The translations under genes and the position numbers were made by a program. From NCBI GenBank assembly GCA_003971905.1, contig RSEE01000008.1, positions 806,001-870,000 on the forward strand: DNA of 64,000 bases, in the 5' to 3' direction. This DNA is from Moniliella sp. 'wahieum' (lineage: Eukaryota). Numbering within the stretch: the first letter of the stretch is position 1; each line of letters begins with the position of its first letter. This document shows, piece by piece, positions 1 through 64,000 of this stretch. The notes below the pieces were generated by a model. The model was not told the DNA's origin, searched no databases, and was given only the letters and a program-made list of their open reading frames with translations.

Positions 1-3000
1 GCCGACCCCGGATACGCGCGTACGTTTTCTCTCCTCCCCCCCATTCTCGCATGCAACTAACCCCCCCTTCTCTGTCCGCGCCCATGTCAAAAGTCACCGC
101 AGTACCCCCCGTCCATGTATGCGAATGTTCCTCCCGGCCAACAATTTGGCGCTTCTGACCCACCTGGCGTGCACCCCCCGGCTCCGAGCCGTACGATGCA
201 ACGCCGGTGAGTGAAGCTCCCTCGGTTTCTGTTCCTGGTTCTACTGGTTTCCCATCTGCGTCCAACTCTCCCCCTTCGCTGCGGGGTGCGGTTGCCACGC
301 CTGTCGAACGTCCTTCCATCCCTGCCCCGCACCGCCTCAACTCCCAAACTGGAGTTGGCTCTGACGCCTTCTTCCCATCTGTGTCCGATCCTAACGATGT
401 CCCGCCCGATCCGGCGGGCGCGAACGAGGAAGAGAATACGAGAATGGCGTGCCCTTGGACCTCGCCGCTTTAAAAGCCTATCCGGCGCCCGCGAATGAAC
501 ACACTGCCCCACCGCCCCCTTAGCGCTGGTGGGGTCAGTGGCGGTGCGCCGGTCCTGTCTTCCCCCCACAGCGTTGCCCCTCTTTCCGCTCCCTTAGGTC
601 CCGGGACTCAAACCGGAACCGGGACTGGGAGCGGTGCCCACTTGGCCCCCACAACAGGCCATTTTAGTGCCTCCTCCTCCTCCATCCCTACCCCCTCTCT
701 CTTCTTTCCCACCAACAACTGCAACACCTCTCTCCCGAACAACAACAGTATTTCGCACAACAACAACAGTTTGCGTCCCCTTCCCCAGGCTCGGTCCATC
801 AACTCTATCCTGGCCCCCCTGGCTCCGGCTTGCAGCAATCCCGGGGTAGCTACTACGACGAGTCATATGCGCCGTATGAGCAGCCAGGCTTCCCGTCGCC
901 GTATAGCGGGGCTGCAGCTTCTACCTTTTCGGCTTCCGTCAGCGGTGCAGGCGGCCGAGCGAGCAGCCTGACCAACCCGGCCTATCTGCCTCACCAGAAC
1001 AATTATCAACCGGGAACGTTCCAGAACAGCTCGAGCTACCAGCAGGCGCTACAGGGCATCACTTCGAACGAAGAAGGTGGCGATCCACCTGCCACTGGTC
1101 GCCCTGGACCGTCGAAAAAGCCATCGGGCCTTTTGGGACGAATGAGCAAACTTTTCCGTCCTGATAATGTTCCTTCTCTTCTCCCCGGTGCGGGAGGCAG
1201 GCGTGCTTCTCGTGAGGAACCCCAGGAAGAGGACAGTTCCGGGGACGAAAGCGCTCGTTTGCCTGAACCTACCGGCGACGGTTGGCACACTCGCACTGCT
1301 GGTAACCTTCGTTCGATTAAGGGCGAGAGTTCCCGTTCCTTTTTGGCTCGGGCTACTGGCCGAGGAGGTGGTGGCTCCTCCTCAGACGAGGACGAGGGGG
1401 AGGTGACCGAGAGACATGTCAATGGCCATTTCGCCTCGGACGCCGCGTCGACGCGGACGGGCAAACGTTCTCTGCTAAGCCGCATGGCTGGCAAGCCGGC
1501 CGCTGCTACCGAGGAGGTCTCGATATCTAACCGGAGCACACGCGACGAAGACGCGGAAGTGCAACGGCGGGTGCACGAGTCGGTGGTAGGTGCTGGGATT
1601 GGGCGACAACCTGTTCCGCCTGCCCAGAAAGAGCAGGCAGACGGTAGGTTGGTTCGCTCTGTCTCCAATCCCACCGGTGCCACCCCCCGGTCAAACGCAA
1701 GGTGACCAAGAAGGTCAAACGTCCTGCTCGCCCTAGTTCGCGCGCCACGTCGGAACCAGGTAGTGGTGCTGGCGCCAAGCCCGCCGGGGCTGCCACCACC
1801 ACCACTGTGAAACGTTCGACCAGTGTGGCGACCAAGCCACGCACTGTGACCGTAACCGGCGATGCTAGCACAGGGACCCGCCACTCGCGCATCTCTTCCG
1901 CCGGGCATGGATCCGCGGCCGGTAAGCATTCGTCTGTTACCCCGTTGTTGCCGCCAGGGAAGTATGCCATCTCGAACTGGGTGGCCAACTCCAAGGATGT
2001 CCCGTCGGCAGCCAAGGCAGCACAGCATAATCCCCGCACGCGTATTCTCTTCGGGCCATGTCACCTCCCTCTCGGGCCGACAGGTGGAAGGTTTCCCCAA
2101 GGCCCCACCAGAAGAGGTAGTGGATCGGGACAAGACGCCTCGGCCACGTGTGGTTTCAAGCTCAGGTATTTCCCCCGGTAGTCGGCCCACTTCCCGCGGC
2201 AATCGGGGTACCAGCACCACACCCACAGCGATCGAGCCCACCTCGGTTGGACCCGAACCACCCTTGGTCGTGTCGGCGCCGCCTAGGGCACGCGACTTGT
2301 TGAACGCACCCAGTTACCAAGGCCCCAGGGCAAGTAACTACGTATCCCCCACGGCTGCGGGGGTTCATGCGCTGCGCACAGGGGCGGATGTCAACCCTGC
2401 AGGTCAACCCAATTACTTGACCCACTACGATCCGCCCGTCGAGGAAGCGCGTCGGGGGTACGGCGACCCCAACTGCCCCTGGTCGCACACGAACCGCATC
2501 CGGAACCAAAAAGGTTACCAAGCGGTCTACCCCTGCCGCGGGTGTTTCGCCGCCCGCAGGCGGTGCATCCAAGCCCAAGGGCAATAGTCTCAGTGCGCCC
2601 TCGACGCCGTTGCCCCCCACGCCGTTGGGGTAAACGCACGTGTCCTTAAGTGCCAAACCGACTACGTGGGCAAACATGTACCTGCCTCGCATGATGCCCG
2701 TCCGCTGTCGCCAGCACTCAAGTCGCCTGTTGGAGACGGCCGCGCGTCGCCAGCGGTGGCGGCGGGCGTGGCTCGACGCAAATCGGTCCGCATGGCGCCC
2801 GACACCAAGTTTACCGAGCACGCGCGCCCCGTCAGTCGTACCGCCCACGCCGTCGGTGGGGCAGGCAAAAAGAAAAAAGTGGTTCGTACCCCACCAGCAC
2901 CCATCCCAGCCCCCGTGGTTACCATCCCCTTCCAAGTGACCGCACCGGGCTCCTCCATCGTTCGTCCGGACCAGGAGGGACCGGCCCCGATCCCGTTGGC

Positions 3001-3452
3001 TCCGAGCTTGCATCGCGCTCCCTCTCGTACTGCCGCAACGTCGACGAAGGCCCACCGTGCCCCTCGTACCGGTCGTCCAGCTTCGGCCCCGGCACCTGCC
3101 CCTGTCGTGGCAAGCGGGTTCGTTCCCCGAGCACCAGGTTCGAGCTTGGGTGGCACCGGGTTTGTTCCTTCGGCGCCAGGGACCGGTCGCTGCACCTGTA
3201 CGACGTGCCTCTACGTCCCACTCTTCTTCCTTGACCGCTCCCTTGTCAGCGGGGGCGGCGTCCGGCCCGGCAGGGAGACAGGCGCGGCCCAGTTCAGCTG
3301 GTTGGACCACCCGGATTGGTGCGCTTGCTGATTCTTCGGACGAGGAAGGGCCGGGGGCAGGGGAGGGAGAAGTAGAGTATGCCCAAGCTCGCCGTGCTTT
3401 CTCGTCGGCTTCACGCCACTTGGGCGTCGCAACTCACGCCTCGCGAACGTAA
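1..3452 (+). CDS. Partial (5'-truncated) long Ser/Pro/Ala-rich low-complexity hypothetical protein, broken by several frameshifts
   Basis: Chained + strand ORFs 207-473, 495-971, 830-1705, 1702-2181, 1862-2587, 2666-3331 and 3057-3452. A probable intron lies at ~20-93 (GTACGT...ACTAAC...AG). The C-terminus reads RRKSVRMAPDTKF...WTTRIGALADSSDEE...EYAQARRAF, followed by a pyrimidine-rich 3' region. No recognisable domain. Confidence 0.55.
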
Positions 3453-4902
3453 TCGGCGTACTCCGCTTCCTTTTCCTTCTCCTCCTCCTCTCTTAGGACG
3501 TATCCTTCTCCTTATCCTGAGGATTGGGTGCACCAACGTGAAGCGGGACCTGGGAAGTGGGAACGATCCTTGCGGGATCTCTTGCTCCTGCGCTCTCCCT
3601 TTGCTCTCCCTCCTGCTCACGATCCCCGCTCTCGATCTCGCTCCTCTCTCTTGCTCCTACCTCCGTCCGCTTCCCCTCTCATGGTCCGGCTTCCGTCCCC
3701 GTCCCCGTCCTCGCTCTCGCTCCTGTCCCCCTGCCCCCTTCCTAAGCGCTTGTCTTTTGGTCTTTCGTTGATCCCTGTTTCTCTCCTCCGCTCCCCCACT
3801 TCTCACACTCGTTTCACCTGCTCTCCTTCTGTTACACCTAACTCATCTATCCTACCTGGCCTTCGTACCCCCCTCACTCTCTTTTGGTCTGCTTACCGGT
3901 TTTGCTTCATAACCCTTAGTTTTGGCACCCCCTCCTTTGGAGTTGTAGATGACGCACTAGACTCTTTGAGTGGAGTATGAATTGCTCCCACACTTCCTCA
4001 TCGTCTTCGTACCTCGTCCTCCGAACATTTTTTCGACGCCATCTCCTCGCCTCCTTTTCCTGCTAGATATCTTCTTGGACCTTGCTCCTTCCTTGTCCCC
4101 CTTTGTTTGTCTTTTCCTCCCTCTTGAACGCGCTCTTCGCTTTAAAAACTTCAAGGGCCTCAGCCCCGGCCCAGCCTCAACTCAATCGCCATATAAGGGG
4201 GCTCATCGACATCCCGCCACTGGCTGGTGGAACCTGCCGTCGCAGTGCTCTGGCTCAACGCGCGACTGGCGGGATTGGCGTGGCCCGTGGCCCGTGACCG
4301 GTGGCCAGCTTCAAGGTCCACCACATATCGACCATCGTTCTTGCCGTCGGATACCATCCGTGCTCTTCGGTCAACTCGGTCATGTTAATGCGTATCGAGG
4401 AGACCGGAGACCTCATCTGTGCAGTCCCGCCTTTCGCCCCCCTACTCGCATCTCGATTGATGAATGTGGAACAGCAACTAATAAGCGTGTGGGCACAAGG
4501 GCTACTAAGGTACAAAAGCAAGAAGCAACATTTTCGCACAGCAGCGTTCAAGTGAACAGTGAAGTGAACATTGCAATGCGCTGAGGAAACGATAGGCATT
4601 GCAACATTCAAGTGTGACTGCTGCGCTGCTCCCGCCGGCTGCCGCGCTGGTCCGTCGGCTGCCGCTGGCGGCCGCGATTAATTTTTGCCAGGAAATCAAA
4701 CTGCAACACTTGCGGTCAGCCTCCCTGGCACTCCAATGAGACCTACTGGCCTAACAATCGCCCACACCCACACCGCGCCAACGGGGACTTGACCCATTTA
4801 TACCTCTCTTGCATCCCGTTTCCATCACTCGTCCCGCCTCCCACCCGTGCTCCCTCCTCGCCAGCACCCCCTTTCTCGTTTCTCTTTCTGTCCGTCGTCC
4901 AT

Positions 4903-5812
4903 ATGGTCGCCGCCGCTCCCGCCAAGAAGCTCCGTGTGCTCTGCCTCCACGGCTACACCTCCAATGCCCTCATCTACCAGAAGCGGTGCGGTGGTTCGCT
5001 CCGCAAGAGCCTCAAGTGTATGTTCCTTTGCACCCACATCCGCATTGGGAGCACCATGGGATGGTGTACTGCGTACTGACCCCACTTTCTCTGTAGCGGT
5101 TGCCGACATGTACTTTATGAATGCGCCGCACATTGTGCAGCCCATCGGTGCGCTGCAGGAGTCCGAGGCAGAGCCCCCGGCGGTGGTGGACGAATCAACA
5201 CCGTTGGAAGAGCAACCACGTGGGTGGTGGTACTTTGACGACAACGAAGGTGCCAAGACGGAAGGAACCCGCATCATTGCCGGGTGGGACAAGACGGTGG
5301 CCTACCTCAGCCAACAGCTCACTGAGCACGGTCCCTTTGATGCGATCCTCGGCTTTAGCCAGGGCGGCTGCCTTGCCGCCGCTCTCACGTCGGCATTTGA
5401 AGACCCCACCCGCTGGCCGGGCCTGCACTTGCACCCCGACCAAAAACCCGCCAAGTTCACCGTCATTATTTCGGGGTTCAAGAATGGGGAGGAGCAGTTT
5501 GAGGCGCTGTACAAGCAAAAGGTAAAGACACCGCTTTTGCTCGTTGTGGGCAAGGAAGACCCCATCGTCGCACGTTCGACATCCATGTCCCTGATGGACT
5601 ATAGTGAGGACGTTCGGCTGGAGGAGCACCCGGGCGGTCATGCCACCCCGACCCAGGGCCCTTGGCGTAACTTCTTCAAGGACGTGTTCGCTGCCTTTGC
5701 CCGCCCGGACGGTCCTGGCGACTGGCATGCCATCCCAGGGCCAAACGAACGCGCACCGGGCCCTGCTGCTCCTAGCAAACCTGCCAGTGCAGCGTCCACG
5801 CCCAAAGCCTAA
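4903..5812 (+). CDS. FSH1/OVCA2-family serine hydrolase
   Basis: Starts MVAAAPAKKLRVLCLHGYTSNA. Intron 5018-5096 (GTATGT...TAG). Nucleophile motif GPFDAILGFSQGG, with GKEDPIV (Asp) and HPGGH (His) completing the triad. Confidence 0.9.
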
Positions 5813-6326
5813 TGCCGAGCAGGCTGACCCGGAAATCAGTATAAACGACTTGATGCAATGATGCGGGGCTGTGAGGAACTGATGAAAAAGGCTTGTGGGG
5901 ATGCCATTATAGAACCGGCGGTCGGAACAACTGTGTCCGCACGGTGTAGCGTAGAGGTGGGTAGGTAGGGTACGAGGTGTGCCAAGTGGGATCGACTGTG
6001 TTGAAGAAGGAAACGCGGCTGGCAGATAGAGGCCGGGCGCAGTGTAGCCTGGCTGTGTTGGGGCCAAGGAACCCTTTTACCGGGGGATGATCGATGACCG
6101 ATGGCCATGTAACGTGAACGGGTGAGCGCTCACGGTGAGCAGCGAACGTTGAAGTTGAACGTTCAAGTTGAACATTGAACATTGCCGTGGGGCGAAGGTT
6201 GCAAACCAAGGGGAAGGGTCTGCACACAGTAGGGTTCGAAACAGAAACCCACCGCAGCCGCCTCCCGTCTGTCCAGTGTAGCGCCTGGAAAACCCCAAGG
6301 GGAGCACTAGGCCAGCGCAAAGTTCC

Positions 6327-6335
6327 AACCCTAGC
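6327..6335 (+). promoter_or_regulatory. Telobox-like AACCCTAGC element upstream of RPL2
   Basis: The same 9-mer also occurs at 25264 (upstream of TEF1), 39951 (SLY1/RhoGAP divergent promoter) and 48755-48763 (reverse orientation, FOL2/hypothetical divergent promoter). Confidence 0.45.
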
Positions 6336-6433
6336 GCCATCCTGTCTCCCGCTTGCCCCCCGCCAGTGTGCTGGGCCGGGCGAGGAGATGGAAGGCGGCT
6401 GCTGCTTGCTCTCCCCCTCCAGCCACACCTTCT

Positions 6434-6494
6434 GTGAGTCGCTTGCCCTGGCGCTGTGCTGCTTGTCGTCCCGCCCCTACTAATCCCCGGACAG
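6434..6494 (+). other. Probable 5'-UTR spliceosomal intron of RPL2
   Basis: GTGAGT donor at 6434, TACTAAT branch site and CAG acceptor at 6492-6494, 6 nt before the ATG at 6501. Confidence 0.65.
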
Positions 6495-6500
6495 ACTACA

Positions 6501-7100
6501 ATGGGTCGTGTTATTCGCTCCCAGCGCAAGTCGGGTGGCATCTTCAAGTCGCACTCGTCCCACCGCACCGCGCCGGCCAAGCTGCGCACGGTCGACTTTG
6601 CCGAGCGCAACGGCTACATTCGTGGTGTGTGCGCGAGATTGTGCACGATGCCGGCCGCGGCGCTCCGTTGGCCAAGGTGACCTTCCGTGACCCGTACCGC
6701 TACAAGCTGCGTACCGAGCACTTTATTGCCACCGAGGGCATGTCCACCGGCCAGTTTGTCTACTGCGGCAAGCGCGCCGCATTGGCCGTGGGCAATGTGC
6801 TGCCCCTGTCGGCGCTGCCCGAGGGTACGATTGTGTGCAATGGAGGAGAAGGCTGGGGACCGCGGCACGCTTGCCCGTGCTTCGGGCAACTACGCCACCC
6901 TCATTGGCACGATGCCGACGGCAAGACGTCGCGTCGTATCCGTCTGCCTTCTGGCGCCAAGAAGATTGTGTCGTCGGCGTCGCGCGCGACGGTGGGCATC
7001 GTGGCCGGTGGTGGCCGCATTGACAAGCCGCTGCTCAAGGCCGGCCGTGCGTTCCACAAGTACCGCGTCAAGCGCAACTCGTGGCCGCGTACTCGTTGGT

Positions 7101-7132
<32 letters not shown>

Positions 7133-7261
7133 TGGTGGTAACCACCAGCACATTGGTCACGCTTCGACCATCTCCCGCTGGGCCCCGGCTGGTCAGAAGG
7201 CTGGTCTGATCGCTGCCGCCGCACGGGTCTGATCCGCGGTACGCTCAAGAAGGGCGACTAA
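6501..7261 (+). CDS. RPL2: 60S ribosomal protein uL2 (L2/L8)
   Basis: [10 protein letters not shown]...; [60 protein letters not shown]. Split over frames by single-base indels. Stop TAA at 7259-7261. Confidence 0.97.
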
Positions 7262-7691
7262 GCACATGGCGATGGTGATGACGTGCCTACGCGGCCGCTC
7301 GATCGCATCCTACCCTCCATGCCGCTGCCGCTGCAGTTGGCTGTCTCTATGCTGTAAACTTCCATTGCTCGTTGTGGGCATCAATGGATTCCCTGTCCTT
7401 CCAGGACGCCCCCTCTTCGTTGCTTTGATTTGTATATAGTTGAAGGTCCCAACTAGCCAGCAGCCTGTGCCGTGCCTCCTGCCTACCAACCTGGCATCAT
7501 GCTTTCCACCAGCATCACATGTGCTTCCACCACATCTCTGCAGCTTATTCGCACCCCCCTTCATATTGATGTCTGTTGATCAACTATCCGTCGAGCAGCT
7601 TGCTGGCAGGCATACAAGAATTACATTTCCTCCTCTTTTTTTTATATTAACCCCTTGTGGCCGTCGCTTGCACACCACTCACAACCTAGAA

Positions 7692-10600
7692 TTAGTAGCT
7701 GCCAACAAACCGTCAGTACCAAGTCATCGCCACTTTTCCCAGAAAGCACATACAGTCGCGCTGCGATCCCCAAGGCCCCGAGTTCCTGGAACAGAAGTTT
7801 GGCCGCGTAGGGATGTAAACTTGCGACACCTCAGTCCGGTTTTTGCACGACCGGCACTCAAACGTTTCCCTTCTTGAGGTTGGCAATCGCCGTCAGGCCA
7901 CAAATGTCGCACACGTGCAGACGGTAGGCATCCGACGCATCAAACATACGTTCCTTGAGGAACGACGCAATGCCATGCGAAATCATACAGTCCCGCTCCA
8001 TCTCTCCGAATCGAAGACCACCTCCGCGCCACGACCCTCAACCGGCTGACGGGTTAGGATTTGTACAGGCCCACGCGCACGCGAATGGATCTTGTCATCC
8101 ACCATGTGCTTGAGGCGCTGGTAGTACGTCGGGCCCAGGTAGACTTGCGCCTGCAGTTTGCGGCCGGTGTGGCCATTGTACATCACCTCCAGCCCACGTT
8201 TGTGGAAACCAAGCTCACTCAGGAGCGCCGATACGGCCTCGACGTCAGCTCGGTAACGGCGTAGCATCGCCCTCATTCCCCGACAGCGTGGCTACCTTGG
8301 ACAAGAGGCATTCCACCAAGTGTCCAATGGTCATACGCGACGGAATGGCGTGCGGGTTGATGATAATGTCGGGCGTGATGCCATCAGCGCTAAAGGGCAT
8401 GTCCTCTTGCCGGTAAGTAATCCCAATCGTACCTTTCTGACCGTGGCGCGAAGCAAACTTGTCACCCGTCTGGGGCACACGAGTACTGCGCACGCGCACC
8501 TTGACAAACCGCTGGCTGTGGTCGTTGCTCCGTCAAAAGCACTTGGTCCACAATCCCATTCTCTGTACTCTTGAGCGGCGTCGACACGTCCCGTTTCGTA
8601 TGCGTCGACACACGCAGCCCAAGCTCCTCGCTGTCCGTCGGCAGCGGCGCCGTCTTGCCAATGATAATGTCACCCCCGAAACGCGAGTGCCGGGGGAAAT
8701 GAGACCGTCCGAGTCAATTTTGTCATACGTGCCATGCTTCATACGCAGTGTTGTCTCCCGCGTCGGCTTCTCAAACATCTCCAACTGGATCACGCCCATC
8801 TTCTTTTCCATGTCCGTGTAGCAGCGGTAGTAGAGCGAACGGAACAGACCACGGTCAATCGACGATTGATTCATAATCACCGAGTCTTCCTGGTTGTACC
8901 CCGAGTAGCACAAATCGCCACAATCGCGTTCTGGCCAGCTGGAAGCTCACGGAAACGAAGGTGCTCCATCGAACGCGTCGTAGCCAATGGCTTCTGGGGT
9001 AGTAGAGGATGTTGGCCATGGTGTCCATGCGCATCTGGTAGTTGGTCAGGTACACCCCCATAGCCTGCTTGCCCATGGCTGACTGGTACGTGTTACGCGG
9101 AGACTGGTTGTGGTCGGGGAAGGGGATGATACTGGCACAGATACCCAGAATCATGGCGGGATGGATCTCACAGTGCGTCCACGTTTTGGGCGCAAAGAAT
9201 TGCGTCGAGGTCAACCGAGCAGAAGGGTCCATGCCCTCCTCCGTTCCCTCGCCACCCCGACGAGCGTTGAAACCTTCGGGATCAGCGTTGTAATCGCGCG
9301 AGTTCTTCAGGTCCCAGGGGCCCATACAGATCAGCGCTGTCTCCTCCTCGTCGGCGTCCAGGTACTCGATCAGGCCATTCTCCACCATATCCTCCCACCG
9401 GAAGGCCTTCCCTCATCGTTCATCCCGTTGTTCAACCACTCAGCATGGTACCGCTTGACCCGTAGGACCGAGTCCTCGACAATAAACAACGGCCGTAACA
9501 CGCGCCCACCGTCCGTGTAGAGTCGCAGTTCTTTCTCACGAATGTCATGCACCATGCTCACCTCGTTCGAAATCTCGTTCCGGCGACGCATCATACGCAC
9601 GAAGTCCACCAGCATAGTCGCGCTCGTTGTGTGCCGAGCCAAACGCCATTGACAAATACCTTGGTAGCGCGATTATTGGCGACTTGCATGTCCTCGAGCG
9701 AAAGCAACGAGTACTCATGCAAGAATTGGACGATTGGGGACGATGCCGAACCGACCGAAATGGTCGACATGAGACTGAGGTTCTTGACCAGACCACAGGC
9801 TTGTCCCTCGGGCGTCTCGGCGGGGCAGTTGTGGCTAACGAGGCTGTTGGCAAAGAACGAATGGTTGGCCGACTCGGTAGTGAAGTCAAACACCGCCTCC
9901 GGCTCCACTTCCTCCACCGACTCGATCGGGCACCAGACAAACCCTTCGGCTTCAACCGCTCGCAAGCTCTGGAACTTCTCCCACGACATGAAGCTTGGTG
10001 TAGAAGACCCATGACCACTGCGCAGCAGGCGAGAGAACGCCCGTCCCATGATCGAACTGGAAACTGGCTCCGTCTCGATCCGAGCACGTTTCGCAAAGTG
10101 CGCTTGCGACTTGAGGTATTGAACGGGGAGCGCACTCCGCCGCGTCTTAGCTGCACAGTAGCGATAACCCACATGCTCGTGGAACGCAACCAAGTTGCCT
10201 GCCCTTTGTGTAAGGTGCACTTCTTCTCCCTGGGGGGCAGCTTTGACCCCGACATCGGAAAGGAGGACTGCGATTTGTCCAGCCAACTCCGTAACGAGAG
10301 GAGCCATGCAAGGCTTCCACGCCCGAGTAGAACACATGCGGATCGTGTCTCCTTTGGCACCAAAAATACCCGCAAGGAACTCGCGCTTGACGAGGACAGG
10401 GGCGTTGAGGAGCCAAGGAGGGAGGAGGGTGCCGGCACTTATAGCAACGAGGAAAGCCTCAGCCGCTGAGGGCAGCAGATCGGGGCTGCCCTCGATGGCG
10501 GGGAGACCGAGGGTACCAAGGTCCGAGTTGACCGCAGCAACATCAGCCGCATCGCTGAGCGCCAACCTCCGTCCCTGAACACCAGAACGAGCACCAAGCA

Positions 10601-12747
10601 GGCGGGCAGTAGCCAGAACCTGGGGCAGCGAGAGGTCGGTGTCGACCAAACCACATTGCGAAAGGGCCAGGGCCTCCACCATGGAGGGGGCAAGGCCAGT
10701 GAGCTGGGTGCGCGCAAGACGCAACGTAAATGGCGGGGGGGGAAGTACTTAGATTGCGGGGAAACGAGGATCATATCTGTGCCGGCCTGCAGTTGACCGA
10801 CTTTGGTCCACGAGGGTGAGAGCGGGTTCTGTGCCGCACGAAGAGGATGCTCGGGAGTGGCTTTGATCACCCTTCCGTCCGTCAAAGTCACCTTAAGAAG
10901 ACGCTCAGGCATCTTGCGGAACCAATGGTGGATGCCGCTCCGCTCAATCTCCAGCGACGACGGCTTAATCGTCGCCACCTCTTTGCCGTCGGACAGGTCT
11001 GCGATGCGCGCCACATCCATTCCGTTGCCCAGTACCACCTCCGTATCCGCCGTGACACAAACCATACCCCAATGGGTGTTGTGCAGCTGCCGTGGCTTGG
11101 CAATCTTTCCATCTCGTCCAATCGGGGTGTTGCACCGCCGCAAGTGGGACAAGGTGGAGGAGAAGGTGTACCGGTTAAGCACTTGCGACACACCAGCGCG
11201 TGCAGACATGAACATTTTTGGTCGCCCCAGTTGCCCGTCGCAACAGAGTACTTTAGGCCATTGGTAATGGTCGACGCCTTGACAGCTTGGGTAATGTGGA
11301 AATCCTTCTTCTCCTCCACGCACTTTTGGAGATGGCGGTAGATATCGCGCGTAAGCTTGCGGAAAAGCATGCGGAAAAGGCCTGCCAACAAAGGCCCAGC
11401 CATGTCGAGACGCTTCTTGCCGAAGTGGTCACGGTCATCAATTTCGCGCCGCTCGAGGGCAGTGAGTAGGAGACGATGAATCATGTACCCAAGAAGTAGG
11501 CCTTCTTGGTGTTACTCCCCTCAGACATGGAGATATGCGGCAGCATCTTCTGCAGAATCTCCTGCGCGTAGTGGCGACGTCCACGCGCCAGACCAGTGAC
11601 CGTGCCACGTCGACCAATCCAGTGCATTCTCCCGATCTTGGATGCTGAATGCCTCTTCAATACAGGGCTTGAGCATCTCAAGCATCTGCGTGTCGTTGGG
11701 ATCGTAGCAAATGTGCTGGAGGATTTCACGATCGGGGACAATGCCGAGCGCACGAAACACAATCACGATCGGCACGCCTTGATGTAAGGCAAGGTAGCAC
11801 GGATCACACTCCCACTGTTACCCTTGTCGCCCGAACGGGCAAACATTTTGACCTGCATTGTGCTCACCGTCTTGCCTCCCGTCTCAACCGCACTGCGAAT
11901 CTCAGCGAGGTAGTTGACTGGCGAAGGGGCTGACTTGGAGAAGACATATACATGGTTTGCCGCCATCCTCTCTTGGGCAATCAGCACCTTTTCAGACCCA
12001 TTGATGATGAAGTATCCACCCGAGTCGCAGGGACACTCATCCTTGGCATACTTTTGGTTGTCGTCCATGTTGGTCAAACGACAAACGTAGACTGAAGCAT
12101 GATGGGCACTTTGCCAATGAAGACCTTCTGCACCTCGGTGGCCGCGCCACGCTCCGCTGGCTCCCATGTATCATCCCATCCTCCACCTTGAGGTACTTGC
12201 GCTGCGTCACATCAAGGAAGATGGGCGCGGCATACGTCAGGTTACGCAGGCGGGCATCCTGAGGGAAAAGCGGACCGGTGGATCCATCGTCCTCCGTCTG
12301 CTTGGGGAGCGAGTGAGATTTGGCCAAAGACGATCTCATACCGAATCTGCGCAAGAGTCAGCATGATAGGAAGGAAGGAGAGACGGCATCGGGACCGGAA
12401 GGGGAGTAAAAATACGTACGGTCCTGTCGTCAATTTCGCCATTGTACTGCTTGGCTTGCTCGAGGGTCAGCTGGCCTACTTCCTGGACGAGCTCCTGCAT
12501 GGTGGTGCCGAGGAAATCGTTGAACGAGTCGAGCTGCTGACGGACAAGACCGCGCGAGTCGAAGAAGGAGCGGATAATGTCCCATGAATCCTGCTGCCTC
12601 AGCTCCTCCTCCTGGGGGTCGTCGTTGGCCAGGGGGTACTCGTCAGCCTTGTCGAGGTACGAGTCGTAGTCCTTGGCTCCGTCTGAGGGGGGGCGGGGGG
12701 TCAGTCAGCATGGGCGGCAGCAGGAACGCGCGGAAGGACGTACCCAT
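7692..12747 (-). CDS. RPB2: DNA-directed RNA polymerase II second-largest subunit, intein-containing precursor
   Basis: ATG at 12747. Introns 12683-12743, 12347-12419 and probably 7699-7753. Motifs [127 protein letters not shown] and [10 protein letters not shown]. Multiple indel frameshifts. Confidence 0.98.
9828..11059 (-). mobile_element. Class 1 intein (~411 aa) with a LAGLIDADG-type homing endonuclease domain, inserted in RPB2
   Basis: Interrupts [11 protein letters not shown]. Block [14 protein letters not shown]; block [21 protein letters not shown] (TxxH); endonuclease-like [12 protein letters not shown] and [13 protein letters not shown]; block H-like [14 protein letters not shown]; block [17 protein letters not shown]; block G LVSHN followed by +1 Cys. 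It spans 1232 nt, and adding one base in the G8 run at 10735-10742 restores a single frame. Confidence 0.96.
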
Positions 12748-13122
12748 TGGGGGCAGCGAGTAGCAGCGGAGAGGGGTGGGGTGGGGGCAGCCGTGCGCGT
12801 CGGCAGACACGGCGTGGACGGAGGCGGGAGAGGAGAAGGAGGTGGTGGTGGCGGCGTTCAGCGGTTTGGCAAACCAGCGGGTGATCGCCTGAGCTCAGGC
12901 CGCTGGCTGCCGCCGGGCGATTACCGCAGAAGGTTGACCTGCCACTGCCCCCGTGCCACCACCCATTAGGTCAGCAGCACTTAGGTAAGCCTTTCGGCTG
13001 CGTTGGCTGCTGCAATTTCATTTTGGCCGTTTTGGGTCATCCGATGGATCCTCGCAACCGCCACCACCACCACCCCCAACCCCTCCCCCCTTGGCCTGGC
13101 GCGGCAGCGTTCATTCTGCACC

Positions 13123-14553
13123 ATGGGCGCCGGTGATCTGGTACGACCCTCCTCCCCTCCCATTCTGGGTCTTTACACCGCCCATATACTGACTTCTCTC
13201 CTGCCACAGAATATGAAAAAGAGCTGGCACCCGCTCTTGATGGTCAATCAGGAAAAGGTGTGGAAGCGAGAAAAGCATGCCCTCGAGGAGCGCAAGAAGC
13301 TCGACGAACTCAAGCGCGAGCGCGACCAAGAACGCGAACTACAGGAACTTCGTCGACTCCAAGAAGAAGCCGGCGGCAAGAAACGGCAAGAACGGGTGGA
13401 TTGGATGTACGCCGCGCCCACCCAGGGCGAGACGAACGCTGAGGAGATGGAGGAGTATCTTTTGGGCAAAAAGAAGATTGACAAGATATTACGAGGGGAC
13501 GAAGCACAAAAATTAAGCGCTGTGGGAGGACAGGTCGGACCTTCCAGCTCCAACGTAAACTCCAACTCCAAGACGCAAGGCTATCAAGCCCTGCAGAACG
13601 CCAACACCGCCCAGGACTTGGCCGCCAAGGTGCGCGAGGATCCGATGCTCGCCATCAAGCGGCAAGAACAGTCCGCCTACGAGGCCCTTTTGCGGGATCC
13701 GGCACGCCTTCGCCAGCTGAGAAAGCAACATGGCCTTGACAGTGGGGATAAAGATAAGGATAAGGATAAGGATAAGGATCAGCGTCGACAAGAGCGCCAT
13801 CGCCGCCATCGCCGCGACCGAGACGAACGAGAAGACCGTCACCGCCGCGACCGTCACCGCGACCACGACGAGAGGGATGAGCGCCATCGGCACCATTCTC
13901 TTCGGCATCGCTCTCATCATGATGTGGAAGAATCGCGCAGTCGTTCCCCAAGCCCGGGACGACGACGGGAAAGAGATGAACGCCCTAGTAGCTCCCGACG
14001 CAGTCACGAAACCTATCCTTCCTCCTCTCGGCGACACCACTATTCTTCTTCCTCTCGGCGGGACGACTCTCGGCGGGACGACTCTCGGCGGGACGATTAC
14101 GCTTCTTCCTTCCGGAGAGGGAGTGACTCCTACGCCTCTCGGCGGGACGAACGCAGTGTTCGTAAGACCGAGCGGGGAGATCCGGAAAGGGATCCGCACC
14201 GCACCTACTCTACCCCTCGTTCTTTCGAGGCAAGTGCCGGCACGTCAGGCGGTGGCGGACTGACGGCGGAGGAAAGAGCGGCGAAAGTGGCTGCGATGGC
14301 CTCGGCGGCCCAGTCGGTGGAGGTAGCGCGCGGTGAGAGGGTGGCGCGCGATGTGGCGGAGGAACAGGCGGAGTTGGGGCGGGAAGCACAGCTGCGGGAG
14401 CAGTTGAAACGTCGGTATGGCGCTCATGCGACGGACGAGGTGGTGCGGCGCGAGATGCTGCTGTCGCACCAAAAGGTGCTGGATCCGAAGATGGACTTGC
14501 AACAGAGCCTCGGACGGCAGCGCCGAGGGCTGCAGCGCTTAGCCGATGAATGA
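13123..14553 (+). CDS. CWC25: Pre-mRNA splicing factor Cwc25
   Basis: [27 protein letters not shown] across intron 13141-13209. [15 protein letters not shown] and [12 protein letters not shown] motifs, then an R/D/H/S-rich tail. Confidence 0.93.
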
Positions 14554-14936
14554 AGGCATTGGGGGTCTGTGGGTGTTTTGTATTCGCGCTGGCCCGCTGG
14601 GCACTGCTCTATAGACCACACGAAAGTAGCCCTGCTCGTGTGCAAGTCGAAGGAAGATGCAGTAGAGCGCCAGAACGCCGGCTGGACTGGGGGATGTTGG
14701 GTGTTTAATTGGACTACGACCATCGGGTGTGGTTCGGAGCTAAGAAGGCAGCTGTGCCGATCAGGCACTGGGCGGAACGCGCGCCGTCCGGTTCCGCCCA
14801 GCTGACAAAATCGCGGCGCCGATCGCTGATTGCGATGCAGGACATGGGTGACGGCGGCCGGACTGCCTGCGCCTCCGGCAGCGACAAACGGGCAACGGGC
14901 GGCCGTGCGCTCGGGTGGCTTCCCCCACCACCCGCC

Positions 14937-15425
14937 ATGCTCGCCTTCGCCGCCCGCTCGCTGCTGCGTGCCCCCCTCCTCCGCGCCGCCACTGCCCCCG
15001 CTGCTGTGCGCATGATGCAGCCCGCCGTGGCGGTGCGCATGTACAGCTCCGCCACTCTGTCCAAGGACGCCATTTCGTCCCGCATCCTCGACGTGCTCAA
15101 GAGCTTTGACAAAGTCACCCCCGACCAGCTGACCACCTCGGCCACCTTCTCCGAACTGGGTTTTGACAGCCTCGACAGTGTCGAGGTGCTCATGGCCATC
15201 GAGGAGGAATTCAACATTGTACGTGCTGTCATCTTGCGCTTGGGGCGGCGCTGTACACTGCACTACTAACTCGTCCCAGGAAATCCCCGATGCCGAGGCC
15301 GACGAAATCTTGACGGTGCCCCAAGCAATTGAGTACATTGCCAAGACCCCCGAGGGTGCGTGCTTCTCTCTCTTTTAGCTCTTCGTGGACAGTGCACTGA
15401 CCTGGATGAGGCTACAGCGAGCTAA
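14937..15425 (+). CDS. ACP1: Mitochondrial acyl carrier protein (NDUFAB1/Acp1)
   Basis: Arg/Ala-rich presequence and the phosphopantetheine motif LGFDSLDSVEVLMAIEEEF, then EIPDAEADEILTV. Introns 15219-15279 and ~15356-15417. Confidence 0.93.
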
Positions 15426-15841
15426 GCCACCTCGGCACGCAGAGATCATTAATCATTGTTGGAGTCCCATTTCCTATTGTGGCACGTCTCGTAGAGCGTT
15501 TGAATGGAAGTTCCATGCGATGGCAAATGCGGAAGGGGGAAACGATCTGCGGATGACCTAAGATACCAGTATACTAGAACCAATCATAAGAGCAAATGAT
15601 GAGAATTTCCCTGCCTGCCCCCCATCCCCCAAAAAGCACGCATCGCCCAAAGTACCCTGCTTGGCCCCAAGTAACACATCATTCATTAATCATTCCAGCT
15701 TGCTCCTTATTTCCAGATCACATGGGCCAGAGATGAAAATGCGCATAGCAGCTATAGAGCCTACATATATGCTCCCGCTCCATCTAACCTAACCAAGCAA
15801 ATGTCTACTCCGGTTGGGCCACAACGGGAAGAAACATGAAT

Positions 15842-16861
15842 TCACTTATTCGAAGCGGGCGTCTCCTTATTTCTTGCCACGCTTCTTTTTGGGCTTTTCT
15901 TGTTCCTGTGTGCCTTTCGCCGTCGGGTGGATGATGGTGCAGCATCAGACTCGCTGACAGGTTGGGAACGCGTCTCTGCACTTGGTTGGTCCAGCATCGT
16001 CTCCTCTTGCCCTTCGGAGGCCTCGAACGGATCCATCTTCACCCGTTTGGTCTTAGGGGGATTGGCTGCTGCAGCCTCGTCCTCTTCCTCTTCCTCCTTC
16101 TTTATTTCGGATGACTTGCGCTTTCCCTTCCCCTTTGTTGCTTCCCCCGCCTCGCTGGATTTGGCCTTCTTGGCCTTCTTGCCTTTTTTCTTGTCCTTCT
16201 TGCCTTTGGTCTCCTCATCCTTCTCATCCTTCTCAAAATCAAACCGCTTGTGCGTTGGTTCCTTCCCAATCGCATGTTTAATAAACCGGTTGGCCGCTGC
16301 TGTGTCGAGATTGGATCGTGCTGGCCAAACGAAAGTCAGTAAATACTGTCCCAGGCCGCCCCCTTGAAGGAAATAAAAAGAAGACAACGTACCCTCTCGT
16401 GCCTCTGGGTTCTTGGCATTTAATCTTGTGGAAATAAGCTTTGACGCGCTCCAGCTCAGGTCCGACCGGGTGGTTGGCAGGATCAATGCCCTTCACTTTC
16501 AAGTACACTAGTGTTACCGTGTCAGTTCCCGATTTTCATTCCCACCCAAGGCCAGCCAGATTGTACATACTCCACACGAGGTCCAACAGCACATACGCTG
16601 TCGAGGCGTACATCCTTGCTGATGCCAACTTTCCTTCCCGCTCCGCCTCTTCAGCGACAAGGTCTCCTCCTTCTCTCTTCCCCGCCCGAGATGGAGGGGC
16701 GGCCGCGCCACCGATGCGGCAGAGGCCGAGGACGAACCTTGCTGAAGGCGTTTGGTGAGCTGCGCAAGCGGCTGAGCAAGCAACGGCTCAAGCACCTCCG
16801 TCAGTCCTTCAAATGACTCCGCAAACTTCTCCAGCTTGGGTGCGGGTGACTCGAGCGACAT
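15842..16861 (-). CDS. Exosome-associated Rrp47/Lrp1 (Sas10/Utp3/C1D family) protein
   Basis: MSLESPAPKLEKF...LEPLLAQPL; YASTAYVLLDLVW; YLKVKGIDPANHPVGPELERVKAYFHKIK; LDTAAANRFIKHAI; Lys/Glu-rich tail. Contains introns and frameshifts. Confidence 0.85.
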
Positions 16862-17764
16862 AGCGGGGGCAGGCGGTGGTGGTGCTGGCGATTGGTTGCG
16901 AAGGGCCAGCTGCTGATATGACGAGGGGGGGCGGGCGGAACGAGCTGAAATTTTTTCCAAGGCCGCCAGGCCTGAGCAGGAGGGCAGTCGGTCCAAACCC
17001 CTGCCATGCAATTTCAACGCGTTCCGCTATTAAAGTGCAGGTGTAGTAGCACATGGCACATGACACACACAGAGGTCTTCTGTGTATACAGACTGTGGGC
17101 GTGGGCTAATTACTTACCCCTCTTCATATGTCTCTCCTCAGCACCATCGGAGCCGTAAACCAAGGGCCTGTGGTCCTCCAATTGACACAAAATTTTACTT
17201 GAAGAGAGTTGGGGGAGAGTGGAGGTTGATAATCTCGGGATATAGGATTCCAGTCCAGGGTTCGCCTATGACAAAGCACAACCTCTCGGGACTGGTATAG
17301 TATCAGATGATACCATTCGAGAGAAGCCAGATACATTTCAATGGTACGACATGATCGATGATGTCGATGATGATGGGAATGGGAGTGAAGAAGCGCAAGT
17401 GCAAATGGGTTTTAGCTCGATACACTTTAGAACCTAGTATCTTGTATCTTCAACTTCTGTGGCGCTGTAGAGCTTGTGGGGATTCTAATACAGTATGCTC
17501 TGCCTTTTGTGATGTCACATTGATGCACATGCCACAGTCGAATGGTTACTTCCATGCCAACCACATTAGATGCGTCCACTGTTGTGGTTCGTCGTTCGCA
17601 GATTAGTAGTACTGCTATACCGACCCGATCTATCCTCCTTTCAACACATTCAACAGCCACGAGATAGAAATGATATGAATCAAACTGCAAGGTATCCAAA
17701 ACGAAATGAAAACGACAGCCAAAACGAAAGGCAAAAGCCCCTGGCGAACTCGGTTCGCCCCAAC

Positions 17765-20700
17765 TCAGAACCGGCCTTCCAGCATTGGCGAGTAATCCGG
17801 CAAGATCTGGGACGCCATGTGGCACACCTTCGAAGGAACGGACGGCGGCACATCCGTTCCCACGGGCGCCTCCCCCGCATACAACCGCACCAAAATTCGA
17901 CGGTAAAACGTCTGCAACGCGACGGGATCCGAGCAAAAAGCTTCAAACTCGCTCCGCACCCCTTCGGCCGTGAGGCGGGGCAGAGGCGTCGATCCACTCC
18001 CCGAACGCGATCGGGCCGGTGACGAGGTCCCTCCCGACGAAGCGTTGCGGCGATGATGCAGGCCGAGCGAGACGGAGCCCAACGAAGCCGAGGCAGCTAA
18101 CTGACTCGAATTGTAAAGACGATTGTCGAGCCAGAGAAAGCCTTCGTTCCCTCCCAAGATTTGGGCAAAGGCCAAGCCCGACCGGTGGACAAACTGCGAA
18201 CGCTCGAATTTGGTGGGCCGGGATTGGTAGTTAATCTCCACATTGGCCGGGTACCGCGTAGAGGCTTCTTGGTCGAGAATGAACCCCCAATGGCGCAAGA
18301 GGCAAAACTCAAAGTAAGCGTCGGGTACTGTATGTTCAGGGAGCCGATGCGCGTACGCGTGGACCGGCGGTGGGGGCACGGCCAACCGAATCTGGCGGGG
18401 CGATTGGAACGGATTGTGTTGGGCCACACTACTGATTTGCTCAATTGGGGCCTCGACCAACATGAGTCCTTCTTTTTCCAACAACCGGCTCCAATTTTGA
18501 ACCAGCTCTTCGATAAAGAGCGACGTAGTGGCCATCCAATGGATCTGGAAGTTGAACCCGTTCACTGTGACCAGTTAGTATACTCGGGGGCAGTAGATAA
18601 AGGAGACGGAGGAAAAGACAACGTACTAGGGTTGTGAGAGATGTCATGGTGGATGATACAGATTTCAGCGCGGTCGCGGGAGTTCGCGTCATCAGAATGG
18701 CCTACCCGACGCGAATTGTGGTACTGGCCCACATCAAATGCAATCGACCGCGACAGCTGGATATGGCGCTTCCCTTTCGACGGCCAGCGGGACTCCTTCC
18801 CGGTCCCTGGGCAGAGGAAGAAGGAGGGGCACGGCTTTCCTGCGACGATGGTGTACCCTTGTCACCCAAACCGATCTGTTGCCAGTCTTTGGTAAGGGAA
18901 TAAAAGTAGTGGCCGTCTTTAAAGTCGTGGACGTGACGCACGTGCTCAAGGAAGCCCTGTTGCATCAGCTGGTTGCCAATCGCCACTGCCGCCGTGCGAT
19001 CAGGCACATCCTCAAACCGCTCGGTAAGCCAAGACACAAGTTCTGAGCCATAAAATGAGCTTGGGTACGTCACGCGGCGCCATTTGTGGTCCTCAATCAG
19101 TTTGCTCCCCCAGGCGCTGTGGTGGTCAACATCTCAGCCGCCAGGACAGAGCGCGGAGTATCGGCTAAGTTCTCCTTTTTCCCGCGTGCATGGGAGCCAG
19201 GCGCATTAGAGGTGCTGCCGATACCAGTATAAGAAGGCCAGGTCTGATGGAACAGGGCCAAATTGAGGAGGAACGGCTCATCAAACAAGCTTTGGGTTGG
19301 ATCGAGCGAGGTCATAAGGAAACTGAACGCTTGCCGTGGTTCCCCACTTTGCGCAAACGGAACCGTTGCAGCTCAGCAGCCAGTCGGCTCATGCCAGCAA
19401 TCCGAATTTCCTCTAGCGAAAGGTCCCGCTTGCTCGCCATCAGCTCCGACACCTCTGAGTCGTCCATCAGCTTGGGCACCACAATGAATCGAGCCAGCCA
19501 GTATTTCAGCTCCTCGATCAGTCGGTCCTCAAACCGCTAATCAGGCCGTCCAGGTACGTCCAATTGTACTGGGCTGAGGAGGGGAAGTGGAATTCGGCGG
19601 ACAAGTTCTGGTATCCGGGTAGATCCCTGGCCCAGATACAGCAACTGTACGTGATCGGTGCGGGTCGAGTACGTGATATGCTTGAGATAGCGTTTAACGT
19701 TGATCACGCCGCTGTCCTTGTCGTAGCTGATGCGGTGGATCTGGTTGGAGAGGGACAAAAAGATGGGGTTGCCTGCGGTGATCAGGCCGGGCATAAACGA
19801 TTCTGACGGATGGCGGAGGGTAAACTTGGCTTTGGGCCCAAACACACTCGATTGGTCGCCGACAAAGTTGCTTAGGGTAGAAGAGGTGGTCGTGGGCACG
19901 ATGAACTGGAAGCCACGGGAAAGACGCTGGTAAACCATCTCCTTCAGAACCGACACGGCCGTTTGGGGGGATGTAGGACGCATGGTTGTCCCTGCGGTCA
20001 AGGTAAAGGTTGCGCATATGGTATGACTGGCGTGGATGCCGCGGCTGTTGAGGAAGAGACTGGTTGCGCCCTCGGAGATCGAAGCAACGTAAGGGTGTTC
20101 CTGCCAGTGGGCCATGAGGTCTTGTGCCTCTGGGAGCTGCGACGCTGTAATGGCAGAAGCCGGGCTAGTCATGGAGCGCCACTTGACTTCATGGTGGCTC
20201 AGTCGATGCGGGAAGAGGTACTGCCAGCGCATCAAGTCGGTATAGTTGCCCGCCGATGGCTTTTTGGGCTTGGAAGGGTTGACCAGCGTCTGGTTGTCCA
20301 GAAACTTGATTGCTCCCTTGGGCAGGCCCAACTGGGACACCACACCTCCCGTCACCCCTGTCCATTCGGGGGTGATCTCATCGTCCGATTCGTCCACCGC
20401 TTCCTCTCTTCCCTCTTCGCTGTCTTCGGTCCATCTTGGGGGATACTGATGGGGGTGCGATTGTGCAGCTCGGTGCCGGTTTCGCTGGCAGAGGTGGGAG
20501 CGTCGTCCGTGTTGCGGCGGGAGAGGTAACCCCGATTCCACCAACTTCCCTTTTTCTGCTCGCTTTTGGCGGTAGAGCGGCGGGATTGCAAACCCGGCCT
20601 TGCGGGAGAGCGGGTGGAATGACCAGAGACTACGCTGCCTCCATCCGAGGGAACTGGGCTGCGGACAGGAACTCCATTTGTAGCGAGGATCTGACGAATC

Positions 20701-23700
20701 TGTCGGGTCGCAGAGAGGGACCGTGAGGGTGGCGCGGGGCGAGGTTGAAGCGAGTTGAGCAACCACTGGGTCGAGGTACGCCAGGCCGAGCCAATGGTGG
20801 AGCTCGAAGGCTTGTTGTCTTCCGGTTCAGACACAGGGTCCTTGGGCGGAGAGCTGGGTGGCAGACTCTGCAGGGAGGTAAGTGTCACCGAGGCTGGGGA
20901 CCGGCTTGACGACTTGTTCTCGGCAATCACGGGGAAGGGTGCAGTGACCGCGGCGGGGGTAACGAGGGCCTGAGCCTTGCCCAGTCTCATGTTGGACAAC
21001 AGTAGCTTGCTCCCCGTGCTCGATTGGAGCGATCCTTGGCTCTTTTTCCGCATCAGCGAGAGCGCAGTCGAAGTCAACCGGACTTTATTCGGTGTTTGCT
21101 CTGTCTTGGGTGGACTCACCGTGTCTGCCGCAGCGCTGGTAGCAAGAGAAGCACGTTTAGATTCCTCTGGTAAGCGGGAGGTGACCTCGGGTAGATTTGG
21201 CAGGTCCGAGTGGCGCATGCGTGCGCTGTTCGATGGGGATCGCCAGGAGCCCGTGACCAAAGTGGGGATGGCCAGGGATCCCGAGGAAGCTTTGGGCCCC
21301 CGTTCTTTTGCCAGTCTCCGCGAGTGTGTAGGGGAACGTGGAGCGGAGAGGTGCCCCGGGTTGATAGGGAAGGCAACTGGGGACTGGGAGTATGCCGGCT
21401 CCCTCTCCTCCCCGGGGGCAATCGTGGCCGAAGGACGATGCGTTGGTCCGGTCCATTCCGCGCCTCCACATCCGCCATGACGCCCCGGTCGAAGATAGCA
21501 CGAGCAAAGGCCGGTGTCAACTCTGTGTCTGCCGCCTTGGCTGCCGCATAGAGAGGAGTGATTCCCTGTCCTGGTGATGCCGACAAGGCCTGATCTACCC
21601 TCGAGTCGGGAAAGTCAACCGTGAGGTACGTGGAAGGGGAGACACTAGCCATGGATCCGTACCGTTGGTTGCGTTGGGCGCGGCGGATCTGGGCCATGGT
21701 GGACTTTGAGTGGACGGGGATGCTAAAGGAGAGGGAACGGGGGTTGACCTTGTTTGGTACAGATGCCATGTCCAGATAAGGAATGGATATGCCGGCGACT
21801 TGGTTTTCCATCACGCCCATCATCTGGATATCGTACATCTTCGATCGGGGCACGAACCGGTCTTCACGGAATGGTTTGTCCCGCTGCACATTGAAGAATG
21901 AACAGTCAATCCAATGGGGCAGAGAGTAAAACATGATCTTGGATGACTGCACGCGGCCATTCCTTCGCCCGCCACGCTGGGACTCTTCTTCATCGCTTCC
22001 AGCTGAGGAAGAAGGATCGTCGTAGTACAGCGGATCGGGGGGCTTGTTATCCTCCCCCGTACCATCCACCATCGTTTCACGCAACCGGTTGACACGAGGC
22101 ATGATGCCTGAACCCATACCAAATGTATGCCGAGCATTACTGAACGATTGGCCAAAGGAGGAGCGTGACCCGGCAAAGGTCATGTTGTTTGGTCCGGGAT
22201 TCCATGGCCGAGAGGATGTCCCCGCTTGGGTTGAGTGGCTGCGTCCTTTGCCCATGGGTGCATCCACATCAGGCACCGAGGACCAGAATTGGAAGAGTGG
22301 GACAGAATGAAGGGGCATCTTGGTCAGACAGACCAAGTCCAGTGCCACACCACTTTCGACCATGCGCTCGGTAGTGGCGCGCAGCAGCTGCTTGGGCACC
22401 TCGAAGCGTCCCGTTCCGGCACTAACGATGGTGATACTGAATCCGGTTCGATTCAGGTCGCGGTCAACATAGTTGCGGTCAAACGGGTTAAGCGCGAGGT
22501 TGACTGCCTCAAGAATGTTGCCTTCGTAACTCGCGCACAGCTTGCCTGCAGTGAGGGTATGATCGGTGATAAGGTCGTGATGGGGATGGGCGTGTTGGGG
22601 CGCTGGGCCGGATACGGGGCGGCGGATAATGAGAATGTCGTGTTGGAAACGAAACACTTCTTCCTTCAGACGGCCCATCACGTCCACCCAATTTGGTGCC
22701 GGATCTGAGTCAAGAATGACCTTGTAGTAGTCCACGTACGCCCTTCCTCGTTCATCACGTCGCACCGGCCAGTCCTCAATCATGTGTAGCTCGTGCTCTT
22801 CGAACAAAACGCGACCGAAGAGAATGACGCTGACCAGATGATTCGTTGGGACCGCGCTCCAGCGCCGAAGAAGTTCGGGGAGAAACCCATGGATGGCCTT
22901 TTCATTATATAGTTCACCATCTTCGTCAAAGTCCCACATCTCCTTGCTCATCTGGATAAAAAGATAAAACTTGGCGCTGTCCGATCGAAAGATGGTTTTA
23001 GTAGAGGCTGACACGTAGCCAGAAGAAACAGTGCGCTCCTTGATGAAGATGCGTCCCACCGTGGCACGCACCAGGTTGGAGAGGGCAACTTTTTGCCCCA
23101 CGTACACACACGTGTCCTCCAACTGTAGTGACAGGCGCCACATGTCGGCGCGTCCGATGAACTGGTCGCGAAAGTAGAGCTCAACGTGGGAGATGGTGTG
23201 CTCCTCGACGGGCACCTGGGAGGGGGGGGGGAAGGCAAATACCCGTTGTCAGTATCGACGCACACAATCCAGCAAGAAAGGGGAAAGCGTACACGCGTGA
23301 TGAGAACTTCGGTATTGGTGCGCATGCCCATCGCATTGCCAATTGAACGAGAGAGGGAGATGTCCAAGCCGGTATCGGCCTCTAGCATCTCGCTGAACTG
23401 ATCCGCCTCTTGCAGCGCGTAGCTCCAACGAAACACGATGGAGGGCAAGGGCAGCGCATCGAAGCGCCGGTTGTGGGTGCGTGGCGGACCCGAGTAGGAG
23501 GACACGTCGGCGGCGTTGGTAAAGCGCAGGACGCCATCAGCTGGGGTGTTGTTGAAGTTGTTGGGGCCAAGGGGCCGGGACGAGGAGCGGAGCTCCGGGT
23601 GGGCGTCTGCCGGGTTGGCCAGGCGGACCTCGAGGAGCATGTTGTCGCTCATCGGACCACCCATGTCGCGGTCGGGGTTGATGGCGATGTCGGACGAGAA

Positions 23701-23945
23701 CTGCGGGTAGCGCTGGTGGCGCGTTCGTTCCAGCGCATGAGGCGAGACGGGGTCGTGGATGCGGGCGAGGAGGAGAACGGGCTCGGGGATGGAGGGGCCG
23801 GCGCCCAGGTCAGCAGAGCGAGTGGTGTGGCGCGACGAGGAGCGGCGACGGCTGGCGGCCCCGGCGGTACCCACACCGGGGGTGCGCCCGCCAGCGGCAT
23901 AGCCAGCGTCCACGTGCCGGTCGCGCTCGCCAGGGGGGGGCGCAT
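17765..23945 (-). CDS. IML1: Iml1/Sea1/DEPDC5, GATOR1/SEACIT subunit
   Basis: [37 protein letters not shown] motif; [37 protein letters not shown] domain ([10 protein letters not shown]...[13 protein letters not shown]...FKDGHYFY); [10 protein letters not shown]. The start is probably the ATG at 23945 with a homopolymer indel just downstream. Confidence 0.93.
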
Positions 23946-25593
23946 GACGGGATGGGGGCGGTGGTCAGCGCTTGAGTGCCGGTGATGGCGGTGCGCTTTG
24001 GGCGGACGGGGTCACGTGCCGGGGCGCGCTGGGCCGCGTTCCGCTGGCTGGGAGCTGGTCACGGGGACTGGGCGGGAGGCGGGACATTGGTCACCGGTCA
24101 CTAGTCACTGCCCCTGCCCCCGCCCCCGTCGCGGCATGCCGCCTTCGTTCCGCCCGTCTCGGCTTCGACTTGCTTACTGCACGCTCGACGCTACGCAGGG
24201 GTAGTGGGCGCGGCGCGCACCGCTGGGTGAAGGTGCTCAGGACAGCTTCGACATCAACGCTTCGGATGAGACCTGGAGTCCAGATGGTCCTCGAGGGTGA
24301 TGCAATCGCACTGGTGGTGGTGGTGGACTAATTCAGCCAGCAATGCCTACCGAGGAACTTCTTCCAGCAGCGAGTCGCCGCCAGGGGCTAAGCTGCGATT
24401 GAAGCAAGGAACAACAAGAGAGAGAAACAATGGAACTCCTAGGCTTGAAGAGGAACTGAAGGGACTTTGGCCAAAGCACGAGCCACCCGGTAGTGGCTCT
24501 ACAGCTTCCCCCTTCACCCCTACACGCGTATTTGCCTGTCCGGAGTAGATAATCCAAGCCCGCATGTGCGGCACGAATGGCATCTGATGAACTCGATGGC
24601 CCAGAGATTCCCGTCATGATGCATTGTATACGTTTTGGACATTGAGGAAATCCTGGTCCGAGGGTAATCTCGTTCACAGGCAGAGCCCCGACCATGGATC
24701 GCCAGGGGAGCTGGGAGGCACAGATGGTGAGGCTTACTTGACAGAATGGTGAGAGGCGTGTCATGGGACCGGACCCGATGTGGGGACTTGCCCCGGCAGT
24801 AAACAAAGAGGTGAGTGTGCGTGCGCAGTTGTTACGTCTCTGTGGAGGGGATATATAATCGTCCTCATAAGAGGATTATAATAACCTGAGGGAAATATAG
24901 TTGTTGTGGGTCAGATTCAACCATAGTGGATGAGTGGAACGGAGGCAAGCGATCTGGGCGGAATGGTAGGAACGGACGCCCATGCACATTTGGTGGTTAG
25001 ATCGTGCTAGGGTGTGACTTGGGAGCACTCGGCGATCCTATAGATCAGATGCAAAGCAGCCTTCACACAACTCGTGAAGGCAAAGTGGTGAGCCACACGT
25101 CTCCGAACTAACAACGTCTGAAGGGAAGGAAACATGGGAGAGAGGAGGGAGATGGAGCGAGGAGGAGGAGCGCAGCCTGCGAGCGGAATTCTTCCACCCA
25201 GCTAAGCGAGCGTCACCGCGTCACTGATCATCCATCATCGATCAACAGAGGGCCGTGCAGGGGAACCCTAGCAACACCTTCCAACAGATCGGAGCAAGGA
25301 CTAGAATTGCAACGCAGCCGCCATGGGGATCAGCACGGGGGCGGTCTTCAGCTAGGTTTCCCTAGGCTTCTGTCGTTTCATCCTGATTTCGCACCCCGCC
25401 AGTGTTGCCGACCAGTGATGCTCTGGTAACTGGTAATGTGCGGGGAAACTGCCTCATCCGCGGTAATGGTCCCACACTGTCTCCGTGCCTCGAGGATATT
25501 TTTTCTGCCGCAGCAATCTTCTGCCCCGCCTTAAACCACGCCGCCGACCCCCGGGCCGGCCTCTTTCACCACCGCCACCGTACTACATTCGCC

Positions 25594-27031
25594 ATGGGTA
25601 AGGAAAAGGTACGTCCCGTGCAGAGCACTGTTCCCTCTTGGTCGTCCCAAGCACCATGCTAACCACCGTACCCGCTTTCAGCTTCACGTTAACGTCGTTG
25701 TCATCGGCCACGTCGACTCCGGCAAGTCGACCACGACCGGCCACCTCATCTACAAGTGCGGTGGTATCGACAAGCGTACCATTGAGAAGTTCGAGAAGGA
25801 GGCTGCTGAGCTCGGCAAGGGTTCGTTCAAGTACGCCTGGGTGCTCGACAAGCTCAAGGCTGAGCGTGAGCGTGGTATCACCATCGACATTGCCCTGTGG
25901 AAGTTCGAGACGCCCAAGTACCAGGTCACTGTCATTGACGCCCCCGGCCACCGTGACTTCATCAAGAACATGATCACGGGCACCTCGCAGGCCGACTGCG
26001 CCATTCTCATCATTGCCGCCGGCACTGGTGAGTTCGAGGCTGGTATCTCCAAGGACGGCCAGACCCGTGAGCACGCCCTGCTCGCCTTCACCCTTGGTGT
26101 GCGCCAGCTCATTGTTGCCGTCAACAAGATGGACGCTACTAAGTACTCGGAGGACCGCTTCAACGAGATCATCAAGGAGACCTCGACCTTCATCAAGAAG
26201 GTCGGCTTCAACCCCAAGTCGGTTCCCTTCGTCCCCATCTCGGGCTGGAACGGTGACAACATGATGAGGCCACCACCAACATGCCCTGGTACAAGGGTTG
26301 GGAGAAGGAGACCAAGGCTGGCAAGGCCACGGGCAAGACCCTCCTTGACGCCATTGACGCCATTGACCCCCCTCGCGCCCCACCGACAAGCCCCTGCGTC
26401 TCCCCTGCAGGACGTGTACAAGATCGGCGGTATCGGCACTGTCCCCGTCGGCCGTGTCGAGACGGTGTGATCAAGCCCGGCATGGTCGTTACCTTCGCTC
26501 CCGCCAACGTGACCACTGAAGTCAAGTCCGTCGAGATGCACCACGAGTCGCTCCCCGAGGGTCTCCCCGGTGACAACGTTGGTTTCAACGTCAAGAACGT
26601 CTCGGTCAAGGACATCCGCCGTGGTAACGTTGCTGGTGACTCGAAGAACGACCCCCCCATGGAGGCTGCTCGTTCAACGCCCAGGTCATCATCATGAACA
26701 CCTGGCCAGATCTCGAACGGCTACTCGCCCTCTTGACTGCCACACGGCCCACATTGCTTGCAAGTTCGACCATCCTTACCAAGATGGACCGTCGTTCGGG
26801 TAAGACATTGAGGAGACCCCAAGTTCATCAAGTCGGGTGACGCTGCCATGGTCAAGATGATCCCCACCAAGCCATGTGCGTCGAGGCCTTCAACGAGTAC
26901 CCCCCGCTCGGCCGTTTCGCCGTCCGTGAATGCGCCAGACCGTGGCGTCGGTGTCATCAAGTCGGTTGAGAAGACCTCCGGCAAGGGTGGCAAGACCACC
27001 AAGGCGCTGAGAGGCCGGCAAGAAGAAGTAA
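25594..27031 (+). CDS. TEF1: Translation elongation factor 1-alpha
   Basis: MGKEK|intron from 25609|..[73 protein letters not shown]; ends KKK-TAA. Indel frameshifts in the 3' half. Confidence 0.98.
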
Positions 27032-27949
27032 GCGGTGGTTCGCGAGGCTTCTTGAGATTCTCTTCCGACTGTTGCGTTCCCGATCCGGGTCGTTGTGGAA
27101 AGGAGCTAAAAAAACCATCATCCTCCCTCTTCCCCTCTTCGCCCGAGAGCAAGCCTCGGAGTGTGCTTGTACCCCCTTCCCCCGCCTTAGCCTTTTGCCT
27201 GTCGGCCTCTGGCTCGTATTACATCTCTCCAGGTGTTAAATCATTGTGCCTTTCTTTAGCTTGAGTAACATATTCTCGTAGCTTGAGTGATATGTGGTTG
27301 TTCATCGTTGACGCGTTAAAGAAGGAGCCAGTCGCCTGGCTGACTTCGGGTGTGTCTTGTGGAAGGGCAGGAAGGCAAGCACAGGACCAGGGCAGGCGTC
27401 TATAAGACGAGCGGAAGAGGCGGAACACTGAGTGCTGCCCAAGTCTGTCGGCTGCAGCCAGCCGTTCGTTTAGTGGGTTGAACACGTTGACATGTGGCCC
27501 TAGCCTGAGGCTTGAGTTCCAGGTGAACAACGCGGAAGGTTGGTTGAGGTCTCCGTCTGAGGCCTGAGGCTCAGGTGTCAAGCCCCGAGTGCGTCAAGCC
27601 CGGAGGCCTGACGCGACGGGAGAATGTTGAAGGTTACCGAGGCCAATACGGGTGAGCGGTTCGCAATATTAGCAGCGTAGGAGTTGACACTCTGCTGCGG
27701 CTCTGTATGCCCACGCTACTAATGGGTCAAGCATCCATCCGTGTTTTACTACATGATGGCGGAAGCCAAGGTCCGGTCCCGCCGTGCCAAAGTTCGTGAC
27801 AAGGACGAGGGGGAATGGGCAGTGGGGGCCAAAGAGACAAGGGAGAGCAAGGGACACGCAAATGACAAAGGCCGGGACGAGAGACGTGACCCAGTGACAC
27901 GAGAAGAGACGAAGCGAAGCAAGGCAAGGCAAGCCAAGGCAAAGCAAGG

Positions 27950-29321
27950 CTATGACCGACGTTCCTCATGCGATCCCCGGCGGCTCGCCACGACCGATTG
28001 CACCCGGCTGGCGTTCAGGCTAGCAGCGGCACTGCGTGCATCGGCGACCTTCTTGAGTTTGGCGTCCAGTGCATGCGACTTGTACACATCCACGATCCGC
28101 GCAAGAAGCTCTGAGGTGCTGACGCCCGGGGTGCGGCGGGTGGGGAGGAAGCGTCCTTGGTCTTTGACGAAGCGGTATACGTCCGCCGCACCGGCCGGAC
28201 CCGCATACGGTTCTTCGTCATGCGCCACATAATCAATCTGCAGCGCATCGAGCAACTTTTGGTCCACCACCCACGGTGCGTCCTCCAGCACTTCGTCCAC
28301 CCAGCGACAATTGGCCACCGCGGCGTACCGCTCGGCAGAACTCATCACCGTTCGTTCTTGTGTGCCTTGCACGCCGCACTCGAGCACACGCCAACAATCA
28401 AGTGCACACAGGGGAAAGCAAGCTTGGCCTGGCGCAACTGCAGCGCATGGGCATAGTGGAACAGATCGTACACCCCATCCGCATAGATCCGCACCGGCTG
28501 CGCTGGGTCCCGACCGTCGCCGACGGGGCGGGCGATGGAGTAGTCGCGCTGCCCCTCGACGGGGTGGTAGATGGCATCGTGGAACCAGGTCCGGATCTCG
28601 CTCACCGACGCAGGCACCAGAGGTTCTTGCGCCTGCTCCGACTCGAGCCGTTCCGGGTACTCCCCCATGAAGAACGGGGAACCGGGCTGGGCGCCGTACC
28701 CCCCGTCAGCGGAGGGGGCACGTTCGACGCCAGCGGGGCCGGGTGGGCCGGGCGAGCGGCAAATTCCACGTCTCCATCGTACGGGGTGGTGCTATCGGGC
28801 ACGTTGGGGTTCAAGTCCAGGTGGGCATGGCCATACCGTGGACCGGGCCCCACGTCTCGGCTGCTGAGCGAGGCCGAGGTGTAGCCGCCTTGGTGTGGCG
28901 CCTCATCCGAGGCCAGCGACGCATCTGCATCGCTCTGCGGCGCCGCACGGTGGGAACGGCCCTCTCGCCCGTCCTCGGCGGGGGGTGGGGACTCGCCAGA
29001 TCCGCCCGCAAATCCAACTCGCCACGCGGTGTGCTCACGCCAGGCGCCGAATCGGGCACGACCAGCACGGCTGGCGGAGCTTGTTCCGAAGTGGGAACGG
29101 TAGCAGCACCGTTGCCCGTTCCCATCGCCTCTACGGCCGCCGTCTGGGACGAGGGAACGGCAGATGCAGCGGCGGTGGCGGCGGTGGCGAGCAGCGACCG
29201 CTCGCCCAGAGCCTCGTGCTCGCCCGGCGGCGCTTCGCGGATCACACCCAGGGGTGCGCTGCGGCGACGGGGACGGGCATTGCCGGCGGTACGCGGGCTG
29301 CCGGGCCCGTCGGAGGGGGCA

Positions 29322-29352
<31 letters not shown>

Positions 29353-29503
29353 TGTCCTCTTCGCTGGCATCACGACTGGAGCTGATGAAGGGGGGTTCGT
29401 CCACGGCCTCGTCGTCGGCGGTGCGGGAGGAGCGCTTCTTGCGGTGGGCCGCATGGGCGTGGGCATGGTGGGCGTGGAGGAAGGAGCGGGTGGTGGCCGC
29501 CAT
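27950..29503 (-). CDS. PCT1: Choline-phosphate cytidylyltransferase with a long low-complexity N-terminus
   Basis: [70 protein letters not shown]. Frameshifted. Confidence 0.88.
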
Positions 29504-30371
29504 GGTGGGGGGAGGGGGGAGGGGGGGGGGGGGCGCAGAGGGCAAAGAAGCGATGCGGGACGAGTGGAGTGGTGTCGTTGCCGGCGAGAGGGCAGGTAAT
29601 CGAGCAGATGCGAGTGGGTTGGTTAGGCTTAGGATGGTTGGTGTGTGATCGCATCGGTGATCGTGGGATAATTTGCAGGCACAAGCACCGTTTCAAATTT
29701 CACCGCCACATGCCAGGGCGCCGTTGGCGCAGCCTGGCGCAGCCCCACAGCCAAGCGGAGCGTCGGGACGCTTGCCAAGCTATTCAGCTGAATGTTTCGA
29801 TTGCCATTGAATCCGGACGACGATGCATGACGCATGGTGCATGGTGCATGATGCATGCCCGCGTCTGCCCAGTTGCCTGCCCCTGCATCTGCCCACCCGC
29901 CCCATTCACGCGCCCGCGCCGCGCCGCGCCGCGCGAGCTTACGTCAGTCGCATGCCACTCCCGGCGGCTACTGCCGCCCCATGCTCCGCGCCGGCCAGAA
30001 GCTTTCCCGTCTTCCCGCCCTCCGCCTTCTGGCCTGGCAGTGGGGTGTTTTGAAGTACGTCACGCGTCAGCGGCAGTTCACAATCCGCGGAGCTGACATA
30101 AGGTAGCCGGGAGCCGATTCCCTGTTAACCCTGACTGGTCGGCAGCTGGCAACCAGATGCATTTTGTACATTTCATAATCTGAGCGCACAGGTAACGCTG
30201 GATTCTAAGGCGCTCCCATCGTGCATCGCTGCGGAGAACAGGCCTGTATATATACACTCGGGGTCTGTCTGTCGCATACGCAGGCGCTCTGCATGCGTGT
30301 GCGCAACATCTCATTCGGCCTCCGTGGCAGCCACGCGCCAGCCAAAGCGTCGTCGAAGCACTCGGGAGCGC

Positions 30372-32804
30372 CTACGCCGACGGCGCCAGCGCTTGCAACG
30401 CCGGCTCCTGCTCGATGCTGGGCATGGTATCGGTGATCAGGTCCCACGGCTTTTGCCGCCGCCATAGGCCAACAGGTTGTGCTTGTACCGGTCCCCTGAC
30501 GCGCGCAGCAGCTCGGGCCGATCGCCGTCGGCGCAAACAGCTGTCCATACAGCGCCTGCGCAATCGTCCGGTCCAGCGGGTAGGAGTAGTACGCGGCCGG
30601 GTAGGATGCCAAGTGGCCGAACCGGCCCTGCCAGTCCAGCCCGCGTGCAAACGGAAGCTTGCCATACCGCGCATGCGTCGCCTCAAACACTGCCGTGCTC
30701 GCCGAGGGGGTGTGGCCCGCCCACGTCCCCTGCGGCGGAGGCAAGTGCAATGCCTGATCCAGCAGCGAGAGCATCAGCTCGTCGTGGGTCTCCAACGCAG
30801 CCAACGACCGCGTAGACGCCGTCAGCGCCTCAACTTGGGCTAGCGGAAGCGGTAGTCCCGTGCGGTAGTGCCGCGCGTACATGGGCACCACCTGGGGATG
30901 GAGCAAAAAGTGTTCCATCAGGATCGATGGCACCTCAACAAAGTCGGTCGCGCAGCGCGTCCCAGATACGTTCTGGAACTCGGTACGACCCACCATAGAG
31001 TGAAGCGCATGACCCATCTCGTGGAACAGCGTCTCAATCTCACTCCAGTGCAGGTAGGACTGGCTCTCGGCCGAGGCACCGCGCTCCGGGGCGCGGAAGC
31101 TACAGAGCAACGCCACAATCGGCTGTTGATAAAGACCTTGACGGTCCTTGGTCTGGGCCAAACGGCCGGTAAACAAATCCCTGCCTCCCAAAGGACCGGT
31201 AGGAGTGATGGTCTCCCTGCCATTCTGTAACGCCAGGTCTTGTACGGTTATCGGCACATCCCACCCACGTCGTCCAAGTCCACGCGACGAGAGCAGCGAA
31301 CGGTAAAGTGGGCGGCGCCCATCGGCTTGCCCGGGCGGTCCCATAGGTCAGCATAGATCGTGCCGACTACGCCACCTGCATCCTCATCGTAGACTTGGAG
31401 CTTCAGAACATCTTCGTGCCATGTTTCCCCTGGAGCAGGGGTCTCGAGACGGAGATGGATGCCAAAGAGAGTGTGCCAGAGCCGACTGAGACCGCTAAAG
31501 ACTGTGCCAACAGTAAAGAAAGAGCCGATTCCAACCTGGCGGGTTGGGAGCGTGCCGTATAGCGCGCAATGAGGTACTCCTTGTCCCATGGTTGCAACTT
31601 GCCCGATGGGCCGACATCGGACTTGTCGCTCAATCCATTCGCCAACAACATCTTGCTCTGCTCCGTCAGTTGGGGGGCGATGTCGTTGAGACGCGCACTG
31701 AGAAAAGCAACCACATGCTCGGGCGTCTGGGCCAGCTTGTCCTTGAGCGTCATGTGAGCAAACGATTCATGGCCGGTGAGACGAGCAAGTTGATCGCGCT
31801 TGTCCAGCAACTGCTCCAAGGTGGAAACTTGCCGTGCCCCACCGGCAAAGGTGCCCATGTAGGCTAACCGACGGGCCTCAGGGTTGGGAGCCATGCGAAG
31901 TATTTGCAACAGCGCTGGGCTACCGGGGGGGATGGAAATCGAGCTTCGCCAGGGGCGGGTGGAAGATTGGCGCATCGCGTCGTTCAACACGTCCTTCCGC
32001 ATCCCCTCCAGCAATTTCAAAGGAATCTCCGTCGAGGGTCGATCGTCCTTGAGGAACCCAGCACCATCAATCAGCCCCTGGGAAAAGGCAGTGGAGAGCT
32101 GGAGAACGTCATTGCTGAGTGCAACGAACTGTTCGCGCTCACGGTCAGGGAGATGGATGGCACTTTTCTCAAAGTCGGCCAAGTACATATCCGCCACCCG
32201 CCTCCCTTCGCGAGTAAGAGACGAATACAGCTCCTTGTCACTGACGACCGCCTTGGAGTTAAGTACATGTCAACGTTCGTATTGAGTTCGTTCATGTAGT
32301 TGACTAGGACGCCATGGGCCATCTCGGAGGCCTCGCGCCAGTCAGGTTGGGGGTGCGCGGTGCGCAGGAATTCTGCCAAGTCGATCGTCTTGCACAACAG
32401 ATCCGACAGACGGTCCAAGTTGCGCACGGCTTGTTGCATGTCCCGACTCTGGGTTCCCGCCCGATGAGCACGAGAGATGCGCTCGACAAGCGCCTGAGCA
32501 CGAGACTTGGTGTCCTCAGCGATAAAGATAAAGTCGTAGGGTGTACGCAGTGCCGTCTCACCAAAAAGACCCGTAGGCTCCCCTGCTGTACCAGGGGCAG
32601 ATGCGCCCGAATCAATCACAGTGCGCAATTGCTCGTGTTCGTCTTGCACTGTCTGGGTAGAGTAGGGGCGAGGCAGGGGGAAGCAAGGAGGGTAGGGGTA
32701 GGGGCCGAAGCCAGGGTCGGTCGGTAGCCAAGAGCAGCATGCCGGCAACAAAGGGCTGCGCTGCGTGAGGTGGCAACAGAAGTCAGCCTACGGAGCGCCA
32801 GCAT
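30372..32804 (-). CDS. OCT1: Mitochondrial intermediate peptidase (M3 family)
   Basis: Presequence [54 protein letters not shown]; zinc motif [44 protein letters not shown]. Confidence 0.95.
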
Positions 32805-33121
32805 CCTGGTAGTGGAGGACGCTGCCGCCTGCGTTATCGTGCTGGGCGAAGTGGTTGGCGGGTGGAACGCAGCTCGGGTGCATCCGGCGTCCAAATTCAT
32901 GGCGTCCCGGCCTCAGCCAGAATTCCCAGGTCGCCGGTGGCCACAGTTGCACCGAAGTTATGAGGTCACGTGCCTGCAAAAGGAGCTGCGCCGGCCGAAC
33001 CTGGCGTGCAAACGGCGGAGTTGCCCAATTCCGCCCGGACGCCGAGAAGGTCCGGCCCGCAGGCTGTCGCCCAGCGGACCCAGCCCGCACCCCTACCACC
33101 ACAGTCGACCGCACCGTCACA

Positions 33122-34080
33122 ATGGCGTCTCGTGGCCTCATGTCGATGGGCCAGCTCGCCCGGGCGGCCATGCCCTCTTCGATCGCTGGTGTCCGCCCCC
33201 GTGTTGTGGCTCGACCTGTATCGGTATCGATGGCCGTGCGTCACGCGTCTGGCTGGCTCCACCCTGGTGTGTTGAACCCCCACCAGAAGAACATGGCCCG
33301 CAAGATGCGCGGTCGTGGTCGTGGTAATGGCCTCGGTAAGACGTCCGGTAAGGGTCAGATGGGCCAAACGTCGCGTTCGGGTCCGCGCAAGCCCGGCCTG
33401 GGTTTTGAGGGTGGCCAAACGGCCCTGACCAAACTGTTCCCCAAAAAGGGAAAGCGGAACCCTCTGGCCAAGGAGTACGCCACCGTCACTTTGGGTCGCA
33501 TCCAGGAGTGGATCAAACGCGGTCTGATTAACCCGAGCCAGAAGATTACCATCCCTGTCCTTGTCCAGACCAACTGTATCTCCGTGTCCACGATGGTGTC
33601 AAGCTGTTGGCGAACAACTCGGAGTACTTTTCGACTCCGATCAACATTGAAGTAAGCCAGGCCACGGATGAGGCTATCAAACTAGTCGAGATCAACGATG
33701 GCACGATTACCACCCGCTATCACGGAAAGGTCTACCTGCGCTCGTTGGTCCGCCCTTTCAAGTGGCTCCACCGGGGGCGGCCGCTGCCTACGCCCCCTGT
33801 TCCTTTCCGGAAGAAGGACTTGAGTACGTTTCCCTCCTGCGCCCACTTGTATTGGTCCATGGCTCTGCTTGCCCCAGAAACTAACCTGTGTGAATGGCCA
33901 GTGTACTACTGTTCCTTCCACCACCGCGGGTTCTTGGCCAAGGAGGCGATCTTGGGTACCAACCCCAAGCTCAATGTTTCTCTCCTTGACAAGATCGAGC
34001 CTAAGCGGAAGTACCAGCAGGAGATGACCAAGAAGTTCTTGGCCGAGCGCAAGGCCGCGACGGTGAAGACGGCTGCTTAA
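33122..34080 (+). CDS. Mitochondrial ribosomal protein uL15m (YmL10-like)
   Basis: RGRGRGNGLGKTSGKGQMGQTSR and GFEGGQTALTKLFPK motifs; VTLGRIQEWIKRGLIN; INIEVSQAT. Intron 33824-33901. Confidence 0.9.
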
Positions 34081-34717
34081 GTAGGAGCTCGTCATGAGCG
34101 ATATGCATGTGGTTTGGCTCGGCGCTTTGGTTGTGGTAGCGAGCACGTTGGCAGTAGCTGTCTGTGGCGGCACCCCTCTCGGCGTCGCAAACGGCGGCTG
34201 ATCGAACGGCGTGCTAGGTGTGTGTGTGTGTCCAGGATGTAGCGCTTGTGTCGGCGGCGGCGGGGGTGGGTATGAGGTGTGCTACTGGGATCTGGTGCTG
34301 AAAGCGCAGGACACGAGCGGGAGCACATCCTAGCTAGACTCGCCGGGTCGTCTGGCCGTTCTGATTGACAGCCGACACTGCGCTTGAAACGCAGCACACA
34401 GCCCCCGCGCCGTTCCTCAGCAGCGGTGCCGGCCACGGCAGCGAAGAGCACTGGCAGCGGCCATCCCAGGGCACGTAGCAAGCAGACACTCTGCAGAGCA
34501 GCGCTAATTAACCCTTGCTGAGCAGCACAGGAGCTAACCCACCCGCACCAGACCGCCCACCCACTGCCGTCGCCCCCCACCACGCAGGGCTGCGCCACTG
34601 CGGGGCGCCCGCCTGGCCAGTTCCATGCTTCCTTGCCTGGCCTGCGTTGTGCTGCTCCTCTCACAACCTCTGCCCGCCCCCACCTCCTCCCTCGCCCCCC
34701 TCCCACACACCACACCA

Positions 34718-36580
34718 TGGCCTCTGGCCTGCCTGCGCCGGCATCAGAGCCCATGTCCCACACCCCACTTGCCATGCCCCCGACGCATCCGCCTACAGCC
34801 CTGCCTTCCTCTCCCCCTCTGACTTGGACGCATCCGATCACGACGACGACGGCACCTCCGTCCCTTTGGACGAATATCCATTCGACTCGGATGACGACCC
34901 CGACCACCTTGACCCGCTCGAGCCGGACGAAGACGACGAGGCAGAGGCAGACACCGAGCAAGGCCACATGCTGGCCGACGAGTATGCTCACTACTATTAT
35001 GGCCAGGACGCCCACCCTCGCCAGTCTCTGCACCCTTCCCCCTCACACGGTGCCCACGCATCCCTGCGCACCCACGCGAATGGTACCGCTCCTTTCATGT
35101 CGCCCGAGGACGAAGAACTGCTCGCCAATGAGCCCAGCGTGGACTCCTACCACGGCTGGCCCCTCTTTGCCGCCGTCGCCCCACCCGTGCTCACTCTCTT
35201 TGGAGGTCAGGCTGACCACTGGTCCAATGCGGTCGAGATCCTTCTTGCCTCCTTTTGGCTCTACCAGTTCCTTCGCTCTCCATGGGAGTTGTACGACGCG
35301 GCCCGGACCAAGCGCGTATTGCACGCTGACATTACCACTCGGTTTCCGTTGGGCGACTTGCGCGCCCAAAGGGCGCATGCCGCCCATCTTGCCCAGCAAG
35401 CTCAAACCCAAGCTCTCTCCAGCGTGCCGAACTGCTCGCCTTTCTGTGGTGCATTCTCTCCCCTGTGGTGGGTGCCATTACGCTGATCTGGTTGCGCGAG
35501 ACTCTCAGTGACGGAGGTCAGTACATCAATGCCTTTTCCATCCGTCTGTTTGTTGTGACGGCTGGGATCAAGCCGTGGATGCATGCCATTCGCCTTATTC
35601 GGCGCCGGATCCTCTTCCTGCAGAAGGAAGTTCATTACCCAGCTGGACAAATTGAAGCCATGACGGAGCGGATTGAACAACTGGAGATCGACCTGGCTCA
35701 GGCCCGTCAGGACACAGTCACCAGGGAGGAGATGGATGCGCTGCGGAGCGCGCTTGACATTCCGTTGGCCCGTGTTGTGCGCGCAGTACGCAAGGCGGCG
35801 CGGCGCGAGGCGCGGGCCCAAGCGGCACGCGCAGGCGAGCTTGCTAGGGTCGATGACCAGCTTGCCGCCTTGGTTGAAACCACATCGTCTAATGCTGAAC
35901 AGATCCTTCTCGATCGCAAGGAGCGGGAGCGTTGGTCCGCCTTGCCGGGTACCTTGTTCCAGGCGATTGGTACCGTCATGGGCCAAAGGTACAAGTTGGG
36001 CCCAAACGATCCTGCGAACCGTACCAAGGAAATAACATCTGGCTCCATTACCCAACTGGATGAATCTGCCCCCCGTCCATCGCTGCCTCCGAGCCAACCG
36101 GCTCGCCGAATGCGAACCGTCGTAAGGTGCGCCACAAGCGCTCTTCCACCTGGTCCGAATCCCGCCCCACCAAGTCTCCCGTTCGCCCCTCGTCCCCTTC
36201 CTCTTCAGCGGTGATGACCTGTGCGTGGTCTCCTACGATGCGCTCGCGCCCTTTTCCTTTTGCTGTTTAGATACCGTAGTGCTGACCCGTTGATTTTCTG
36301 TGCACAGTGGGTCGCTCGATGCTGACCAAGGCACGGGATATGGGGGTGGAACGAGCTGCAACAGCCTAGCAGCATGCAAGCCACAGGGACGCCTCAACCG
36401 ACCATGCCTAGCAGTGCCTCGATTGGCAGCAAGTACGGCTCGGGCGCCGGTCGGAGACCAATACCCCCGCCCCGCGGCTGGGTCACCATATATCCACCAC
36501 CTCTCTTGCGTCCAATCATGCGGCTAAGCAAGTCTTTTCGCCTCCTACCCCACCCATTTCTGATTCGATGCCGGGTATGA
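34718..36580 (+). CDS. Hypothetical membrane protein with acidic N-terminus, transmembrane segments and a coiled coil
   Basis: Overlapping ORFs 34515-35486 and 35465-36214 with hydrophobic helices (WPLFAAVAPPVLTLF; ILLASFWLYQFLRSPWELY; FSIRLFVVTAGIKPW). A possible intron lies near 36211-36307. Boundaries approximate. Confidence 0.6.
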
Positions 36581-37811
36581 AATCGAAACACAGCCATTCG
36601 CGCCGGGCCTCCCGGTCGTAGGAGCCAAAGCACTCGTTTTCGGGGGGTTCAATCCCTTTGTTCGACTGGACCTATCTCAGAGAAGATTCTCTTCACTACG
36701 ATCTCTCCTGTGTTCTTTTTATCTATGCCACCGTCCCCTCCCCCTCATGTCAATGTCGAGGGCGATTGGGTGGCAACTTTGATTCCCTGAAACGACTTAC
36801 GCCTGCACCTTATACCTCTTCACGTCCTGCCGTTTCCTTTCCTTTGTCTCTTTTGTGTGGCTTCTGAGACTTCTACGTTTGATGCACATCTCCACGAAAC
36901 TCCATTTTGGTCAATGATCTTTCCCCATGATGCTCCGATTCACTGAAGTTCAGTACCCTTCGCCTTTGCCCTCCTTATCGACGCCCTCTCTCCCGCCGGT
37001 AAAAAAAGCCTCTCTCTCCTTCCCAGCACTGGTGAGTGCGTAGTAAATGCGGTGCGTTGCGCCACAGGGGAGGGAGCGTGAAAACTCCCGAGCATGCGTG
37101 GCACTCTCTCGCTTGGGCGAGAAGACATCTGTTATGCCCTCGTTTTTGGTTTCTTGATCTCCCTCGGGCTGGCTCGGATCGGAATATTCCGCGCCTCGTT
37201 TCTCCCTCTTCGCGTATACTTTTTGTTGGGCTTCAAGATGATGTCTCGCACTCATTTCTCCTTCCGTATATAGAGAGGAAAGTGGGCTGCAAACTCGTGC
37301 TTGTCATCGACAGTTCCATCCTTGCCTTGTTGTGCGAACCCTCCGGTGAATAGAAATGGTACCAAAACTAAGGCAACTATAAAACATGTGCTACTGAAAC
37401 ACACGTTCTTCCCTTTGTTGTCAAAAAGCGAGGGATCTAAAGTGATCTGCTGTTTAGTGGATCTCTTAGACTCATCGGCGGGGGCGTGAGGGGTCGATTG
37501 ACGAAGTCTCCCTGGTTTTGTGGTTGTTCCATCGTTCACAGACGTTTACCTCTGTAAAGACAGTAGCCAACCGAGACGATTTTCTAGAGTATCCATGACT
37601 ATACCGGGGAAGCATATATCACCTCCTCTCCCGTCATATGCGGATCGCGAGAGGTTTGCATGCCTCTCACATTCTCCATAGACCCAATCCGATGTGCTCT
37701 CCACGAATTGGACTGTCATGTTATTGCTTAGCAAGTTGAACGGGCCCTGGCTTCGTGCTCAACAGAATCAGACTATCATTCCTGCTCGCCGCCGATCAAG
37801 ATGCCATGAAT

Positions 37812-39892
37812 CTAATTCTTCTGGGCCAGGCGGGCCAGGACGGAGCAGAATTCCTTAGGAGAGACAATCTCCGTCGCCCCATAAGTGATCCGCTTGGGCA
37901 CGCCCGCCTGGGAGGAGGATGTACGCTGCTCGTACTCGCGCAAGTTGGCATACTCGACATAGCTGCCCCCGCCCACCACAAATACGACCGCATCGTTGTG
38001 CCCGCTAGCCGAAACAGGCGCCGATGTATCGGCCACTGTCCGCCGCTTGGGATCGAGGTAGAGGTACTTGTCGGACTCTGTCCTGGCCTGCGCCGATGCT
38101 TGAGCTGGGTCCATTAGTGCCTTGACCAACCGCGTCACCGTCTCGTCCTTCTGTGCTGGGAGGAAGTTCTTGACCCCTGCAACTAGGTTCTCGAATCCAG
38201 AATCTTTCAATCGTTCCCCCAGCGTTCGCCCCAGAGCACCAAACCCTTTAAACAGATCTTTCCCCTGGGCAGGGGCAGGTGCTGGCGCCGACGCCAACGA
38301 CATCATCCGAGCCGTTTGGCGAATGCTGCATAGACGGAAAGGTCAGCAAGTGATCAGTCAGCAAAAAAGGGAGGAGGGTGAGTGTCGGGGGAGTGGGGGT
38401 GGAGAGGGGGGGGGATGTACCTTTGGACATAGCGAAGTGCAGATAAATCAGCCCCAGCTGCCGTTAGCGCATCCTCGAACGTTTTCAGCTCGTTGGGTCC
38501 CAATTCGACGGGGCTGGAGAGATAAAAGATCAAAAAGAGACGAAGCTTGTCTTGAGCCGCCCCGGACCAAGCCGTGTTTTGGATAGCGTCCAGCACGGTC
38601 TTTTGAGGAACGTTGCGGATGCCCTCCTCGATTTGGAACAGCTCGTCCAAGCCGCGGTCGCGGATGCCTTGCAACAAGGCCGTGGCAATGTTCATGTGAG
38701 CGTCCAGCACAGTCTTGCGCGCGGTAAGCGCCGGGAGAGCTGTAATAGCCGCTTTCAAATGGAGCGCATTGTTCCCTTCCAGCGAGCTCACATCGTCCAA
38801 AGGAGAAATGCCCGTTTTGCGCGTGAGCTCAGCAGCATCAGCCTTGTACTTGCCCAGCTCCTGGTCAATGTCGGCAGCAACCTCGGGGAAGGGCTGCACG
38901 ACATTCTTTGTCCAGAAAAAGTCCTTGCCATCCAGATCGTACGTCTTGGCTTTGCCTCCCTGCTCCGAGGCGGGAACACTGACCCGGTTCAAGCGCAGCT
39001 CCAACACGTCGTCCACCAGTGCTTGGTACGTCCAACTGTGAGCAAGCATGGGGACCAAGTCCACATCTCGATCCAACAACAGGAGTAATGGTCGTTGGGA
39101 AACCCACCCCTCGGCCGCGGATCCAGAGGAAAAGAGGTCGCTGGCGCCTCGGGTAGAAGCTAGGTGGGAGCGAATGAGCTCATCCAGTTCACGAGCCACC
39201 AGCTCGGCAGCATTCCCACCCGGTGCGCGAATGATGGGTATGCCACCCCCTCGAGTGGCTAGCACACTGAAAAGGCCATGCGCAATGCGGCTTGCTTCCG
39301 CGCGGACTGCCTCCTCGCCCGCGCCCGGAGCATACAGGACTTCGTACGTGTTGTGTTTTTGCGGGGGAGGGAGCAGCTCGAAGAGTGAGTTGTCGAGCAC
39401 AACAAAGTCGAGGTACTGATCAAACACCTGCTCCACCCCAGCTCCATCCGACTTGGTGGCAACTATCCGGGCAAACTCGTCGAGCTGCGAGTCGGAGAGG
39501 GGCGAGATGAAGTTGACAAGGATCGACTCGTAGGCTGCGCGGGCTAGATCGTCGGCGATCCGAGTAAAGTTGGCGGTGGTGGGGGCAACAAAGTAGACCG
39601 CAGGCACATCTGGAAGTGGAGTGGAGGTCGGTCGGAATGAAGCTGGAGGTGGAGGGGTGACGCCGGCCTGGCGCAGGTCCTGGACCGTCATGAGGGGTGC
39701 GACCACCTCCTGGGCAGCGCTGTCGAGCACGAGCACTTTCCAGGACGGGGCGGCCGCGGCGTCGAGGGCAGCCGACGGAGAAGGAGGCTTGCCATCGCCG
39801 CCAGCGACCGCCTTGATGCGCGCATCGGCGACGGGGCGGTTGGAGTTGAGGAGGGCAAGCAGCGCGCCCACCTGGGCTTCGCGCAGCGACAT
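37812..39892 (-). CDS. SLY1: Sec1/Munc18-family protein Sly1
   Basis: [91 protein letters not shown]. Intron at ~38331-38420. Confidence 0.95.
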
Positions 39893-40286
39893 GGTGGTGC
39901 CCTCCGGCATCAGCGTGCAGGCGCCGCCGAGGGCAAGGCGGCCAGAGGGCAACCCTAGCCAGCCGCCACGTGGAGATGAGCTTACGGCAGGCGTGGCCAC
40001 ACGTGATGCGTGCGACGGGAGGTGACATCACGTGCCATGTCATGGGTGTGACCGACTAGGGGGACAAGCCACTGCTGGGGGAAGAGGCTGCCAAGAGCTG
40101 CGCCAGACTGCCCCACCCCGCTGCGCCGCTGGCCCCCACCTGCGCCCGCTCGGGCGGCGCCTTAGGCCTTAGCGGGCCCTGCGTCGCCGCCGATCCGATC
40201 AGCCCGCAGCCGCATCCACCTGCCCCCTATCTAGCTCCTCCCCCGCCACCATTGCGCCCTCAGCCCCGCTGCTCACCCTGGCCGCC

Positions 40287-43023
40287 ATGGCCCCCGAGCT
40301 CGATGCCACTCGCCTCCTCGCCCCCTTCGAGGCCGGCATCCGCCAGGCGCGCATCTACCACTCCTACCTGGATGCACGCCTCGCCGCCGAGAGGCGGTAC
40401 GCCGCAGACCTTCAGAGTGTCCTCGATGCCCACCCTCCCGACCCCCCTGAGCCCGACACGGCCAGTGACCGTCCCCACCGCTTTTCCTCCAAGAAACTGC
40501 CCACACCGCAGCTCGATGGCTACACCCGCGATGTATGGCTTGCCTACCGCAAAGCCGACCAGGCAGAGGCCGAAGCACGCCTCCGCCACGTCGATCTTGT
40601 CCGGCAAGAAGCCCTGGACCCTTTGGATGCCTGTGTGCAAGAGTCAGGAGCGCGCACTCGAGGACATGCGCAACAGCCTGCAGGCCAGTCGCAAGTCGTA
40701 TGAAGAGGCGCATTCCAAGCTTCTCCCCCCTGTGCGCAATGCGTATGAGAAGAAGTGTTCAGAATTGGACGAGCTGGTACGCCAAGAGGCGGCTGTTGAA
40801 CTTCAGCGCCAGCAGCTTGCGGAGATCCAGGCGCCCCAGCCTCCGAAAATTCTAACGGATGAGGCGTCTCTGAGCACAAACCCTCGTTGGCACTGATGAT
40901 GGCCAGAAGGGATCGCCCACAGAGTGCTACTCGCCCAGCGACCAGCAGCGCTCGTTCCCCAAGCTGATCGATGCTTTGCGTAACAAAGAGATCCGGGAGG
41001 GGTGGGACGTGGCACGGGAGGCTGCCAAAAAGAAAGCCATCTTTTCTCGTCGGCCGAGGGACCCCTCAGAATACACATACGATCCTGCTGTTGCGGAGGC
41101 GCTGCTGCGCAAGAAAGCGAAGACCCAACGAGAAGTTGAGGAGCTGGACGACAAGTACCGCGACGTAGTGATCAAATTGGAGAAGCTCCGCCTGTCACTT
41201 GCTCGCTGCATCAAGCGGACGCAAGACCAGTGTTGCACTCAGCGCTCCGAGATGGGTGCTCAGCTCATGAAGGCGTGGTCTTTTAATCAACAAGAGGGCC
41301 AGTTCCTGTCAGATGAGGTGGTTATATTTCGCGTCGAGGCGGTGCACGATGCTGCCCTTCATTGTGCCCATATCCAAAGGATGTGCGTTTGGTTCAAGCG
41401 CAGCTCCCGGCGCAAACAGAGCTTGAGCTAATACAGGTGCCTTACATCAACCAGTATGTCTCCTTGCGGCTGGCCCTTTGCTGTTACGCGGATCGAATGC
41501 TGACTTGTTCTCTGTAGCTGGCATGGCGCCGTAAATGACCTCCTCTTTGGAGTCAAACTGATGGACTACGCGTCGAGCCGTGATAAGCCTTCGCAGCCGC
41601 CGCTTCTTGTACAAAAATGTGTTGCCTACCTCGACACATATGCTCTCAATGTGGAAGGCATTTATCGCACATCGGCCAAGCGGACTGCTGTAGAAAGGCT
41701 TGCCAACAAAGCCGAGAAGGATGAAATGGCTTTAACCTTCACTCCAGGCACAGATGATCCGGTGACGGTAGCAGGCCTGCTGAAGCGGTATCTACGCCAA
41801 CTTCCCGAGCCTCTTCTCCCGCTGAACCGCGCAACGATGTCGGCCTACACAGAGTCGCGAATGGAAGAGACGCGATGTGGCTGGCCATTGTTATGTGAAC
41901 GGATCCGCAGCCAGCCTCTTGTTCATCAAGTGACACTGCAACTCGTTCTCGAGCACCTCGGGCGCGTTGCAGGAAACTGTCAGAAAAACAAGATGACGGC
42001 ATCCAACTTGGCACTCGTATTCGGCCCTGTTATCCTCGGAGCGCCTGAGTTGGAAAATACCGACAAATTGGCCATGCTCGAACAAGATCGAACCATGGAA
42101 GATCTGATCGTCTTTGGAGGGGACATTTTCGATAACCTCAAGGGGTCATCTGCCTCTCTTTCTTAATCCCTAATCCTGATGCTACCCAAAATACCACCCA
42201 AAACGCTAGTGCACTTTCACCAACTCCTCCTGAACCCTCGCGTCCACAAGGGGGTGGACACCATCACACACAATCTCTCGACGCTGGGTCGCCTCGGAAT
42301 CAGAGACCGACATTGGGTGTTGGCTTGATGCGGCGTGTCTCGGACGGCCCGAGAACTCGTTCAATGAGAGTTCCGAGCAGACGCGAGGACCTCCCATGCT
42401 CTGACCTGAGCACGGACCAGGCTTCCTGCAGTGACCGTCCGTGCTTAAACGTGGAATTGACCAGCCCTACTGATACGTCCATTCCTCAGGTTCCACCTCT
42501 AGCTCCCCAGGTCCCCGCAGTGGCACCACTTCCCAGTCTTCACCCGCCCTCCAGGAGACGCCCCCCCTCTCCCGATCCCGTTCGATCTTGTTACTCTGCC
42601 CCGCTTCCTCCCCGCTCAACCTCGAGCCACGATAGCTCTCTTCCTCCTCCGGTAGCCTTCCCCGCCGCCGCATCGAATGAACCCCTCTTGGGAACCAGTC
42701 CTCTTCCTCGTCGTCCCCCTCTTCCTCCTCTTCCACCTCCACCTCCTCTTCCTCCTCGCCCGAGCTCAGTCCAACCAGAAAGGCAAGTCCACCCTTCTTC
42801 GAATCCCTCCCCCTCTGTTACCTCGTTTGCAGCATTTGGGGGTGGTGTTCCGCCTCCACCCCCACTTCCTCGCCCCCCAAACTCGGTCCAGGAGGGAGCT
42901 GCTGGGTCTGACAAGCGCGTATCGTGGGACGGAGCTCACTATCCTGCTCGGCCTCTCCTTCCCCACAACTCGATGAGCGGGGGGATAGGAGGCCCACCAC
43001 CGCCACCCCTACCTTCCCCTTGA
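40287..43023 (+). CDS. F-BAR plus RhoGAP domain protein (Rgd1/Rga7-like) with a Pro-rich tail
   Basis: N-terminal YLDARLAAERRYA helical region. RhoGAP domain LFGVKLMDY...PLLVQKCV...EGIYRTSAK (Arg finger)...AGLLKRYLRQLPEPL...NKMTASNLALVFGP. Poly-Pro C-terminus. Confidence 0.85.
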
Positions 43024-43781
43024 CCGTGGAAGGTGGCATATCCTACCACGAATGATGCTCTATTCCCCTCTGGCTCTCTGGAAGAAACCGTGGGAGAATG
43101 TGAGCCCCCTCCCACTTCGAGTTGTCGCCCCATCAGAGAGTGTGCCGCGTCCTTTGGCGCCCGAAGAGCCTTTTACTCAATAAGCCTGACCCACCATTTC
43201 CGACTCTCGTCATGTTTTCAATGGCGTGGTACCTCAAAACAGTCGGTCTATGCTACTCTTTTTTCCCCTGATGCCTCTAGCTGTCACGGTTTTATACGAC
43301 CGCGCCGAGCGAGATCTTCGTTGATGGTTTACCGGTAGCCCTCTTTTGCTTCCTGATGACCTAACAGGTAAAGCACATTCTTACGGCCTTCCCGCTTACC
43401 CTGTGGGCTGCATCTGGTGGTGGGGTCGTAGAAAGCAGAGATTTGCCCGCAACTCATTGTTGTGTACTCAGTAGGTAAGCACTGCCACAAAAGGCAGCAG
43501 CAGCTGAGAGCTTCAGCGCTGATGGTGTCAGAATTAAATAGACGGGGGTAACGTTGAACGTTAATTATAAGCGTTATAGGACGCCTGGGCGCCTCCATCA
43601 CTTACATCACTTGACGTCATGTGCTCAGACACGTGGATCGGCGGGGACGATGGCGATGATGGGAGAAGAGGCTGGGCGGGCACTATAAAGCGAGCAACGA
43701 GCCTTTTCTGTCCATCGGCCACATCCACCTGCTCAAGCCAGCCCCGTCCCTCAGCACACTCATATTGAGATCGTTGGCACC

Positions 43782-44561
43782 ATGATGGCGCTCCACTACT
43801 TGCTCTCCTTTGTCGTCCTTCTCCTGGAGGTGGTCTTTTTTTTTGTCCTCATCGCGCCGCTGCCGTTTGCAGCGCGTCGCAAGCTCTTCCGTTTCCTGGC
43901 TTCACCTCCTGCACGCAAGGCCCAATATTGGTTCAAGATCACCTTTATCTTTGTGGCGGTCCTGTTTGCAGACGCATGCCAAAAGATGGTGGCCGCTGCG
44001 CAACAGTATCGCGAGCTGCAGAAGAATGAGGGTGGTGAGCTGGGGCTTGGTCAGGCAACGGCCATGGCCTCATTGGCAACCGGGGGTGGGAACTCGAGTG
44101 CTCTTGCTTCTAAATTCTACACGGAGCGTAACTTCTACCTGACTGGATTCACCCTTCTTCTTGGCCTGTAAGACACCTCTTGTTGATTCGTGTGCATTCC
44201 TGGATGGAATCCGGAAGATTATTGACGTTGTTTTTTGCGACCACACCAGGATCCACTCTCGCGTGTTCCGTCTCATCAACGAGCTTATCGAATCCCAGGA
44301 GGAGCTATTTTCTCTCGAATCGAGCAAGTCCGACGCGCCTGCTCCCGTAGGAACCCCGGCTGAGGTGGAGGCTAAATACAAGGAGGAACTTGGTGCGTTA
44401 TTGAGTGTTTTCCGTGCAGCGCTTCCGACTGACTCTTGGTTTTGTCAACAGAGCGTCTCAAAAAGCAATCCCAGGAGCAACAACTCGAGTACACTCAACT
44501 TTCCGACAAACTCGCCAAGACCACTGCCACTGCTACACCAACAGCACCAGTGGCTAACTAG
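43782..44561 (+). CDS. BAP31/Yet-family ER membrane protein
   Basis: Three hydrophobic helices; ILFADA-type and KFYTERNFYLTGFTLLL motifs; coiled-coil C-terminus. Introns at ~44168-44250 and ~44394-44451. Confidence 0.88.
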
Positions 44562-44728
44562 AGATCGTCGAGGAATAATTTGTGGAATTGATAGACGACA
44601 CTCTGTTTCCTATTTCTTTTTGCAACAGAACTCCAGAGATAATGGGCTCTCACGCCCCTCCCATTCCTGCTCGTGTCCCAATAGAATCCATACAGCTCCT
44701 AACATGTATGATTCCCCCCCACCTCAGC

Positions 44729-46906
44729 TCAGGGAGGGGGCGTGAAGAACCATCGAAAGATGGCGATGAAGATGTTGGTAGCCAAACCTACAAATATGCC
44801 CGAGCGAACCGAAGGCGAGACAAGCGCACCACCTCGGATCCGACGACGTACCTCGACGGCCATCCGGCGGGTGCGTTCCCGAGTCACCCGAGCCTCCCAC
44901 CGTGCAGCGCGACGGCGCGCGCGAAGGCCGCGTGCCAGCGCATCTCGTAGCGCACCCCCATTCGAGAGACACGAGCGGAGCAGGCCGGGCCCGGCGCTGG
45001 GGGCGGGAACTTTCGGGACGACGACGGAGTGCTCGGGACGATGCCGATCTCTCTGCCCGGCGTTGAGCGACGCGTGCAGCCAGATCAGCCAGCGGCTCAT
45101 CATCCGCTTCAACTGTTGGTGAGGATGCTGGACTGGGCGTAGGGCGAACACGCGATTGACGTGGCACCACATCTTCCCAAGACGACTCAGAGTGGGCATC
45201 AGCTAATCGGTCCTGTGCTCCAGCGGGCAATTCAGCTTCCACATTAACTGCTTCTTCCTCTTCCTCTTCCTCCTCCCCTTCTTCTTCTGTGTCGGACTCC
45301 GAGTCGCTCTCCACCACCCTAGGATGGGAGGCCAAGGTAGGGAAGAATGAGGGATGGGGCCGATCTGCGATGAAAAAGAGTGCGATAAAGGGAAAGAAAA
45401 AGCCAACCAGCATACCGATCCATGCTTGGCTAACATTACCTGGTCCTGTTGTGGGAGCAGGGACTTGCCCTTGGTCACCTGTCCCCATGGGCCGGCACTC
45501 GAGAGCCATTGGTCCTCAAGGGCGCGAATGTGGGCTTCCTCGTTTCCTGCTTGCAGCGCATCTCCAGTTCGTCCCCGCAACAGTTCCGGTCGCGAATAGA
45601 GAAACACGCGGCGGATTCGCTCGACCTCCTCGGCGCTCAATGCACCCGAGGCAACGAGCTGGTCCAACCCACTAGCCATCTCACCCGCCGTCTCGTCCGT
45701 TACAGGAGCCGGACGTTCGCCTTGATCCCCACCTTCCTCGTGTCCTCGACACCCACGGCACACTGCAAGTAAACCCTCTCCGATGCAATGGAAGATACTG
45801 TACGCAATGAGCCCATCTCGGATTGGTCGGATTCAAAGTCACCTTGGTGCGCCATCGCGTTCACCTCATTGTCAGTCGCGCGGGCTTTGCCCTTGTTCCG
45901 CATGGGTGCTGGGGCGTCATCCTCCTCTTCTGAAGCATCGCCTTGGTCAAAAAGAACTTGCGTTGGGGTGGCATGAAGGGGAAGAAGATGGGGCACGGGA
46001 TTACTCCAGGCTGCACGCATGCCCAACGGCACCAGCTTGGCCAACGCTGCCCGTGCCGCATCCAAATCGGCCAAGACGGTAGGGTCGGGAGGAAGTTGTA
46101 AAGGAAGACGAATCACAGCTTCTTCCACGTCTGGGTTCTTCTTCCCCAGAAAAGGGACCATAGCATGCTGGGCCAATACGCTCGAACGCACAGCGTGAAG
46201 CAGTGGTGCCAAAGGAATGCGCAGGCCGGCAACAGTCACCGAGTCCCCAGACCCTGGGGGTCGCGGAGCTAGCTCATCGTCTTCCTCGCTGGGAGAGGAT
46301 GGTTGTTCTGGGGGAGGTGCGGCAGAGAGGGTGACTGTCCGCTCCCACTCGGGCAGGTGATGCGAATCCAAGCCCGAATCATCGGTCACGGTACCAGCCA
46401 GGGCGGAGGCACGGCGAGCGTCCAGGGTATCCAGCCAGTCAACCAGCAGCACCCTCGATCTGCAAGAAGACGTCCCGAGTGGAGAAGCCGCAGGCGGCGG
46501 GATAGTAGTGGTTCTGGAAGGGCCTTAGATCGGATCGCGCTCATCAAAGACCCCACACTGTCCTCGTGGCGGGAATAGACCGTCAGCAGCACCTCTACCT
46601 CGGGAGGCGGCCGGAAGTGGGAGTGGGGGTGGACCCACGGGAATTAGGAGTCGGAAAAGGTAAGCTCGCGCCATCCTCGCCGTTGGCAGTAGCGCTGCGG
46701 CGCTGCGGATCGGATGGTGCGGCAGCGCGGACGGAGATGCGGACAACAGCCTCACTGGCAAGGTCTGTCTGGAAGTCGCTGACGCCGGGGGGTCGGTGAA
46801 GCGGATGGTGGCCGGGCGGACGGCGGAGGCGGACGAATGTGCTGTTTCCGCGCGCCGGGCGCCGGGCCGAGGGCGTGTGGGGGAATGGCAAGGGCGGGGT
46901 GTCCAT
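44729..46906 (-). CDS. Dsc3-like (DUF2407, ubiquitin-like) subunit of the Dsc E3 ligase complex
   Basis: TIRFTD; RRLRLLHSGRLL (UBL); VYLQCAVG; GLDQLVASGALSAEEVERIRRVF; RALEDQWL; WIGMLVGFFFPF; C-terminal GIFVGLATNIFIAIFRW. Frameshifted. Confidence 0.8.
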
Positions 46907-47467
46907 TCCGATGGGCTGGTGGATGGAGGACAGCCACCGACGTCGTGGCGAAGCGGACGGCGGCGCTCGCTGCCCGTCGAGCGCTGGCTGAATGCTGGCT
47001 GAAAGTTGAACTTCAACACGTTGAACAAGCCAGCGATGAACGTTTCAATGCTGGCGGCGCCACCGCCTGTGATCAATTCGATTCCCATGGCCATGATATC
47101 TGTGCGGACTGCCGTTACGCAAACTAGACCATCTATCGAGAACATGCAATGCGGGCGTGTCCTTTTCCCTGCTCTGTCTGGCATAGAACACCCCTGATAT
47201 ATGGTGGTCTGGGTAGGTTGCGTGGCGTGCGCAGGGGGAAAATGCAGATGAACGCGAAGAATGGCAACGAGCAATGACCGCGGGGTTTCCATGTTGATAT
47301 CATTACATTGGGTTGAACAACAAGGAGGTGGGTTGTGTTCGGAATATAGAAGTGAGCGTTGAGTCCGTACATATGCAAGGCGTAGGAGGCAAAGGACCAG
47401 ATCTGGATAAGAGCCATCCAAGAGGAAGAAGAAAACGAACATGAGATATAGATCGGTCAATGCAGCA

Positions 47468-48647
47468 CTAAGCATGACGCCCCATCCCAATGAGGGCGAG
47501 AAACTCCTCCCGGGTTTTGGCCCGGTCATGGAATACCCCGCGCATGCACGACGTGATCGTGCGGGAACCTGGCTTTTGTACGCCGCGCATGGACATGCAC
47601 ATGTGCTCGGCCTCCATCACGACTGCAACGCCTTGTGGTGCCAATGCCTCATCGAGGGCAAGTGCCACTTGCTTCGTCAGCCGTTCCTGCACTTGCAGGC
47701 GTCGAGAAAAGACCTCGGCGATCCGTGCCAACTTGGAAAGACCAATGACGAGACGGTTGGGAATGTAGCCAATATGGATCTTGCCTGTAAAGGGGACGAG
47801 ATGGTGCTCGCAAAGACTCGAAATCGTAATGTCTTTGACAATCACCATCTCATCGTGCTCTTCATTAAACACAGCATTCTTGATGACATCTGCAGCAACA
47901 ATGGTCAGAATTCATTCGAATACAGAGAATCCAACGTACCATCCAACTTGGTCTCGTACCCCCTCGTCATCCACAGCAAAGCTTTCGCATAACGGGTGGG
48001 CGTTTCTTTCAGCCCAGGGCGACTGGGGTCCTCACCCAAACACTGCAGGATAGTAGCCACTGCACCTGCTAGACGTGCTTGGTTCGCGGCTGCCGCCGCA
48101 GGGGAGAAGTGAAGCCGATCTAAGGTCCGAGCTGCAGGCCAGCCCAGGCCATTTTGGTCGATACTCGGGGTGCCTGGCGTCATGGCTCCAGAGTCTGGCA
48201 CGCCACCCTCAGTCACTGGTGCAGTAGGAAGCCCATGGAGATAAGGAGAAGCAGCACTCCGAAGGACGCGAGAAAGAGAGGCGGCGCGAGGGTCCTCTTT
48301 CTGGCGAGGCTGAAGAGATCGAGGCACATGCTCATCGTCATCGAAGTGCGAAACGTCGTACCCTGTCCTGTGTGGAACGTGATCGGCCTCCCCTTGTGCC
48401 TGAAGACGTTCATGAGAGGCAAGGACGTTCAACGTGCGTTCCAAAAGAGACGCCAAAGCCGCCACGTCGGCGCTTGACTCTGGCGCAGCAGAGGTGCTGC
48501 TTCCAAGGGCGGCCTGGGGTGCTGCGTCGATGAATTCCCCTTCCTTCTTTCCTTCGACCGATGCAACCCCACCGAAGTGAATGTCATCGCCCCCCCGGAG
48601 GAAGAACCAGGAAGGGGGGATGCATGATGGGCTTCCGGCGGCGACAT
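47468..48647 (-). CDS. FOL2: GTP cyclohydrolase I
   Basis: [76 protein letters not shown]. Intron at ~47890-47938. The ATG at 48647 requires one homopolymer indel. Confidence 0.95.
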
Positions 48648-48909
48648 GGGCGTTGGAGGTGGTTGTAGTTGCCGAACAAGCGAGGGGTGGTGCGGAGATA
48701 GGCCGTTCGGTGAAAGAAAAAGAGTGGGTGATCGGTGCAAAACTCGGGAGGGGGGCTAGGGTTTCGTTCAGTGACATTCGCCGAGAAAGTGTTGCTTGCA
48801 CACCCTACGCCACTAACTTCATCGACCATCACCAGCCCTGGCCGTGCGCACCACGCCCACATCCCCCTCGCCGAAGCCCCACCACACCACCACCACACCG
48901 ACTACGACA

Positions 48910-49604
48910 ATGGCTCAAAATCCGTACGCAACTTCTCATTCTTCCAAACTAATCCCTTCCTAACCGTCACCCTCCACTCCCATCAGTGTTCTTGCCGTGA
49001 TCCACCAGACAGACGAGCTGGCCTCGGGTGCGTTCTGCTTCCCTCACTATTCCTCGTTCTATTTTCAACTAACTCGACCGCACTAGACTTTCGCAAAACC
49101 CACACGGAAACCGCTCCCGTTATTTCTCAGCTGCGAATGGTGGGCATGGAGCATGGAGATGACGCTGCGCGGGAAGCGCCTCTACTTGGACTGCTACGGC
49201 AGGCGCTTCAAAGGATGGAACAAGACGTGGAGGGCATGTTCGCGCTTGTTTACCAAATCCAGGCCTTTGCCCTGGCTTCAGACCCTGACCCACAAACAGG
49301 TAGCTCGACGCTGGTATCCCTACGTCCACAAATCGAGCGTGCGCAAGACCATGTCTCCCAGGCGGTGGATGCGTACCAGAACGAACTCTTGGCCAAGCGG
49401 GAACTTCTCTACGAGTTTGTGGCTGAGAGTTATGTTACAGACGAATTTTGTGACCAATGGAGCCGACTGGATGAGGTATGTTCTCCCCTGTCGTAATCGC
49501 TTCCTGAGCTCGGCTAACCAGGCTCTTTTGTCCAGCTTTCGACTGGGGCCAAGTTGGATGTCGATGCATTGGCAGATCTGCTTGGTGGATTGGGGGGCAT
49601 CTGA
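48910..49604 (+). CDS. Small (~170 aa) helical/coiled-coil hypothetical protein with 3 introns
   Basis: Spliced by hand: MAQNP|VLAVIHQTDELASD|FRKTHTETAPVISQLRMVG...FCDQWSRLDE|LSTGAKLDVDALADLLGGLGGI-stop, with canonical GT..CTAAC..AG introns. Confidence 0.65.
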
Positions 49605-50769
49605 TCCGAATGAGCCACCAACCTCTCACCCCCAAATTCCGACTACCTTGGCGTGTACTATGAAGATCCGTCTTATGAGGGTGGATATCTCTGAGGGGCC
49701 CCTGCATGGGCGACACGTCCATTTCCTGTGGATACCCTTTGTTTGCTTGCGCTTCGGACCAGGCTTGTCCCAGTTTGGATCTTAGTCTATGCCTCACCGT
49801 CCCGGCCATTTACAGATAGATGTATTGGGCACTGCATAGTGACGTGTGCAGTACCACATCGAGTGGGTTTCGTTAGGACGTTCAACATGGACACAGCGTG
49901 TTTGGGTTGGGATGTCATGTAGCGAGGGGTGCAAAGGCGCTGAGGACTGGGTCTGGGCTGTAGCCCGCTCTGCGCCTCCATGGAACCGTCATGGACAGCC
50001 ACGTACAACGTGTTTCCATTCGTCTTGTAAGATGAAACTCGCTGGTGCAGCCCCTTCGCAATCCCAATTGCTCATCCTGCAGACTGCGGAAGGCCAGAAG
50101 CCTTGGTCTAGCACCTACGCATATCGTTTCCTTCCTGTGGATTATACTGCTGCTGGGGGCCGCTGGGACGAGCTGCTCGCAGTACGAGAAAAAGATCAGT
50201 CTGGAGACCCTAACGTCCTTGCCAACAGGCTCTACTCAGTCGACAGATACATATGCGATTTGGAATGAAGCCAACTGCATGGTAAAAGGCTATATATTCA
50301 GGCAAGAAGAACGTTCGAACATTCAAGTTTGCGGACATTGATGCAAGCTTGCGTACTGTTGTGCACGTTCGCGCCAGAATGAGGGCTACTAGTAGCGGCA
50401 AAAAACTCGTAACAGGACACGGAGGGGTAGGAGACGGAACCGAATCCACAAGAGAAGAAGTGACATTGAAGAATTGGGGCACTTAAGAACAGGTGGATCT
50501 TGGACAGGATCATATGGATTCATGGAGCACGTTGGAGATGCCGTTAGGACCAAAAAAAAAAGAAGAGAGCAGAGGAAAAAGGGAAAAGGGAGAAAACACT
50601 CCGGGGAATAGATGAGCAAAAGTGAGCCAGCAGGTATAAAGATACGAGTCAATTTCCCAGGAGGGGCATACAATTGGGCGTCGTAAGAAGCTGGGTCACC
50701 CCATTGACCTTGTCCCTTTAGTCATTGCAAAAAATGACTACCGGGCAAGGACAATGAGTAAGGACTTGC

Positions 50770-51789
50770 TTAGGCCGACTCGGTGGCAGGCTGCTCGGCC
50801 TCCTTAGTGGTAGCCGGAGCCGCTGCGGCCTCGCCGGACGCAGCCGCCGCAACACCGGGAGCAACGTCGGGGGAGGCAAAGATCGAAGCCTTGCTCGAGA
50901 AGAGGCCAAAGCGTTCGTAATCGACACCCGAGACGGCGTAGACGAAGTACGAGAGGCAGAGACCCTTGGACAGAAGGTCAAGAACACCGTAGTAGATGAA
51001 CTCGCCGTCGGGAGAAATTTCGTTGCTAGCATCGGCCACAGCCCAGGCGATCACATACACAATCGTCCACAAGGCAAAGCCCGAAACGACGGGAATGTAA
51101 GCCCAGAAAACGTCCTTGCCAGTCTTCTTGGCAGCCAAAAGAGCCGGGCCAAAGAGGACCCACAGGACCCACGTCAGGGCGCACACGCCGAAGACAAACC
51201 AACCCCACTTGTAGCTGCTGTGCGTAAGAGAACCAGCCAAGCCACAGACGACAGCTACAGTCTCAATGAAGACCGTCATGAAGATGGTAGACAGGGGAAC
51301 GGGCGAGACGAGAAGAATGGCAATGATAACGAAAGGCGTCGAAACAAGCCAGTCGACATAGCGCGAGATCCTGATCAATAGCGAAAAGTCAGTACCTCGT
51401 TGGCAAGGCAGTTGCAACCAAATGCACAAGGTCACTCAAGGAGTGAAAACGCACCAAATAGACCGCGTTGCCACATCGTTAATCCCGTTGCCATTGCCTT
51501 TCCAGTGACCAGAGCGGAACTCGACGGACACAGGAACCGCGCCGAGGTTGGAAGCAAGAGCGTACCAGTTGAGTGCATTGCACGCCAACGTCGCAGCGAT
51601 GAGGTAGTTAAAAGTACGGTGGCCGCGGTTCACCGCGAAGAAAGTGTAGGCCGAGAGAGCCAAAAAGATAACCGTTTGAACAGCGAAAATGGCCCAAGCA
51701 AAGTCGCTGCCGTGCGAGTTGACAGTGACGTTGGACGCAACCGGGTTGCTCGACACGGAGTCGCGTGCAGTCATCCACGGGAGTGACAT
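50770..51789 (-). CDS. Microbial rhodopsin-family (fungal opsin/CarO/Hsp30-like) 7TM protein, paralog A, 311 aa, intact
   Basis: GSDFAWAIFAV; ASNLGAVPVSVEF; TRSIW|ISRYVDWLVSTP across intron 51371-51454; SSYKWGWF; YYGVLDLLSK (helix-G DxxxK). Confidence 0.92.
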
Positions 51790-52427
51790 GTCGAATTAAT
51801 CAAGATCGAGAAAAGTACAAAATAGCAAGGGGGATAGGGCGGGAGAAGGCGAGACGATGAACGTAAAAGGCTTTGAGCGAAGCCAGGTGCGTATGACAGG
51901 TGAGGGGTGGAGGAAAATCTGACGATGCCAGCTGCGGGGGGGCATATATATACACATCTACAATAGGTCCGTGCAGCGGTCGCGCATCGCATACTATAGC
52001 GAGAGTCCATCGAAGGGGCAGATGCCTAAGAGCAACGTATGAAGACTTCAAGTTGCGCGAGGGCGCAGTTCAGCCACAGTGCTAGGCTCCCGCACAATGG
52101 CTCTGCCGCCAGGGTCCTCGCGGGCCGTTGCCCATACCCTCGATACCGAATGCCAGAGGGGCGCCCCATTGGGCTGCTGTCGACTTGAGCAACACCCTAC
52201 GTTGGTGTACGTGAGTGCAGAGCGTTGGGTACACTATAGTGAAAGACACTCCTCCCCTCCTCTCCCAGGCTTCCGTTGGCCGCCCAGCCCAACGCAAGAA
52301 GGCTTGAGCTCCAGGCTGGTCTGCGCGCGCGATCTGAGTGCTCAGGCTGAGTGCCCAGGAGAGCACCCGAGCGCATCAGCCCCACACCCTGTTCAAGCTT
52401 CAGGTGCGTGCGAGCATTAGAGAGGCT

Positions 52428-55400
52428 GAGCATATTGTTGTACTCAGGCTGAGGCGCTGAGGCGCTGAGGCGTGGAAGAGGCGCAGAGAGACCCCGAGAG
52501 ACGAAATGACCAATGATTAATGACTAGTGACTAGTGACTGCGGGGGGCTCGGCGCCTCAGCGCTGCTCAGCGCGCTCAGCTTGAGGTATACCGGCTTCCA
52601 GAGCTTCCTCTGGGGCCACTGTCGTCGATCGCAGAAGTCAAGTCAAGAGTGGGCCGGCACGCGGGCACCCCGGAGGGAGAAGGGCCCCGATCATGATGAA
52701 TATCAGCTGCATCAGCATATTTGCATCATCATGATTCCCGAATATCATCTACATTATACGCGCACACAGGATCACGCCAGTTGTGTGGTCCCTCTCGTAT
52801 ATCCGCGGATAATATATTCGCAGGTTGCGCCACAGACGGTGACGGTATTTTTTGGCTCATCGACTAGTCAGGTCATGTCAAGTGCCTATTATAGTGACCC
52901 AGTGGCAAGCCCGTGACTCTGAAGCCTAATAGAGCAGGCCTGACTTTTCGGTCTCTCGCGAGTGGCACTGGGTACGGAACAGACGCTACGCTGGGATCTG
53001 ATATCGTGAAGGCGGGGGGGGGGGTGCCAACTGCGCGGCGATGGAAAACGAAAGCCAAGCAGAGCCAAGGGTGGACCCCACATCTCAATATTCTCCGCGT
53101 TCTGCGCCCGCTCTCAAAGGCCCTATATACATCCTATCCGATCTCCACAGCGTTACCCTGACGATCATGATTAAGGAGTGATGATCGATGACTCCACTGA
53201 GAATGCCGGGAAAGAGGATAAGGCGCCGGAGCAGGGGCTTTCGGTAGCGATGAAGACTTAATACCAACAGGAAGAAATATTTTGAGCTGATCAGGGCCCT
53301 CCGCAGGACGCGCGCCGCCGATGTGGTGTTTTTCGAGTTTGAGGACGTGGGTATTTGACGCGGACGGAGTGTCATTAATCTGATGTTTGCAAGGAAAAGG
53401 GGGGATTGCGAGTGTGGGCTCCATCAGTGGTGCGGGGAGAGGGCTCAGCCTGAGCGCTTCGACAGGGGCTCACATGTCACAGAAGGCTCTATAGAGTTCA
53501 ACGTTCATGTGAACGTGTGAACGTTCAGTTGAACGCTGGACGTGTCGAGCGTTGCTGTGCGTAACATAAGATTAGCGCTTAGTACTTAGTACTTAGTGCT
53601 CAGCTGAGCGCTCAGCCCAGTAGTACTATGGCGAGTGCGCTAGTGGCTCTTGTGATCGAGATCTATTTCAAAAGCCCCGAACCATTCGGGGCATCGTGCA
53701 TCGAGTGACCGAAAGGAAGGAGGTGTGAAACTTGAGCGCCTTTCTAGCAGTGCTTTAACCCAGCCACTACCTTTGCGGGGTTAATCTTACTTTTGATGCA
53801 GCCCTCTGGCCGTCAAAAGCCAAGCCAAGACGTCACTGTGTTCTGTGGCGCACTTGGCATATCGGGAATGATCGAAATGAATGATGTACGTGATGAACGA
53901 TGGACGATGTGGCAGTCACTAGTCACTAGTCACTCGTGACTAATGATTAATGACTAGTGACTTGTGGCCTAGTGACTATTGACTGGTGACCCCAGCTGTT
54001 TAATCAATCATCAAGCTTCAGCTCAAGCTCTCAATCTGAGATCTCAAAAGGCTCAAAGCGTTCGCCCAAGGCTGAAGCTCAGCTCAGCAGCTTGAGCTTC
54101 ACAGAACTCATCAACGCGCCAGCGCCGCTCGACAACTGCGAATGTTGAACGACCGCGTGCTGAACGTCGAAGACCGGTAGACGAAAGCCGAGCGCTGAGC
54201 CGCTGTGCTTAGCCTAAGGCCCAAGCGCTCAGTGTGAGCGGCGGAGCAGCACTGCCAGTACTGAGCCGTTTTTGAACCTCAGTGCCTCAGGCCTCAGCGC
54301 CAGCAGCCTCGGCGCCTCAGCGTCTCATCTGAAGTGCTGTGAGCTTGAAGCGCTCTCTGGATCTGAGTTAGGCCTGAGGCGTGAGGAGACGAACGCAGCC
54401 AACAGCACGGGGGGTGTTACCTGCACAGGGCCCTGCCAGCGAGGTGCGGCTGCCAAACTGACGTGATATGCACGTGCGGCTGAAATCATGTCAGCGTGTC
54501 AGAGAGTAGCCCGGTGGCTGTCACCAAGACGAGCACCTTCGAGCACCTACACGTTCAACGTTACTAGAAACGTTTCAAGCTTCATATATACGTAGGCTTT
54601 TGTGCAACACTTTAAGGCGTTGGCTCTCTCGACGTTCGCGTTACTGCGCATTGCCCTCTCCAAGGATCGATGAGTGATATGGGTTTCACCTGACACACTC
54701 TGACCGGCTGACCGCTCCACCACCTCCCTAGATCCGGCAGATGCGTCAGATGACGTCTCAGATCAGAGATGTCAAAGACGTATGAAATTTTTGCCATTTC
54801 TTTTGCCATGGGCACTCACAATATCTCTCGCTCACACTCATCCAACCTCGTCTCTTTTTCAAATTATATATGGAAGAGCAACCACACAGATGATAGTTCC
54901 TGCTTTACAGCTTTGCACATCATGGCATGGGTGAACAAGAAAATCTTCTCTTGCCCCTGACGATCGTCATCCATGGTGCAGCCTCTCCAACCTTCGCGCT
55001 TCATTGAAAACATCGAGATCCACAATCTCGTCTTTTAATATGAGTCAGTTTTTTTGTGGGCGCGCTCTACGCACTCTGACAACCGGGCCGAAGAGGCTGT
55101 ATCGAGTATCGAACACCTCCATACCGCTCTCCTGAAGCCCTGAGAGGTTGAAGGTTTGCGAAGATTGGGCGTTGAACGTTGGACTTGAAGCTTGAAGCTT
55201 CAACCGGTCACATGGTCACCCGGTCACCCGGTCACCGGTCACAGTTGATCAACGCGATCATCCCAGAGGCCCGAATAGTCGATGATGGGAGGAAGAGATG
55301 CCTGACAACCTTTATGCACCGCCAGCCACGCACTGCGGCAAACAGCAGCTGTGGGTGGGTTCAGATTCAGACGCTGAGATTCAGCTCTCGCCGGCCAGAG

Positions 55401-55925
55401 ACCTCAACAGGCCTGGCCTGAGGCCTGACGGCCCCAGCATCCGTTTGGCACCCTATACGACGGACTATATCATGTGTAACACATACGTAGGAAAATTTCC
55501 TCCGAACACAAAAGCCGTTAAAATCCAAACTAATAGGGTCACTTTCCTGCAGGCGCACACACAAAAAGCGTGTGTCAGCTTTGTGGCTGCCACACCTAGA
55601 GTGCCGTGATGCACACATTCATGCCTTCACAAACAATACTGCATGCTGCTTGACCTAGTACATGAATATTGAGGATTGAATATTGAGGCACTACTTCCAT
55701 ACCCCCACAACGGATGTACAGGCCCCTTTTCTCAGCCCCTTAGGGCTAAGCCCTAGCGCTCAACAGAGCCCACACAGCAGTTGAGCGCTTAGTGCTACAA
55801 GTGTTGTTCAATGCTCAGGCGCTCAGCGCTCAGGCATCATGTTTAGTCGCTGAAGTTCAGCGCTGAGGTTCAGCGCTGGGGTTCAGCGCGCTGAGCATCA
55901 TGCATCATGCTGAGTACACTGAGTA
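52428..55925. repeat. Clusters of short tandem and palindromic micro-repeats in the opsin-opsin intergenic region
   Basis: (AGTCACT)x3 at 53914-53934; CTTAGTA/CTTAGTG x3 at 53578-53598; GGTCAC x5 at 55206-55242; GTTCAGCGCTGAG-like x3 at 55855-55895. Exact 21-mer AATGATTAATGACTAGTGACT at 52512 and 53942; 15-mer CTCGGCGCCTCAGCG at 52548 and 54308. Confidence 0.75.
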
Positions 55926-56509
55926 GTACCATGCGCGCTGCCGGTGTGTATTTTGTGCCAACGCCAGCATCAGTGAGAATCGAGACGGTCCACATGCCAC
56001 CCAGACATTGCGATGTCATCTATGATTCCACACCCCAATGCCGAGCACGGTCATAGCTGGGGTCAACAGGCGCCCGGTGCCGCTCAAGCGTTGCTGGGGT
56101 TCCGCCTTTGAGGCTGGAAGTCTGAGACTTGGCGAAGATGGTGGGGTGTGAGATCTGAGACCAAAAGAAGAGATGATGAATCAGTAAACAGTACTCAGTG
56201 AGGTCACTGGGCCCGTGAGATTGGCAAGCAGCAGCCGTCTGAGGCTCCCGTCGCTTCACTTGAAAAGCTTGAAGCCTGAACTCCCCAGGACTATATCCGA
56301 AAAAGGCCACCGTGATGGTCACACTCTTGCACGCACAGACCATCACCGAAACTTCCCTTACCACAAGCCCGCCTGCCTGTTTCTTTTAAATACCGGCATC
56401 TTGCCAAACGAAAGCCAATTGCAAGCTCTCTCGCTGATTACTCGCCCCTTTCACCGCTTCTCTTCCATCTCCCCTGTTTACATCGCCGCCAGTTTTCTCT
56501 CTTGCCGCC

Positions 56510-57456
56510 ATGTCTGCTCCTGGATCAAGTCCAGTATTCACCAACCCGGTCACCTCGAACGTGACCAACACCTTTAGGGGGTCTGATTTTTCCTGGGCCA
56601 TCTTCGCGGTAGCAACTCTTGTATTTGTCTTCACTCTCCTTTATACTTCATTTGCAACCCCCACCGGGAAACGGACCTTCAACTTTCTCGTCGCTGCTGC
56701 CCTGCTTTGCAATGCACTGAACTGGTTTGCCATTGCTTCCAATCTGGGTGCCATTCCTGTCACTGTCGAGTTCCGTTCGGGATCCTGGACTGGACGCGGT
56801 AACGGACGGAACAATGCTGCGACTCGCTCCATTTGGTGAGTTGGGATCATTCTCGTTTACTGGAACGTGTGCTTACCACGATTTTTTTACCCTTCAGGAT
56901 CTCTCGGTACATCGACTGGTTGATTTCGACGCCCTTCATATTTTGGCCATTCTCCTCGCCTCGCCTGTTCCCCTTTCTACAGTGTTCATGACTATCTTTA
57001 TTGAGACGGTTGTGGTGGCGCTCTCGCTCTTCGGTGCCTTGACGCCCAGCTCCTACAAGTGGGGCTGGTTTGTGCTTGGCATCTGTGGTTTGACGTGGGG
57101 TGTACTGGGTTCTGTATGGGCCGGGTTTGATTGCCGCCAAGAAGGCGGGCAAGGACGTGTTTTGGGGATACCTGCCCATGAGCGTTGCGTTTGGCGTGTT
57201 CGGAATTGTGTACGTGATTGCCTGGGGTGTCTCGTCGGGGGGCAACAACATTGCCCCGGACAGTGAGCAAGTATTCTATGGTATTTTGGACTTGGTCAGC
57301 AAGCACCTTTTGCTTCCCTACCACGTCTACAATCTGGCCTCGGTGGATTACGAGCGCTTTGGCCTCTTCTCGGCCAAGGCTTCCTTGTTTACCGATCCGT
57401 CCTTGGCGCCAGGCGAGCCTTCGGTCGAGGAGGGAAAGACGGCTGAACAGGCCTAA
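56510..57456 (+). CDS. Microbial rhodopsin-family 7TM protein, paralog B (two apparent indels near 56938 and 57099)
   Basis: GSDFSWAIFAV; ASNLGAIPVTVEF; TRSIW|ISRYIDWLISTP across intron 56836-56897 (same position as paralog A); SSYKWGWF; FYGILDLVSK; VDYERFGLFSAKAS. Confidence 0.9.
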
Positions 57457-58482
57457 TCCTGCCCCTTTTCTCTCCCCTCGCTATGCACATCCCGTGTAGA
57501 TGCACGTGAAGTGTACATGGCTGAAACAGAGTTTCACCTGGAGGAGGCGGATTCGTGGTACCTCTTATCGCGAAGAAGTTATACCAGCTCCACTACGTCC
57601 CTATTATGGACTAGATGAGCATGTTCAAACAAGATATCGCCTTTTTTTCTCAATAATCCCCCTCGCCGACCTCATGTGTGTGTCAGGCGTTTCACGTGGT
57701 ACTTACCACGGTATATACAAGACCCCCCGGGTGTGACGCGCATTTTCGACGAGGCGCTCCCTAACCCCTTTCCTTTTTTACCCTACTCCTGTCATCCCCT
57801 TTTGTGTGATTTTGAACTCGCATGTGTGCGAGGTATATTTCGGGATGTGGTATTTGATGTGGTGGCCCCTAATATGGGCCTCTTTTATTCTCATTGATTG
57901 ATCGAATTACGAGAGTGCTACTATGTAGATATGGATGCGGAAGAGACAGCCATATTTGGTAAGAAGCCACTACGATTCTCGTTGGCTGGGAAAGCACATA
58001 TATATATAGCAGGGTAGGTTGCTGGCTTCCCGGGCAGGACCTTTTCCCTATACCCGGTGGAGGACTCATGGAGGACAGAACACGTTTTATATATCCGAAG
58101 TCGAAGGAACACTGGTGTGAACACAGGAGGGCCGTGAATTGCTTTGCCGTAGTCTCGGGAAGAGCCAGGCAGCATCCGAGAAGGAGGTTGCACGTTAGAA
58201 GCCGCGGATGTCAAAGCGGAGAGTTCCGATGGCGAGGGAGGGCGAGCGAGCTGCTATTGAAAGGGCGGTTCTTCTAGAGTGGGGGCACCTATGGAAGGAG
58301 AGAAGGGAAAGGGTGGTTAGCGGCTTGGGTCACTACAATTGATGGGATCTAAGAACAAGCAGGACTTTTATAAGAGAGGGGCAAAAAAGCAATGACCATG
58401 AGATCTACAGTGTAGAGGGGAAACGAGTCAAGGAGGAGCAGTGTGAGGGCCTATCACGAAAAGCATGAGGCGAGAAACCGAG

Positions 58483-58515
58483 TCTAAACTCCATGTGTGT
58501 AGTATGGAGTTTAGA
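58483..58515. repeat. Perfect 12-bp inverted repeat (hairpin) in non-coding DNA
   Basis: TCTAAACTCCAT (58483-58494), a 9-nt loop, then ATGGAGTTTAGA (58504-58515). Confidence 0.7.
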
Positions 58516-60824
58516 GGAGCTCGAGACTAATAAGAGACGATTGTCGTGGGTTTTATAGCCAGGCCGAGAAACTGAGTCACGATAGGGAAAGACAGAGAAT
58601 TTGAGTAGGGATAGTAGGGAAGGAAGTCGAGAAGCGAAAGCAACGAGATATTGAAGTAGAGGTGACTGTGCAAGGTTACTTAGTCGCTGCCCACCCGTGA
58701 CACTACAAACGTGGATGGAGTGTGAGCGTTTTTCGGCGAACCTGACTAAAAAGAATCAACTCCCTACGATAGCGAGCAGATAACAGGGAGCGGCAACCTC
58801 ACACAGCCCTTTGTGTGACCACATGTATTTCCCTGCACTCATTTCCATATATCCAACCGAAGGCATTCCAGAAGGCACGGCGAGGAAGCTCATCGTCAAT
58901 CTAGCGTGCTCTCCATTTGCAACTTCGTACTATAGTGTCAATGAAGATCATTATTCTGGACGAAAGAGAAAAACGAAACGAGAAGAAACTCAAGAGTACT
59001 AACCATTGTGCGCGCTATGAGGGGCGTGGAGTAGTGAGAGATAAGAGAAAGAGGGAGAGGTCAGGAAAAAAAAGTCCGCGGGTGGCAGCACACAGGAAGA
59101 GACGTCTTCTGAAAAGCATCATTTGGAAAAAAAACGCCGGGGGGGGATGCTTCATCATATCCTTTCCAGCGGGCGCATTGCGAAAGAAATGCCAAGTGTC
59201 ACAGGGTCTTGCCTCCCACTGTGAAATCCACGTTTCTAACCCCTTGTCAACAGTGGCAATGACGACCGCCTGAAAGTGTATACTTCCCCCCAAGACATAT
59301 ATCCGGAAAGGAGGGTTTTTTTAGCCACTGCAAAACCTGCAGCGATAAAAGGCTGCTGTAATGGATGAACCAAACAGGGGTGAGCACAAAGGTTCCTGGT
59401 GTCTATATGCCGAGTGCAAATGATGTAAGGGTTAAGTATGTTCACGAACAGAGATGTGGCATTCTCGTGAGCCTATTCTTCCGTTTTGGGAGGAGATGCG
59501 ACTGCCAGTTCTATTTGTACATTACGCCCACGCGCGCACCTCTTGCTGCGATCAACGGGGTGCACGTCTATTTACCAGTGCACTTTTGTTGTCCCCTTGG
59601 ACACATTAACAACCCGGCGAACGCATTCCCGACGAGAAGAATTAGCAGGTGCAACTGTAGAAGCTCAACGGGGCGGAAGAGACGGTGTGCAAAAATAATG
59701 TGGTTCAGGACAGCAATGCGTTTAACATCGCTTGGCTTTCTTCTCACCATGCCAGCAGCCAACAAGTGCCTCGGGCTCACCGGTTAGATTGGTATTCTCA
59801 GCCCTAGTAGCCTGTGCCTTTCATCGCGCAGCAAGTGCAGTTCTGCTCTGATGTCCTCGCTCGAGCACATATTGGCTGGCACCCGCATTCAGTCCAAAGT
59901 TGGTCTATTGCACGAGCCGGGTGCGGGTACCAATCCTCATGCTCGTTCCCTCTATGGTATTCCCGACATCGACGACCGCAACGAGAGCCGACTGCGGGGG
60001 AGGAGAACGAGGCGAGACGTGGGAGGATGGCGAGGCGTATGGGCTCCAAAGAGTGACGGGGCCTGGACCATTTGGAGGATGAAGAACCGAAGTGTGAACC
60101 ACACTTTGCGAGAACTCTCGCGGGCACAAAGATGCGATGTACGTACCGGCAAAAAGTGGTACACAAACTCAAAAAAGAGAGCCGCAACGCTTTTGGAATG
60201 CCGCGAGAAGGAGGCGCTTCTCGACTGTATATATTAGAACGAGCCGAATGCGACAAGAATGCCAAGTTCCAGGGACGTACTCAAGCGCCTTTGTTCCCAT
60301 ATGTTGGTCATGACGAACGCGAAAAGAGATGATTACGCCACCAAGATGGAAGAAAGCAAGGCGTTCATTGGGCACAGAGGACAAAAAATTATATAGTTTT
60401 TTTCCCTCGGAGAGATGGGCCATAACGACATGCTTACCACTGCCATTCGTGTCCAAGCGCACTACATACGATTTGGAAGCGAATGGCGGGCGCCAGAGGG
60501 TTCTGACTTCGGCTGTGGGGACTCCACGGGTTTCTAATTGGGGCTTTTTGCCTCCAGCAGCAATTCACCCTCCGTCAGAAATGAGCAGCATAGGCCACAG
60601 CAGTTCCTTTTATCCAAACGGTCAAGTTCGGTAGTAAACGATATGAATGCGACAGCAGAGATGGTTGCAACAGAGACCCTGCTCGGATCGAGGTGACACG
60701 GGGAAAGATGTAAGAGAGGAGCCACTGCCAGACAACGTTTTTTCAACATCGAGTGTGGGACTGGCGGGGCACAGGAGAGCGTGAGCTGCAAGGAGATCGC
60801 AGTGTGACACGGTGACATGTGGCC

Positions 60825-63680
60825 ATGCGACAGTTGGTTGAGCGCTCCCCACAAGCCCAGCCACACACGGCGCCAGTGGCTCCACCCCCCCGTCGGCAGT
60901 ACGCAGATCCCGCCACACTGTTCCCCTGCCACGGCTGCCACGAGCCGCAGCCTCTGGCTACTCCAGCACAGCGCCAGTTTGCCCAGGCACGCCGCCCGCG
61001 TGTGGGGCAGACATTACGCTCGTCACGTGTCACGCAGCAGAGCGCACTAGCCCATCGCCACAAATTTCTTCCGCGTTTACTTGGGTCCCCCCGCCTCTTC
61101 ACCATCACCTCCATCTCCGCCTCCACGTCCCCCACATGCCACTCGCCTGCCCTTACCGGGTCGCCCCCCGCCCCTGCCGATTCGCGGCCGCGCAGGCCTT
61201 CGCTCTCTCTTTCTGGCCTTGTCCGCCGCCATCGCTCCAGCTCGGGTGCAGGCCAAGCGGCAGAAGGTGCGACCGCTTTCGTCCCGCCTCCTGTCCCACC
61301 TCTTCCCGAGCTGGATAGGGACGCTCCGCCCCATTGCCACCGAAGAACCGAGCATCCAGCCCACTATTCCCTTGCTCCAGAAGCCCCCGCTGATATGGCT
61401 TCTGCCCTTTTGGAAGAGGTCGAAGTAGACGACCCTGGCACAAGCGGAGCCACCTCCTATCTACCCCCACACTTTCGCCCCACCTTCTTTTGATCCGAGA
61501 TACCTATCCTCCACTTCCGCCACTGGCAAGCCTCCTCTCCCACCCTGCCCGATCGCCTCCTTCACACCCGGCCAAACTATCAGCGAGCTTCCTTGGGCCC
61601 AGGATGCATCTGCTGCACCATCAAGTGCTCAACCCCCGGTTGCGCCAGGAACGTTGCCTTACTCTCGACTTTGCCTGGGGGGTTTCCCTGGTCCCAATCT
61701 CTCCACCCTCGTCTCCGGCTATCCCTGCCCCTTCCCCACGCATTCCCCAAGTCCCCCTGCGCCCGTTATTTCCAAGTCGCCCTCACCCTCGCCGCGGCCC
61801 CTCATCCAAACATATGTACGCCCGCCGGTTGCAGCGGCGTCCGAGAAAGAGGAGGTAACAAACGCCAGCTCTAAGCCTCCAATCATCCTTTTGAACCAAG
61901 AGGAAGCTCTAGCCCGCCAGATGGCTGACCGCAATGCCCGGCCTGAAGCCCAGCACACTGGTCATTCCGAAAGCACTGATACCTTCTCATCGGCGACAGG
62001 GAGTACAGCCGCCAGCATGCACACTACGGAGAGTGTATACACTTCCCTGACCACGAACGTCTCGACCCGAGGAGAAATGGAGCCGCGTAACACGCCTTAT
62101 GTGTGCGCTCTGTGCCTATCTCCTCCCGAGAGCGACTCTGTGTTGCCGGTCAAGCTCGTCTGCTCTCATCTTGCCCACGATGAATGCGTGGTTGCTCTTC
62201 TCTCGTCTCCTGTGTCTTCCGACGCACCAGTTTGCAAGTTGTGCCCTCTACATCCTTCCCATGTGGATACTGGTAGTGCTCCCCAACAGCGCCGCCCCTC
62301 GGCTCCCAAGATTCTGGAGCCAGTTGCGGCCAACCCTGTACTAGATGCTCCCAACTCGGCCCTAAACTCGTCCGCGGTTGTTGGGGCCAATCCGGAACGG
62401 GATTATTATCCCAATGGGCATCCACCTGCACACCAGGCGGCAATGCACAATACCCCAGATCCGGCTGCTACCACTGAGCTCAGTCCGGGATCCCCACAGT
62501 CCTTATCCTCACATTCCCATGGTTCTTCCCGAGGCCGGTTCCTCCTAAGCCATCTGGGCCTTGCGCGGCACAAAAAATCGCACGGTGCCGAGCATGGAAT
62601 GCCGCCCCCTGACCCTGCATTTCAAGTGCACACGACGGGAGCAGCAGATGTTCTCATGGCTCAGCTCAATCGGCAGCTCCACCCTAAGCCTACACCGCCA
62701 CCCCGAGCCCCTACTGTTGCCGCATCCAAGGTCGAACCAAAGCTTGGGCCTGAGCATGGGCCTGAACCGGCGCCGGAGTTGGAGGCTGGGTCTGAACCTG
62801 AAACGGAACCTCAACCCGAGTCCGAATCTGAGTATCACCCTCGGTCTACGTTTAAGCCCAAACTGATCTCAAGCATCCTCCGAGTTCAAAGAGGAATCCA
62901 TGGCGGCATCCCACAGCAAAATCAAGTCCTTGTTCAAAACAAAGCCCAAGCATCCATCTCAACCCGAGCCTAACGTCAGCTCTCGTCCTTGTCGACCGCC
63001 AATGCCTGGGGAGAGTCGGGGCGAAAACCGAACGGGGGGAGCCCGGCCTCAAGCGGAGAAAGTCCCTGGCCATCTGAACGTCCTTTTACGCCTGAACTCG
63101 AAGGGTGCCGGTGAGCAAACGTACAACACCGGTTGGTCCTGATCCCGTATTTCCTACGCGACAGAGTATGGATGAGAGCAGAGTTCGTCGCCCTGATAGG
63201 AGTTTCGCCCGCCCAGCCACGGCTTCGATCGCGAGCAGCAAGCATGGACAAGCCACGATCGCCCAGATTTGACCCAGGGGACTGCAACGACCCCAAGGTT
63301 CTGGCAGGGTCACAAGTGTCCATTTTGGCGTATCGCAAGCCAGAGCCGTATGAGCAAGCTCGTGGACGCTGAAGGTTCACGACTAGAGTCGGTCGCCACG
63401 CTGGAGTCTACTTATGGCCTTCCCGAGCTGGCGGACCATGTGGAGGTCACGCAAGGCAACCAAACCGCGTATTTTATGTGGTCGTGTTTGCTCAAGCCTT
63501 GGGACTGTACGCTGAAAGTGCAGACGACGAAGGCCTAAGCGACGCATCCTGTCACTCAAAGGTCGCATTTCTTCCACCATTACCCCAAGATCACGCTCAC
63601 GCCACCCCCCCGGTCCTTATGGCGCGGGACTCTCGCCTACGCTCGGTTCACATCCGCCTGGATCAGTCGCGATGTACGTT
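60825..63680 (+). CDS. Pro/Ser-rich protein with a RING-H2 finger and a possible PH-like domain (Far1/Ste5-like?); boundaries uncertain
   Basis: ORFs 60819-61493, 61654-62973 and 63269-63538. RING-H2 CALC-x15-CSHLAHDEC-x15-CKLC at ~62100-62245. Downstream segments YGLPELADHVEV and LSLKGRI. Confidence 0.6.
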
Positions 63681-64000
63681 AACGTTTCCCTCCTCGTCCC
63701 AGGCCAACAAGTGGTTCTGTCGCTTGAATTACTTGTCGGCCCGAGCCAATGGCTACCAGCGCGAAAGAGCCCCTCCCCTTCGGCCCCTCCGTCCATTTAT
63801 CCGACCGCGCAGCCAGTCGACTGGGGCAAGGCGTCCGTCGCGGGCAGCGCAACCGCCCGTGCCGCCACTGCCGCGTATTCATGTGCGCGACCCATCTGGC
63901 CGCATCACCCATCCTTCACCTCCGCTGTCTTCGTCTCGCTCTGGGCGTGGTCCGTCCTCCCCTTCTGTCCCTCGTTCGCCCTTGGCTTCCTCTCCTTCTT

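Follow-up and report, generated by a model that had tools for sequence, protein, structure and literature searches.

The locus raises the question of whether a 1232-nt insert in the gene for the second subunit of RNA polymerase II (RPB2) is a protein-splicing intein, and if so, which element it is and what state it is in. The gene lies on the minus strand of a 64,000-nucleotide stretch of fungal DNA (hereafter the window). We put at roughly 85% the probability that a genuine class-1 intein of the RPB2-c family sits here in the RPB2 of a member of the Ustilaginomycotina, with a probably inactive endonuclease remnant and a frame break due to assembly error. The features concerned are as follows.

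7747..12704, minus strand: RPB2 gene (tblastn of the sister protein P0003 on the window; Rpb2 Pfam domains in that protein)
12336..12704, minus strand: N-terminal ORF of RPB2
11060..11110, minus strand: end of the N-extein (Pfam RNA_pol_Rpb2_3 profile positions 30-47)
9828..11059, minus strand: intein (assembled length 1232 nt; with 9 C in the C run, 1233 nt or 411 codons)
10739..11059, minus strand: N-terminal splicing (Hint) region with Cys1 and block B (Pfam Intein_splicing profile 1-74, E = 4.2e-7)
10735..10742, minus strand: run of 8 C, read as 8 G from the plus strand, site of the frame switch
10083..10739, minus strand: middle domain with predicted LAGLIDADG fold (AlphaFold2 model, VIA-align, Foldseek)
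10572..10604, minus strand: LAGLIDADG motif 1 (alignment with relatives)
10347..10388, minus strand: LAGLIDADG motif 2 (alignment with relatives)
9828..9893, minus strand: C-terminal splicing blocks F and G, last residues His-Asn (Pfam Intein_splicing profile 114-155)
9630..9827, minus strand: start of the C-extein, Cys+1 first (by alignment the counterpart of yeast Rpb2, 1i3q_B, residues 523-588)

On the minus strand, the N junction is formed by GTT (Val, 11062-11060) followed by TGT (Cys1, 11059-11057), and the C junction by CAC AAC (His-Asn, 9833-9828) followed by TGC (Cys+1, 9827-9825). The N-extein reads ...HNTHWGMV before the insert, and the C-extein resumes at Cys+1 (CPAET). A preliminary description of the window had proposed that RPB2 is split between Val and Cys by 1232 nt and that Cys+1 equals Cys523 of yeast Rpb2; both proposals hold, the former at 11059..9828 of the minus strand and the latter by alignment to residue 523 of 1i3q_B.

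The translated insert opens with CVTADTEV, carries block B as T68-P-E-H71 (ACT 10858-10856, CAT 10849-10847) and closes with the block VFDFTT..NHSFFAN and a terminal His-Asn, after which Cys+1 follows, and thus both nucleophile positions of a class 1 intein (Cys1 and Cys+1) are filled. All splicing residues, among them the block B TxxH, block F and the terminal His-Asn, are invariant in 9/9 aligned sequences. Profile searches, which the preliminary description had recommended, gave a mixed picture: Pfam Intein_splicing matches both halves of the window intein (30.3 bits, E = 4.2e-7, and 17.4 bits, E = 4e-3), neither half reaching the gathering score of 35.8, since the domain is cut in two by the frame break, and the Pfam search of P0002, the ORF holding the C part, returned no LAGLIDADG family at E <= 1. 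The unbroken sister protein P0003 reaches 40.5 bits for Intein_splicing against the same cut-off of 35.8. Splicing residues, Pfam, alignment and fold together bear out the earlier view of an intein of class-1 type interrupted by a domain of LAGLIDADG fold; as to its claim of a complete splicing apparatus, the residues are all there, but completeness depends on the frame break in the C run having arisen in assembly, which is likely.

Protein splicing of this intein is predicted from its sequence. The element would be carried through transcription and translation in the Rpb2 reading frame and would then remove itself by the standard route, in which Cys1 undergoes an N-S acyl shift helped by the Thr and His of block B, trans-thioesterification follows at Cys+1, the penultimate His helps the terminal Asn to cyclise, and an S-N shift would finally restore a continuous extein in the fork domain of Rpb2. 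The fork domain of RPB2 is also where the available part of Goodwin et al. (2006, PMC1635734) places the insertion site named RPB2-c.

Homology searches led, with matches well outside what chance would give, to a known family at this very site. All seven matches of the C part (7/7) are RNA polymerase second subunits with a homologue at WGxx/C...HN/CPA[ED]TPEG (slashes mark the junctions), among them an intein-bearing RPB2 at E = 2.7e-81 and Phlyctochytrium at 4.8e-26, and the 19 matches of the N part are likewise all intein-bearing second subunits (16 from Coemansia, 2 from Batrachochytrium dendrobatidis and 1 other). When junctions were checked in 12 further records, the N junction was present in 11 and the C junction in 9, the remainder being truncated records, and the window intein aligns over its full length with family members. 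The B. dendrobatidis RPB2 protein (P0287) holds a 488-aa intein at HWGMV/CLSGD..., with the same junction as in the window and 51% identity to the N part of the window intein (E = 1.5e-19). This is the element listed as RPB2-c, at 488 aa, in Table 1 of PMC1635734, and its sequence also stands in sheet 'DdRP inteins' of supplement file 2 of Green et al. (2018), as far as the available portions of these sources go. Judged by junctions and alignment, the window intein belongs to the RPB2-c allele family; B. dendrobatidis RPB2 has this same element at the identical position. The comparison with catalogued alleles proposed earlier therefore resolves to RPB2-c, and the novelty considered possible at that stage falls away, since site and intein family have been known from B. 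dendrobatidis since 2006 and the junction in P0287 is identical; what is new is the host, not the element. The two inteins share the gene, the exact site, homology throughout and the arrangement of Hint halves around a LAGLIDADG-type domain, whereas they differ in host (chytrid versus basidiomycete), in length (488 versus 411 aa) and in which residue occupies the catalytic position of each motif.

The closest named relatives are database copies in RPB2 and RPC2 of Coemansia spp. and in RPB2 of Phlyctochytrium arcticum, which occupy the same site and belong to the same intein family, although their hosts are Kickxellomycotina and Chytridiomycota rather than Ustilaginomycotina. In the N-splicing region, identity to the window is 81% for P0003, 64-68% for Coemansia and 50% for Phlyctochytrium; in the C-splicing region these closest named relatives (Coemansia and Phlyctochytrium) reach 69-79%. 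In the intein tree, the closest named database copies and the window intein were grouped against the chytrids (100/100). The paralogue RPC2 also bears the intein in both Coemansia and B. dendrobatidis. Our literature search on Coemansia inteins found no paper describing the Coemansia or Phlyctochytrium copies, whose NCBI protein records are labelled just as RNA polymerase subunits.

As for the host, the extein tree placed it inside Ustilaginomycotina (Basidiomycota), in agreement with the probable basidiomycete suggested earlier. The sister record P0003, with exteins 93.7% identical to those of the window (963/1028), contains the same intein in one open frame, and in the next relative the site is empty. 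A survey of basidiomycete RPB2s at GMV/CPAET, another proposal of the preliminary description, thus found the sister occupied and the site empty in all named basidiomycete RPB2s retrieved with a readable site. Its statement that basidiomycete inteins sit mainly in PRP8 needs revision, for RPB2 inteins at other sites have already been published from Tilletia caries, T. controversa, T. indica, T. walkeri and Trichosporon asahii (Green et al., 2018, PMC5784728) and, as RPB2i and RPB2-likei, from Salmacisia buchloeana (PMC10849329). As described in the available parts of these papers, they resemble the window intein as nuclear basidiomycete RPB2 inteins with Cys1, a length of ~400-520 aa and an intervening domain. 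Tilletia and Salmacisia, however, share a common insertion site and Trichosporon has another, both uninterrupted in the window RPB2, and the sequence families differ as well (CLTADHEVLT... on the published side, CVTADTEV... in the window). Within the available text of the literature searched on RPB2, RPB2-c and Ustilaginomycotina inteins, no intein at GMV/CPAET of a basidiomycete is reported; in the accessible content of supplement file 2 of Green et al. (2018), CPAETP occurs only within the N-exteins of other inteins, and the B. dendrobatidis row is given without exteins.

The main complication is the reading frame. The insert length of 1232 nt is not divisible by 3, and a single frame change, inside the run of 8 C, leaves the N part in P0001 (window:10739-11110:-) and the C part in another frame, P0002 (window:9780-10748:-); in the window as assembled, there is no single open frame through the intein and both exteins. 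One extra C would give YFPPPP..., where Coemansia inteins read Y-I-P-P-P. Since the exteins of the same gene contain 14 further breaks (16 pieces between 12249 and 7870, 3148 nt), the break in the C run is probably an assembly error as well, which would make the true length 1233 nt or 411 aa. The sole GT..AG candidate for a short spliceosomal intron that might mend the reading frame around the C run (10748..10704, 45 nt) was rejected as too short and as divisible by three. Metagenome contigs searched for related loci gave 189 matching pattern stretches and 0 relatives, and an exact 36-nt pattern adjoining the C run gave 0 matches in such contigs.

If instead the frame breaks were real, this RPB2 copy and its intein would be a decaying pseudogene, with a functional copy elsewhere in the genome. 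Such decay would fit the 15 frame changes within ~4.4 kb of RPB2, while other ORFs of the window run 1.7-2.1 kb unbroken, and Salmacisia is indeed reported with two RPB2-type genes (PMC10849329, available part). The spread is uneven within the gene too (1 break per 1232 nt of intein versus 14 per 3148 nt of extein, and 0 in those other ORFs), and a simple uniform-error model does not explain it. Yet that many real indels should have brought many substitutions and stops, and the extein pieces contain no in-frame stops and keep their high identity to the sister protein; the same kind of breakage affects the unrelated gene next door, for ribosomal protein L2/L8, and several extein breaks are single-base losses in short runs (A5 for A6 at ~11210, TTT for TTTT at ~12085). 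We consider a pseudogene highly improbable.

Removal of the insert as RNA, by a spliceosomal or other intron, has the single attraction that excising exactly 1232 nt joins the exteins in frame regardless of the internal break. The boundaries, however, are TGTGTC...CACAAC and not GT...AG, no nearby GT/AG pair restores the extein sequence, and the insert is conserved protein-coding Hint and LAGLIDADG sequence with all splicing residues, in one open frame with the exteins in the 17 related records having both junctions; the chance of an RNA intron is practically negligible. An assembly chimera or contamination, with an intein-bearing RPB2 piece from a different fungus built into a basidiomycete contig, might be suspected from the low base quality of the assembly and from nearest named intein relatives (Coemansia) in another phylum. 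Both flanks, however, belong to one and the same RPB2 of Ustilaginomycotina type and run into the intein in frame, and a separate record, P0003, is arranged alike, its exteins being 94% identical, while an N part only 60-65% identical to that of Coemansia argues that this is not a Coemansia contaminant. We give a chimera next to no credence, and retain the intein with a probable assembly error in its C run.

The AlphaFold2 model of the middle domain has a mean pLDDT of 78-94 over 10-residue blocks 2-13 (residues 11-130), and its helices 41-55 and 118-130 bear the two LAGLIDADG motifs. With VIA-align, the model scored Z 13.5 to PI-SceI (1jva_A; 167 aligned, rmsd 3.5), with scores of 13.5, 13.3 and 12.8 across PI-SceI, PI-PfuI and the TliVMA intein and a range of 11.5-13.5 over PI-SceI, PI-PfuI and I-DmoI, and 50/50 among the matches listed are LAGLIDADG proteins. 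Foldseek also ranked PI-SceI best (E = 4.3e-3), with no match in the PDB at E <= 0.001, and the homologous domain of Phlyctochytrium (P0009) scores 28.4 bits for Pfam LAGLIDADG_3, whose cut-off is 22.5. As modelled, the middle domain has the LAGLIDADG alpha/beta fold with two motif helices, and it probably descends from a LAGLIDADG homing endonuclease. The closest solved folds, PI-SceI (yeast VMA1 intein) and PI-PfuI, have the same bifunctional domain plan, although they share only 14-17% sequence identity with it and reside in other host proteins; PI-SceI is an active endonuclease, whereas the window domain lacks the canonical acidic residues.

By a register taken from the sequence alignment only, the Asp of Phlyctochytrium motif 1 (LLGLALTDG) corresponds to Gln in the window and that of motif 2 (FLGGFFGGDG) to Lys, with an Asp two residues past this Lys in the window intein. 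Both acidic catalytic residues are retained in just 2/17 family members. The endonuclease domain noted in the preliminary description is probably inactive, because on this motif register both canonical catalytic acidic positions are substituted. With both residues lost and in-frame deletions relative to its relatives in the middle domain, the window intein is probably a fixed passenger that no longer homes, and it may persist in RPB2 because only a precise deletion would keep the invariant, essential site intact. Still, B. dendrobatidis has almost the same intein sequence in RPB2 and in RPC2 even though both copies lack the canonical catalytic residues, so that losing these residues may not mean losing mobility.

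The locus bears on the old question of whether nuclear inteins are ancient relics that were often lost or occasional horizontal arrivals. The forks of the intein tree that place the pair formed by the window and P0003 among or beside the Coemansia lineages are weakly supported (under 80). Intein versus extein identity is 63% versus 94% in the basidiomycete pair, 61-70% versus 77-87% within Coemansia and 40-50% versus 64-68% across phyla; these ratios fit both saturation and transfer, and we therefore claim neither origin. The Ustilaginomycotina copy might be a horizontal arrival and not an ancient relic, a recent gain from a still-mobile family homing between RPB2 and RPC2 and across phyla, with the vacant site of the next relative as the original condition; we regard this as rather unlikely, and if it were true, the same genome may hold a second intein copy in RPC2.

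The window RPB2 intein leaves the understanding of how inteins work unchanged; it extends the host range of RPB2-c from chytrids into Dikarya and brings the number of distinct RPB2 intein sites in Basidiomycota to three. The insertion site probably lies in the fRPB2-5F/7cR region amplified by fungal taxonomists, in which case relatives of this fungus would yield amplicons 1.2 kb too long, or misleading alignments. The same caution on amplicons and alignments was given for another RPB2 site by the authors of the Salmacisia study (PMC10849329, available part).

The insert in the RPB2 gene is a genuine intein, and the family it belongs to is already known. Sequence and translation place RPB2 on the minus strand of the window, and the codons read at both junctions delimit an insert of 1232 nt (11059..9828), exactly the extent claimed for a full-size intein in the preliminary description of this DNA. 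The junctions, between the intein and the flanking host protein parts (exteins), read as follows:

11062-11060, minus strand, last codon of the N-extein (GTT)
11059-11057, minus strand, Cys1 of the intein (TGT)
9833-9828, minus strand, terminal His-Asn of the intein (CAC AAC)

Directly after the terminal His-Asn comes TGC CCC GCC GAG..., where TGC encodes the +1 Cys. In the alignment with yeast Rpb2 (1i3q_B) this Cys falls on residue 523, the position originally proposed, and fork loop 2 lies just upstream. The CVTADTEV start, block B (T68-P-E-H71), the C-terminal block and the +1 Cys, all motifs of the preliminary description, were recovered in the translation, and its finding is real and correctly described. 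Judged from its sequence, the insert very probably functions like any other class-1 intein, whose splicing would be required for the cell to live.

Both halves of the intein match Pfam Intein_splicing, the N half over profile positions 1-74 (E = 4.2e-7) and the C half over 114-155 (E = 4e-3), neither of them reaching the 35.8-bit gathering score, since a frame break splits the domain; the same intein in a sister RPB2 with unbroken frame (P0003) scores 40.5 bits, above the Pfam threshold. Searching longer proteins with the translated C part (P0002) gave seven matches, each a second subunit of RNA polymerase for which an intein domain had been precomputed, and in all seven the junction WGxx|C ... 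HN|CPA[ED]TPEG holds an intein homologue. The 19 matches to the N part (P0001) comprise P0003 (80% identical), 16 Coemansia proteins and two from Batrachochytrium dendrobatidis. A check of the junctions in the 12 records new to this set showed the N junction in 11 and the C junction in nine, the others being truncated. RPB2 of the latter species (P0287) carries a 488-aa intein at HWGMV|CLSGD..., the size reported for “Bde RPB2, allele RPB2-c”, an allele whose site belongs to the fork domain and precedes that of Dictyostelium RPC2 by ten alignment columns (Goodwin, Butler and Poulter, 2006; PMC1635734). The window junction sequence agrees with this ten-column offset, and the window intein adds a member to an allele family already described; it does not represent a new kind.

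A catalogue of 21 nuclear DdRP inteins includes those of Tilletia caries, controversa, indica and walkeri at a common site, Trichosporon asahii at another, Melanopsichium RPC2, and the Bde intein without exteins (Green, Novikova and Belfort, 2018; PMC5784728). In the Salmacisia genome paper, RPB2i and RPB2-likei are located between primers bRPB2-7R and 7.1R (PMC10849329). The position of these Salmacisia inteins is the Tilletia site; in the window both this site (9080-9085, minus strand) and that of T. asahii (about 7990-8000, minus strand) are uninterrupted. A full-text literature search, with few subscription journals in its coverage, returned no report of a basidiomycete intein at GMV|CPAET and none that describes the Coemansia copies. 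What is already known is therefore the allele and its mechanism; what is new is the lineage of the host, together with a third RPB2 intein site for Basidiomycota. The open reading frame of P0003 is already in public protein sets, un-annotated.

The gene content of the window is typical of fungal nuclear DNA, with FSH1, RPL2/L8, CWC25, IML1/DEP, a mitochondrial-type EF-Tu, an M3 peptidase, Sec1, RhoGAP, Bap31, GTP cyclohydrolase I and an opsin-like protein, at a GC content of 58%. The opsin-like frame (50773-51435, minus strand) matches Pfam Bac_rhodopsin (E = 2.3e-14) and is a fungal opsin-like gene. With a 140-aa extein query, P0003 is 84% identical and the next records 72-74%, while the best named matches are all Ustilaginomycotina: Parajaminaea phylloscopi (70%), Thecaphora frezii (69%), Ceraceosorus guamensis (68%) and Tilletia spp. 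(65-67%). We built a quick maximum likelihood tree of RPB2 from 29 rows, 28 of them hand-picked from 126 collected proteins, with SH-aLRT support only; it holds no Ustilago, Malassezia or Exobasidium sequences, and order-level placement of the host lies outside its reach. The window groups with P0003 (support 100), this pair with P0011, an intein-less RPB2 whose insertion site is uninterrupted (100), and the trio is nested in a 13-row clade with every sampled Ustilaginomycotina (100). Among 125 proteins (P0003-P0127) the site is intact in 111, interrupted in seven, the same seven matched by the C part, and absent from view in seven; it is intact in all named basidiomycetes with a record that covers it, and the pattern of the site did not turn up in P0037 (Cantharellus anzutake).

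The 1232 nt are not divisible by three: P0001 is open in one frame and P0002, part of a 385-aa open reading frame, in another, with the switch in a run of eight C on the minus strand (G run 10735-10742, plus strand). Adding one C yields an intein of 411 codons and a peptide that agrees with Coemansia ...SPQPCYIPPPTDYKF... The exteins too are broken, aligning to P0003 in 16 pieces with 14 frame changes over 3148 nt; 963 of 1028 residues are identical (93.7%), no stops occur inside the pieces, and at least two further frame changes lie downstream of 7870 in RPB2. Neighbouring pieces touch or share a few bases, which rules out introns at these changes. At several breaks a short run has lost one base (A5 for A6 at ~11210, TTT for TTTT at ~12085), at others 4-5 nt seem to have dropped out of small repeats, and the adjoining ribosomal protein L2/L8 gene (6335-7232) is broken several times in the same manner. 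Since an essential gene cannot bear so many real frameshifts at such conservation, the assembly has indel errors, and the break in the C run is very probably one of them. Two scans of metagenome contigs for DNA of this locus found nothing. The intein has one break in 1232 nt, where the rate in the exteins would predict about 5.5, and the Sec1 (38357-40027, 1.7 kb) and IML1 (21119-23248, 2.1 kb) frames have none. Damage is uneven across the window and heaviest in the most conserved genes (RPB2, 7747-12704, and L2/L8); our guess would be polishing with cross-mapping reads of other organisms. At 11487-11621 (minus strand) two single extein residues are missing in frame relative to the sister (RG-RRHYAQ for RGRRRQYAQ, LQK-MLPH for LQKEMLPH), either by real codon deletions or by paired assembly errors.

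The region between the splicing (Hint) halves has a LAGLIDADG fold. The 307-aa C part, modelled with an alignment of eight homologues, reached a mean pLDDT of 69.8, rising to 78-94 in the 10-residue blocks 2-13 (residues 11-130), with the C-terminal Hint half poorly modelled on its own, as expected without the N half. Foldseek against the PDB returned no match at E <= 0.001, its top rows being PI-SceI (E = 4.3e-3), intein homing endonuclease II and I-DmoI. By VIA-align the middle domain resembles PI-SceI (1jva_A; Z 13.5, 167 aligned, rmsd 3.5), WhiA (Z 13.2), the TliVMA intein and PI-PfuI (Z 12.8) and I-DmoI (Z 12.4), and all 50 matches listed are LAGLIDADG-fold proteins. The homologous domain of a Phlyctochytrium intein (P0009) matches Pfam LAGLIDADG_3 (28.4 bits, cut-off 22.5); the window domain has no Pfam LAGLIDADG match at E <= 1. 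Where Phlyctochytrium has Asp at both motif positions (LLGLALTDG, FLGGFFGGDG), the aligned window residues are Gln and Lys. Among 17 family members two keep both acidic residues, three keep one and 12 neither, the last including the window, P0003 and both B. dendrobatidis copies. At 411 aa the window intein is the second shortest of the 17 (392-519), owing to in-frame deletions in the middle domain. From the register of the motifs, its endonuclease is probably inactive, a reading weakened because the B. dendrobatidis RPB2 and RPC2 copies are nearly identical yet lack the canonical residues.

A careful tree search of the 17 inteins separates chytrid copies from Coemansia and basidiomycete copies (100/100), and within the latter clade the window and P0003 pair has no firm placement. 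Their branches are long (0.42 and 0.45, stem 0.74) and their inteins only 63% identical against 94% for the exteins, which suggests fast, relaxed evolution, consistent with a dead endonuclease. The intein may have descended vertically from ancient times with many losses, since its topology agrees with the host phylogeny as far as resolved; it may also have been transferred horizontally, given the empty site of the next relative and near-equal intein and extein identities across phyla.

The same intein occupies homologous RPB2 and RPC2 sites in Coemansia sp. RSA 1933 (P0128/P0283), in B. dendrobatidis (P0287/P0288), for which Goodwin et al. (2006; PMC1635734) give only the RPB2 copy, and in the pair P0004/P0284. 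Copies from a single strain or species hardly differ (branch lengths about 0.01), which points to probable recent homing or gene conversion between the paralogues. In public data, second subunits of RNA polymerases have an intein hot spot at WGxx-CPxETPEGxxC: about 10 among 150 representatives listed (P0128-P0277) are split immediately behind WGxx, in others the inteins sit 4 or 10 residues downstream of this point (e.g., P0217/P0242 and P0149/P0156), and many such proteins reach 2000-2850 aa with two or three inteins.
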